A program made the translations under genes and the position numbers. Shown piece after piece: positions 1-64,000 of a stretch of 64,000 nucleotides of DNA (its first letter is position 1; each line of letters opens with the position of its first letter). Source of the DNA: Calcarisporiella thermophila CBS 279.70 (taxonomy: Eukaryota > Fungi > Calcarisporiellomycota); the NCBI RefSeq assembly GCF_041956535.1, contig NW_027192198.1:1049055-1113054 (forward strand). The letters run 5' to 3'. Below the pieces are notes generated by a model. It saw nothing but the letters and a program-made list of their open reading frames with translations. It had not been told where the DNA came from and ran no database searches.

Positions 1-60
1 AGCTTCTACGTCAAAAGCACCTGAGTTCTACCCCAGCCTTCCTTTGAAACGAAATTAGAA
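1..60 (-). repeat. Diverged fragment of the SINE-A 3' body, cut by the window edge
   Basis: AGCTTCTACGTCAAAAGCACC resembles AGCTTCTACGACAAAATCACC at 63327 and the reverse complement of ~926-958. Confidence 0.5.
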
Positions 61-518
61 ATATGTTGATGATCGACTATAATATTTAGTTAAAAATACA
101 TGATATAACAGGTTACCTTACATTCTCATGTCGTTTGATATGAGGAGAGCAAAGGGGTTGAAGGAGAATTACATTTTCTATCGCTGTAATAGATATTTGG
201 GTTTAGCATTCCGCTGAGACCATCAGTTGATTTTTCCTTGGAGGAACTTTTTGCCTTAGAGATCATTTTTCATGCTGGTCGTTTCTAGTAAGCTATTTAG
301 TGGAACTGAAACCGAACCTCATTGTTTTCTGGGAGACCAAGAATTCTTGAAGATATACCGTTTTGATTTCGGAACTCTTCTCGGACGACACAGTAGATGA
401 TAAAAATTCGCTTCTCAAAAATAAATATATACATTATGTATATATATATATATATATATTGAAGCCTTTTAAATTGCAAAGGTGTAAAATGTTATCTTCA
501 AAAATATTAATGATGTTA

Positions 519-590
519 CTCTCCGGCCGGGAATTGAACCCGGGTCGCCCGCGTGACAGGCGGGAATACTAACCACTATACTACCGAAGA
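519..590 (-). tRNA. tRNA-Asp (GTC)
   Basis: Reverse complement TCTTCGG-TAGTATAGTGGTTAGTATT-CCCGC-CTGTCAC-GCGGG-CGACCCGGGTTCAATTCCCGG-CCGGAGA-G folds as a 72-nt cloverleaf with anticodon GTC. Confidence 0.97.
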
Positions 591-673
591 ATTTCAACTA
601 TATCTTTTTGGCAGATAATTAATATTTCTTTAAGAAAACTTTAACTGCGCCACTTCTTTTGAATAAATCTTTG

Positions 674-1014
674 TGCTGTCTTTGGATGGCACATTGGTTA
701 AGAGTCCCGGAACTTAACCATTGTTTGCTGAGTTCGATTCCCGGTGAAGGCACCAGTACTAGAGATGTAGCCGGGACATACTCTAGGAATTGAGTTATAC
801 GCTGCTTCGTTACAACTTCTCTGAAATGCAGTAAAATGTGTCAATGGAATTCTTCCATATATAATTTCAACTTAATCTGTATCTTTCTCGGTACAAGCAA
901 TTCTACTCTACTAGGCTGGTCTGGAGCATTACCTGGGTGATTTTAACGCAGAAGTCTACCCTGCCTTTATTTGTATAGGAGACTTTTCAATAAAGGTCCT
1001 TTGTTAAATAAAAA
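674..1014 (+). mobile_element. tRNA-derived SINE (family A), ~340 bp
   Basis: Pol III A-box (TGGCACATTGG) and B-box (GAGTTCGATTCCC) in a tRNA-like head ending CACCA (~755); AATAAA at 989-994; A-rich tail; 12-bp direct repeat AATAAATCTTTG at 662-673 and 1015-1026; 3' part has homologous copies at 1-60 and 63300-63540. Confidence 0.85.
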
Positions 1015-2220
1015 AATAAATCTTTGCCAGAAATTGGCTATAACCTGCACAGAGAAATACAACTTTTTGATTCATCTTTACCGACTGCCTTCATTAATAC
1101 GCTTTACAATATTTGGACAATTTAAAATAAAATCTGCAGTTCTTAAAAATCAGTAACAACCTTTTCTTAGTAAATCAGGCAGTAAAATAGGGCGACTTCC
1201 TAACCCTATTACCTTTTCTTATCTTGGATTTGATGACTTCTGCTACCCTTCATCTTATATACTACTACAGATTATTTTTTTTTCCTTATTTTTTTTTCGA
1301 AAAAATATGAAGTGTATTCGCACTCTCATAATATCTCACAGGTTTCACTTGACATTCTTGTCTCCCTTGTTTCGTCCCTTTACTTCCATTAAATATCGAA
1401 AAGGAAGCTTTTTAATAAAGACCCTAAACAAAAAAAAACTTAGGTTTAATGAACTAGTTTTTCTATCAATATTACAGCAACTAGCAACCATTATCAAATG
1501 ACTACAAGAATAGGTAGCAAATATCTTCAGAAGAAATCCAAATACAGAGTGCACTAGTAAGTCTGCAACAACCTTCAGGAGTTGACATGGGTCCGATAAA
1601 TATCAAGGATCAAAAAAAATTTGCCACCTGACTGCTATAAATCGCGGGAACTATAAAGTCCAGTTGCTGACCACAAGAAGTCCAATTGGCATTATATCTA
1701 TTAGAAAAACACTAATAATAGCCAAAAATTTCCTCGAACGATAAAAAGTTCCATCTTTAGCTTATTAAAAGAATCTAATGTATCGATCTCTTCGCAAAAT
1801 ATCCAGATCAATGCTTAAGGGATGACGCAAGTTCAAACCATCCTTTTCACATCTCTTTCACATATTATCATTCAATGTGGCAGTCCCTCTTGGGTATGAG
1901 AAAGTATGTTCTTTACCTATTTTGGCAATACAATATTTACTACAGGAATAAGCAAATTTTGAACTTGAATTTACTCTACGATATAATCCACTGCGATATT
2001 TAGAAGAATACATTTTACAGGGTATATAGATTTGTCACAAGATATTTTATTCACTCGTAAGGCAAAAATATTATGATATACATCTTAATGTAAAAATAGT
2101 TAGTATAATAATAATAGTAATAATGATAATAATTAATGACAAATATTTAATAAAGGAAATAATTAAACTACATAAAAGGAGTATAATTACTGAAGGGTCA
2201 TTTTTTCAGTGCCTCTAAAA

Positions 2221-4998
2221 TTATGATGCTCTAGCTTCCAACTCCACCACCGCTGGCTCGGTTATGCCATCTCCAATGATGGCCTCAACCATGGCTTCCT
2301 TTTCTTGCTGCTCAGACTGAGCTCGTGCTGCTGCCAGACACTCCAAGTATTCTTGGTAGCGTACAAGCTCGGCCAGGAGATATTGGCTCTTACGCTCCCA
2401 ATTGCTGGTTGCCTTGAGGAGTTGTGGAGATTTGGGTGGGTAGAGTTGCTCCATCGCTTCACGGTATTCGCTGTGGTTTTCCAGCTCTCGTTCCAAGCCC
2501 TCCACATGCCGATTTAGTGCCTGAATCTGCGATGCTTCATCAAGATTGCTCGAAACCATAGGAGGTGCGGGTGGCTGCCATTCATTGATGGGTCGATCAA
2601 CGACATATCCATTACCAGATTGCTCTGCCTTAAATTCATCCCCATCCTCTTCACCGCCGCTCTTAAGGCACCGAGACCACCCATATTCTATATTGCTTAC
2701 CCCCCCTGAAAGCGGCGGCCGACTCTCACGTGCTGCCTGGTAATTGCATGTACTGACCCACTCTGTCACCTGCTGTGCATTCGGTGCCTGGAAGAGGTAG
2801 ATGCCTCCGTTTGATATCGTCAGCGCAAATACATGTGGCCTAGCTCGCGAGTAACCAGGTGGAGGCAATGTTTTTGCAAGAGTATGCCTTAGGCTGATAC
2901 GCCCGGCAAGCACAGCCCCTGCCATCCACGGGGGATGACGTTCTCCGTTACGGTGTACGGGCGTTACTTTCTTCGCGTCGGTTTGGAACATTCGCAAGGA
3001 TCCACGATCAACTACAACGAAGAATTCTTTCCAATCCCGTTGTCGTGCCTTGTGGTCCTTCTTCTCCAGAAGGTGTTTTCTTAAAAGAACACCCTGCTTC
3101 ATATATGGTACGCAAAGAGGTGTAGCAGAGGGTATGGGGGAATGAAGGGTGGAGGCGTTCGAAGCTCCACTTGTTATGGACATTTGGTCATCAAACTCGA
3201 AGTCCCCTGATTTACCCGCAAAGGTCGAGAGTGAGATGGAGGAGTGAGCGAAGCGGCGGTTGGGACTAAAAGGATTAGAGGGATGGTTGAGAGTATGCAT
3301 GCTTTCACTCTTATGAACCACCTGGTAATGAAGTGAGTCCTTTTTATCATGCAATCGAGGAGAGGCACCATCCCTTGAATCTCTAGTGCTTGGGCGATTT
3401 AGCGTGCTACGACTGCGATTCAGACTGACGGCGCTTGTGAAACCTCCAGGATGCATCGATCCGCCGAGAAGTAGCATTGACTGGCGAGAAGGACGCACAG
3501 GTGGCTCGGAATTACAGCCAGTCGGCTGGAGTATCTGGTTGGTGCGGATAGCTGAGTACATCTCTTTTAGGACCGACTCGATATCTGAGAGTTGATTAGA
3601 CAAGGGAGGAATTATAGTCTTTTTAATACTCTGGGAGCGACGAGGCCTTGAATTAGTTCCAGTTCTTGTAGGCGAATCCCCGTTAACACGTTCATTAGGC
3701 AGATGCATTCGGACTGTACTTAGGGTATTTTTGACAAACTCGCTGCGTGTCATGCGATTGGAAAGTTCAGCGATATGAAGGTCGGTATTCAGCAGGAGAA
3801 GGGAATAAGCAACGGCATGGACAATATCTGGCAAAAGATAATGAAGAGCCAAAATCAAGTATTTGATGTAATATGTTTCAATATGGTTGCACTTACCGGC
3901 ACTTCCAAATATTGTGCTCGAGTTACATTCAAAATAACGTTTTGCAAACGCTTCCAGTATTCTGTCAACTTTTTGCGTTTCTCCCTTTAAATAGAGTCGA
4001 GCGCATAAACTTCGAAGCGCGTCGTCCAGACGCAACTCGGAAAAATTAAAATAGGACATGTAGCAAGAAAGGACAAGGGTATTAAGCTCTTCGCTAAAGC
4101 ATAATACAATTGATGTTAATTGATGAGATCAGCAACCTTGAAAATGCTTGACCCCTTACTTTTTTCCAAGAAATTCTGCGATATCCTCTTTCTTCAAAAA
4201 AGTTTCGTCCTCTTCGTAACAGCGCCGAGCAATTTGGCTCACCTCGTCTTCCTCTGTTTCCCCTTCTTTGCTATCTAAATTGGTCGTTTCTTCTTCTATC
4301 TTCTCGCTCAATACATTTTCCTCTACATTTTCCTCTATATTTTCCTCTGCTTTTCCTTTGCCACTACTACCTCTGGTCTCCTTATCCTCGACCCAAAACG
4401 AAGGAGCGCAACTTCGCCGGGCATTCTCTCTATCAGGGTTGGGTCGCTCCAAGTTTAGTGAGGAAGAAACAGATCGAGAACGGGAGAGCATAGGCGTTCC
4501 TGGTTTTTCGAAAAAAGATGAGGCTGCGCCTTTCTCTGGTTCTGGACTCTTTTCTCCGATGTCTAAGAGCATGGCGGTGCTAAGTGAGTCAGACTGTTGA
4601 GAAGTATCAAACGGGAGCAGCGGCAATTCTGGCTTGTGCAAAATCTGCGTGAGGCGTTTTTCTTGCTTGGACATTTCAACTGCATCTATTCGTGTGTGAA
4701 TGTTTTCTGTCCGATCTGAACCAGGATCCGAGACTGAGGAAAGTGCCCGTAACGGCTCTTGTCGCCTATCTACTCCTCGGCATTCTAAGGGCGGAGTTGG
4801 GAGCTGTAGTGATGGCTCCATAGCAATTCTCCTTGAATTCCAGGATCTTATCGCAGGGGAATCGTTCTCAGTGGACAAACTTGTGGCGCGTATCAATTGT
4901 GTACGGTGCTTTTGTGGTGAGCTTGGCTGTTGCTGACTCTGTAGCTCATCTACTGCTGCCATGAGCCGCAGGCTTCGACGTTTATTTTCCACATCCAT
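2221..4998 (-). CDS. Sec7-domain plus PH-domain Arf guanine-nucleotide exchange factor (Syt1/EFA6-like); further 5' exons probably extend to ~5895
   Basis: Sec7 motifs LYLKGETQKVDRILEAFAKRY and AYSLLLLNTDLH; C-terminal PH domain (KARQRDWKEFFVVV...PHVFAL...WVSTCNY); introns at ~4159-4096 and ~3896-3829; the 5' exons have frame problems and are unresolved. Confidence 0.9.
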
Positions 4999-7619
4999 TT
5001 GAAGTTTTGCATATATGTTAGCATAATCCAGAAGTGTACGTTGTAAATGTTTCTGTTCATCGTCGAGCTCGGAGTCATTTTCGTTATCGATTTGCTTTTC
5101 GAGGGTACCAGAGCGCGACCGTGTAATGCTACTGCGCAGTGGATTCTGGATATGCCGAGGAAGTGGATTGAAAAACGAAGTTGATTTTGGGGTAGAAGGA
5201 GGACAGGTTTCGTCGCCTGAAATAGAATTTTTCGGTTCCTCAGTCCACTGCGTGATAGTCTCGCCATCATTTGTCTAAGTATATATAGAATTTCCAGTTA
5301 GGAATTGCGATTGTCAAGTGTTAAGAGGGATCCTAGAATACCTTTCCGAGTTTTCTGAAAAACATCTTAGTTTTAAACATACGCTTAGCAAAGCCAGATA
5401 GCATAGTCTGAAGCAAGATGTCCGCAATTTCTTTAATGAGAATATTCTATGTAGTAAAGTACACTGGGCTTACCTGTCCACCACCATTCGTGTTCAAGTC
5501 AGAATCTGTATGCTTTTCTTTCATTCTGTATCTCCTTTTAGCTTGTCCTATGTGAAAGAATGCGGATGGAGATGAAGTGCATCTTGAAAGACCGAAAGAA
5601 GACGGGTTGAATTACCTTCGCGCTGGTGAATTTCAGGGACGGATTTGGACCTAATACCTGCTACATCCGCAGGTAGCGGAGGTAGTTCTTTGGCCTTATT
5701 CCTGTCTGATGTCGGGGCGATGGATTGTGGGAGATCACCATTTGAAATGGGAGACATTTCAGGTACAGTAGTGGGGGCACGGATGATCGAAGAGTCTGGA
5801 TGAGACTTGTGCCAGGGTGGCGCACGGCTAGCGTATGGACTGGGTATTGGCTGCTGTAGATGGTGCGGCTGATGTGTGAGGGAGTGCGCGGCCATTTATA
5901 GGTAGGAAAACGTGGAATGCATTAAAGAAAAATGAAGGAAGGAGGAAGGAAGATTCTTGCAAACGAGACTTCAATAGACCTGTTAGGTTAATAAAAAATT
6001 TGGTGCAAGTTTCATTTCTATGAAGTTTGAGACCTAAATTTATTGGGGCGCAGCATTAGTACAACCTTTGAATCTGATTTCGAGAGGACTGATCTTCCAA
6101 GTAATTGTGAGGGAAAGAGAGCGGCCTCTGCCTCGAAGCAATAACATCCCAGCAGGCTATGTTGATCTCTCTGGGGAGCCGTCATAGAGCTCGCTAATGC
6201 TAGTCTTTGGGTATATTTACTTCAACTATAGTGCTGCCTCGGTTATAAATCGATCTCATCTCAACAAGAAATTTGTGCGAGGTCAGTTATAAAAAGAAAT
6301 TAACTTGGATGCCTACAGCGGAGAAATTGCCCAAAACCTTGGCTGAAGTTGAAATTAATTAAATGGCTCCTCCTGGCAGCCGGACGTAAATGCCGGATAA
6401 GTTTGATCTGTGAGCACCTACTCTCAATACAAATCTTAACATGAGTCAAATGCATCCATAGCGTGATATAAACGCAAATCTGCGCAAGTTCAGAACAGCC
6501 TGATTATACGGTGGCCATTTGTATCTCCTAACCGATTCCTAGCACAAGGAAACAAAGGGGAATATTATATGATTGAATAAAAGCACTCAAGCCCATCCGC
6601 GTGATGACGGCCAATTCAGGAGCTGGGTGGCCATCTTACGTGTCGTGATGAGACCCATCTCGTTTCCTGTCTTTTGCAGTCAACAAATACATCTAAATCG
6701 GTGTTATTTGAAAACTTTGTTTACCAGAGCTGGAAGCAAATTGAAGCCACCAGGTCTTGTATTAAGACGCCTGCTGCATAGAGTGGCTATACCTTCACAC
6801 TTTTTCCTCATATAACTATTTATGCCAACTGGAGGGTTCTCCACACATTTCTGGTTTTCCTCCACTAAAGCTCATCGACTATTCTACCCCACCAAAATGG
6901 ATCTCTCTTTTAGTTTGGACATTTAGCATACGTATCGCACAAGACCCGTAGATAGATCTTACCTATTGCTATTATTACCCTATAACTTCTTAGGTTATTA
7001 TGGTTTGTGTTAGAGCGCAGGGCAGATGTGAAGATTCGCCTACCAATAGGATAAAATTCTTTCGAAAAAGCAACAAATCCATCAAACCTTCCCTTATTTT
7101 CACTTAGCATTTGCTCCGATATCTACTTTCTGAAGACTTCAATGAGCAATATCACTAAATACGATCCTTTCCACCAAAGTTTCGCCATGACTAACCCTTC
7201 GGTGCTAATATTCTCATACTAGTGGAGAATGCGAGGATCTCATATTTATAAGTGTGCAGATAAGTGCTTCTAAAAGGTCCGGGCAACATTAAATACGGTC
7301 TGAACGTTCTGTTTATTAGCACAAACACTTTTGATTTTTAAATAAGCCAAGGTGATATATAAAAGTTTTCCGAAATCCCTAATCACGATCTTAACATTTC
7401 GCGCTTTTGTGTGATTTCAGATTATAGAAATATAAATGCCAATTCATAATAATCAATGTAACACTAATTATTTAATGAGGCTACGTGTTAACAAAATCAA
7501 GTGATACCGATTATAAAAACATCAGAGGGCTAAAATCACCTGCAAAATTCTCTTCTGTATTGCGTAGTTCAAAAAAAGTGCTTCATTTATTTTGAATACA
7601 AGATGCAAACAATAATCGA

Positions 7620-8171
7620 TTAGTATTCATCGAAGTTAGTGTCATCACCAAAGACGAGATCGTCGTCGGAGTCTTCCTCCTCAGCCTCGGGGAAGAGACC
7701 CTTGGAGCGGAGGTAGGCAATGGAAGCGGGAATGGCCTCATCACGCATTTTGAGGGTGAATTTACCCTTTTCGGGATCAGCCGCGATCTCACCAGTGGCG
7801 AGATCACCTTCTACTGACAGAAGCTTGCCATCGAAAAGGCCGAGGACGTGTTCCGTCCACTCCTTGATGTTGATTTTATCAGCTTTGTCCTTAGGAACGT
7901 AGCTCACAATAGCCAATTTCTCGTTATTAACGGAGAAGATCATTTTGCCAACTCCAGCAGAGCCACCGCGACGCTCCTCCTCAGTGGGGTCGATTTCGGC
8001 GTTCATGGCCTTCATGGACTCGACCAAAAGTCCGACATCACCTTCGGGCTCATCGACTTTGGTGCAGAAAAACTCCAAACCACCCATCTCAGCGACGCCC
8101 AGGATTTCGATACCGCGCTTACCTCCCTCCTTGACGACCTTCTTGAGCTTTTTCTCGTCGAATCCGGACAT
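7620..8171 (-). CDS. Intronless 183-aa acidic conserved hypothetical protein
   Basis: Clean ORF with codon usage like a highly expressed gene; motifs KEGGKRGIEI-G-AEMGGLEFF and EERRGGSAGVGKM; acidic tail. Confidence 0.85.
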   Translation of the reverse strand: MSGFDEKKLKKVVKEGGKRGIEILGVAEMGGLEFFCTKVDEPEGDVGLLVESMKAMNAEIDPTEEERRGGSAGVGKMIFSVNNEKLAIVSYVPKDKADKINIKEWTEHVLGLFDGKLLSVEGDLATGEIAADPEKGKFTLKMRDEAIPASIAYLRSKGLFPEAEEEDSDDDLVFGDDTNFDEY

Positions 8172-9328
8172 GGTGATTATTTCGTTACTTGTAAAAAAAA
8201 AATAAAAAACGAATGAAATAGAAAAATTTTTTCTCTAGTGATTTGCACTTTTATACCATAAACAACACGAGTTTACGCCAGCCAATGACTGCGTGTCAAA
8301 AAAGTAGCTAAATAAATGCTGATGTCACCAAGACTGGGAAAATAGGATTGCGAATCAAAGATCATCTTTGGAGACTATCCCCATGGCTTGATATTTGATT
8401 GGGCGGGATGAATAAAATCTCCAATTGTACCAAAGTGTAGGAGCAGACATGCAGCTTTTCTCGATACCTACGCAAGATTGGTGAAAATGCCCGTAAATAA
8501 TTTATTCTATTCTCCATCGCATTTCTATCGCGTTGAATTTTTAGCATTCATTCAAGTTGAGAGAGCAAACAGCACAATTTAAATTTAAAATCTTCCCGCT
8601 TAAAGATAATTATTAATGCTCTTTATGCTGCTGAGATCAATTTATTTGTAATGAACTTTATTTATATCGAAGGGGCATATTATGCAAAGTGTCAATCCCA
8701 CTTACCATTACATCTCACTATTATCATGCATACAATAAACTAAGATTGTCTTAATATTCTCTCCTACTCAATGCGATACAAGTCCATTTAAATCTATTTT
8801 ATAAAGACAATGAAGATCCCGCTGCAGTTCATTTTATAAGGATGGCAAGCATACATATGGAAACTGTCCCGGCCTCGATTGTTCGAATCAGATTTGATCG
8901 AGTAGAGTCGTTCGATGCATATTGGCACGCCCTCCAACCCTATCAAAGTAGCCCACATTCGGAGAAAGCTCTTTGAGGGAAATGAGAGTGGCCCCAAAAC
9001 ATCACGTTGTAAACTCAAAAATTTCAACAATGCTGTTGCATGGCTTGAGTGGACTACCCTGTATTGATTCAATATATACGGGGTGAGAAATTACTCTCGT
9101 AATTTTGGGTTGACACTTAAGAATGCTTGAAGAGTTAAATATGGCGGGTTTATTTTATGAATAGGACGAAAGATAAACTGATCAAGATAACATTCAAACA
9201 TCATTATTAATATCACGACATCGAAAAGAAGAGGTCTTAATAAAAGTTAACAAAGAAATGAAAGAAGCAAAAATGGTCGACATTAAATCTAATTAGAAAA
9301 TGAAGGGAATGGAGCATCTCATAACGAA

Positions 9329-11774
9329 CTAATACTTGGGAGTGGATGACCAGCCCAGAGAGTTCTCTTGCAACATTGGAGGGGAGATCTCATTGGGAGG
9401 ATACCGTTCTGACCCCAGGATACGGTCGCGTTTTTCTTGCCGACGCCGCTTGTACACATTAATGAAAAAGGCAACAATACCCAACCAGACTATGGTGGTT
9501 GCGGCAACTGCTAGTCCTATCACAACTCCCTTATTAGAGTCAGAACTGGGCTCCGGATTCGATTCTCCAGAGGCAATGATGTTCATTCCTAACAAACACA
9601 ATATTAAATGTCAGCACAGGGATTCAGGATGGCCGACGCCTAAATTATGATTGATGGTACCTTCATTGTTGGTGAGCGCAAGCGGGAAAGATCGATCGAT
9701 GAACTGGCTGATCTTCCCGTTTGGATTCGTGTATAGCTTGCTCTGCCCATCACTAAGGACCTGCTTAATTGGCTCGATGGATTCACTTGGCACAGCCATT
9801 ACCACCAACACACCGCTAGTTCCATCCTCGTTTCGTCGCACCTGGCGAGCTTTTCTAGTTGCATCGCTCATGCTCAGCACAACCATGCGGGACGGAGGAA
9901 CACCAACAGCAGAGCCAAGCTCATTGGGCAAGAAGTTGACAATCTGCGCAGCAAGGATTGGATCGTGGCATACCTGGGCGTACTGAATCCCCATCAGTTT
10001 GAGCATTACTGTGGTGCTTCCGGGGGGCGGCGTTGCCTTTGTGTCGGGAACAATCACTTCAGGAAGATTAGAGGCTGGCGAAGCACGAGATGTAGAAGTA
10101 GTGGAGGTAGTTGCGGCATCGGCTGTTTCTTCCATATTAGTGCGTGTCTTTGTAACCGTGTTGGTTGTGGTTTCTTCGAGGCGGAGTGTAGGCGGAAGCC
10201 AATCTATATCACTGTAGTCTGTAGTGGGTGTAGTGGTGGCGGTAGTTGATGTAAAGGCTGTGGATGTGGTTGGGGTTGCAGAAGCGGTCTCGCTATCTGA
10301 TGGTTTGGGAGAGGATGGTGTTTGGCTGGTTAAGCTAGACCCTGTGGCTTCAGTCGCACTGGCAATTGAGGTTGCGATGGTGGCCGAGGGCGAGGCACTG
10401 TTTGGCAACTGCGAGGTTGCAGTGGCCATGCTAGCCAAATTGGACTGAGTCGCAGTGGCTTTTTCTACGGATACGCCCTCCAATGTGCTCGTTGTTTCTG
10501 ATGAAGAACCCCCCAAGAGTGGGTCAAGCAAGGGTTTCAATGGCAAAGACATGGAGAGTAAAGGTTGGTCTTTCTTTGCTGTGGCACTCGATGGTTTCTC
10601 TTCAGATTGAAGAGGGGTAGTCATCGGTGTTCCTATCGCTGATTCATGCATGGGGCGAGAGTGTCGTGAAGGCGTGGGAGTGGCTTGTTCCATAGAGCGA
10701 GGAGGTTGGGACGCAACCGACCTGTGTTCCTCGTTAGACATGCCCGACCCTACGACAGAAGTTGGCTTGTTCGCCTTTGCTTCAGCTGAATTTGACGAGG
10801 TCGGAACATAACTGCTAGAAGATGGAGCGACACTGGAGGAGGTTGAGGGGGGAGGAGTGGGCTCATCACCGCCGCTGCTTGTAGACATAGTTGGAGAGGC
10901 TTCTTGCGATGGGGTCTCAGTTGGAGTTGCGCTCGAACTCTCTGCTGAGGTACGCTCTGGAGATGCCTCCATGCTGGAGGAGGTAGTCTCGGTTGCTTTG
11001 TCCTTCTCCATTACTTTCTCTTTTTCCATGGTCTTTTCATCTGTGTCTGTTTGCTCCGACTTGAGCTTATCCGTTTTAGTACTCTCCTCCTCCATCTTGG
11101 TGTCCTCTTCTTCCGAATCATCCGTGGCGGCCACTTTCTTCTTCGTCGCCTCAGTACTCGAGCCCTTGGCAGTAGTCTCTTTTTCAGAGTCCATGGTCTT
11201 TGCTTTTGGCTTTGCCTTGGTCTTGACTGCTTCTTCTGTCTCCTTTGGCTTCATCGCCTTGGCGGTTGACTTGGTGGCTTTCGCGGTTCCTTCTGTAGTG
11301 GCCTTCTTTGGCTTTGCCTTTGGCTTGGTTACAGATTGCCGGCCGGTGTTTGCCTTGTTGTTTTGGGAGGAAGAGGGTTGATTGTTGTTGTTGTTGCCTC
11401 TCTGATTCTGAGGTTGGTTCTGGGGTTGGCTCTGGGACTGTACCTGCTGGCCACCTCCGTACTGATTTGAAAACTGAGACCCCTGTGATCCCGTCCCCAT
11501 TTGTGCAGGATCAGGACGATTGATGCCCTATAGTAGACAAGCGGGTTGTTAGTTCGCCCTATAGTCCCAAACAGTATGGTCATTCCCTTCTCTCTCTCCC
11601 CTTACTTACCAGGACATTACTCTCTAGATTCTGTATGGCATTAAGGAACAGCCGAGATAACTGTCGCTTCTTATAAGAATGCCTCAGCTCTCCGTCTACG
11701 TGAATGGTCGCCATACTCTGGACGGATAAAACCATCATTAGGCTGACGGCGAGGTAGGGAGCAAGTCGCACCAT
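9329..11774 (-). CDS. MSB2: Msb2/Hkr1-like signalling mucin (3 exons)
   Basis: Signal peptide, long Ser/Thr-rich region, HMH-like domain (LAAQIVNFLP), single TM helix, cytoplasmic tail ending ISPPMLQENSLGW. Confidence 0.8.
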
Positions 11775-13525
11775 GATGGCTATGCTTGAATTAAGGGCCC
11801 ACTATTTGAAAGTGTTAGCGCTAACAGGAATAGGCAGGGAGGACGGAGACACTACAGAAATGAGGGGAATGGATAGGCAGTTGAAGATGGAGCTGTAAAA
11901 GACTCAAACAAGGAGAAATAAAGGAAGGGAATGGGAAGGGGGTGGTAATAGAACGAATGACACTTGGATATTAGAGGTGCTACAGTTGGTTCAAAGACTC
12001 ACTCTCACTAAAGATAGAAATGAACACACTTGAATGAGTTCAACGGGGATGTAGAACGACCATTCAAGATGGAATGAGATTCAGAGATGGTCGTCTCTTT
12101 CCAACTTCTTCTTTGAAAGAGGAAAAGGGGAGAGGGAGGGGATGGATATCGTCTTATTTCGTATCGCACAGAAGGGAAAGCATTATTAGGCATATGTAAC
12201 GCTAGCTCATAACGTGCGGTGCACGGATATTGCTTATGTTTCAATCTTATCCCTATTTAAGACAATAGGGGATGCGAACGTGTGCGACGTTGGCCTCAAG
12301 GGACGGAAGTGAGCACAGGCCATTTAATTCTATGAAATTCATTCCCAAAACACCGATTGCCGGAGTACAAAACGTCTTCTCTAAATTAAAAGCAACAGTA
12401 TAAAAATAAATGATTGTGCTGACAGTTCGATCTCAAAGCGCCAATAATGGTGCGCTAAGCTCCCTTAAAGTCTCAGGCAACTCTTGTAAAGCAAATTAAG
12501 AAGCATCGCAATAAAGAGAATACACCTAATTATAAGATAACCGGGAATAATTCGGTCTTTAAAGGCCGAAAATTACTATGAAAATAAGAGAACTGAAACA
12601 AAATAATTCTATTAAAAAATAAACTAGCTATTAAAAAAGCAAAGGGAACGCTCAATCGCAGAATGCTGAGCGTTTTTTTTTTCTCACAATCATATTGAGC
12701 TTCAACTAAAGAAACACTAGTAAAATCAATTAAACCCGACTTGACTACAGATGAGAAGATCCTAGATAAACCTCTGGTATAAAACCAGTTTTATAATATA
12801 ACCAAGCATCAACTAATGCTACACAAGGGTGCGAGAGGCGACTTGTGCCTTTTTCTTAATATGAATTCAGAGCAATGAGGCTAGCACACTGCCGCAATCG
12901 CTGTAGCAGAGATAGTGATGCTTAAATTTATTTGACATTTTTATATGTCAGAAGAGCAATCAAATCGTTTTATAAACGCCCGTTGTAGTGGAGTCACAAT
13001 CGCGGTTAATCCCTTTTCTATATCGGTGGTCAGCATCGCCCTTTCTCTCAAGTGAAAAAGAAAAAGCGTGTTCCTTGAGGAGAGATTTTGAAAAATTCGT
13101 ATTTTCTCAACCTATTATTTTTATTGAAATATAAAAGAGACTGGCATTGCTCGGTATCCTATTACTAATATATATACCACGGCGACGCGATTATAGTAAA
13201 ACAGAGCCTGGGCTTGTATGCACTGCAGTTTGTAATACGAGCGCATGATGCATTTTCGTTCTCTCTCTGTATCACATTCTACAAAAGTGGATAGAAAATT
13301 GATAGGAAGAAACCCCATTTTTTACGATTCTAGGTAATACAACTAATAGATGAGTGCAATGGTCTTCATACAGTAATATAAATGGAAATTACGCAAATGG
13401 AGAATAGGGCTGTGTTTGTTTAAGGATAAAATAATAAGATTTTCTTTAGAGATATCCATTTTTCTTGTTCTCAGTAGTAGTGTGGATTGGGCTGAGAATC
13501 ATTTTAGCAAAAAACAAAATTGAAT

Positions 13526-13598
13526 CGCCCAACGTGGGGGTCGAACCCACAACCTTGAGATTAAGAGTCTCACGCTCTACCGATTGAGCTAGCCGGGC
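13526..13598 (-). tRNA. tRNA-Lys (CTT)
   Basis: Reverse complement GCCCGGCTAGCTCAATCGGTAGAGCGTGAGACTCTTAATCTCAAGGTTGTGGGTTCGACCCCCACGTTGGGCG is a canonical 73-nt cloverleaf. Confidence 0.98.
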
Positions 13599-13675
13599 TT
13601 CCGCTGAAAGAGAGTTCAAAAAGCCAAATTTGAATAACATAGAATCGTTTTGGATTTTTGCATTTTGCCGCCCTT

Positions 13676-14012
13676 GGTGGGGGAGGGTTAGTGTAGTGGA
13701 CTATTCCTGGGATGCCGATGAGAACGGCGTGGGTTCGAATCCCACTTCCCCCACCAGCACTTACTCTTAGTTTGTGACTGCTGTCCACTTGATCAGAAGC
13801 TGAGTCTTGATTATTGAAAAGACCGCCCTTACGATAAGTACAAAAGATTACATCGGTTTCACGTACATGCTATACACGACAACTGCGATATACGCATATC
13901 GATTGAACGTCTATCGATCAAGGACCTATATCTCGTTAAGTCCATTGACATTAACTTCATGTAATATATGGAAATTAAATAAAAGTTTCCATTGATTGAT
14001 CAAAAAAAAAAA
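13676..14012 (+). mobile_element. tRNA-derived SINE (family B), ~337 bp
   Basis: Head GGTGGGGGAG...TAGTGTAGTGG (A-box)...GTGGGTTCGAATCCCAC (B-box/T-arm)...TTCCCCCACCA; AATAAA at 13978-13983; A11 tail at 14002-14012; direct repeat TTTGCCGCCCTT(GGTG) at 13664 and 14013. Confidence 0.88.
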
Positions 14013-14024
14013 TTTGCCGCCCTT

Positions 14025-14894
14025 GGTGCCTCGATTCTGGCCCGAGGTTGGATCTACACCAAAAGATTGGGAGAAGGTTTGGACCTCCGTCCACAAGCGA
14101 CCCACACTCCCTAAAACACCGTGCGCTACGCTGGTGGATCCTTGTAGAACGAGTAATCGCTAACTCTACATTTCCTGGTCACGATCCAAAGTGTACCCGT
14201 TGCAACGCTTCAAGGGTCACAATTCGTCATACCTTTTTCGAATGTCCGGAACCTACACCAGTGTGGTAGTGGGCGGAGAAGTGTATCATCACCATCACAG
14301 GTCCCCCAGAATTCTCAGGTGCTGATTGCTCGCAACCTTATATTAGGAGACCTATCTGGATCCTCACGAACAGCAAGACACGTGGCTCAAATCACCTTCG
14401 ATTCGGTACTGTGGCAAATCCATCGGGATCGTATCGCCTTTCATTTTGAAAACACTCGAGCCTTATCCGAAACCATTATCAATCGGGCCAAGATGGATAT
14501 TGAGGAGGCAATAGGAGCCGAACTAACAAGAGCCCGAATAAAGCGACAAATTGAACAGTTCCGAAGCAGGTGGTATATACTGGCCGCAGTGAAAGAAGGA
14601 GCTAATAGAGCGGCTCTAGAACTGGACTGACGCAGTAGCCCCTACTACTAGCCCTTCTCTTTCCTCATATCTCTCTCTCCATATCACCTATCAAGTCTTC
14701 CCCTAATACCCACAGTTAGCTGAGTTTTATTTCTCATCTACCCATCTGAGGAGAAAATTCGTTATGACCAATTTACCCCGAATTGCAATACCGCATTAAT
14801 ATCTAGCTCTCATTTTATTACTTTTAATAATGTAACGATTGTACTTTAGAGTCTTCTTAAACAATAAAGACTCATTTTTGATAAAAAAAAAAAA
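14025..14894 (+). mobile_element. 5'-truncated L1/Tx1-type non-LTR retrotransposon (ORF2 C-terminal zf-RVT region, 3' UTR, poly(A))
   Basis: Disrupted frame reads WEKVWTSVHKRPTLPK/HRALRWWIL...CTRCNASRVTIRHTFFECP...VW (CxxC-H-C zinc finger); stop at 14630; AATAAA at 14863; A12 tail; 16-bp TSD GC(A/T)TTTTGCCGCCCTT at 13660-13675 and 14895-14910. Confidence 0.9.
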
Positions 14895-15299
14895 GCTTTT
14901 TGCCGCCCTTTTCGTAATAGTTTAAATAAACCACTGGATGCAAGTGCTTGGTCCTTTGAGGAAAAAAGCCGCCCTATTCGTCCAAGCCAAGGATTGTATT
15001 TATCACAGATAACCATGAACATGAAGATATTGCATTCAACTGTATCTCTTATCCGATTTACACATTGCCATCAAGGCTCAATAGCTACAGGCACAGAGGA
15101 AAGAATTTAAACTAAGGTTCGAGCAGAAATAGAAAAAGAACTCACCAATCCAGATCGATGAGAGCCGAGAGGTAGGCTTCTATTTCGAGGGAGTAAATAA
15201 CACTTGGTTTGAACTTTACAAGCACGGGTCTCACCAGGCTATATCCCTTGATTTCTTGTACTATAAAATCTTGCTTGGAAGCCCCCTTCACTTATATAA

Positions 15300-16177
15300 T
15301 ATATTTTAAAATAAACCATAGTGTGCAAGTTTTCGCGTCCTAAAAGGAAAAAAAAAAGGCACTCGTTTCGTCCAGAAATGGCCAACTCTTCCAAGGCATT
15401 ACGCGCTACATTGACGAATCCATAATGCACGTGTGATCACCAACCTGACCTACCCTGATTGAGCCCCGAAGTGTGTACCCTCTGCAGCGCTTCGAAAGAC
15501 ACAACCCGTTACATTTATTCGAATGTCCTGAAGTAACGCCAATGTGCCAGTGGGCACAGAGATATATCAACATCATTGTATGTCCCCCAGAACACTCTGG
15601 TATCTACTTCTAAGTTTCTAACACTTGGCGTCTTACCCGAAGCCCCAAGTATGCTAAACCATGTGGTTCAAATTACTTTCGATTCAGCATTGTGGCAGAT
15701 ACACCTGGGCCGCATTGTTTACCACTCGAGTATCATCCGAGACTCTCACCAACCGTGTCAAATTTGGTATCGAGGAACCAAATTGGTAAAAAGCGCGAAA
15801 AGTGCGAGGGCTCGAGCTGTTTCGGGGCAGGTTGTGCAAACAAGATGTGTAGATAGAAGGAGTAGATAGTGCGGCCCCGGTGTTGAAATGGCGTAGTGGT
15901 CACTTCTTATTATTTTCTACCTTTCATAACTCCATGTCTTTTGTTTTCTATCTACTTGACCAATCTTCTAATTACTACTGTCAAATTATTTCTTTTGTTT
16001 CCATTTTTCATTAGTTATTACTTGAGAAATACAAATTGTTATTTCCAATGTTTTATCTTGAATAGATTTGGCAAATTAACTTTTTCTTTTCTTTCTATTT
16101 TCCCATCATCCTGTAGCCACTGTATTTTATTAGGAATCTCTCTAGTAATAAAGACGCACAATAGCAAAAAAAAAAAA
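15300..16177 (+). mobile_element. Older, degenerate paralogous LINE 3' fragment (5' boundary uncertain)
   Basis: 15470-15720 aligns with the first LINE (CTLCSAS...TTCGAATGTCC; HVVQITFDSALWQIH vs HVAQITFDSVLWQIH); ends AATAAAGAC then A12 at 16166-16177. Confidence 0.8.
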
Positions 16178-17703
16178 GCTATCGGTTGCACTTTATAGAT
16201 AAGTTTCCCTCTATTGTCTTCCTTCTTTACTAAGATCATCTTTTTTTGTTTTTCTTTCCTTTTGCTTACTACTACCATGGTCATTAGGTATTGAAAAGAG
16301 GACTTTAAGAAAATCCTCTCTTTGTTGTAAAAAATAAAGCCGCCCATTATGGATCTCTCATTCAAAAGGAACAAACAAATATTCTATCCTATTTTAATAA
16401 AAAAAAAGAAAGCTTTCGACCGCCACTGCTCGAGCGTCATTTGAGAATCTCATCAACCTTGTCAAATCTGATATTAAGACGGCCATATAAGGTTATCCTT
16501 TTCTTCTGTTTATTTTTTTTTTTATCAGGAGCCGATATGATTTGAGTTCATATACTTATGAATTAAAAACTTGGCTGAAAGTTTACGTTGGCTGAGATGA
16601 ATCTCTTTGTCACCTTAGCTATCCCAAAGCTGGATCAAATGTGAGCAAATTTGATCTTAAGCGCTACGTACTTCTCTAGGTCTATAGAATACTTTACAAT
16701 AAAATACTTGCATTTAAATAACAAGCACTTTATTTTCATTAGCCATTCAATAATTTTATATCCTGTTTTATTTCAAAAAGAAAAATAAAAATCGTGCCCT
16801 GCAACATAGGGCTGCAATAAAACAGAAAATCAGATACAAAAGTAACTGTACGATACGTGCCAAGCATCCCACTCACCTAGGAAAAAAAAGCCTCCACTCA
16901 ATGAAATATCCCAAGGCCTTCTTGGCCATTAGTCCGTTCTTGGCGTACCCTAAGTTCCATGGCGCTATCCACTCGATATAATGCACAAAGCTTTGTGGGA
17001 CTGTTTTCTTGCAACCGATAGCCTTCAAGCTAGCGGGAATTTATGTTGACGGTTCAAAGGATCCACTCCGGCTGCACCAGTTCATACTACGAGGAAAGAA
17101 GGCTTAACTCTGTTACATACTAGGAAATTTTATGCTACTGTTTCTTTTCATGTTTCTTTTAATAGCCTGCAGATGGCGGCTTCGTTTCTTTGTTGATAGC
17201 CTTCTGTCTCCGCTACACATCACTGTTTTCGCTTCACCTTGATTGACATTGGTATTGGCCTCTAATTATAGTTTGATAGCGAAATGGCTTCATGGGGGAG
17301 CATCGGTTCAATTATCCGAGGCAAGCACCAACTCATTGTTTCCACCTAATTATCGACGGGGCGCCATTTTTTGGGTGACACTAGGCCACCGATCAGGGTA
17401 GGCCAGGGCTAGCCAGGGCAGCAATCCTTTCACTAGCTCCACATTATAATTTATTGCATTAAAGGCGGATGAATAGCCCGCAGGAGATAGAGCACAGTGA
17501 CTTGGGGGAGGGGGGAGCCCTTCCATCTCCATATAGTGAGTATACCATAGAACGAGGGCAGACAAATTTGAATGGAATTGGCGAGGGACAGACGAGAATC
17601 GGTTGCCACCGCTTCTGACGTCACACCATAGGACAATGATATGGAAATTTTAGCCCGACCCCCACGCAACACTCCTCCTTCGTAAGATTCTCGACCTCGA
17701 GCC

Positions 17704-18096
17704 ATGGATAAGCCAGCGCAATCAGCCCCAGAACCTCTCCCCCACGATCCACCGCCGCCCCCTTATTCCTCAGAGCATCCTGGTGCCACTTCGAACGAAG
17801 CCACTCCATTCGTTCCGTCTAGCTCGAATCATGTATACTCGCCATTTGCCGATTACTATCACACCGTATCCACCCAGATCCAGCAGCCCCCGGAGTGGAA
17901 TCGCTTCCCGCTCGCTGCCTGGATGTTTTTGCTGGGCTGGGCCTTCCCTCCGCTGTGGTTTGTAGGCGCATGCTGCTTTCTAAGATCGAGCAATCCCTTC
18001 GAACGGGCTTGGGCCAAGGTGTGTCTGGTGGTCCTGCTTGTCAGTGTGGTGGTGGGCGTGTTTGTGGCCGTGGGGGAGATTTTCCGCATGATGTAA
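17704..18096 (+). CDS. Small membrane protein with PPPPY motif and C-terminal hydrophobic helices
   Basis: 130-aa ORF; Pro-rich N-terminus with a PY motif; WMFLLGWAFPPLWFVGACC plus a second TM helix. Confidence 0.75.
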   Translation: MDKPAQSAPEPLPHDPPPPPYSSEHPGATSNEATPFVPSSSNHVYSPFADYYHTVSTQIQQPPEWNRFPLAAWMFLLGWAFPPLWFVGACCFLRSSNPFERAWAKVCLVVLLVSVVVGVFVAVGEIFRMM

Positions 18097-18475
18097 CTGG
18101 GGGGAGGAGTGTAGAGTGCGTTTGTAAATATTTCCAATGTTCGTTTGACTCTCAATATTTGAACATCGTGTATCTTATTGCCCTGTTATTGCTTGTAAAA
18201 AAAAATAAAGAAAATTGCAATAGCTGGAGAGAAACAAGAGTAAAAAAAAGCATAGGTGAGGAAAAACAAGAGTGTAAGTAAAGAGTTTCTGATTTCAGCC
18301 CTTTCACAATTCAAGCACTTAACACGGACAGTTCGGTGCAGAAAAAAAAAAGTGGGAGAGGAGAGTGAAAAGAAGTGAAGAGACCAGACATTATATTATA
18401 GAAGAAAAGAAAAACAATTAGGTTGCGCGACATATTTCAGAGCAACAAAGACATCCCAGTAGAAACATAAATTAT

Positions 18476-19247
18476 TCAGGCATGGGCCTTCCTCCGCAGA
18501 TGCCTAAGCAAAGCATCCCTGCGGGTGAAGTGCTTACCGCACTTGTCACATCGCACACCGGCATCGCCCATATGCCTCCGCATGTGGCGATACAAGTCAT
18601 ACACGCGGTTGAACGACGCTTTGCAGATGTCGCAGACGGGCAGCTCGCGGACGGCGTGGCGTGTCTTCCGGCCGGCGGAAGAGGGGGGCGAGGAGGCGTA
18701 GGGGTGGTGGGAGTGACGCATGAGGTAGGAGGGGTGGGGGATGGGGGAGGGGCGGGGGAGAGGTATCCGAGTGAGTCGGGGAGGGCATATCCGCGCCCCA
18801 GCCGTCCTTGTGGTGCTGCTGGTATTGGTTTGGGCTGTGGTGAGGGTAGCGCGTGGGCTGCAGCGGGAGGGGGCAGTGGGACCTCTCGGCAAGCACGGTG
18901 CGCCTCCAGTTGGAGCCATCGCCCACCGAGGATGGCCAGGGGTCGTGGCCGCCGCGCGGCCGATAGTTCTCAGGGAATTCATCCCGGGCCAGCGAGGGAT
19001 GCCACTCGCTGGTGGGCTGCGGGGGCGTGAGCAGCCACGCGGGGCGGTCGCCCAGCGAGACGGGCGAGACGGGGGATTGCGGCGGTGGCGTGGGGTCGAG
19101 CACGGTCTCCAGCCAGGACGACCCGCGCCCGGCTTGGATGTCGGCGCCCGCATCCGCGCGCATTTTTGGATGCTGGGGGTAGAAGGAGTGCGAGGACATG
19201 GAGGCAAGGAATGGAGTGAGATGAGCTAACAGGGGGAGGCTATGCAC
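18476..19247 (-). CDS. Two-finger C2H2 transcription factor with an apparent frameshift
   Basis: CDICKASFNRVYDLYRHMRRH and CDKCGKHFTRRDALLRHLRRKAH are in a different frame from the protein-like N-terminus; the shift falls in homopolymer runs at ~18735-18760. Confidence 0.75.
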
Positions 19248-20712
19248 AGGAGGATTGGCGGCCGCTGGGGCAGGGATTTTGGGGAATAAATTATATATTT
19301 GACAAGAGACACCGAGCTATGTGGCGGCGTCCGGGGCGTCGGGCGGGGGCTAAAGGAGAGGCAGGGGGGGGGGGGAGAGGGGGAGACGGCGCCGCGAAGG
19401 AAGGTAAACAAAGAACAAAGGCCCGTTCGAGCGCTGGTATATAGGGAGGGGGAGGGGAGAGAATAAATAGGGGATGAGAATAAATAGGCTATTCTGAACC
19501 AGAAGCGTTGGCCGGCAACGCCTGAAAGCAAATAACTTATTCGGGGGGAAGCGCGGGGAGAGGGGGAAGAGGGATGATGAGGGGGATTCGATGATGATAA
19601 GGAAAGCAGAAGAAGGCCGCAAAAAAAAGCAAATAGTCAAACACAGCGCGTCCCCAGCCTTTGTTGCCTGTGTAGCGTGAGCGGCAAAATTCATTGGACT
19701 GAGCTTTATTGAGGTAGATCCCTTCCGCGCACCATTCGCGACATCATGCCTGCTGCAAACTTGCCACCATACAACCCGCCCGGAGGGGGGCGGCCGAGAC
19801 AAAATGGAAAGGCCCAGAGAAACCTGGTCAGGGTGGGAAAAAGAAGCCGCCGCCCCCCTCCCTCGCCCCCAGCCGTGCCATGAGACCGATCTGCACCTCC
19901 CGCGCCAATGCCCCGCCCCGCCCCCCCTCGTGGGCCCGTCCCAGGCCCGAGGGGCAGAGACGGGGGAAACTGCAATCTCATCTAATTTGTCCCCTGTCAA
20001 CCATGGCCCATCGCGGCCCGGTCCTCGATGAATACGAAACATGGTGCTCTTCGCCCAGCTCCGGGGCTTCTCCGCGGCCCGCTCTGGCTTTGCTCGACGC
20101 TGCACCACCGGCCCACGGTGTCTCTTCCAAGGCCGGCGAGGCTGGGCAGGACGCGGCCGCATCCGCAGCGGTGCATTTCCAGCCAAGCTTTGGGTCCGTT
20201 CGTTTCTGGGCCCAGAATCGTGAGAGAGCGGCTCACCGATCCAGTGCCGGCCCTCCCGATCCCGCCAACTTTGGAGCGGAGGTCACCGCATGAGAGAGGC
20301 ACCTCCGGCTTCCAAATCGAGCCAGCCCTCGTACGCTTCGGTGTCGTGTGTACCACCCGGCCGAACCATTTGTACTCTGGCCCGGCCGGCGCTTCCCTCG
20401 ATGACGGGAGGCCAATGGCTGCGCCCTCGCCCAAAACAAAGCCCTCGATCTCGCAGCTCGATGGCGATCTGGACCATTTCCGCGTCGTTGCCCCGGTGCT
20501 GCGGGAACAGGAGCTCCTCTCCCCTGGGACCGGGCGGCGGCCGGCCTCGACCTGCTTAGCAAGCCATGCCGGTTCAGAGCCCAAGCTCGATTTGCCGGCT
20601 GGGCCTGTGTTGATTTTCGCCCTATAAGCAGAAACACCAATTAACCGGAGATAATTTGTCATATCGGCTAGCGTGGGCCTTCGCTAACCCTATTCCCTAA
20701 TACCTCCCCAAT

Positions 20713-21382
20713 ATGAATTCCCTCCGCTCCATGCACAATGCTTTCCGCCTCCCCCTCTCGCGACCAAGGCCATTCTCCACCCTCCCCGCCTCCCCTCGGG
20801 ACCCGCCTCCCCTCCGGGCGCCCATCCCCCCTGGCGTAGCCCGCCAGCTCGAGGGATTTCCCAGCGTAATGAATCAGATCGTTGCATGGGGAGACATGGT
20901 ATGTAACCCCTCCCCCCCCCCATCCCTAATCTCTAGCCCCATCATCGCGCTCATGTGGCTTCTGCTTTCATGCTTGGTAGGATAGCTTCGCCCATTTGAA
21001 TAATGTGCAATACCTAAGGTACATGGAATCCGGTCGCATTAATTTTTTCCACTCTCTGAGCCCTTTCCTTCCCCCCTCCTTTATGGACAACTTTGTCACG
21101 GCCAAGAAGGTCGGCCCCATCGTGAAATCCATCCTGTGCAAGTACCGCTCGCCCGTGGTCTACCCAGACACCCTGGCCATTGCCCATCGGATCTCTGACC
21201 TCGGCCCCGACCGATTTACCATGGCCTTTCGCGCCGTGTCCTATGCGCAGGAGAAGATCGTGGCGGAGGGAGAATGTGTCGTGGTGACGGTGGATTACGA
21301 ACGCGGGGGCGTCAAGGCGCCGGTTCCGCGTGAGCTGGTGGAGGTGTTTGAGACCGTGTTGAAGAGGGAACAGGGAGAGTGA
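20713..21382 (+). CDS. 4HBT/hotdog-fold acyl-CoA thioesterase, probably mitochondrial
   Basis: Spliced VAWGDM|DSFAHLNNVQYLRYMESGR; GT-AG intron 20899-20980; Arg-rich presequence. Confidence 0.9.
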
Positions 21383-21620
21383 ATGCCCGTCTTGCACAAG
21401 CAAGCGTTGCTTAGACTTAGGTAGACTCAATAAAGCAAACTAAAAGAGTGTATAGACACATTGACGAAAAGTTTATTGGTGCTATTCTCGTGAACCATGA
21501 GGGGGAGATTTTCCTTGTTTTGTTAAAAAAAAAAATCAAAATAAAGAAGAGAGGGGCGCGGGGAAAGTGCAGCGGGAAGTAAGAAATGGGAAATAAGAGG
21601 AGGGGATGCCAGCGGTTGCT

Positions 21621-23211
21621 CTAAAGATCGGCAGGGAGGATCTTGCCGGTGCACTCTCCAAATCCAACCCGGAATCCGTCTTTCGACTGGCAGTAGCCCA
21701 CAATGCGCACGGCATCTCCGTCCTCAATGAACTTGCGGGTGGTCGCGCCGCACTTCACGTCGCGCTGCCCGGACCACGACAGCTCGAGCATGGAGCCGAA
21801 GGAGTCCTCGGTGGGGCCGCTGATCGTGCCGGTGCCGCACAGATCGCCGGTGCGCATGTTGCACCCATTGACGGAATGGTGCGCGAGCTGCTGGAAGATG
21901 CTCCAGTACATGTACTTGAGATTGGACCGGCATACGGTGTGGAAGTCCTGCGCGCCGTTGGGCTTGATGTCCACCTCCAGAACGATATCGTAGGCGGTGT
22001 TGCGCCCCTTCTCCTGCAGATAGGGGAGCGGCTCGGGATCCTGCGCGGGCCCGGGGACCAAGAAGGGTTCAAGCGCATCCAGGGTCACGACCCAAGGAGA
22101 GATCAAGGTGCCCATGTTCTTGCCAAGGAATGGGCCAAGGGGCTGGTATTCCCAGGCCTGAATATCACGAGCACTCCAGTCGTTCATCAACACGAGGCCG
22201 AAGATGTGGTCCCGCGCCTGGTCAATCGGGATGCGGCTACCGAGCTCATTGCCCGTTCCAACGAGGAAAGCCTATCCAAAGGGGGGGGGTGCCACCATTA
22301 AGAAAAAAAAAAACACCCTAGAAACAGAGAAAAGGGGGTCCATCATCGGGCCTATCCTGCTTACCATTTCCAGCTCAAAGTCCATACGGGCAGAGGGCCC
22401 GTACACGGGGGGTTGATCGGGCTTCGGGCGGCGCTGGCCGCAGGGGCGCTTCAAATCCGTTCCAGACACCACGACGCTGGAGGCGCGACCGTGATACCCA
22501 ACGGGAAGGTGGAGCCTTGTTCACAAACAGAAACAGACAAAGACAAATAAGCCATCGAGAACCTGTTTAAATCCATTCGACCATCTTTACCAGTTAGGCA
22601 TAAGCGCATTCTCCTTGCCACGGAACATGATACCGACATTAGAGGCGTGCTCCTTCGAGGCGTAGAAGTCTGTGTAGTCACTGTAGAGCCATAAATAGAG
22701 TCCATCAATCCAATCCTTCTCGTGTTAGGAGACACATAAGGAGAAGAGGGAATTACCCAATCTCGGCGGGGAGGTGCATCCTGGCATCCTTCATCGCAAC
22801 AAAAGCCACTTGTCTTAGGGCAGCATCGTCGCGCAATGTGGCGCAATCGTCCGAGAGCAGCGTCTGCAAGAGACGGCGGGTGGCCTGCCACACGGGCTTA
22901 CCCTGAGCCATGAAGGCATTGAGGGTGGGTTGAGCAAAGAGGGCCAAAGGATCCTTGATTTCCTTGGAGAGAAGAGAGGCAATGGCCGAAAGGTCGAGGA
23001 TGTGATCGCCAATCGCTACTCCCACGCGAGGAGTGGGCTAAATTAATTATCCATGCGCATTAGGTTAATTAGAGGATGTGGAATGGAGGAAGAGGGGGAA
23101 AGGCCGGGCGCCATTTTGAAGACTTACGTTGGAGGAGGTCGAGAAAATACCATAGGGGAGGTTCTGGATGGGGAAGTGCGAGTCGGCGGGGACGTCGATG
23201 AAACTCTTCAT
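21621..23211 (-). CDS. fahA: Fumarylacetoacetate hydrolase (multi-exon)
   Basis: [54 protein letters not shown]. Confidence 0.96.
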
Positions 23212-23776
23212 TTTAGTTTAGAATATTATATTTATTTATTATTTTTCAGCAAAAAAACCGAGACAAGCTCTTTTACGCTGGTTGTTTGTGATGTTGTATT
23301 TCGAGATTGCATCCGTGGGAAAATTAAGGGGAGGAAGGGTGGCTGATTTCTCAAAAGCACTCTTCTCCCCTTCGGCTCCCAAATCGAATTTTGGTTGGGT
23401 TGTGCAAGTGGCCCCCCAGGGGGGAGAAAGGTTGCAAGGCGACCAGGTGGGTGGCAAAAAAAGTTGTGCTTTATCAGTTGAAAGTACACAAGAGGAAAAT
23501 TATAAAAGAGATAGAAGAGGGGAAAATAAAAGAAGAGAAAAAAGAAATCAACATCAAAACGGGTGCCGGGAGAGAGAAAGGGGATTCATTACATCCGCTA
23601 GCACTTCCCAATAGACACATTCGCAAGCAAAGGATTGAAAAAGAAATGAAAGGAAAAAAAATATAAAATATATATGAGCAAAGAAAGTCAAGACAAAAAA
23701 GAATCAAGGAAAGCTGGGGAGAAGAGGTAGAGAAGAAGGGCGACGCGATGGAAAAAAAAAAAGAAGGGTGGGAAAA

Positions 23777-23806
23777 AGAAGAAGAAGAAGAAGAAGAAAA
23801 AGAAGA
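23777..23806. repeat. (GAA)n microsatellite in a purine-rich tract downstream of PP1
   Basis: Direct inspection. Confidence 0.8.
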
Positions 23807-23884
23807 AAGTAGAGACTTCAAGAAAGAAAAACATGCCATTCTTCATGCACACCTTGGGAGAGGGGGGGGGGTAACCCACTTAAA

Positions 23885-25179
<1,295 letters not shown>

Positions 25180-25628
25180 GATGAAATCGGGAGAATTAAA
25201 ATGATCAATCTGGAAATGATGAGAAGCGTAGAGCAAGAGATTAATAACATTGGCATTCAGCACAAAAAATTATCTGAGCATCCACACGACGGATCTCTCC
25301 TGGGCAAGATGCAGAGAAAATCCAAGGGACGGAATGATGCAAGCAGCCCAGATCCATTTCTACCCATCCACAATACACGCTCTGCAAAACATCATCCGAT
25401 GTACTGGGGAAACACCAACCTTGATTTCCTTCAATCACAAAGGGAAAACACGCACAAATGAAGAGATGTATTTTATATATGTGTCTGAGTCACGTATCTT
25501 GGTAGTATTAAAATATAGGATAATTAGTTGGTGTGTCTTGATGGAAAAAAGTGAGTATTGAAAAATAATTTTTAATTAGTGAAAAAAAAAAAAAAAAACT
25601 TCGGACGCAGCAGATGAAACCAAAAATT

Positions 25629-25700
25629 GGGCTCAACTGGGAATTGAACCCAGGACCTCTCCCACCCTAAGGGAGAATTATACCACTAAACCATTGAGCC
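25629..25700 (-). tRNA. tRNA-Pro (AGG)
   Basis: Reverse complement GGCTCAATGGTTTAGTGGTATAATTCTCCCTTAGGGTGGGAGAGGTCCTGGGTTCAATTCCCAGTTGAGCCC, 72-nt cloverleaf. Confidence 0.97.
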
Positions 25701-27446
25701 ACCCTATTCGGTGAAATTTAGATTTGAGAAATCTTTTTATAGCGGAATTTTTCTGTATAATTTTCACAGATGGATTTTTTTAAAGAGACATTCTCAGGAA
25801 GGTTAGTGTTCATAGTTTAGGCCTTTTTTGAAATATACAAGGTTCGATAACCTTTGTAAGAGACTTAATACATTTTATCAGAGAATCCTGGATACACTAC
25901 GTTTATATTTCTAGGGATAATATCAACGCATTGGATGCCACGAGGAGACGCAAGGCAAAGACCGACAAAAGCATGATGGTATTATATCCAAAGGTATATT
26001 TCCGTTTGATCTACATATAAATCAATGGGCCATGAGTAGAGGTCCAAAGGAAAAAAAATGAAGAAGAAAGCTTAAAAATAAAAATGGGTCAAGAGCCGAC
26101 AAATTCAGATCATCGATAGTCAGGAGGTGACCTTTGATTTCGAAGACGTAGGGTATACCTAGAGCGACCTAATCTGTTTTGAGTCGTTTCAACCTTTATA
26201 CTTCGATTACTTATATTTAATTTCTCTAAGTTGACCCCACTGTTATAATAAATTTTAAATTAACAGAGCACGTAAGTACTTGCCTCCAGAAAGGAAAAAA
26301 AAACCATTAAAATAAAAGTGATTTTTTATTTTACTTTCCCGTTTTCCTACAGCTGCTTTACTTTCAGCCTCATATACATATATATATATCTATTTACTAT
26401 GTTTTTTTTTTTACACCATCACATTTCTCTTTAATCCATCTATGAATAGCCGCATTGAAAGTGACTTTATCATCCTATCCTAATGTACCTTCAATTTTTC
26501 GACACCTATCCTACCTTTTTCAACCTAGCCCTCATACCATCAGGAGTAGATATCTCCCAGCGTGAGCGGGGGCCTAACTGTCTGCCATTGAACTGGCGTT
26601 CAGTGGCCCATTTCTTTGATTACCCAGCCTCTAGAGGCAAGGGAGATTGCTTGTCATTTGTATTTAATTTTTACTTAAAAATGGAATAATGAAGCGACCG
26701 ATTTCTCTCCGTCCATGGCCCAAGCCCCCTCCCAGTTCCCCAATGAATGCAGCCTTCTGCTGAATTTCAATGCATCCCAGTAGGAACGCGCATGTAACCA
26801 GATCCAAGTGCGTCCATATATTCTATTCAAGGCTTGAGTTGATGAAGTTAAATGAAAGTAAACCTTCTCACTATGACTATATATAGCAGTGTCGGGATGG
26901 TCAGATATCAAGATCGCCAGGGACGCTTCCTCAGAAATCCGATGTCTCCTTCTCATCAAGTAACGAAAATGGACGCTTGCCTCGGGGCAATACCGAATTC
27001 CAAATTCCAGAAGGAGAGAGAAGCAGGATCTTTTGGGAACAGAATATACCATTTGCTTATTTACCAGCATTGATTGCCTTGCTAAAAAGGCAGTCATCGC
27101 CCCTTTGTTGAAAAGAACAGAATGAGGGTCAAGCCTGTCCAGAATCCGCCGATGGGAGTGGCCGACTCAACCAGTAGGTCGGGTCTATTATGGGCTCAGG
27201 CCGACAGGGGGCAGGCTGACTCTCAGTAGGTTTTTCGTTAATGCGTCCATCCAAGTTGACAGCTGCGTTGTAGAAATTGTATATATATTCTTTTTAACTT
27301 ACAGAGGAGGAAAAGCAAAATGTAAATAAATTGTATAGCACCATGGATTAGTAGTAAACAGAAGAGGGGAAGATTTTTTCATATATGGAAAATGCATCAA
27401 CCCAAGGGCAAAGAGTCGGGCTCGTGGCTCTAGGAACTCTGGTCCA

Positions 27447-29025
27447 TTATTCTACAATGGTCAACTCCTTGATCCGATTGGGCGCGTAGGTGTCTTTGTA
27501 CTTCTCCCAGATTTCCTTGAGTGCATCAATGTATTGCTCTTGAAGTTCGGCTATATCATCTGCGGTAATGTTGGTTTTTTTCTGGGTAGGAATGGGCTTT
27601 CCGTCTGAAAAAAATGGCCGGGGGGTCAGAGGAGTTAGCGCACTTTCCCAGAGAAGGGCATCCGAGGAGGAAGAGCAGAGTACTTACACACGACGACAAT
27701 AGGACGTCTGTGGGGTAGCAGCCCATAGTCATCTAGAGAGAGAATCGATGTTTGGGTGAGCTTACGGGTTAGGCTCGATTCGGCAATAAAGAGAAAAGGG
27801 CTTACAATTAAAGATGCCTCGGCCATGGAAGAGCGGAAGCGTGAAGCTGAATATCCGCTGGAACTGTTTCTGGAACTTGAATAGGAAAGAGTCGCGCTCG
27901 TTCTTGATTTGGTCGAAAATGTCATTCTCTCCAAATCCAAGCACGGGAACCAGCGAGGCCCTATGGTCCACGGTCACACACGCGTTAGTTTATGGAGTTC
28001 GGGGGCGGCCAAAAAGACCCGAACATCAGCACGCTTACCCAGTCTGTAGGGCTAGTTTGATGAAGCCATGGCGCCTTCGCAAGGCCAAATCCATTGTGCC
28101 CGGACGAGAGAGCAGACTCTCCGTCGCTCCTCCAATGACGATGACAATCGAATTGCCGGGCCCCTTGTTCAAGATATTGAAGCACGACGAGCGCGACTAA
28201 AGAGCAAAGAGAAATGAGCTCGACATCTATACCGGGGGGGGCAACTGGTGAGACAAGTGCCCAGCATTACATACCACCGCACACACGCCGTGGGCCATCA
28301 GCCAATCTCTGTAAAATGGCGTTGTGAAATTAATGGTGAGCGTCAACAAATGCGGTTTGACACCCGGAAAGAGCTCGGAGAAACCAGTCCCCTCGGTAGC
28401 AAAATTAGCCCATGCGCCCATTCCAATGATGCCGTGGGGATGGTACCCAAAAATGTAGTTTTTCGATGGATCTAGATCTCCTTCCTAGAATGCATGGACA
28501 GAATTAGGGGATAAGAAAATGGGGATTCACGAAATGGGTGGCCGCCTGCCAAGTACCTTAATAGCTCTAATCGGAAAGAATCTGGGAGGCAATATAAAAA
28601 CAGGGTGAGATTCACGCAATTCCCACCACCGAAAGCCCATGGGCCACTCACTCTGCAAACCATCGCCAAACCACCATTCTCCTGACCCACTGCAGGGGTC
28701 GCCCCCCGTTTTCGGGGGCCCGATCAAATCGAGACCACACCAAGTATGAAATGACAAAGGGCCATGCAAAAGGAATGGCACAGAGCAGGAAGAAGACCCC
28801 CAAGCAGATCGACATCATGCAGAAGAAGACGAGCACGCCGAATGTCTGGCGGCGCCGGCGAAGAGGGATATTGAGCGGGGCAAACCGAATGTGCTGATTG
28901 GGCTTTTTCTCAGGCTGTGAGGGAGGGGGAGGGGCCCCGTTGTCCTTGGGCTCCTTGCCGGCGACTGCGGCGGGCTCGTTTCGGCTGTCACCATTTTCAT
29001 CCCGTGGGGCGTCGGGGATCGTCAT
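27447..29025 (-). CDS. DGA1: Diacylglycerol O-acyltransferase 2 (multi-exon)
   Basis: IRFAPLNIPLRRRRQT, FGYHPHGII, KRHGFIKLAL-like segment, ASLVPVLGFGENDIF, LPLFHGRGIFN. Confidence 0.94.
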
Positions 29026-30052
29026 GTCGAGGTGTGATTAAATGCGCAAATTCGAGCAGGTGTTTTGGACTATGAAGAGAGTTTGTTTGCAAAGCAGAAG
29101 CTAGAACGCGTGAAAGAAGTGAGAAAAAGAGAAGTGTTAATCTGAATTGGGAACCTCCAATCGCTTTCCGCCGAAAATTTGCAATCTGGTTGGTCGCGGA
29201 GGGGCATAGCGGACGAGCGAGAGGCCGATGGAGACTCAAATCAGCCGAATATCGGCCTGCTCAGAGAGCTGCCGCTCACCCTGCACCGATCCCCGTGCTC
29301 GGTAGGACTAAGCCACAGCCCGCTGCCCTATGCTTCCGCGGCATGCTCCAAAGTGACAGTTTGGTGCGGTACCAACCACCCGCCTTTGCCTCTTGCCTCC
29401 AGTGTAACAGCCCGAACTCAAAGGCCCCTTTTCATCAAGTCCCCACAAAAAGCAGCCCGTTCGTTTCAGCTTCATCCACGCCTTCTCCTCTCGAGCCCCC
29501 ATGCGTCCCCCTCTCCTTCTCCCCTGCTCCACCACGCATAGAGTCCGTCCTCAGCGCCACGAGCCGAGCCTGGCTATCGTGGCCAGAGTATTGCTGAGTA
29601 TGTTGCACAGTTAAATTTGCCGTAGAGCGAGAGCGCACCCATATCTCCACCACGAGCAGATGCTCTGCTCTTCCAGCCGCCTGGCCACAATGGCGCGGGA
29701 AGAGACATACTGTGAGCATCCTTCCCCAACTCCAGCCTATGATGTCAAATCGATAGAGAGTCGTGAAGCCGAGAATCATTACAACCCTAATCAAGCTTGC
29801 GTAACAATGGCCGTAAAGGGATATTTGTCTTAATAATTCAGGTTGACAGTACCTTTCTGCACCTGACTATGGCCAGAAGCAAGGCAGCATCCACCTTTCC
29901 GGATGCGCTACTTCTCTCTACAGCTTAGCTTAGCTTAATTTTCCTTTTGGGATGGACGACCAGTTTTATCATATGAAAAAAAAAATAATCAACCAAAAAT
30001 TGAAGGTCAGAGCCATTTCTGAAATCAGGTAATGCGGCTTCGGGCTCATCGG

Positions 30053-32217
30053 CTAGTAGCCAATGGCTTGCCCATCGCCCCGCTGATCGGAGCCGGCGGT
30101 CAGCACTCGTCTTCCTGTTCTCGCATCGCGCGAACACCGGATGATTTGCCCTTTGCCAAACACGTCCCGTTTCATGCCCGTGACGACACGCACTCGGTGG
30201 CCTTTAGCCTCCAATCCCCGCACCACCTCCTCCTTGATCCCGTCCTCGAGGTAGATAACCCCGTCCTCCTCCACGCCAATGCAAAAGCGCGGGCGGTCTA
30301 GCGCGGTTTGCGGATCCATCTTGTAATTGAGAAGATTGAGAAGCACTTGAACATGGCCTTGAGGCTAAAGTTTTGAGTGGGAAAAAAAGAGAGAAAAATG
30401 AATACACAGGCAGAGAAAGACAATGGGATCATAGTTGCCTGCATGAATTTGCCCATGACTATGGTGCAAATAGAAAAAAGTCAATCAATAGAATGGGTCA
30501 AAGAGCCAGCGGAGAGGCCAGGAAACTTACCGCCATAGCAGAGGAAGAGTTCCCCCTCCACCGTCACCATGGCCGGGATGATCGTGTGGTAGGGTCGCTT
30601 TCTTGGAGCGATGCAGTTGGGCGACCCCTCTGTCAGGTTAAACCCGCTGCCTCGATTCTGCAGCGTGAAGCCACAGCCCTTGGGAATGGCCCCAGATCCA
30701 AATCCCTGGTAGTTTGAATTGATGAAACTGCACGCGTTGCCCTCTTCATCTACCACGGAAAAATAGACGGTCCCAGGCTGAGCGAGCGGCTTGCCCCGTT
30801 CCACATCGACTGACGCCCTCTCCGGGTCGAAGAGCTTCGACCGCTCAGCCAAATAGTCCTTGTGGAGCAGATTTTCGACGGGAACGGGGCCATGGTCCGG
30901 ATCGCTAACGTACCAACGCGCATCGATGAAGGCAATGCGAAGTGCCTCGATCACCGCGTGCAGATACTCGACCGAGTTGTGCTCCAGCGCCTTCAGGTTG
31001 ATTCTTTCCTCCTTGTCGAGGGCCTCTAGAATGCCGAGGGCCATCAGCGCCGTAAGGCCCTGGCCATTCGGTGGACACTCGTAGACCGTCACGCCCCCAA
31101 AGTCGATCCGAATGGGGTCAACGCGCGTCGACGTGTGGCTTGCAAGATCCTCCAAGGTCATGACCCCCCCACGAGACTGGATCACATTGACAATCTCCTG
31201 CGCGATTCTACCCCTGTAGAATCCGTCCTTCTTCTCCCGCGCCAGCACTCGGAAGGTTTCGGCCAAATTGGGCAATCGTATCACCTCTCCTGTCTGCGGG
31301 GCCCGCCCATCTACCAGCATCTCCTCGGAGTTGGGCGACGCTTCCTTGAGCTTCTTCTCCTCTCGCCCCCACGCATGGGCCGTAATGGGGGACACGGGGT
31401 ACCCTCCCTCGGCCAGTTCAATAGCGGGCTCCAATATCTCTCCCAGGGAAAGACGGCCACTTCCAAACCACTCGACCGTATCGACCCAGCCGGCGGCCGC
31501 CCCCGGCACCGTGACGGAGTTGATGTTGGTATGGGGGATGGAGTCGCCTTGGACTTTGAGCATGTTCCGCACGAAGTCAAGGGTGAGAGCAGCGGGAGCG
31601 CGCCCCGAGCCATTCAAACCATAGACATGTCGCGATTTGGCATCGTAAAAAAGGCAGAAACAGTCGCCGCCAATGCCGGTTGAGCAGGGCTCTATGGAAC
31701 CATGAGTGGGCATTAAAGGAATTTCCAAGCGATATTCCAAAAAAACATGGTTAATTGCTATACCTGTAACATTGAGCGCAGCAGCTGCGTTATAAATAGA
31801 AACAGCAGATGATAGTAATTAGTCAACGAATAGCTGATGCTAAAATTTTGCTTGCTCACCAACAGCAACGGCAGCATCCTAACCATATATATATATTGAA
31901 CAGGGTCAGTCAATATTCTAGCCATGAGGAGACGGTGTGCAAGGCGGAGCTACAATACTCACTGCAGCATTCCCTCCCTTCATTAATATCCGTAGCCCAG
32001 CTTGTGATGCCAAGGGTTGACTATCCGGTAAAAAAAAGGAATTCGCCGCGCATTAGACCATTAATTCACTTCGTTAATAATGCAAAGGGTTGAATTCGGC
32101 ATCTTGGATTGAGGAAGCTTACGAGGATGCAACCGCGGCCCTAGTTGCAAACACGGGCGAGCGACGGGATATGCTGGCAAAGCAGTCAGGTGGATATTCA
32201 ATGGAGGGTAGAGCCAT
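30053..32217 (-). CDS. Gamma-glutamyltranspeptidase family protein (YwrD/oxamate amidohydrolase-like subgroup)
   Basis: SQPLASQAG...GGNAA|DAAVAVAAALNVTEPCSTGIGGD, nucleophile segment GTVYFSVVD, KRPYHTIIPAM, SDQRGDG. Confidence 0.93.
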
Positions 32218-33093
32218 GTGGAGAAAGAACTTGGTCCGAGTTCTCAAGATATCGGTCACAATAAATCAAGATGGACGCGAAATATTAGATCCGAGCTCCT
32301 TTGAAATATCGATTGGCTACAGAGAGCTGAATCCGAAATGGGTCAAGCCAAATTCTCTCTATATTACTATGGTTCCCTCGTGGGGTTGAATAGGGTGCGT
32401 GTCTGGCCATTCTACAAATTTTGTTAAAGGCCACACGCGTTGCTTCAAAGACTCTGAACTTAGCTATCACTTGATCATTAATATAGTTTGCTGGCAAGGA
32501 ATTGCTCCAAGGGGATGTACTTTCAGAGATGTTAGAACTGGAAGTTTTGGGCTGGAGGCCATTTGTTCCAAACTCTACAAAACACAATATAGCACAGTAT
32601 GTACCAGGAACATAGGGGTGCAAATATATTATTTTATGAATCTAGTTGTTTTGCCTTTTTTTAAACCAAGTAAGACATTAGAAAGCATTGGCATTTAATG
32701 AGATCCTATCCTATGCTCAATTACCTAAGGTCGTGGTGTATAGTTATTGATAGCCATGAACATAAATAAATTTGATATTACAATTAGCTCCAATTTTGCC
32801 TTCCGTTCCTAAGGCTCATTTATAGTGCTACCTTCAGGGGGTGGTATTACAAGGAAAATTATAAATGTTTTCAGGTTGTATTAGTGTAATTTTTTTCTAC
32901 AAAAACAATTTTATTGTAATTCTCTTGTAAAAGCTCAGTTTATCAATAAGCGGTCCCATCATTATGAATTATGAGCAGCCTACAGGTCTCTGTCAAAATT
33001 GTTTAAACTTAGTATATACAACGGCTTAAACAAAGAATTGATATTATTTTGATGGTATTATATTATTCCTTATAGGGACGGATAAATGAATTA

Positions 33094-33950
33094 CTAATGA
33101 TCCTTCTTAATGAAAACACTGATATTATACTTTAAATAATATATATATATTCGAAACAACAAGTATGAAAAAAGAAAAAGGAATATAACTGGAATAAAGA
33201 GAAAATAAAAAATAGATTTAAGCTTAAATACTATTAAAAGTATATTATTAATCTGCTCGTTTCTTTTTACATTTATCGTGAGGGAATGTTTAGGACCAAA
33301 CACTTTCTTATGGATATTAAATGTACGTGTGTAGAGTGGTTCTGCTTGCTCATATTTGCCTTGGTTATGATAGAGTTGAGCGAGATTGTTTAGAGAAGTG
33401 GCTGTATTAGGGTGCTCGGGTCTCAGTATCTTCTCTCGAATGTTAAGTGCATGTGTGTAGAGTGGCTCTGCTTGCTCATACTTGCCTTGGTCATTATAGA
33501 GTAGAGCGAGGTTGTTCAGAGAAGTTACTGTGTCAGGGTGCTCGGGTCCCAGTCTCTTCTCTCGAATATTAAGTGCACGTGTGTAAAGTGGCTCTGCTTG
33601 CTCATATTTTCCTTGGTTATAAAAGAGTGCAGCGAGATTATTTAGAGTAGTGGCAGTTTCAGGGTGCTCGGATCCAAATCTCTTCTCTCTAATATTAAGT
33701 GCATGTGTGTAGAGTGGCTCTGCTCACGTGCTGTTAATATTCGTAAGAAAGTATTCGGTCCCATACACCCCCTCACTATAAATGCTAAAAGAAACGAACA
33801 AGTTAATAATTTATTTTTAATATTTTTTAAACTAAAATCTATGAGTATTTATTTCTATATTCCATTGATTCTCTTTACTCTTATTTCATTTATATATATC
33901 TGGATATTTTAATTATCTATTACAATTTTACATTTTTTGAAAAGTTTCAC
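33094..33950. pseudogene. TPR (kinesin-light-chain/TPR_12-type, 42-aa unit) gene remnant with an inverted duplicated 3' end
   Basis: About three 126-bp tandem units at 33300-33725 encode QGKYEQAEPLYT(R/H)ALNIREKILGPEHP-type repeats on the minus strand; the 3' end VFGP-H-LTIN-KRNEQ occurs on both strands. Confidence 0.75.
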
Positions 33951-35191
33951 TAGTAAAGTAAGTAATTCCGAAGAATTTTAAGAAAGCGTGCAAGAAGGCC
34001 GACAAGGGTGAAGTGTGTGTCGAAGGCAAGAAGAACTTCGATAATCTGCGCCGTATACAGCGAGAGATGCATTATGGTTGCACCGGAAATTATTTCGCGG
34101 GAGATGTAGAACTTTGTGAACGAGAAGTTACTGAAGAGGATAAAAACCGACTCGAGAAACTGAAGGAGACTACCTTCAAATGCTGTTGCAGACCTCTCTA
34201 TCCTATTTAATAAAGTGCTAAGGGGATTTAAGAGAGGATAAAAATGCCACTAGCGCAACTAACCATGTTATAGGGCTTCGGGTATGACCTATGGAGCGTA
34301 TTATGGTAAGAATCATGGTAAGTATTAGGTTAAAAATTAATATAATTACTAAATTAAATATCGTGGTAAATATTTGGGTAAGCATTGGTATATTATTAGG
34401 GAAAGTTATAGGTTAGGTTAGAAAATAAAATAAAACCTACTAGAGGAAGGGAAGGTTTTGATGGTGGTTTGAGGAAGCTACTACAAATGATTGTGTATCG
34501 ATTGCACTAAAAATGAGCGCTCTAGGTTGGATACTCGCAGAGTTATTAGCACTCAAAGTTTTTGCTATAATACTAGAGATTTATATCTAAATAGTTTGGT
34601 CCAATCAAATTTCATAATTCTTATTTCTAAATCTCTGATTCTGTCTGACTTTTTGTGGAAACCCCCATATCATGCTATATATCTATTTTTACGGGATAAT
34701 ATAGAGTAAATATAAATTTTTTTATCAAGTTTGAATCGAGTAGTGTAAATTGTGATGGTCACAACCTCAATTCCTTTGATCGTGCCGAATTTCTTTTATT
34801 GAACCCGAAATCGGCCGATAATTGAAAAGTACGGAAACATGCACCAGTAATTCCATCCTATAGAATCTTGATTTCCCGACCAGGAGCAAAGTGGCTCCTT
34901 CTCCACGTAGTCTATCTTTGTGACCCAGAGAGCAAAGAGGGGAGGGGGAGAGTTGGAACTGGTTAAAAGCGCCCGTTGTTAACAAATGAGTTTAAATAGA
35001 GGATATCGATATTGTATAGAGTTTTCGGGCTGAAAGGGGTGGGAGGGGGGGGGAGGGAGAATAGAGAAAGTGTTTAAATAAAACCAACGGTTTAAAACTA
35101 AAAGAATAAACATCGGACAATTAAGTTATGCAAAACATACAGATATTACAACAAAACAGGTGGAGCAGAACAAAGGAGGGTGGAAGGGTTA

Positions 35192-38100
35192 TCATGCCAT
35201 GATGCCTTTTTGGTAGCTCGCCTCCTCGTCGGTGTCGACCAGCGACGCGCACAAGGAGACCAAACGCTGCACCCGCTCCAGGGCCAAAAACTCGGGGATG
35301 TAGCCGTCCGTCAATCGGGTCTTCGCCTTCTCCGCCCGCAGTACCTCTCCAATGGCCACCTCGCCCTCCCTGGGGTCGCTGGGTATCATGGGCAAGTGAA
35401 GCCGATCGCTCTCCTTAACGCGCCTTCGAACCGCAGCAAGCAGCTCTGGTGCAACAGGTGCCTCGTAATCGGCGACATGATATCGCTCCAGAAGCCGCAG
35501 CAGCTGCCTGCCGTTCAGACACCAGCACTCTTCTAGCAACGCGGGGAGCTCCTTCACGTTCGTTTTCTTTCCCTGCAGGGCATGAGTGGCCTGCCGAACA
35601 GGCTCCATCACATTGGGGTGAACCTCGTGCGCCTTGCACCACTCCTGAATGCGCACCACATTGTGTTGGATCTGGACCGCGCGCTTCCAACAGCTGAATC
35701 CCCTGCGGTCGAGGAGCTCATTGAACGCAATCGCCCCCGTCATGGACAAAAGATCCGTCAATACGCGGTGGGCAAGGGGGGCGTACAGGCAATAGCTGTG
35801 CATAACTCGCCGCAAGCGGTTAAGGGCGCGGAGGAAGAATTGGATAGTGGGCGGCTCGTCCCCTGAATAATCGAACGCGGAGGCAACAGGCGAGGAGGTG
35901 GAGGAGAGGGAAGAGGTGGAGATGGGGCGGCCGTTTTGTGCCCCGGATGCGACCACAAAATAGGCTAGCGACTGGCTCTCGACGATGCAGGGGATGACCA
36001 GGAAGCCGAATCGGGAGCGAAGCTCACGCACCCACTCTCCGTAGATCTGGGCCGCCAGTCGCGCGAGATGTTGCCGGGTGACTTCCGAACTGGGATCTAG
36101 CCGGGGTCTGTCGCTGAGGAGGGTGTGGAGCTCGAGCACGTTGCGCAGCCAATAGGCCCCCATCAGGATCGCGATTTCCTCGCCCCGATGATTGAAGCAC
36201 TGCTCCTGCACGGCTCGAATCACGTCCGCAACCAACTGCTCTGCATCTCTCCTTAGCCCCATGCGCCACAGTTGGACCAGGGCTAGGGAGATCACGCGCG
36301 CAGGGAAAATGATTTCAAACACCGAGGGCGCCGCGTGCGTCAGTGGAGGTAGTCGACAGCCGCGAATGAGCCCCTCTACAATCTCATCCCGCAGCGATTG
36401 TCCCTCCTGGCACAAAAGTTGCTGTAGCTCCCGCGCGGGATCCTCCCACTTGCTACTCAAGTGTCCGTGTATCCGCTCGGCAAAGGAGGCCGAGAGGTGA
36501 AGTGGCGAGTACCGCTCAAAATCCTGGTGATGGGGATGTGGCGCCATCCCACTTGCACCGTTCACCGCATTCATCCCGTTCACCCCAGCCCGACGCTCCT
36601 TCCCGAGAGCTTGCTCGCCCTCGCGAGAGCCAGGGCTGAGAGGCCCGTGTGCATTCATGTACGCCTCCTCCATTTCCTTCCATACGCGCTCTAAGCGCGA
36701 GTACTTTTCGATCCAAGCGCGTACCCGAGACTCCAGGTGATGTGCCCTTGCTCTAAGCGCTTCGTCCTCTGAAATATGGTCAAGACGGTTGTCTAGGAGA
36801 GAGCTACCGCCATTGCGCTTTGCGTTTCCTTGGGATTGTCTGGGGGAAGCAAAGTTGGCCAGGTGTTCCCCTCGGTATGGTTCCAATCCACTCCCGTTCA
36901 TGGCTCGGCTTTCCTGCTCCCTAAGTGTATCTCTCAGCACTGTGGCCTCTTGAGTCGCCCTCGCTTTGTTCGCTTGTTCCTCTCTCTCCAGTCGCGCCAG
37001 GAATGCTTCTCTCCTCTTCTCCCACTCTTTCGTGGCCAAATACCTTCGGATGCATGATTGCGCCACGATAATCTTACGTCGATCCTCCTTGTATCGCCTC
37101 CGTGTCACCCACCCACGATAGACTCGCTGGATGTTCTCCGCTGCCACATGCTGCTGCTGCAGTTCTTTTCTCACCTTGTAGCCTCGCCACAGCTTTTGAA
37201 GCGCAATGGCGCCTTTTTTCTGAGCACGCAGCTCACCTAGAATACGCCGTGCCGCACATCGCCTGGCAAAACATTGCAGGCGCACCACCGCCAGCAGAAT
37301 GCGGAGGTATCGACGGCGATACACAAATCGACGGATATACTTTTGAAGGACCACGACCGCTTCATCCAATTTTGCAGCGCGATATCCCTCTAAAACTGCT
37401 AACTATCGAAGTCAAAGTATCAACATGGTTAGAGCAGGAAAAGTAGAAGATGCAGTGCAGCCGGAGTTCATATCACGATTAGGGCAATGAGCTGCCTAGA
37501 AAATTTTTTTTTCCAGGAAAAGAAAGGATGAGTAGGTCAACTTACCAAGTTCGATCGCAAAAATATCTTGGTCTTTCCAATGCGGTACATCTCGGGGTCC
37601 TTCGTGTGGGTGGACTCCAACACACTCTCGCATTTTTCTTTCGCCCCCAGGGGTACCAGATCATGGCTCTCCTGCTTGGGCACAAGCATCCCGAAACGTT
37701 TCCAAAAATCTTCCAGCCGCCACTTGGCCGGAAACCCAGCACAGCTGATTTTGATCGTCTCCAGCACTCCGCACGCTCGCAGCTGCGCCAGGACGGCGGC
37801 ACGATCGAACTCCCACGCCGACTTCTGCTCGTTTGGCTTCACACACCGAATGTAGTGAACTTGGGTGGAACGCACCACTTCCATTAGACCGACGAGCGAG
37901 GCCTTGAAGATGGAGCCAAGGGTGGCGGGCTTTTTGCCGGTTCCAGGACCCCGCCCATTGCCGCCTGCTGGCGCCACCGGCGAAGAATTGGCGGACGAGG
38001 GCGAGGAGGCTCGGGACGACGCGTGGGCTACGAGTCCGCGCACAAAGTCGAAATCCGAGTCTTGCAGGAGGGCAAGGTGCTCCTCCGGAAGGGTGTCGCG

Positions 38101-40093
38101 ATTTTTCTCCAAGAAACCGTCGACCTCATACGTCACTTCGTGCGCGTAGTGCACGATGGTGAAGGCGTTCCCCCCACCAAACCTAGGGCGGCGGAAATAC
38201 TTTGCGGAGGGGGTGTCAAACTGTTGGTATAGCTTGGTGCATAGGCCCGCGTCTGAGCCCGAGGGCATTCGCGACTCCTCATCTAGCAGCGAGAGAATCC
38301 CCATCCGGCTCTCGATCATGTCGATGCAGGCCAGATTGTCGCTGAATTCAATGAACTCCCACGCAATGTCCTCACGCAAGTAATCCTCTTGCTCGAGTCG
38401 GAACACGTGCTCGTTGAATTCGCGCTGGAGCTTCTCGTTGGCATAGTTGATGCACAGCTGCTCGAACGAATTGCGGGTAAAGTGCTCGAACCCGTAGATG
38501 TCCAGGACGCCGATAAACGCGTCGCCCTGCACCGGAGAGCCCCGCGATAATCCCAGGTTGATGTGTGCAACCAGCCAATCAAACAAGTTGGCGTATACGT
38601 ACTTCACGACGGAATCCCGCACGACCACCGCTTGGGCGGGCTGGAGGGCCGTCACTATTTTTTCTGAGCGGGTCGATATTTGACGCTTGATGATCCATTT
38701 TTTGAAACCGGCCGGCGGAATGCCCAGCAGCTGGCATGCCTTTTCGAGGCGGGGGTCCTCCTCGGAAACCAGGGCTTCATTTCGGCCGGTAATCGCAATA
38801 TTTCCTATGTGCAAGAGGGCTGCCAGCAGCCGAAACATATCTCGCTGGGTATCTTCATCGATTCCGATGGTGGACAGGGCAAGTTGAGTTTGGGAAAACT
38901 CGAGCGCGTCATCGACCCCTTGAATGGACGCGACTCCTCCTTGGTTCAGGTAGTGGAAATGGTCATGGCTTGTGAGGCCAAGCAGCTCCCGGTCGGCCAC
39001 AGAGGCCCCGGCACACAGCTGATAAAATATGTGATAGTTACGCTCGGTATCCGGCTGATACACAAGTCGCGAGCGTTCGAGCAAATAGGTATCCAATTTG
39101 GCGCCGATAATGTTCGCCCGATCGTCGAATTGAATCTGCACAAGATTCGAGCGGAGAGTTAGGGCTGCATTGAATCCAATGGCCAAAAGGCGAGTCAACC
39201 TTGGGAATCTACCTTGATATACTTGCCAAATCTCGAGCTGTTGTCGTTCCTTGTTGTTTTGGCATTGCCGAATGCCTCCATGATAGGATTGGTGGCTAGA
39301 ATTTGCTCTTCCACTCCAGCTGCCCCTCTTTTCTCGCTGGACCCCGTTTCTTCGTCCATTCGCCTTCCGCTGGCGGATGCAAAATACCGCATAATGAACT
39401 TTGCACTCATTGTTTTGCCGGCGCCACTCTCCCCAGAGACAATGATGGTCTGATTCCTTTGCTCGCGGATCATACATCGAAATGCCTCTTCGGCTATGGC
39501 GAACAGGTGGGGCTCCAAGTGGTTGCGTTCGGCGGACGAGTAAGTCCGGATCATTTCAGGGCCATAGAGATCGATATGCTCAAAAGGATTGACGGCAATC
39601 AGAACGATCCCTGAGTAGGTGTAGATAATCTTGTTGGAATAGCGATTCTGGATGGTGTATATGACTTGAAAGGAAGGGGGAGAGGGGTTAGAAACGGTGA
39701 AGCAACGAAAATGGGTCCGTAGTTTGGCAATACCTGATGGCTCGTTCAAGTGCGTAAGCTGGGTGAGATCATCGACAGCGTTTAGATGAGGAGGATTGCG
39801 TAAAGGCGGAAGGCTTTTGTCTAGGGAGTCTTTATGGGTCTCAATGATGGACTCCTGGAAACGACCAATGAATGCATTAGATTAGATAGAGCTACTTAGC
39901 ATAGAGATGTAAAGAACAAAAGCAGTGGCAGCGAATGGGATACCTCTCCGCGTTCATCCATGACCACTATTCTTATTCGGTCATGAATGACTTTCTTTTC
40001 CAGCACCTCGCCTGCAATCCAGTCTTCAACTTCGCCATCCCGAGGAAGCCAGACCAGCGTTCCGCGGACATATGCGTCCAGGAGTGCGGGCAT
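35192..40093 (-). CDS. Class V myosin (motor, IQ repeats, short coiled coil, dilute domain)
   Basis: GESGAGKT P-loop, NDNSSRFGKY, DIYGFE, QLRACGVLETI, several IQ motifs, DIL-like CWKRAVQIQHNV. Confidence 0.95.
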
Positions 40094-40778
40094 ATGTGTT
40101 CTGTTGGCTGAGCACGATGGATGGTGATGTGTTCACTAGAATGAAGAGAAGTGAGCAGAAACAGAATTCAATTAGGAATACATGGATTATCAATTATGCG
40201 GTCATCTGAACGCATTCGATAGAAGAAGGGCGGCATAGCTAGCCCATGTTGACATGGACGCCGTACCTACAATGAGGGGTGGGGTAATGAGCCGGTTAGC
40301 CGATGCGCATAGAGTGGCTCTTTAATCGTGGGGGGATGCTCGAGGGTAAGGGGAGAAATGAGCGATGAATGGATGCATGCGGATCGCTTATAAAAGAGGA
40401 AGAGAGGTCGACATTTAAGGTGTAACCGTTGTGGTACCTCAGTGGTCCCAGGGAAATTGAGCCTCGAAATTTCCTGGTTTGTCCGCCAAAATCATCACTT
40501 TCACCCTTCAAATAAAAAAAGCTCAGAACCATATATTCACCGGCATTCAGCATATATACAGGAGGGAGGCGGAATCATTAATAGGAGGGGTTTGAAAAGG
40601 CTATAAAGGCATAGAGGTGTATAGTACAAGACACAGTGCACAACGGGAAACCGGAAAGCAACTCATAGGAAAGCATACAACCAAGGTAAATGACAATATC
40701 CAATACAATCTCTGATGACAAGACAGCACACTTAGCATACATGTTACATATCAGCAGGAGGAATGGCCAGCGGCCGGT

Positions 40779-41348
40779 TCAGTTTGCGCCGAACGTTCCT
40801 ATATCTATCGACCCCCACGCCCCTTCCTCTTCTCTGCGGACAGGCCGCGAGACCGAGCCGTCGGTGAATCTGCGGGCTGATCCCAGCGACGAGGATGAGC
40901 CGTTGTTGCACTTGGTGATGGTCGCCGCCCCCCTTGTGGTAGAAGATGGCGGCTCTTTCGATACAGTCCATTCCCCAAGATAGGTTCTGCTTTCCGACGG
41001 CGACGACGCGGAGGATTTCACAGAGGTACAAGCCGATTCGACGGGGGCTGCGGGCTCCGAGGCGCGACGCATTTCGGGGCGGGGGGGGAAAGGGCGCAGG
41101 GTGACGAGGGGGTGATCGAGGTAGAGCTGGTGTTGGAAGTTGCTGGAGAAGAGCAGCGAGGGCGAGGGCGGGGGAGTGATGATGGAGCTGCCTTCGGCGG
41201 AGTCGGGGGAGGAAGAGCGCGAGGAGGAGGAATGCAGCTGATCCAGCCCACGCTGGGCATGCGCCTTCTGCACGCATTGCTCGGAGCAGAACAGCGCGCG
41301 ATCAATGGGGACGTGGTTGGAGCAGACAATGCACATTTCCACGTTCAT
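40779..41348 (-). CDS. Ecl1-like zinc-binding protein
   Basis: N-terminal CIVC...LFCSEQC motif followed by a Ser/Pro-rich disordered region. Confidence 0.7.
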   Translation of the reverse strand: MNVEMCIVCSNHVPIDRALFCSEQCVQKAHAQRGLDQLHSSSSRSSSPDSAEGSSIITPPPSPSLLFSSNFQHQLYLDHPLVTLRPFPPRPEMRRASEPAAPVESACTSVKSSASSPSESRTYLGEWTVSKEPPSSTTRGAATITKCNNGSSSSLGSARRFTDGSVSRPVRREEEGAWGSIDIGTFGAN

Positions 41349-42363
41349 GCTGGAGGAGATTGGAGAATTAGAATGGCTAATGTGATGGGCGCGATGCGTG
41401 GAGTTCAGTCGGCAAAGAGGCGGGCAGAGGGGTGCGACTTTTTTCTTTTATAGGCTGGCTTCTTCCCCCCAGCCTTATCTGGCACTCCGCCAGAAACAGA
41501 CAGGCAGACCGAAACAGGAGTAAGGCGGTGCTTCAAAATTTCAAATTGGCCAAAGCTTAGGAAAGCTTTCTTAGTGGGGAAAATGCGCAGCAGGCTCACT
41601 TTTAAGGGGGGAGAAGCCGACCGGTGTGGGCCATTCGAGCCAGGGTGTGGCAATTTGTCCTGGACGCCTTCTCCGTTGGAAAAAAAGAAAAACGCAGGAA
41701 AAAAAATCGGTTTGGCTTTCCCCCGGATCTCATTCGAAAAAGACCGAATCATCCCGTTGTTTGAGCGGTTCAAACAACAGAACGAAGTTCCGTTATGGAT
41801 AGATTGCACGTCAAAAGAATGTCTTAGGTGAGATAATTAAAACAAAATTCCCGTTGCTGCGAAAAAGAGGAAAATGCGCGTTCCTTACAGCCAAGCTGAG
41901 GTTTAGTCATCCGCTCATGCCCGCCCTCCCCCTCCAATGACACCGGGCCAGAATTCGCGCTTTTCCATTATATGGAAATAAAAAAATAAAGGAGAAATGA
42001 TCTCCTTCCCCTTTTATCAAGGCTTTTTTTGGGGGGCCGCTGCTGTGATTGCCCTTCTCTTCCCCTGCCGTCTCGCTTTTTTTTACGTTATGCTCCAAGG
42101 TTAGTGGTACTCCTATTTTCAAGCAACCTCTTTCACAAACACAAAACATAGAAACTAACATAATCAAAGCAAATAGACAAGGAGGGAGGAAAGCGAAATG
42201 ACATGGAATGAAGTGATAGATAGGCGTAGTACATCCAATGACTTAATAGAACATGGGTCTAGAGAAAAGAGGGCGTGGGGAAGAATGGGAAAGAGAGAGC
42301 GAAATTGGGTTCGGATTTCCATTAATTTACACGAGAGCTTGCTTGGTTTGGGCCTGAGCGGAT

Positions 42364-44057
42364 TTAGAGGGGCACCCCCTGAACAAACTGCGCATCGGAC
42401 TCGCGCTTGAACACGAGCCAGTGCACCCCCAACGTCCCCGCCCGGTATCCTCCTTCACAGTAGGCGAAATAGTACTCCCACTTCCGTCTGAAGACCTCCA
42501 GCTCTGGGGCGCCAATGTCGGGATACCGCTCCTGCAGCGCGGGCCCTATCCGCTTGCCAAACGCGGAGAGGAACTGCTCGCGCCAGAGGCGGAGCGTGCG
42601 CGCGTAGTGCGGCCCGAAATTCAGCACCTGGTCGGGCTGCAGCCCTCCCTGGGTGCCCTCGTAGGCGGCGTTCAGGAGGGCCGTGACGGTGGGGGCGTGG
42701 CCTCCGGGAAAGATGTATTTGCGGATGAAGTCCACCTCGCGGCAATAGCTCTTGTACCGTGCCTCGGGCATGGTGATGGCTTGCATCACCAGGATCCCCC
42801 CCTGCCGCTTGAGCAGCCGGTGGCACTGCTCGAAATACGTGGGGAGGAAGCGCTGGCCAACCGCCTCGATCATCTCGATGGACACGATCTTGTCATACTG
42901 GTGCGAGGCCGGAATTTCGCGGTAGTCACACAGAAGAACCTTGATCTGGGAGGCGAGCCCTGCCGCAGCAATGCGTTCTTCGGCCAGCTGCTTCTGTTCC
43001 TTGGATAGCGTGACGGTGGTCACCCGGCAGCCCGTGGACTTGACGGCCTAAAGGAGAGATGGGGGTGGAGAGTGGGGAGAGTGGATGGTTGGAACATGCG
43101 TGCAGGGAAACTCGGAAGAGAGCCAACACACTCATCGGTAAGCTCACTCACCTCGATGGCAAACGAACCCCAGCCGGTTCCGATCTCCAGGACATGGTCC
43201 GTCGCCGTCAGGCGCGCAAGCTCAATGACCTTACGCAGCTTCTGCTTTTGCCCCTCCTCCAGCGTGTCCTGCGGCGTTAACCAGTATGCGGAGCTGTACG
43301 TCATGGTCTCGTCGAGAAAAGACGCGAACATGTCGTTGGATATGTCATAGTGAGCGCTGATGTTGCCCATCGTGTTGCTGAGGGTGTTGGCGAAACGGGA
43401 ATTGGCGAGATACTGGAATGCCTGGTACACCGAAGAGTAGAGGTTGTTCATGCCGTTAAGATGGTCGCGGTTAAGGATGAACCACTAGCAAGGAAGAAAA
43501 AGACAACGTGAGTCCAACCAGAGAACAGGTGCGGAAGCGGTAGAGGAGGGGTGGACAGATTTACATCGATAAGCCCCACGAGGTCGCTGCACTCCACATC
43601 CCCGCTCATATACGCCTCTGCAAAGCCCTAAGCATTCCCCAGGAGAGCGCGAACATGGTAAACGTCAGCCACAAGCGAGATGAGGGGTAGGAAGATACAA
43701 AGCTCGCAAAGCTACTGACCATATCTGAGAAGAGAGCCAACCTTAGCCAGAACACCTCTCTAATGACCTTGAGCTCGATATGTTCTTTGGCATTGCCGTC
43801 CCCAAACTCCCACGTGCCGTTGGGGCTCTCGACCCGCAGGCGACCCACTCTTGCGCGGGCCATGAGATTGAGCACACCGTACCTGGCTGCATGGAGGCAT
43901 TGCAACACAACCACATCAGAGAAGAGCAAGACATGGACAAGCAATGGGCATTACCTAGGTTGCACAGCGGCTGCCAAGCGGTCTGCAGGGCGTGTTCCTT
44001 AATTGCAGTGAATGCACGGTCCGTGGCGGCTGTGAGGCTGTAATGATGGAGAGACAT
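42364..44057 (-). CDS. Cyclopropane-fatty-acyl-phospholipid synthase family SAM methyltransferase (UfaA/UfaM-like)
   Basis: NISAHYDISNDMF, MTYSSAYW, VLEIGTGWGS, KIVSIEMIEAVG, FIRKYIFPGG, HYARTLRLW, WEYYFAYCEGG; 5 exons. Confidence 0.95.
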
Positions 44058-44651
44058 CCTGCTTCTTTCGAAAGGAGGGCGAAGAAAGAATCAGAGCGGG
44101 GAAAATAAAAGTCGAACGGGTTTGAATGAGGCAGAGTAAGAGGAGAGAGGGGGAGGGAGGGGGGAGCTCCAAGTGGAAAAAAGAATTGGGAAGGATCAGG
44201 GAAGATAGGGTTAGATCGCTCTTTAAATGATCGAGAAATTTAAAATTTCGTTCGACACCGGACCTAGGCAGGTTTAATCTCGGGAATGGACTGCGCTTGC
44301 ACCCCTTCGCCCTCATTGCCAATAAGCACGTGCCGCAGAGGGAAGGTGCGGATATCTTGTTTGGCGGTGCGTCCGCTCTGAGGGCCTCGGGCATGCAAGT
44401 TTGGCAAACACTAAAATGCATGGATCCCAACGGGGATCTCGATTGTGCCAGCTCCGGAGGCCCCGCGCATCGACAATTGCAGCGTATTTCCGCAGATGAC
44501 AGAATGCGGGAGCTTCGGAGTTTGCATCCAAGGAGAGGAGGGTGTGCAAATTGGGTGGCGGATTTGATCTGGACGCAGACAAAGGGCGCGGAATGAAACT
44601 CTCTTGCGGGCACAACAGGAAAGCAGGAAATCCCATGGCTCTTTGCCAACC

Positions 44652-46667
44652 ATGCTGATCCTGCTGATCCTCGCCGTTGCCTCCCTTGTCGCCATCGCCG
44701 CCCTCCTCCTGCTCCTCACAGTCCATCCGCATGTTCCTACCACTGTTCTATCGAAATTCCGATCCCACATCTATCTCTCCACCACGTTCCACACTCGTCT
44801 CGCCCCAACCCGTCACAAGTTCTCCTATCCTGTAATTTACCTCAGCCTCGATCTGGATGAGCTCTCGCGCCTAGCGCAATCTTGGTGGTTTGGGTATAAT
44901 CGGTGGCGGCTCTTGTCCGTGTGGGACAAGGACTACCTGGGCGGTGCCCGCGGGGGAATCAAGGAGAAAGTGCTATGGCATCTAGAACAGCATGTAAGCC
45001 CTGCCAGAGCTCTTGAAGCGTAGGCTCCATTCGCCCATCTGCTTACTAATTTTTGATTAGAATGTTCCAACCGCAGGCATCACTCGCATCCAGCTCGTCA
45101 CCATGCCCAGACTTCTCGGCTATGCATTCAACCCAGTCAGCATGTACTATTGCTACTCATCTGAGCTCGCCGCTATAGTGCTCGAAGTCAATAACACTTT
45201 TGGCGAAAAGCACATTTATGTTTTGGACCCCAGACAACAGATTCAGAAGCACAGAGCCGGGTAGTTATTCTTCTCCACTCCTCTCGTCTCTCTATTACTC
45301 CCTTCGTTTCTACTTTCGTGACTAACGGGCTTTCGTTGTAGCTATCAATACGCCTTCAAATTTGCCCGCAAGTTCCACGTATCACCATTCAACGATCGCA
45401 CGGGCTCTTATGCATGCTACGTGAGCGACCCCGCCCATCCCGACGGCTTCAATCTCCGCCTCGTGGTCCACGAGGAGCAGACCACCCTTGCTCCCCACAG
45501 TGGCGCCCCCCTTTCCGAAAATAAAAAGTTCATGGCCCAGGTTCGCGCTCACGAGGTGTTGCCGCTGACGAGCAATGCGGTGCTGAAACTACTGATGCGA
45601 TATCCCGTCGATATCTTCTTGACTTTTCCCAGGATCCTGCGAGAGGCCGCCATCCTTGCTTACAGAAAGCACTTGCCTGTGTATCCGCGGCCGGAGCCAG
45701 TTATCCATGGAGATACCATAGTGAAACAGCATGCAAACGCAGTAGATAAGTAAGTACCGTGAGAGCGTCCGTTCTTTTCTAGCTGGAATCATAGGATTCA
45801 CATGGGCTTCATGTTTCTCCTGTCCATAGGTACTGCCTCCAACTTGTCCTCTCTTTCCTCGAGGCCCAAAGGCTGGACCGAACTTTTCTCCTCCACCCGC
45901 CCGATCCATTTGCTCCTCCGTTCAAGATTGGCTCCGGGCCGCCCTTAGACCTCTGGCTAAAAAGCTATGCCCTGGTACGAGAGGTCGTATTCCGCGACGT
46001 GGGGTGGGGACTTGTGATGTCGTGGGGCGAGGGAACCTGGGAATGTGAGGAGCCCGAGGTAGTGTTTAGTGCATTTTTGAAGGGGGTGAAGAGCTCCCAG
46101 ACCAGTGGCTGGCTCCAAGCTATGGCCCTCAAGTGTCGTAGACTGCTCGTCACCACTGGTGATGGCAATCCATTTCTCAAGCAGGAGACGTCGAATGAGC
46201 TTTGCGCGTACACCGACCTGATCAACACCTGTGGTTCGCTGCCACCCCGTCGCATTCTTGCTCTGCCGTCCCCCCGCCCCCCATATTCGCACTTCCTCGA
46301 CCCGTACGCAACCAACAGGTGGCACCACGCCTCCATCCTCCTCTGTGGCACTCTGAGCCATCTCCTCGAGAAGTTCTTCTTCGCCTTGCTCGCCAACTTT
46401 GCATCAGGACGGTCTCCCTTCGAGTCCGAGAAGCGCATTTTAGGATGGATACGGAGAATCCTGGAGCAGGAGAGAGGGCGCGGGGAAAAATGGTGGATTA
46501 TAGAAAGACTCACTTCGGATGGACCGTTTATCACTAATCCGTGTGTTGAAGTCGAGAAGGAATACGCGGGAATCGAGGAGAAACCGTCCACTTGGGAAGA
46601 AATGGCCCAGGCCAGAACGAGAGTGGCGCTGCTTGCATTCGTAAAGGGATTGAGGACCAATCTTTAA
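44652..46667 (+). CDS. DUF1365 family protein with N-terminal TM anchor and long C-terminal extension
   Basis: HTRLAPTRHKFSYP, LVTMPRLLGYAFNPVSMYYCY, VLEVNNTFGEKHIY, KFHVSPFN, PRILREAAIL; 4 exons. Confidence 0.93.
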
Positions 46668-47542
46668 CACATATACCATGGATTTGACGTTACTCTGTTC
46701 TTTCTTGTTTCAACCTATTTTATCATTATACAGCACTATGTCGGTGTCTTTGTGTTTCGAGCATGTCATTTTTTTTTTCTATTTTTGAAGGTTCTTCAAC
46801 CATTTCATCCACCCAATATAACTAAACTTGCCATGATACGGTTGGCAATGCCGTGTATTGAAGAAAGCTTCGGGCGTATATCCCACTGGGATGAAGAAAA
46901 GAACCTCCATGCGCATGCGGGTGCGGTCAAGGTTATAGTTAAAGCTGATTATGCACCCCCTTTGTACCCCTTTGTACCCCTTTATGTCTCCATGACGCGT
47001 TTTGGCGTCAAAACTGCACCTAGCCTCGCAATAAAGTTAGCGCTCCCTCTCCGAATGTTTTTATCGGATCGACCTTCTCTTCCCATCACCACTCCTTATC
47101 CCCTTTAGGACAAAGAGGTGCATAGGGCCACTTCCCTATGCAACCGAGGTGGTACGCTGGCTCCGCCACTCCTCGCTTTATTTTCTCGCTGCAGGCGCAT
47201 CAGAGATACTGGGCAACGGCCTCGAGCTTAGGGGGAGTAGCTCTCCGTCTGCATGACCTAGGCGGAGATGCAGTCGATTGGGTGCCAAAGATTATTTTAA
47301 AAGTAGTGAGGGGCAGTTATTTTCATCCCATATTATATTATTTGAGTTTTCACGCCTAGCTCAATAAAGTGACACATTAACACACATCAAAAATATTAAG
47401 ACAACATAACAATAACAATGAGAAGTGGAGAAAAGTGGAACCGAAAAAACAAACATGGCCAAAGGGACCTTGGTGGTGGGGGATTGGGGGCATGGTAACT
47501 AGTAGCATGATAAGTGGGAGAAGGGGAAGGGGGAGGGATGGC

Positions 47543-49894
47543 TTAACCGCTTGCCTCCAACTCGGAGTACATCCGCTCAATCTCCTCCTTGAAGAAGTCC
47601 TTCGCCTGCTGTCGCTTCAGCTTGAAGGTGGGGGTGAGCAGGTCGTTTTCGATCGAGAACATGTCCGGGTGGAGGTGCACGTTCCGGACGAGCTCGAACC
47701 CCTTGAGTCCCTCCTCCTTCGCCAGCTTATTGGCGGTCTTGAGCAGGTGTTGCTTCAGCTTGGGCTCCCGGCACAGATCCTCAACGGATTTGCCCAGCAG
47801 GCCGTTTTCGTGGGCCCACTTGGGCAGGGTCTCGGGGTCGGGCACAAACACGCCCACCAGCTCCGACTTCAACGAGGAGCCGTGCACAAAGGCTTGGGCT
47901 ATCAGCTCGTGCTTCTGGTACACGCCCTCGATCTTCTCAGGGGCAATGTACTCTCCCTGTGACAGCTTGAAGATGTTCTTGATCCGATCGATGATCACAA
48001 GGCGCCCGCTCTCATCCCACATCCCAATGTCGCCCGTGTGTAGCCACCCGTCGGCATCGATGACCTCCGCCGTCTTCTCCGGCTCCTTGTAATATCTACG
48101 CATCATTGCGGGTCCGCGCATGCAGATCTCCCCCCGAGGTAGCGGCTTATCCTGGCTCGTGTAGTTCATCTCCGCGACGTCAACTAGTTTCACTTCGGTG
48201 CACGTCTCAGGCCCTCCAACACTCCCCGACTCGGGGTCCTTGATATCGGTGAACGTGATGGCGCCGCCGTTTTCCGTCTGGCCGTAGCCCTCCAGGACAT
48301 GCGCGGAGAAGCAGATGCGAAGGAAATCCTTGACGTCGGGAGAAATGGGAGCCGCGCCTAGAGCAAAAAGGCATAAGTGGAATGCACGCCAAACCCAACC
48401 CCTTTCCTCCGCTCCTGCCTCAGGCTAGGCCATCGAACTGGTTTGAACTTACCCGATACAATGAACCTGCACCGTCCGCCTAGCCTCGAGCGCACAGCAG
48501 AAAACACCAGCCAGTCCCACAGCCAATGGTCCACCCTGCCACTCGCAATTCCTTTCTTTTTCGCCTCAAACGCGTGCTTGAATAAGAATTGGGCCAGGGC
48601 ACTCTTGGCACGTACTCCAGCCAACACCTTATCATAAATACGATTGAAGAGACGGGGAACGGAGACAAAGATGGTGGGCTAAAATGGAGGAGGGTTGGTT
48701 GGTCATGGGATGCTTATGATCAGAAGAAGCGCCAGACAGTTTCAAGAAAGAGTGGATACCTTAAGGACGCCAATATCGTCCAGCAGCTTTTGCGTGTCTC
48801 CCTGATAGAAGCCGACCTGGACACCATAGTAGAGCATCAGAGCCATGGCCGAGCTAATATAAAAAAATATTGCAGGTTGAGTATTTTTGGGCCCACTGCA
48901 AATTGGATCCGGTATCCATACCGCTCAAAGACATGGCACAGTGGGAGATAAGAGATGTACACGTCTTCGCCGTTAACCACGGGGAAGTGCCCTTTTTCTC
49001 CCAGCTTGACAAGCGACGCAACCACCGCGAGCTGATTCCCTTGAGTCAATTCCGCACCTTTAGGCCGCCCAGTGGTCCCGCTCGTGTAGTTGATACAGCA
49101 CAAGTCCTCCGCCTTCGCGCCCCTCGGCGCGACAGGATCCTCCGCACCCAACGCCTCCACACCTTTGCACGTGTGCGCCTCATACCCGGCATCGCGGACC
49201 TTTTGCAGCAAATCCTCAGAAGGGTCATCCGTAACGATAATGTGCGTCAGCGTGGGGAGTTGCGATTTGAGCCGGATGAGATTGTCGACTTTATCGGGGG
49301 AGCACACGGCAAAAGAGAGCTCCGTCTGTTGGATAATAAAGGTAATCGCGTCTTCACCCAAGGTATCGTAGAGGGGACAGTGCACGAAACTGTGGAGATA
49401 GCACGCATACTCAGTGATAATCTAATGAAATAGATGTTTGGTTCGTGATGGTGAGATGAATATTTCCGTAGAGACAATGTTACCCATTCAGGCTTGTTCA
49501 CCGAATAAATTCCAATAATTCCCTCGGGCTGAAGCCCAATTTTCCGCAAGCCGGACCCCATGTTTTCGATGCGCCGCTTCACCTGATCATACGTCTGCCA
49601 CACATATGGGAAAGCATGCCCAGATGAATCGATGGGGCGGTGCCCAGCGCAATTTCCTTCCTCTAAACGAAGACAAAACAAGGGCGTGTTACCTCACGTC
49701 TAAAATTTGGCCCATTGGCATCCAAAAATATTCAATTTACTGGACACTTTCCAACCGTGCAGGAAATTCTCCCACAGATTGGTCACTCCCTCAGGAAACT
49801 TCACGAGCTCATCTGGTGAGCATATATGCCGGCGAGGAATGCCTTCTCCTGCTTTTGCCTCCACACCTTTGACTTCGACAGAGTATTTAACCAT
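47543..49894 (-). CDS. Long-chain acyl-CoA synthetase (ACSL/LACS type)
   Basis: YTSGTTGRPKG, YLPLCHVFER, EGYGQTE, GWLHTGDIG, IIDRIKNIFKLSQGEYIAPEKIE. Confidence 0.96.
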
Positions 49895-51488
49895 TTATAA
49901 TGAGTTATCCAATGGGGGAATTCGTGCGTGGTAGTATTGGCTCCCTTTTCTTTTTTTTTCAGGGGGGGAAGAAAAAAGATGGAGTGAAACTAGCAATGTG
50001 CAAAATAATGTTTAATGTAAAAAGGGTGAGAATAAAACGCGTGCTTTAATTTTGAACTTCTCTGTTCCACAACTCCACCACAAAATCCTACTTGCATTTC
50101 CCTTTCTTCAGAGAAACTTCTCCCCGCCCTCAACAATCTTATGAAAATTTCCCTCTCCTGGCGCTCCTGGTACATGTGGCTGCTCGCCTGCCGTTCCTAA
50201 GCCCTCTTGTAACCCGACCAAGAGGCTTGGATCCTCTCGCGGAAAAACAGGGCTACAGTATTGACAAGCGCCCAAAAGGATTAGACACATAATAGGAGTA
50301 TCAATCGGGGATGATTTTGACACAATAAACTTCGAGCCCAGTGGGCTAGAGAAGCCATTCTATGCTAAGCGCTCTAGCGGAGGAGCCCGGTATCCGACGC
50401 ATCGGGCTCTTGAAGAGATTTAGGTTAATGGAATAAGATTGATGGGGGTCGCCAGGATGAACACCGAGTGGAGGGGAAGCCACCTTGCGTGACGGTGGCA
50501 ACGGTACTTGACAAATATCGGCGGATGGAGGAGAGACATAAGTCCTAATAATAGAGTGAGCATAGCGTGAATTCCCTATTGGGGTTGCAATATAAGGTTC
50601 AGAATCGAATAGAAATCAAAGCCTTTGTCTAATATTCTCTCCAATAATGCCCTTCATAATCAATCTGATAACAAACCAGAATAGAGCGCCTCACTAGTCC
50701 AGTAACAGGGCTACTCTAAAGGTCTTCATCGCATATTTCCTAGCAGGTAAACCATTAATGTGGGCCCTCGTCAACCGCCTTGGATTGGTGACTTGTGGCT
50801 TTCTTGTTTTCGGGCAAATAGAGCCGGATATAGAGGGTACTGAATTTTGAAAATATTAAACATCAGTAATTTACTCTCTCATTGTAAATCAAAGAATAAA
50901 AATTTTATTCCAATCATGTAAAAAGCCAAAAACACCAAAAATATCCAAAAACAAGCTGTTGACCCTTTGGCTCTGCGTTCCCGGCAGTCCGAGTATACGA
51001 GCAGTTGAAATGAGTGGAATAAAATTAGATGCTCGATAAGATAGATGTGATGAAAATGGGTGTGGGCTCAAAGAATATTTTTGATACACAACGCACTTAT
51101 CGGCTTATCCGTTTACTGTTTGGAGAAAAAGAAAAGTTAGCAATGTGAACATTTCATTCACAAGTTCAAAGTGCCAACAAAATACCTTGGAACGGGCGCG
51201 CATCTTTCTTCTCTTGCGCTTAAGACGCCTTTGACGCTTCTTCTTCCACTTGGCCCTCATTGTCTGTTCAAGGGAAAGGTTAGAGGATGGATGGATGAAT
51301 ACAGAGGGCCAAGGTTTAATTCTTACCAGATGATGATTTCGATGACTATAACAAGGGAGCGAGAGGGAAAACTAATTTTTCGGAACCAATTTTTTTATAA
51401 AGGATTTCAGTCTGACGTCGACAGTAACCTGATATATACTTATATATCTATACTATTCGAAATTTCATAGCGCTTTCGGTGAACAAAA

Positions 51489-52050
51489 ATGAATAATCCG
51501 CAATCAGTTCTCTATGGATGGTATGTAGACATTGTGGACATGCAGCAGTAAATGAATGGTTATTTATCCTTGATCATCCTTTTTAATTCCCTCTTTCACT
51601 CTTTACGAATAAAGGCTGGCGCTTATTGCAGGTATGTTCTTTCTTTTTCTTTTCATTCCGTTTTCTCTTCGTGTTGCTAAAAAGCTTTTGAAACTAGCTG
51701 GAGGTGGTGCATATTATTTTGCCAAAAAGGAAATTGATGCTCGTCGTAGGGAGCAGGCTTACCGGCGAGTAAGGCCAGAAGAAAAGCTTGAATGTAAGTC
51801 GTTTCACTTTGGCTAGCTGTTGCGTTGCCCGTTGCTTATTTCAACATTAGGGTATGAAAAAGTAGCACGAGAGGAGCAAGCCAATCGTGAGGCTAAGGAA
51901 ACAAAGGAGACGATGGAAAATAACCCTCCAGGGAAGAGTCATACGCAAGTCTCTTCAGTGGTTGAACCTTCCGAACGATACTCTCCCTCGAGATACCTTT
52001 CTTTTCTAACCAATTTTAGGGACCATCAGCAGTCCATTGACAATAGGTAA
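51489..52050 (+). CDS. Small conserved fungal membrane protein (multi-exon; 3' end approximate)
   Basis: MNNPQSVLYGW|...|AGGGAYYFAKKEIDARRR with GT-AG introns. Confidence 0.6.
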
Positions 52051-52817
52051 CAAAATATAGAGGATTAAATGCTGTTTTCTAGCATCTGTAAATTTCAACG
52101 TATTTTTGTCAAAGGCAAAAAAGAGAGTTGATAAAGAAGATATTTATAGATATACCCACGACTTCTATATGGTTAAATGAATATTACAACATCTAGGGTC
52201 TTTAAATAGTTAAATAGACAAGAGTTATATCCTCTCTATAATCTCTAACCCTCAAATTCTAAATAATGGTGGCAGATCTAATTCTTCTTTCCCTATCGAA
52301 TGGACATGCTTTTAGCGCAAATGCCAACATGAACAGTATGTAGCATAATACTTACAGAGGCAAGGCGGCTAATCCCAAACACAGTACCCAACATGCCCAA
52401 GCCCATCACACCAACATAGATCGTCATCCACATGCGATCGCGGGGACCACGAAGGTAAAGTGGGGTCTTGCTTGGAGACTACGTAGTTGCAAGCCAGAAT
52501 TTAACTCACTAATGGATACAAACATTCGAAATTATGGCAATTACCTGGTAGTGAGCCTGAAGCTGGGCAATTTTGTTAGGCTTGTTGATGATGGATTCCA
52601 TTTGCAGTTTCTCTCGAATAAATTCAACACAAAACTGTTTTAAAAATTTATACAAGGGTCCGAAATCTAACAACTGTTGACGAAAATATTACCAAGCCAC
52701 CTAACTCTAGTCCATTATATTTGACCAATGAGCCACTTTTCAGGAACAGAATAGCCGATACCTCCTCTTACATATTTATTTTCTTCACTAATATTGTGGC
52801 TAATGATACAACATCAG

Positions 52818-53237
52818 CAAAAGCGCATTGCCCTTCCCGTACGCGTCGAACCTAAAGTGTTCTTTGCCAATGAGCGCACATTTCTCTCTTGGCTCCAATT
52901 CAGCGTTATCGTAGGAGGACTGGCGATTGGATTGCTTAATTTCTCTGATCGGGTTGGGCGCATATCGGCGGCACTCTTTACTTTTGTGTCCATGGTGGTG
53001 ATGGTGAGATACATTCTATGAGCCTGAAAAAAAAAAGAATAGGATTCGCATTAACCCATAATCATTGTTCTTTAGATTTATGCCCTTATTACTTATCATT
53101 GGCGTGCAGAAAAAATCAAGAGGCGCCAAATTGGACCATATGATGATCGGCTTGGCCCTACAGTACTATGCGTATTCTTATTAGCTGCAGTGATCACAAA
53201 CTTCTGGCTACGATTTACTAACGATGGCGCTCAGTGA
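52818..53237 (+). CDS. VTC1: Vacuolar transporter chaperone subunit Vtc1 (first exon unresolved)
   Basis: [44 protein letters not shown]. Confidence 0.92.
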
Positions 53238-53907
53238 ATATCCTTTGATGCCCGTTTTGTTTCTCTCTTCTTGGCATTTTTTTATTATTCATACTCTTCT
53301 TCTAAGTTGATTGCTTTTTTCTTTTGTTAATGACTGTGACGAATGGATTTTTTTCTAAATCTTCTATTTATGAAGCTAAGAATTAAAATGATAAGATAAC
53401 AAATGTATTTATTTTATTTGATATTTTGCCGACGTTTCCTTGGACATGTTGTATAATCGAGATTATTCTTTCGAATGTATGGCGCCTCTCTAACTAGGAC
53501 GAAGGTTATCCCTTGATGAGAAAGATCCCGTCTTGATACTTACCTTGCTAGGGCGTGGCCAAACTCAAGCAAGTGGCCCACCGCGCCTGTGAGAACTGCT
53601 ATGCGCTGTTCACTCTTCTCGGAGGCTGCGTTGCAACAAGCCTAATAAGAAGCTGAGAAACAGTCTATACTGTAAAGCATCCATTCTCTGTCCAACTGCC
53701 TATGCGCACTATTCGGCCATCCGGGTGACAGCTGGCTGATAGATTCCCCCCTAGTTCATTTGCGTTCTCCCTAATTCCACCGATTCAGACGATTCGCTGT
53801 CACATATTCTTCAAATTATTTGGGCTTGATAATAAGGTTTTTCGAATATGCACATAGGCAGGAGTTGGGAACACCTTTTTTTTATTCAGCTTTGAGAATC
53901 GGATCCG

Positions 53908-55892
53908 GTGCCGCCCTTGAAAATGAGTAGCATATACCCCGTTCTATTCTCCCAGATCGCCGACCTCTCCTCCCAAATGCTTGAATTGGAAGGAGCCATG
54001 AACGACATTGTCACCCTCTCCGAGTTGCCTGAAGACTCCTACAACTCAAGCTCTGATCATAGAAATAGCTTTCCTCCAGACAAAGGCGCTTTAGAGCTGG
54101 TGAGAAGAGATCCGCTGCATAACTACGGCTGCTTCAGCTTAATTTCGGGCCAAAATTTACGATTTCAGCTTAAATTGAATTCGCTTGGAGATCTCCATCG
54201 CCTTCTAAGTGCACAATTAATCCTCGATGGCGTAGCTCCGCCTGACTTTATCCCCGCGGCTCGTCCGCCATCCCCGAAAAACAACCAGAAGGCGAACCGC
54301 TGCACTCTACTGAAGTGGAGCTTCCCTAAACCACTGGAGGACAAAGATCTAAGATTGCCCCCAAAATCGCTGGTACCTGGCCGCCGGCTCTTGGACCACC
54401 TGTTCCACGTGTATACGAGCGAATGCTTTCTTTCGAGTTATATGCCGCATCCAAATCGTGCTGCTTTTCTTGAGAGCTACTATCGCGGAAAAATCGAACC
54501 CGCTCTTCTTCACACCGCCTGTGCCTATGCTGCCATCCACTTATTACTGATGCATGCCGAGACGCCAACGCTAAAGCAGGTGCGCACTGTGGTAGGAGAT
54601 TTGGTCGCCAAGGCTAAAGCATGTTTAGAAGAGTCCTTTGATTCACCTTCCCCCTACGTGGTGCTTGCATTCCTTAACATGGAAGCTTGCATGCGGGTGC
54701 TCTCACGGATCAACGAGGCATACATGTATCATACCCAGGCCGCTCTGATGGCCCTTGCACTCAGGATGGATATCGACGACCCGAGCGAGCATGATGCGGC
54801 ACGCATAGAGTTTCACAGAAGAATATGGTTGGTGGAGCCGCACGACCCTTTGTTTATTCATTGAGCCCCTAACTCACCCCCATCCACCTACAGGAGTTTT
54901 CTGTGCAGGATGGAGATTTTAAATGTATATATGGACAGGAGGCGATCAATAATACCCTTAGATGTGATTCGAAAATCAACAAGAGCATCAGTGAAGCCCA
55001 ACGAGAGCAAGCGCTATAAAATTTTTATGGTAACCTTTGGACATTTTGAGTAGAGACAAGGGCCACTCTGCTACAATTTTATTATTATTGAACACAATAG
55101 CTGAATTTAATGGTGGATATCATCTCCTGCTCCAAATTCGCTCATTTCACCGACATTGACTGGACACTCCCGGATGCCGCGATAGCACAGAAACTTTTTA
55201 GCATAACCGCCTTCCTACAGCAGGAGCACATTCTCCGGCTAAAACAAGGAAGCGAACACAAATTACTTGATAGCGACATGCTCTTCACCGATATTAGCTC
55301 TACCTTTTGGATTCACTGGTGTTGCATATGGCAGCTGTTTATCGAGTCAGATATTCCGCCACGTAGATTGGAGACCGATTTAATGAAACAGTTACAGGCA
55401 AAGGCATATGAAGAATATGCTAAGGTAAGAGCATGCATGGAGCTGTATACTACTTTTCCAGATGAATACTTACAAGTATATTAAATCCTATACCCTTTGC
55501 ATGTAAAATCAAAGGGGGTATTCAATGCGACCCACCACTTGGAGGCTTCGATTCGGGGTCAAGACTGGTGCAAATTCTTCCCGTATACCATCATACGTCT
55601 CCATGTTATTTGCCAAATGCACAAATTTGTTGCCAGGAAGCACCCGGACCGTGCAATACGGCGTGAGGCTTTCCGGCAACTTGCCAAGATCCTCCAACTG
55701 CTGCGATCCCTCCCCAAGTCAAGAAGAATGGCAGAGCAATGGTTCGTGAATGAAGTGTTGCAGGCGCTGGAGGAGATGAAGCCTATGGTATTTACGAGCG
55801 AAGAATTTGAGGAAATGAGGGCTAAAAAACCCAGTTTTACTCCAACATCAAAGCTAAAATCCCTTGCAATCAAGCGTTGTGAGGATATTTAA
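53908..55892 (+). CDS. Fungal-specific transcription factor (middle homology region); remnant of a Zn2Cys6 domain upstream at ~53560-53720
   Basis: AYMYHTQAALMALALRM...EFHRRIW motif; four exons that splice in frame; upstream RACENC. Confidence 0.75.
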
Positions 55893-56869
55893 CAACTATT
55901 TATTTTTTTTATGTGTATTTGTATTGTAATCAAAAATCTTCTTGCTGTATCTATAATTGTTATCATTAAAACCCACCCGATATTTCATGAATATTTAAAG
56001 GATGTACTTCAGTCCATTGACCCTTCTGTTTTCACTTTTCTCTCATAACTGCCATCCAAACGACCGCGCCGAGTTTAATCGAAGGCATGCGATTCTAGAT
56101 TATTTTTTATTCAGGTGCAGTGGCATATTTTAAGTTTGGATTCTAGTTTCTTGGTATGTGCTTTAACCAACTGTATTTGTTCATTCTAGCGTTTCTCACA
56201 ATAATATATATATGCATTAGTCACTGATTCTTGTTGAAATTAAACCTAGAATTCATTCACTGCAGAATTCCTTGTAGATATTTTAAACAGAATAAAGATG
56301 CGATAGTACAGTCTGTAAGTCTGAGTAATTCCGAATATATATATATCGAACAGAATGCTTATTTTTATCGCATGTTTCATTTGCATTAGACAAGCGGTCA
56401 CCTAATTAGCAAAAAAAGATATAAAAATTGGGAATAAACAGATATACCCTAGGACCATTCAAGTATGAATTAAGCAACGAAAGCTATAATATTATTTTTT
56501 AAAATAAACAAAAAAAAAATAAAACAGACTTTTAAGTATAAACGCAAAATAGTAGCCAGGAAGCTATAGATATACAGCTATAAACCCCCAATAAAACTAA
56601 AAATTTTGGAATCGTCCTCAAGATCTAAGTTGCATATGCAGGGTCGTATCAAGTTCATGTTATGAAGCATCTAAAGATACATTGAATTGAAGAGAGAAAT
56701 GGGGCTGTAATTAAAGTATTTGATATTAGAGGGTTGAGTTTATTCCAAAAAGCTGAAAAATAGAGTGGTTTTGTATTAGATCAATCATGAGGAGTTATAT
56801 AAAGATCATGTAAAACTTTGGGAAAAAAAAAGGGTCGGTGCAGTTGTATGAAAAGCATTGGATATAAGC

Positions 56870-57713
56870 TTAGTAAAGGATGAAGTAGAGAAACGTGACG
56901 GCAGTGCAAAAAGAGATAGTGAATATCGTTACAAATGGCGACAGCAGGACTGCGCTGCCAAAACAGGTGGGACAAGCATTCGCTAGAGTCCACAATAATC
57001 GTCCAGTTAGTTGTCATCATCTATGTGTGAAGGATCAAATGTCACTTACGATCAGTTCTGTCGAAGTAGGGCTCTTTATTATACATGGCAATTTTCAATC
57101 TGTTCTCAGGAGTCAACTGCCCGGCACTTGGAACCGCGTTCGGCCCTCCTTTCGCTCCCGGATCATATAACTTTACCGTATACAATCCCTCAAGCATGGG
57201 TGGTAGTGTACCTGACTGCCTTGTATCCCATACAACGCTGGTAATACCTGCGCTCATATTCTTTGTTACAGGATAAGTGATGGTATTTGGCCCCACTATC
57301 TCAAAATTGAGGAATGAGGGTGTGAATACCAAATTGGTGTATCCCCACACAAAGGTGACATTGGAAGAGATAGCATAGAGCGCTGGGAAGGAAGGATTTG
57401 CAGTAGGTGTCTGCCAGATTATAACGCCGGGCGGGGAACGAGGGTCAACATAGAGGGGTTTAGAGGTAGTGGCACCAGCAGGTGCAGGAGTGGGCGGGGG
57501 TGCATTGACTGGGCCTTGCTGTGGGTTATGTGCCGGTGGGAGCTGGTTTTGGACTGGTGATGGATTTTGGGCAGGCGGGGGCTGGTTCTGGGCGGGAGGG
57601 GGTTGATTTTGGGCAGGTGGGTGATTATCCTGGTTTTCTTCTTGAGCCAGTGCCATAGTGACCAAAACCAATATTGCCACCAACCAGACCAATTCCAATA
57701 GTTGTCGCCGCAT
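56870..57713 (-). CDS. Secreted/surface-anchored protein with QNQPPPA repeats and a conserved fungal domain
   Basis: Signal peptide, Pro/Gln repeats, DPRSPPG...NVTFVWGYTNL, one intron, hydrophobic C-terminus after ACPTC. Confidence 0.75.
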
Positions 57714-58005
57714 AATGGTTCTTAATGCAATACAGCTTATTCTCTCGAAATATATATATATACAAGCTATAAATTGTAAAAATGAGAACAAAATGAAAAG
57801 AATGATGAGAAGGAGCGCGCATAAAAAAACAAGCTGTTAATAAAAGTCGTGTTTCATCGTTAGAAATGGAATAATTGAAATCTAGAAATTAAAGTACAGG
57901 AAAAGTCTGACGTCACCCCTCCTCTCAAAATTTTGTTTACAACTTCGTATCTCATGTTTTTCTTCCTCCTCCCTTTCAATTCTTTGAAATTCAATTTATA
58001 TAAAC

Positions 58006-58645
58006 ATGTCGGCTGATCTCGTCTGGCAAATCATCAAGGCCAACAACTCGTTCCTTGTGAAGCGCGCTGGTGTTGAATTCTCGAGCGAGCCCGGTAATCT
58101 CAAGAACCTGAACTCGTACAAATACTCCGGACTTGCCAACGAGAAGGTAAATTTTATTTTCGATGATTTCGCAAATGAATGGGAATTTTGGGAAATTACT
58201 AAATCGCGGGATGAGAGATGAGTGGCTTCAATCAGATGTTTATTGATGTGTCTTTTTTTTAGGTCGTCTCTATTGAGGCCAATGCTTCCGGTAAGGGGGC
58301 TGTCCTCTCCACCAAAAAGAAGGGCAAGGCCAATCATCCTTCCAAGGGTATCCAGAAGGCTCCCCTCACCAAGGGTATCCGTCGCTCTGCTCTCTCGGTC
58401 ACTAACGTTGTTGCCCGCTCTGGATATCGTCCCGATTTGCACAAGGTACATATCCTTAATATAGAGCCTGTCACAAGGCTATTTTGTCGTGAATGGGTGT
58501 TTTTACTTTTTTCACATTTTCCTCTACCTAGGCTGCTCTTGCGCGTGTCTCGGCTATCTATGCTAGCCAGAAGCCAAAGAAGACTTTGCCCGCAAAGAAG
58601 GTTCGTGGAGCCCGTGCCGCCGCTGCCGCTACTAAGCAGGAATAA
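58006..58645 (+). CDS. RPL28: 60S ribosomal protein eL28 (3 exons)
   Basis: [20 protein letters not shown]...[32 protein letters not shown] (symbol follows human/eL28 nomenclature). Confidence 0.95.
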
Positions 58646-59090
58646 AATAATGGATTGTACTGCTCTTGAATAAATTTCTCTTATCCATTAATTCTATCGG
58701 AATATAAGAATATGGAATCAAATTTGTTGATGGCAGGTTAGGTTAGAGAACATGATTTCTGAAGAGATTCTAAACTTGTTCCAGCAACACCACCTTCAAT
58801 AGTATCATCACATTCGCGTTTGATTGAGATATGTTTTTGATTAATTCTCTCATTTCCCTCTTTACACCAGTCCACATAGTTCTACACTAGGATAAAACAC
58901 CATAAAAAAATAAAAAAAAACTAAAAACATATTTTAGTGGATTTTCCGTTCTTTTTTCCCTCGTCTTCGTTTATAATCCCAACCCTCATCTTACACTATC
59001 CTTATTTATTTTTATATTTTTATGCCATCACATTCGTTAAACTGTTTATAGTCTTATTCATTTTGCTATATTATAAGGGTTATTCCGAAT

Positions 59091-60692
59091 ATGCTCCACA
59101 CTGAGTTTGGGCAACGTGTTCTCTCCTCTAGTTCCACAATCCCTTCCTTTGAAACTCCATTCCCTTCAACACGTTCCTTAGCAGCAGCTTCTCCCCACGC
59201 TCCTTTGAAAAACAAATATAATGCTGACCGGTAAATATCTCGTCTATGAGTTTAAATTTTTAGCGGCTTTTGTTTCAATCATCTAATTCTTATTTTTAGC
59301 TTCATCCCGAATCGATGCAATCTCTCCACTCGTTTCCACCTCCTTGATGACAATGGAGAACCTCCCAATACGCCTTGCCCAAAACGAACGCATTTTTCTA
59401 GTACATCTAGTAAATTTTTGAAAGATGATGGGGCCAAGCGTACATTTAACGATCTCCTACGCGCCGAGCTTTTTGGCCCTGACTTAATGCTCACTGATCT
59501 TGATGGATATAGCTCGGGCGATAGTAAACGCGGCTCCTCTTCGACCCCAAAGAAGCGCTTATTTACATATAACATGGGTTCCAATTTTCACCAAGGGAGC
59601 TCTTTGGATGCGCCAGTTAGAGACTCGTACAGCCTGAGTCCAATAGGGATGCATAGTCAACGCTTACTCCTTATGCATTCACCTCGCGGTATTAATAACA
59701 GACGCAAGAACATACCCAAACGAGAAGCGTATAAAATACTGGATGCACCCGAGTTAAAAGACGACTTCTACTTAAGCTTACTCAATTGGTCAGTGCGCAA
59801 CGTATTGGCCGTTGGATTGGGGAGTGCCGTCTATCTCTGGGCTAAAGAAGGGGAAGTGACGAAACTCTGTGATATTGGCGAGGAGAGCAAAGCAGAAGGT
59901 GGGAAGGAAGATTTTCCTACATCTATATCATGGTCCCCTAACGGATCATATCTGGCGGTGGGAACGAATTCTGGCACGGTCCAGTTATGGGACGCGGCAC
60001 AGTCGCGTCGAGTCTGCATTCTTCCTGGCCATATTGCACGAGTGGGAGCGATGACATGGTCCGATGGTGTTTTAACTACTGGCAGTCGCGATACAAGCAT
60101 TCTCCATCGTGACCCTCGCGAGCACCGCCCGTATTTCCAGAAGCTTGAGCATCATTCTCAAGAAGTGTGTGGACTAAGCTGGAGCCCCGATGGAAGGTAC
60201 CTTGCCTCGGGAGGTAACGATAACCTGCTATCCATAGTGGACGGGTTTCGTACAGAGCCATTGCACCGACTAGATGCACATCAGTCAGCGGTGAAAGCCC
60301 TTGCATGGCATCCACTTCAATCCGGCTTATTGGCGAGTGGAGGAGGCACCCACGATCAACGGCTTCGTTTCTGGAGTGCACAATCCGGCACGTTACTACA
60401 CGAAGTCGAAACCGGTTCACAAATCTGTCAGTTGGCGTGGTCTCCCACGGGCCGTGAACTCGTTTCCACCCACGGATATTCGCAAAATCAGATTGGGGTT
60501 TGGAAATACCCCACCATGGAGCAGGTTGCTTTGCTCCAGGGCCATACGAGTCGTGTGTTGTATTTAGCGGTCTCCCCCGATGGCCGAAGTATTTGTACCG
60601 GTGCTGGTGATGAAACCTTGCGGTTTTGGCGAGTGTTTGCGGAATCTTCTCCTCGAGAGGAGGAAATGGATCTGTTCTGGCAAATCAGATAG
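59091..60692 (+). CDS. APC/C co-activator, Cdh1/Fizzy-related WD40 protein
   Basis: C-box DR|FIPNR across intron 59231-59299, ILDAPELKDDFYL, WD40 repeats, AGDETLRFW, C-terminal IR tail. Confidence 0.93.
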
Positions 60693-61162
60693 AAGAACTT
60701 GGAAGCTGACGCTTGGGGCATTCCACGCGTGGTGAGGGGTTAGATGAGAGCAGCGGCTGGCTCCGTGTTTTTTCTCTATACTCTCAGTGTTATGTTTACC
60801 TATATCTCTCATTCATACATGGGCTGTCTGTTTTAATGTATTTTCATTCGAATCTATTTCATAAGGTTGGGCGTCTTTATTTCGTATATCACTTATTGTT
60901 GGAATGGGGATAATAATTTTACCATCAGTTTTAATGTATATATTATTATTATTGTCAGGGCTGTATATCGTTCTTTATCTATTATTTTATATATTTATCA
61001 TTTAAATCGGGAATTATTTTATATAGTATTTAGTTTTAGTGGGCTAGAGAGTATTTGTATCATTTCATGCTCTCGCTTTGCTTTCCTATCTCATTGATAT
61101 TTCACCCTTATCATTCATCTATTAAAGCCGTGGGATTTTTTTTTAAGCTGATATATATACAT

Positions 61163-62107
61163 CTAGTAAACAACACTAGCACGAATCGTGTAATCGGAGC
61201 CGTACACTCGGCTCATAAATCGAGTGTTATGCACCTTGCGTACCATCCGATACGCATCGCTCTCGCTCCCAAGTTTAATCAGGAATTTGGAAGTTAGAGC
61301 CTTCGCCGGATTTTGTAACTTAATCACACCTGGCTCTGTGCTTTCCATAGGCGTGAATCCTACCCGGTCAACCCATTCTCTAACCTCATCTTCCCCCAGC
61401 CTTCCCGGCAAGCCGCGCAAGACCACTGCGCGACCACTTGCAGCACCTAATTCGGGCCGCGAATGTTGGGACAGGATCTTGGCCGGGTCGGCAATAATGG
61501 AGGATGAAATTTGCACGCCTCCGAGGAATTTTTTCTGACAATTAAGAAGAAATCGTGCAGCTAATGGTTCTTCAGTAAACTCGATAATGGCCATTCCGGT
61601 CGGTTGAAAATATTGATTGCGAGAAAATACCACTAGTTGTAATGAAAAAGGAAAAAGGGAAAATTGGAAAGTAATGAGATTCTATCGAAGCATAGCAATA
61701 ATTCGATATGGATCGGTTCTTACCATCCAATACATCCGAGTCACGTATTTCACAATCTCTCCATAACCGTTCAACATCATCACGGATTGTTGTAAAAGGT
61801 AAGCGATGTAGCATTACAAAACGTGTTGATGTCTGTTTCTTTCCTGTAGCTTATGTAAAAAAGCAATCAGTAATCTCCTTCACTTTACTAGTGCCCTAGC
61901 ATGTATTATACCTCGTGCCACATCCTTTGGATCTATAATAAATTTGTTTTCTACGGGTCGCTTCCATTTTGAATTTGAAAGAGAATTTTCGTTTGCATCA
62001 TGCCCATTGCTTGAAAAAGGCTGGCATCGAATATATAATAATCTCGGCGCTTTCCTCGAATTTCTGCAACATAATATACCAAAGGATTGTAGTGATTTTC
62101 TCAGCAT
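61163..62107 (-). CDS. Probable mitochondrial RRM-like protein (3 exons)
   Basis: Basic presequence; two RRM-like segments (VMLHRLPFTT...GMAIIEF and VVLRGLPG...KFLIKL). Confidence 0.65.
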
Positions 62108-63300
62108 TATGTATATGGTAGAATTGGTTTCTATGAGAATAAATAAATGAAAATAGAGCGCTATATATAATTTACTTAAAGGACTGTTTTCAGGAAACTT
62201 GAAAATTGATTGGGCCGCAAAATATGTTAATGAAGCCGATAATAAATGATATTTGATTAAACATATCAAAAGTAGGTATAAAGGTTGTTAAAAAAAAATG
62301 ATGTAAATGTTTATGGTATTAAAGAGGAAGGAATAACAAAAAATAATAATTATAAATTAGGACGATAGGGAAATGTGGTAAAGAGATTGCTATCTTGGTT
62401 TCGGTCTGATGTCTTGAGGTTTCTTGGTTTGAAACCACGGCATCGTCCATGACATTCAACCTGTTTCTCCCTACTCATATGTCGATAAAGTCTTCACTTC
62501 AGTCGGATTTCATTTCCGTCCACCATTTGGATCTCGCTTCCTGCTATAGTTTATGAGCGTTAGATGGATCATGGCTTTGCGGCTCTAGGCGTGATAACTT
62601 TCACCGCTATCCCTTGTCTTGATTGTTATATTACACTCGGAGTACGGTTCAATGAAATCACTTCTTCAAAGCATTTATATATTTGTTTATCAAATCTAAT
62701 AGTCTGTCTATTTTCGTGAAACTGTGAGGTAAGAAAATAAACAAGTCTGGACCAACTTTTTGCGGTTTATCCTATATTTTATCTGCCCTGGTATCTTTCC
62801 AATAAAGCACCTAGACTTAAAAAAATTTTTTTCCCTTTTTGAACACGAATATCTGCGTACATTGGGTTATTCAATGTATATTATACAGTGTAGGATAACT
62901 CATTTTGAAGTACAGGAAACTAAGGGGATAGAGCTTAAAATGGCCCAATCACAAACTAGTAGATCAAGGCGTTCTTCGCTTCTCTGAAATTTAAGACTAT
63001 CAAATGGCTATCATTGAGTTTAGTGGGCACTCTATCGATATCTACTTCAATCCTACCTTGAAGTGCTTTACATGTAGAAGTAGATAAACTGTTAGGGTTG
63101 GTTGATTTGAACGGTTGGGTATATAGGTGAAATGTAGATAGATATTTTTTCTTCACTCTCGCATATGTTTAATATGCAGAAAGCAAAAGGTGCTGAACGG
63201 AAGTGACATTTACTTTCACTGTAATATATATATAAGCTCATATCGCATTGGGATTTCTGGCACCTTTTGCCTTAGGGAGGCTGTTGGGCTTTGAGGATTA

Positions 63301-63554
63301 TCCTATCCTGTAAAAAAGGTAGGGTAGCTTCTACGACAAAATCACCCAGGTAATGCTCCTGGCCTACCTTGAAGAATCTGAAAGTTAGAAGAAGACTACG
63401 CCAATCATTTTTGTTTTTGTTTTTGTTTTTTTTTGTTAGGAAGGCCTTTATTAAAAAGTATCCTTTTTCATTCTTCGATTATACCATCCCTCTTTTTTTT
63501 TTTAACAAAGGATCTTTATTGAAAAGTATCCTATCCTAGATTATACCATCCCGC
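63301..63554 (-). mobile_element. Cluster of SINE-A-related 3' fragments, including a 46-bp insertion with TSD
   Basis: 63301-63370 matches the reverse complement of ~915-980; poly(T)+TTTATT tails at ~63408-63463 and 63493-63538; direct repeat GATTATACCATCCC(T/G)C at 63477-63492 and 63539-63554. Confidence 0.75.
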
Positions 63555-64000
63555 TTTTTTTTTTTCCTCTTTGTTTTGCAAAAAAAATTTCAAGTTAAAA
63601 TATTCTTTTGACTTGTGTTCAATGTTGCGTCAAATATTAGACTAATAGGGTCTATCTCGACAATCCTCTAGCTATCCCTAAGCTCTTGATTGTCCTTCCC
63701 TAAACACTTCAGAAGGCTAATAAACGACACAAAGTGGATTGTGAAGTAATCCTCTTCTATCTCAATACAAAATAGCACGTTTTATTGTAAATGAAATATC
63801 GGTCTTTTTATACTGTTGTTAACGTATCACATAGGGAAAAATATAAATAATAAAAGTAATATAATGGCATCATCTCAATATAATAAAGTTATCATAAAAT
63901 AAGGTTGGCGTAATAAACAATCGGATAATATTAAATATTCTCACAAAAGGGCTCAGTTAAAGAAACAAAGATAATAAAGCGATCAAGTCACAAAAGCTAA

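What the first reader, a model, noticed from the sequence alone, without database searches (positions are those of the whole stretch)
519..16420. Candidate position-specific LINE/SINE system inserting 62-72 bp upstream of tRNA genes (fungal analogue of Dictyostelium TRE5)
Seen: three TSD-flanked, poly(A)-tailed retroelements lie upstream of two different tRNA genes, always with the 5' end facing the tRNA 5' end. The tRNA-proximal TSDs start 72 bp (SINE-A, tRNA-Asp), 66 bp (SINE-B, tRNA-Lys) and 62 bp (LINE, tRNA-Lys) from the first tRNA base. The target sequences are unrelated (AATAAATCTTTG vs GCATTTTGCCGCCCTT), so distance and orientation are conserved but sequence is not. Established: Dictyostelium TRE5 non-LTR elements insert about 50 bp upstream of tRNA genes in this orientation via TFIIIB contact; yeast Ty1/Ty3 target tRNA genes but are LTR elements. 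Inference: an L1/Tx1-type fungal LINE is tethered to the Pol III machinery and also mobilises at least two SINE families into these safe-haven sites. I do not recall this being described in fungi but cannot search the literature.
Basis: partly seen in the sequence, partly recalled or inferred. Interest (0 to 1): 0.93.

Follow-up and report, generated by a model that had tools for sequence, protein, structure and literature searches.

The report
tRNA-gene-targeted LINEs and SINEs in a fungus
In the early-diverging thermophilic fungus Calcarisporiella thermophila, several families of L1-type LINEs and tRNA-derived SINEs insert at a fixed distance (first nick about 68 bp, element start about 80 bp) upstream of tRNA genes. 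They are always head-to-head with the tRNA, a targeting habit so far described for non-LTR elements only in social amoebae.

Summary
The genome is Calcarisporiella thermophila (28 Mb).

- **SINE-B:** of 45 copies that keep their 5' end, 24 lie 74-98 bp (median 84) from the 5' end of a tRNA gene. All 24 are head-to-head, next to 19 different tRNA species.
- **SINE-A-like:** 7 of 19 copies lie at 73-89 bp, all head-to-head.
- **Chance:** 31 of 52 assessable copies sit in this window, binomial P about 3e-78.
- **Target-site duplications:** 12-18 bp, unrelated in sequence, starting 59-79 nt from the tRNA.
- **LINE copies:** broken off at many different internal points, yet all start 68-85 bp from a tRNA.
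- **tRNA-centred sample:** of 55 tRNA genes, 24 carry a readable element at 68-95 bp. In 8 more a withheld stretch starts at 72-96 bp.
- **5S rRNA:** one 5S gene carries an insertion with a 21-bp duplication starting 56 nt upstream.
- **The LINE:** L1-type (APE, RT, zf-RVT). Its ORF1 has no relatives outside this species.

Best reading: target-primed reverse transcription tethered to the Pol III initiation complex, measured from the start-site side. The tether itself is inferred, not shown. No description was found in the papers searched. Four first-reader notes of this scan on this genome record the same pattern; none was followed up. New variant of a known kind.

The parts
518..591 (-). tRNA-Asp(GTC), target gene 1
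   Evidence: ARAGORN
662..673 (+). Target-site duplication of SINE-A, left copy (AATAAATCTTTG). It starts 70 nt beyond the tRNA 5' base. The right copy is at 1014-1025.
674..1013 (+). SINE-A: tRNA-like head with A and B boxes ending in CCA, a body, a 3' hairpin carrying AAUAAA, and an A-rich tail. It lies head-to-head with tRNA-Asp.
   Evidence: Genome copies are 70-88% identical.
13526..13598 (-). tRNA-Lys(CTT), target gene 2
13660..13679 (+). Overlapping left target-site duplications: LINE fragment (13660-13675) and SINE-B (13664-13679)
13680..14012 (+). SINE-B: tRNA-like head (A box, B box, CCA), a body, a 3' hairpin with AAUAAA in the loop, and poly(A). It is the youngest insertion at this site.
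   Evidence: 39 distinct full-length copies, mean pairwise identity 95.3%.
14013..14028 (+). Right copy of the SINE-B duplication (TTTGCCGCCCTTGGTG). Its last 4 nt are the first 4 nt of the LINE fragment.
14025..14894 (+). 5'-truncated L1-type LINE: the end of ORF2 including the zf-RVT region, the 3' UTR, a hairpin and poly(A). It is 76% identical to positions 4204-5090 of the long copy in L062.
14895..14910 (+). Right copy of the LINE duplication (GCTTTTTGCCGCCCTT, 15 of 16 identical to 13660-13675)
14911..16420 (+). Older part of the stack. It holds a roughly 50-bp tail fragment (to 14967), a roughly 375-bp 3' fragment of a third LINE family (about 14984-15357), a second LINE 3' fragment (about 15375-16177) and two short decayed poly(A) fragments (to about 16339 and about 16411). 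Each is followed by a decayed copy of the target.
25629..25700 (-). tRNA-Pro(AGG) with no recognisable young element at 60-100 bp upstream. It shows that not every tRNA gene is occupied.

Best explanation
Calcarisporiella thermophila carries at least three families of L1-type (APE-type) non-LTR retrotransposons and several tRNA-derived SINE families that ride on them. All integrate by target-primed reverse transcription at a fixed place upstream of Pol III genes.

Geometry. The priming (bottom-strand) nick falls about 68 nt (range 59-79) upstream of the mature tRNA 5' end. The second nick falls 12-18 nt further out. The element therefore starts about 80-84 bp from the tRNA, always with its 5' end facing the tRNA.

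Shown here: the distance, the orientation, the lack of any shared target sequence, the many different tRNA species hit, and repeated hits that build stacks with the youngest element next to the tRNA.

Inferred: the element's ribonucleoprotein is held by a protein of the Pol III pre-initiation complex. This is most likely TFIIIB, which TFIIIC places at a fixed distance from the start site. The endonuclease then cuts about two helical turns upstream of it.

Also inferred: the SINEs are copied in trans because they carry the LINEs' 3' hairpin and poly(A) tail.
For: 1. Element-centred census. For SINE-B, 24 of 45 copies have a tRNA 74-98 bp upstream (median 84), 24 of 24 head-to-head, with 19 tRNA species. 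For SINE-A-like copies, 7 of 19 lie at 73-89 bp, 7 of 7 head-to-head. Overall 31 of 52 assessable copies, P about 3e-78.
2. Duplications are 12-18 bp (most often 16), unrelated in sequence, and start 59-79 nt from the tRNA.
3. tRNA-centred sample. 24 of 55 tRNA genes have a readable repeat starting at 68-95 bp.
4. LINE copies broken at element positions 1, 962, 1771, 4204, 4477, 4612 and 4812 all start 68-85 bp from a tRNA. The junction is fixed on the genome side and variable on the element side, as target-primed reverse transcription predicts.
5. The same LTR-like flank sits 5 bp further from the tRNA in L108 than in L094. SINE-B entered it 5 bp earlier, so its 5' end is at position 84 in both. 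The ruler reads the tRNA, not the sequence.
6. The distance scatters less when measured from the tRNA 5' end (SD 4.8) than from the 3' end (SD 7.3). Long-arm and intron-bearing tRNAs show a similar distance to the rest, a mean of 86 against 82.5 nt from the 5' end.
7. A 5S rRNA gene has poly(A) fragment(s) with a 21-bp duplication starting 56 nt upstream of its start. Its sister copy has the same 77-bp flank uninterrupted. If the tRNA leader is about 10 nt (assumed), 56 nt is about the tRNA distance minus that leader.
8. The LINE is L1-type: Exo_endo_phos, RVT_1 and zf-RVT domains, and its N-terminal 586 aa match human L1 ORF2p residues 8-572 at E 7e-53.
9. LINE and SINE tails share a hairpin with AAUAAA in or beside the loop. 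The stems differ in sequence between families.
Against: No direct evidence for any protein contact. The ORF1-TBP complex prediction gave no answer.

Only one 5S locus supports general Pol III targeting, and the single U6 gene is empty.

14 SINE-B and 7 SINE-A-like copies have no tRNA within 200 bp. Those examined lie in stacks or next to other repeats, but not all were resolved.

Many flanks, and the RT core, are withheld as N. Some counts are therefore lower bounds, and the element's clade is unresolved.

No reads were available to show empty alleles or expression. The genome searches score only the best candidates, so this is a large sample, not a full census.
Confidence: 0.8

Rival explanations
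1. Targeting works through local chromatin or DNA structure rather than a direct contact with a Pol III factor. An example would be the edge of the nucleosome-free region, or a positioned nucleosome, upstream of active Pol III genes.
For: Only the distance and orientation are shown. No contact was demonstrated. From knowledge, not tested here: yeast Ty1 reads nucleosomes upstream of tRNA genes.
Against: The window is narrow (SD about 4-5 bp) and orientation is 31 of 31. The distance is unchanged when the flank is foreign LTR-like or LINE sequence. These fit a fixed, asymmetric protein ruler better than a nucleosome edge.
Confidence: 0.15
2. The tether is not TFIIIB but TFIIIC or a Pol III subunit (as AC40 is for yeast Ty1), or it is ORF2p rather than ORF1p that makes the contact.
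For: Nothing here tells the Pol III factors apart. ORF1 is an orphan protein with no recognisable interaction domain.
Against: The distance follows the 5' (start-site) side of the tRNA, not the B-box side. 5S genes use TFIIIA, yet one is hit at the matching distance. Both point to a factor placed relative to the start site, which fits TFIIIB or Pol III better than the B-box arm of TFIIIC.
Confidence: 0.25
3. The endonuclease recognises a DNA sequence that happens to lie upstream of tRNA genes.
For: A short motif such as TCGAGAG or CTCGGGA recurs in several duplications.
Against: Most duplications share nothing. The same site is used whether the DNA is native, LTR-like or the 5' end of an earlier LINE. 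Position shifts with the tRNA, not with the sequence.
Confidence: 0.02
4. Insertion is random. Only copies in harmless places next to tRNA genes survive selection, or tRNA-plus-SINE units were spread by segmental duplication.
For: The genome is compact. Some tRNA flanks are shared between loci.
Against: Selection cannot give a window about 25 bp wide with one orientation. Nineteen tRNA species with unrelated flanks and separate duplications mean independent events. The shared flanks are separate LTR-like insertions.
Confidence: 0.02

Closest known systems
Dictyostelium TRE5 elements (TRE5-A/B/C), L1-group non-LTR retrotransposons
   Same: Integration upstream of many different tRNA genes with the element's 5' end facing the tRNA, and no dependence on target sequence. 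The offset at 5S genes is about 10 bp shorter than at tRNA genes (review PMC5911963; here). Both have two ORFs, an APE endonuclease and an A-rich tail.
   Different: The distance is about 68 nt to the first nick and about 80-84 bp to the element, against 40-54 bp for TRE5. The host is a fungus, not an amoebozoan. tRNA-derived SINE partners are present here. The longest copies read have almost no 5' UTR. ORF1 is a small CCHC protein with no relatives outside the species. Descent from the TRE lineage could not be tested.
NLTR-B of Polysphondylium pallidum (TRE5-like integration, unrelated to the TREs)
   Same: An L1-group element that gained upstream tRNA targeting independently (PMC5006619; PMC5911963).
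   Different: Different host kingdom. No SINE partners are reported for it in the passages read.
Yeast Ty3 and Ty1, Dictyostelium DGLT-A (LTR retrotransposons at Pol III genes)
   Same: They use Pol III genes as safe landing sites through contacts with TFIIIB or Pol III. The same fungus also has LTR-like elements 10-17 bp upstream of tRNAs, the Ty3/DGLT-A position.
   Different: They integrate with an integrase and give 4-5 bp duplications. The elements here use target-primed reverse transcription and give 12-18 bp duplications and poly(A) tails.
Sequence-specific non-LTR elements that insert into tRNA or other small-RNA genes (NeSL-1_TV, LIN15_SM, Keno of the Tx1 clade)
   Same: Non-LTR elements tied to multicopy RNA genes (PMC4640811).
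   Different: Those recognise a fixed sequence inside the gene and interrupt it. Here the gene stays intact and the target sequence is free.

Membership tests
L1-group (APE-type) non-LTR retrotransposon | N-terminal apurinic-like endonuclease followed by reverse transcriptase in one ORF2 | tested here: met
   Exo_endo_phos at residues 6-229 and the start of RVT_1 at 529-584. Residues 3-580 are collinear with human L1 ORF2p 8-572, E 7e-53. RVT_1 hit in a 1372-aa open frame at this copy. The RT core itself reads N in the fetched DNA.
L1-group (APE-type) non-LTR retrotransposon | C-terminal cysteine-rich (zf-RVT) domain, poly(A) tail, variable 5' truncation, target-site duplications of about 7-20 bp | tested here: met
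   zf-RVT. Poly(A) and 12-18 bp duplications. Truncation points at 962 to 4812.
Tx1 clade of the L1 group | Placement inside the Tx1 clade in an RT phylogeny | not testable with these tools
   The RT core is withheld as N in all fetched copies. The nearest database proteins are only about 30% identical, mostly unnamed; the named ones are from a turtle, fishes and a frog.
Tx1 clade of the L1 group | Insertion into one fixed target sequence | tested here: not met
   Duplications are unrelated in sequence.
TRE5 (Dictyostelium tRNA-gene-targeted retroelements, 5' type) | Integration upstream of tRNA genes, 5' end of the element towards the tRNA, independent of target sequence | tested here: met
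   31 of 31 head-to-head, with 19 tRNA species for SINE-B and 6 for SINE-A-like.
TRE5 (Dictyostelium tRNA-gene-targeted retroelements, 5' type) | Integration about 40-54 bp upstream of the mature tRNA 5' end | tested here: not met
   Duplications start 59-79 nt upstream (mean about 68). Elements start at 73-98 bp.
TRE5 (Dictyostelium tRNA-gene-targeted retroelements, 5' type) | Common descent with the TRE clade | not testable with these tools
   No TRE sequence was at hand and the RT is withheld. ORF1 has no relative outside this species among 1.84 billion representatives.
TRE5 (Dictyostelium tRNA-gene-targeted retroelements, 5' type) | ORF1 protein binds TFIIIB subunits | tested here: inconclusive
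   Complex prediction of TBP core with the C-terminal 170 aa of ORF1: score 0.02, verdict 'no answer'.
tRNA-derived SINE (SINE2 type) | tRNA-like 5' head with A and B boxes, unrelated body, LINE-like 3' end, target-site duplication | tested here: met
   Heads end in CCA and are flagged as tRNA-like by ARAGORN and Rfam. The 3' hairpin and tail are shared with LINE families. Duplications. Pol III transcription was not tested.

The most novel reading that the evidence does not exclude
This is an independent invention of Pol III-gene targeting by an L1-type element in fungi, mediated by a species-restricted ORF1 adaptor that measures about 58 bp from the Pol III start site.

The longest LINE copies read begin 0-16 nt before the ORF1 start codon. 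The elements may therefore have no promoter of their own. They may depend on the TBP/TFIIIB-bound tRNA upstream region, about 80 bp away and divergent, for their own transcription. Targeting would then serve expression as well as safety.
Probability: 0.25. Interest if true: 0.85.

Novelty: new variant of a known kind. Interest (0 to 1): 0.78.

Why it matters
Position-specific integration of non-LTR retrotransposons next to tRNA genes has so far been described only in social amoebae. A second, independent case in a fungus makes the convergence argument much stronger. It has a different ruler length, several LINE families, tRNA-derived SINE passengers and Ty3-like LTR elements at the same genes.

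It also gives a second system in which to ask how a target-primed reverse transcription machine is aimed by host proteins. That question bears on current efforts to turn LINE-like and R2-like elements into tools for safe-site gene insertion.

The host is a thermophile, so its proteins may suit biochemistry and structural work.

The finding also matters for annotating early-diverging fungal genomes. Here tRNA flanks are dense, ordered stacks of retroelements that record insertion history.

Tried and rejected
- **Sequencing runs:** none was listed for window 12800-15600. Empty alleles and expression could not be checked, and read laying was not used.
- **Complex prediction:** C. thermophila TBP core (P0241:55-234) with the C-terminal 170 aa of ORF1 scored 0.02, verdict 'no answer'. 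This is no evidence either way. The ORF1 piece later proved to lack about 155 N-terminal residues.
- **RT phylogeny:** not possible, because the RT core reads N in every fetched copy. I did not try to get round this.
- **Nearest ORF2 relatives:** about 30% identity, mostly unnamed; the named ones are from a turtle, fishes and a frog. The two contigs checked carry no tRNA, so nothing is learnt about targeting elsewhere.
- **ORF1 domains:** no Pfam family.
- **Consensus fold of the 3' tails:** failed because the aligner misplaced the stems. Single folds were used instead, and their z-scores are modest (-0.8 to -2.7).
- **TBP by joining exons:** not attempted, because the gene is split and joining is barred. 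The annotated protein was used instead.
- **U6 and a third 5S locus:** no insertion found. A fourth, weak 5S-like hit abuts a SINE-B head and then a withheld stretch, so it was uninformative.
- **SINE copies without a nearby tRNA:** Rfam at a permissive threshold found no hidden Pol III gene upstream of seven of them.


Full report
**What is in the window**

ARAGORN finds tRNA-Asp(GTC) at 518-591(-), tRNA-Lys(CTT) at 13526-13598(-) and tRNA-Pro(AGG) at 25629-25700(-).

Upstream of tRNA-Asp lies a 340-bp element on the + strand at 674-1013. It has a tRNA-like head with A and B boxes ending in CCA, and an A-rich tail. Its perfect 12-bp duplication AATAAATCTTTG sits at 662-673 and 1014-1025.

Upstream of tRNA-Lys lie SINE-B (13680-14012) and an 870-bp 5'-truncated LINE (14025-14894), both on the + strand with poly(A) tails.

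One detail differs.
- SINE-B's duplication is the 16-mer TTTGCCGCCCTTGGTG (13664-13679 and 14013-14028).
- Its last four bases are the first four bases of the LINE fragment.
- The LINE therefore inserted first (duplication at 13660-13675 and 14895-14910, 15 of 16 identical). SINE-B came later, at nearly the same distance from the tRNA and partly into LINE sequence.

Between 14911 and 16420 at least five older poly(A) fragments follow. They include a 3' fragment of a third LINE family and a second LINE 3' end. Each is followed by a progressively decayed copy of the same target. The site is a stack with the youngest element next to the tRNA.

**Which organism**

A gamma-glutamyltranspeptidase ORF in the window is 99% identical to a Calcarisporiella thermophila protein. 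That protein's contig length (1,236,294) equals that of the window's contig C8. The ORF1 and TBP proteins found later carry the same species' locus tags.

C. thermophila belongs to the Calcarisporiellomycota, an early-diverging fungal phylum. The genome paper does not discuss transposable elements.

**Genome-wide test, starting from the elements**

Searches of the 28.2-Mb assembly gave 62, 50 and 49 matches for SINE-A, SINE-B and the LINE fragment. Only the best candidates are scored, so these are lower bounds. Sixty loci with 1.5-kb flanks were fetched.

Results after removing duplicate places and allowing for intron-bearing tRNAs:

| Family | Copies with 5' end | tRNA within reach | Distance to tRNA 5' end | Orientation | tRNA species |
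|---|---|---|---|---|---|
| SINE-B | 45 | 24 | 74-98 bp (median 84) | 24 of 24 head-to-head | 19 |
| SINE-A-like | 19 | 7 | 73-89 bp (median 81) | 7 of 7 head-to-head | 6 |

- Of the SINE-B copies, 7 cannot be judged (withheld flank or contig end) and 14 have no tRNA within 200 bp.
- Allowing 1500 tRNA-like loci (the rough first-look count was 1459), 31 of 52 assessable copies in a 41-bp oriented window gives P about 3e-78.
- Duplications are 12-18 bp, most often 16, and unrelated in sequence. They start 59-79 nt (mean about 68) from the tRNA 5' base.
- Examined copies without a nearby tRNA lie behind younger elements in stacks or next to other repeats. A permissive Rfam scan found no hidden Pol III gene there.

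**Genome-wide test, starting from the tRNAs**

I fetched 500 bp upstream of 60 high-scoring tRNA genes. Fifty-two of these could be oriented, and the three window tRNAs were added.
- In 24 of these 55, a readable multicopy element starts 68-95 bp upstream, always in the head-to-head sense. These are SINE-A, SINE-B, further tRNA-like SINE heads and 5'-truncated LINEs of several families.
- In 8 more, a stretch withheld as N starts at 72-96 bp. I cannot read those.
- The rest, including tRNA-Pro in the window, have no young element there.

**The LINE**

The long copy in L062 (C3, minus strand) runs about 5.09 kb. It extends from a 17-bp duplication (TGCTGACCCCGTCGAAA), whose tRNA-proximal copy starts 60 nt upstream of tRNA-Gln, to a poly(A) tail.

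ORF2:
- It has an N-terminal Exo_endo_phos domain, the start of RVT_1 and a C-terminal zf-RVT.
- Its first 586 residues align collinearly with human LINE-1 ORF2p residues 8-572 at E 7e-53.
- The genome search reports a 1372-aa open frame around the RT match at this place.
- The RT core reads N in every fetched copy, so the clade (L1 proper, Tx1, TRE) could not be settled.
- The nearest database proteins are only about 30% identical and mostly unnamed; the named ones are from a turtle, fishes and a frog. Two of their contigs carry no tRNA.

ORF1:
- It carries one CCHC knuckle and a basic tail.
- An exhaustive search of 1.84 billion representatives found only three C. thermophila proteins (one identical and two about 40% identical, from other LINE families), one short partial match that was not looked up, and a CCHC-only hit.
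- Other copies show that L062 lacks about 155 N-terminal ORF1 codons, so the full element is about 5.55 kb.
- In the two longest copies read, the element begins 0-16 nt before the ORF1 ATG. In one it is preceded by a run of about 15 G.

**Signs of target-primed reverse transcription with a ruler**

- LINE copies broken at element positions 1, 962, 1771, 4204, 4477, 4612 and 4812 all begin 68-85 bp from a tRNA.
- Two tRNAs carry the same LTR-like flank, shifted by 5 bp relative to the gene. SINE-B entered it 5 bp apart in the opposite sense, so its 5' end lies at position 84 in both.
- The distance scatters less from the tRNA 5' end (SD 4.8) than from the 3' end (SD 7.3). tRNAs that are 10 nt longer (Leu, Ser, intron-bearing Ala and Asp) show a similar distance to the rest, a mean of 86 against 82.5 nt from the 5' end.
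- In a tandem pair of 5S genes, one copy carries poly(A) tail fragment(s) with a 21-bp duplication starting 56 nt upstream. The other has the same 77-bp flank uninterrupted.
- A 5S transcript starts at its first base. tRNA transcription starts roughly 10 nt before the mature end (established knowledge, not measured here). Both distances then come to about 56-58 nt from the Pol III start site.
- The same 10-bp offset between tRNA and 5S targets is reported for TRE5-A (PMC5911963).
- This points to a factor placed relative to the start site, most simply TFIIIB. That step is inference. The only direct test available gave no answer.

**LINE-SINE partnership**

The SINE and LINE 3' ends share an arrangement: a 7-9 bp hairpin with AAUAAA in or next to the loop, about 10 nt, then poly(A). 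The stems differ in sequence between families. SINE-B's tail is closest to a second LINE family.

SINEs and LINEs also share duplication length, position and orientation. The 39 distinct full-length SINE-B copies average 95.3% pairwise identity, up to 99.4%, and most have perfect duplications. The family is fairly young. Mobilisation in trans is inferred, not shown.

**Comparison with what is known**

The 2016 survey of tRNA targeting and the 2018 review list non-LTR elements with this habit only in dictyostelids: TRE5, TRE3, NLTR-A and NLTR-B.
- Fungal entries there are LTR elements.
- Papers on fungal SINEs and LINEs do not report tRNA targeting.
- Searches on Tx1, Mucoromycota and Calcarisporiella gave nothing closer.
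- The library is limited to open papers, so an earlier description cannot be excluded.

The system works like TRE5 but fails the TRE5 distance criterion. It differs in its SINE partners, its near-absent 5' UTR and its orphan ORF1. I file it as a new variant of a known kind.

First-reader notes s1-588234, s1-600636, s1-600638 and s1-600649 record the same pattern elsewhere in this genome and at this locus. None had been followed up.

**Limits**

- Genome searches score only the best candidates.
- Many flanks are withheld.
- There are no reads, no expression data and no relatives.

Noticed in passing
L076 (C23:556704-557276), L098 (C9:714281-714854); also L090, L094, L104, L108, L099, L115-L117, L100, L103, L109, L073, L081, L112, L123, L133: Several families of LTR-like elements about 250-270 bp long lie 10-17 bp upstream of tRNA 5' ends, always in the same orientation within a family. 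They have TG...CA ends, roughly 10-bp terminal inverted repeats and 4-5 bp duplications, and they occur next to different tRNA species. This is the Ty3/DGLT-A position. Later SINE and LINE insertions at the fixed distance split them. They are probably solo LTRs of tRNA-targeted LTR retrotransposons, so this fungus mirrors Dictyostelium in having both classes at tRNA genes.
   Followed up: partly
L127 30-556 (C31:280129-280655): This is a tandem pair of 5S rRNA genes. The upstream flank of one carries two tandem 75-bp poly(A) tail fragments with a 21-bp duplication (CCGAGAAATCTAAAACCGAAG) starting 56 nt from the gene. The other has the same flank uninterrupted.
   Followed up: partly
L073, L079, L085, L087, L100, L111, L117, L118 (tRNA upstream regions): Stretches withheld as N begin 72-96 bp upstream of eight tRNA genes, the same place where readable LINEs and SINEs begin. 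In L107 the N run begins 16 bp upstream, the LTR position. I could not read them.
   Followed up: no
L091 (C24:364006-364578) and L133 (C51:24200-25800): The longest LINE copies start 0-16 nt before the ORF1 ATG. In L091 the junction carries a run of about 15 G. The near-absent 5' UTR raises the question of where the promoter is.
   Followed up: partly
genome list (for example C8:936352 to 1122674, C29:5704 to 150948, C10:204460 to 214457): tRNA genes are strongly clustered, with many identical copies. Sixteen equal-scoring (66.4-bit) hits were listed on C8, C29 and C96, and those fetched are tRNA-Lys(CTT). They often occur in divergent pairs a few hundred bp to a few kb apart, with retroelement stacks between them.
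   Followed up: no
window 26040-26060 and 26238-26303: About 340-600 bp upstream of the 'empty' tRNA-Pro there are A-tailed pieces in the head-to-head sense that resemble the tail of the third LINE family (75% over 68 nt). They may be remains of very old insertions.
   Followed up: partly
window 63312-63534 (-): A remnant of the 3' third of a SINE-A-like element lies on the minus strand near the window's end. Any target gene would lie beyond it, near or past the window's end.
   Followed up: no
L093 about 97-180 and L121 from 78 (tRNA upstream regions): A further tRNA-like SINE head (B box GGTTCGATTCC), distinct from SINE-A and SINE-B, sits at the same position upstream of tRNA-Arg and tRNA-Lys. 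A short SINE-A-like family shares only the first 139 nt of SINE-A.
   Followed up: no
L131 349-840 (C5:1038448-1038939) and C2:34236-34896: There are two TBP-like genes in the genome. The C5 copy has a short in-frame intron inside its open frame.
   Followed up: no
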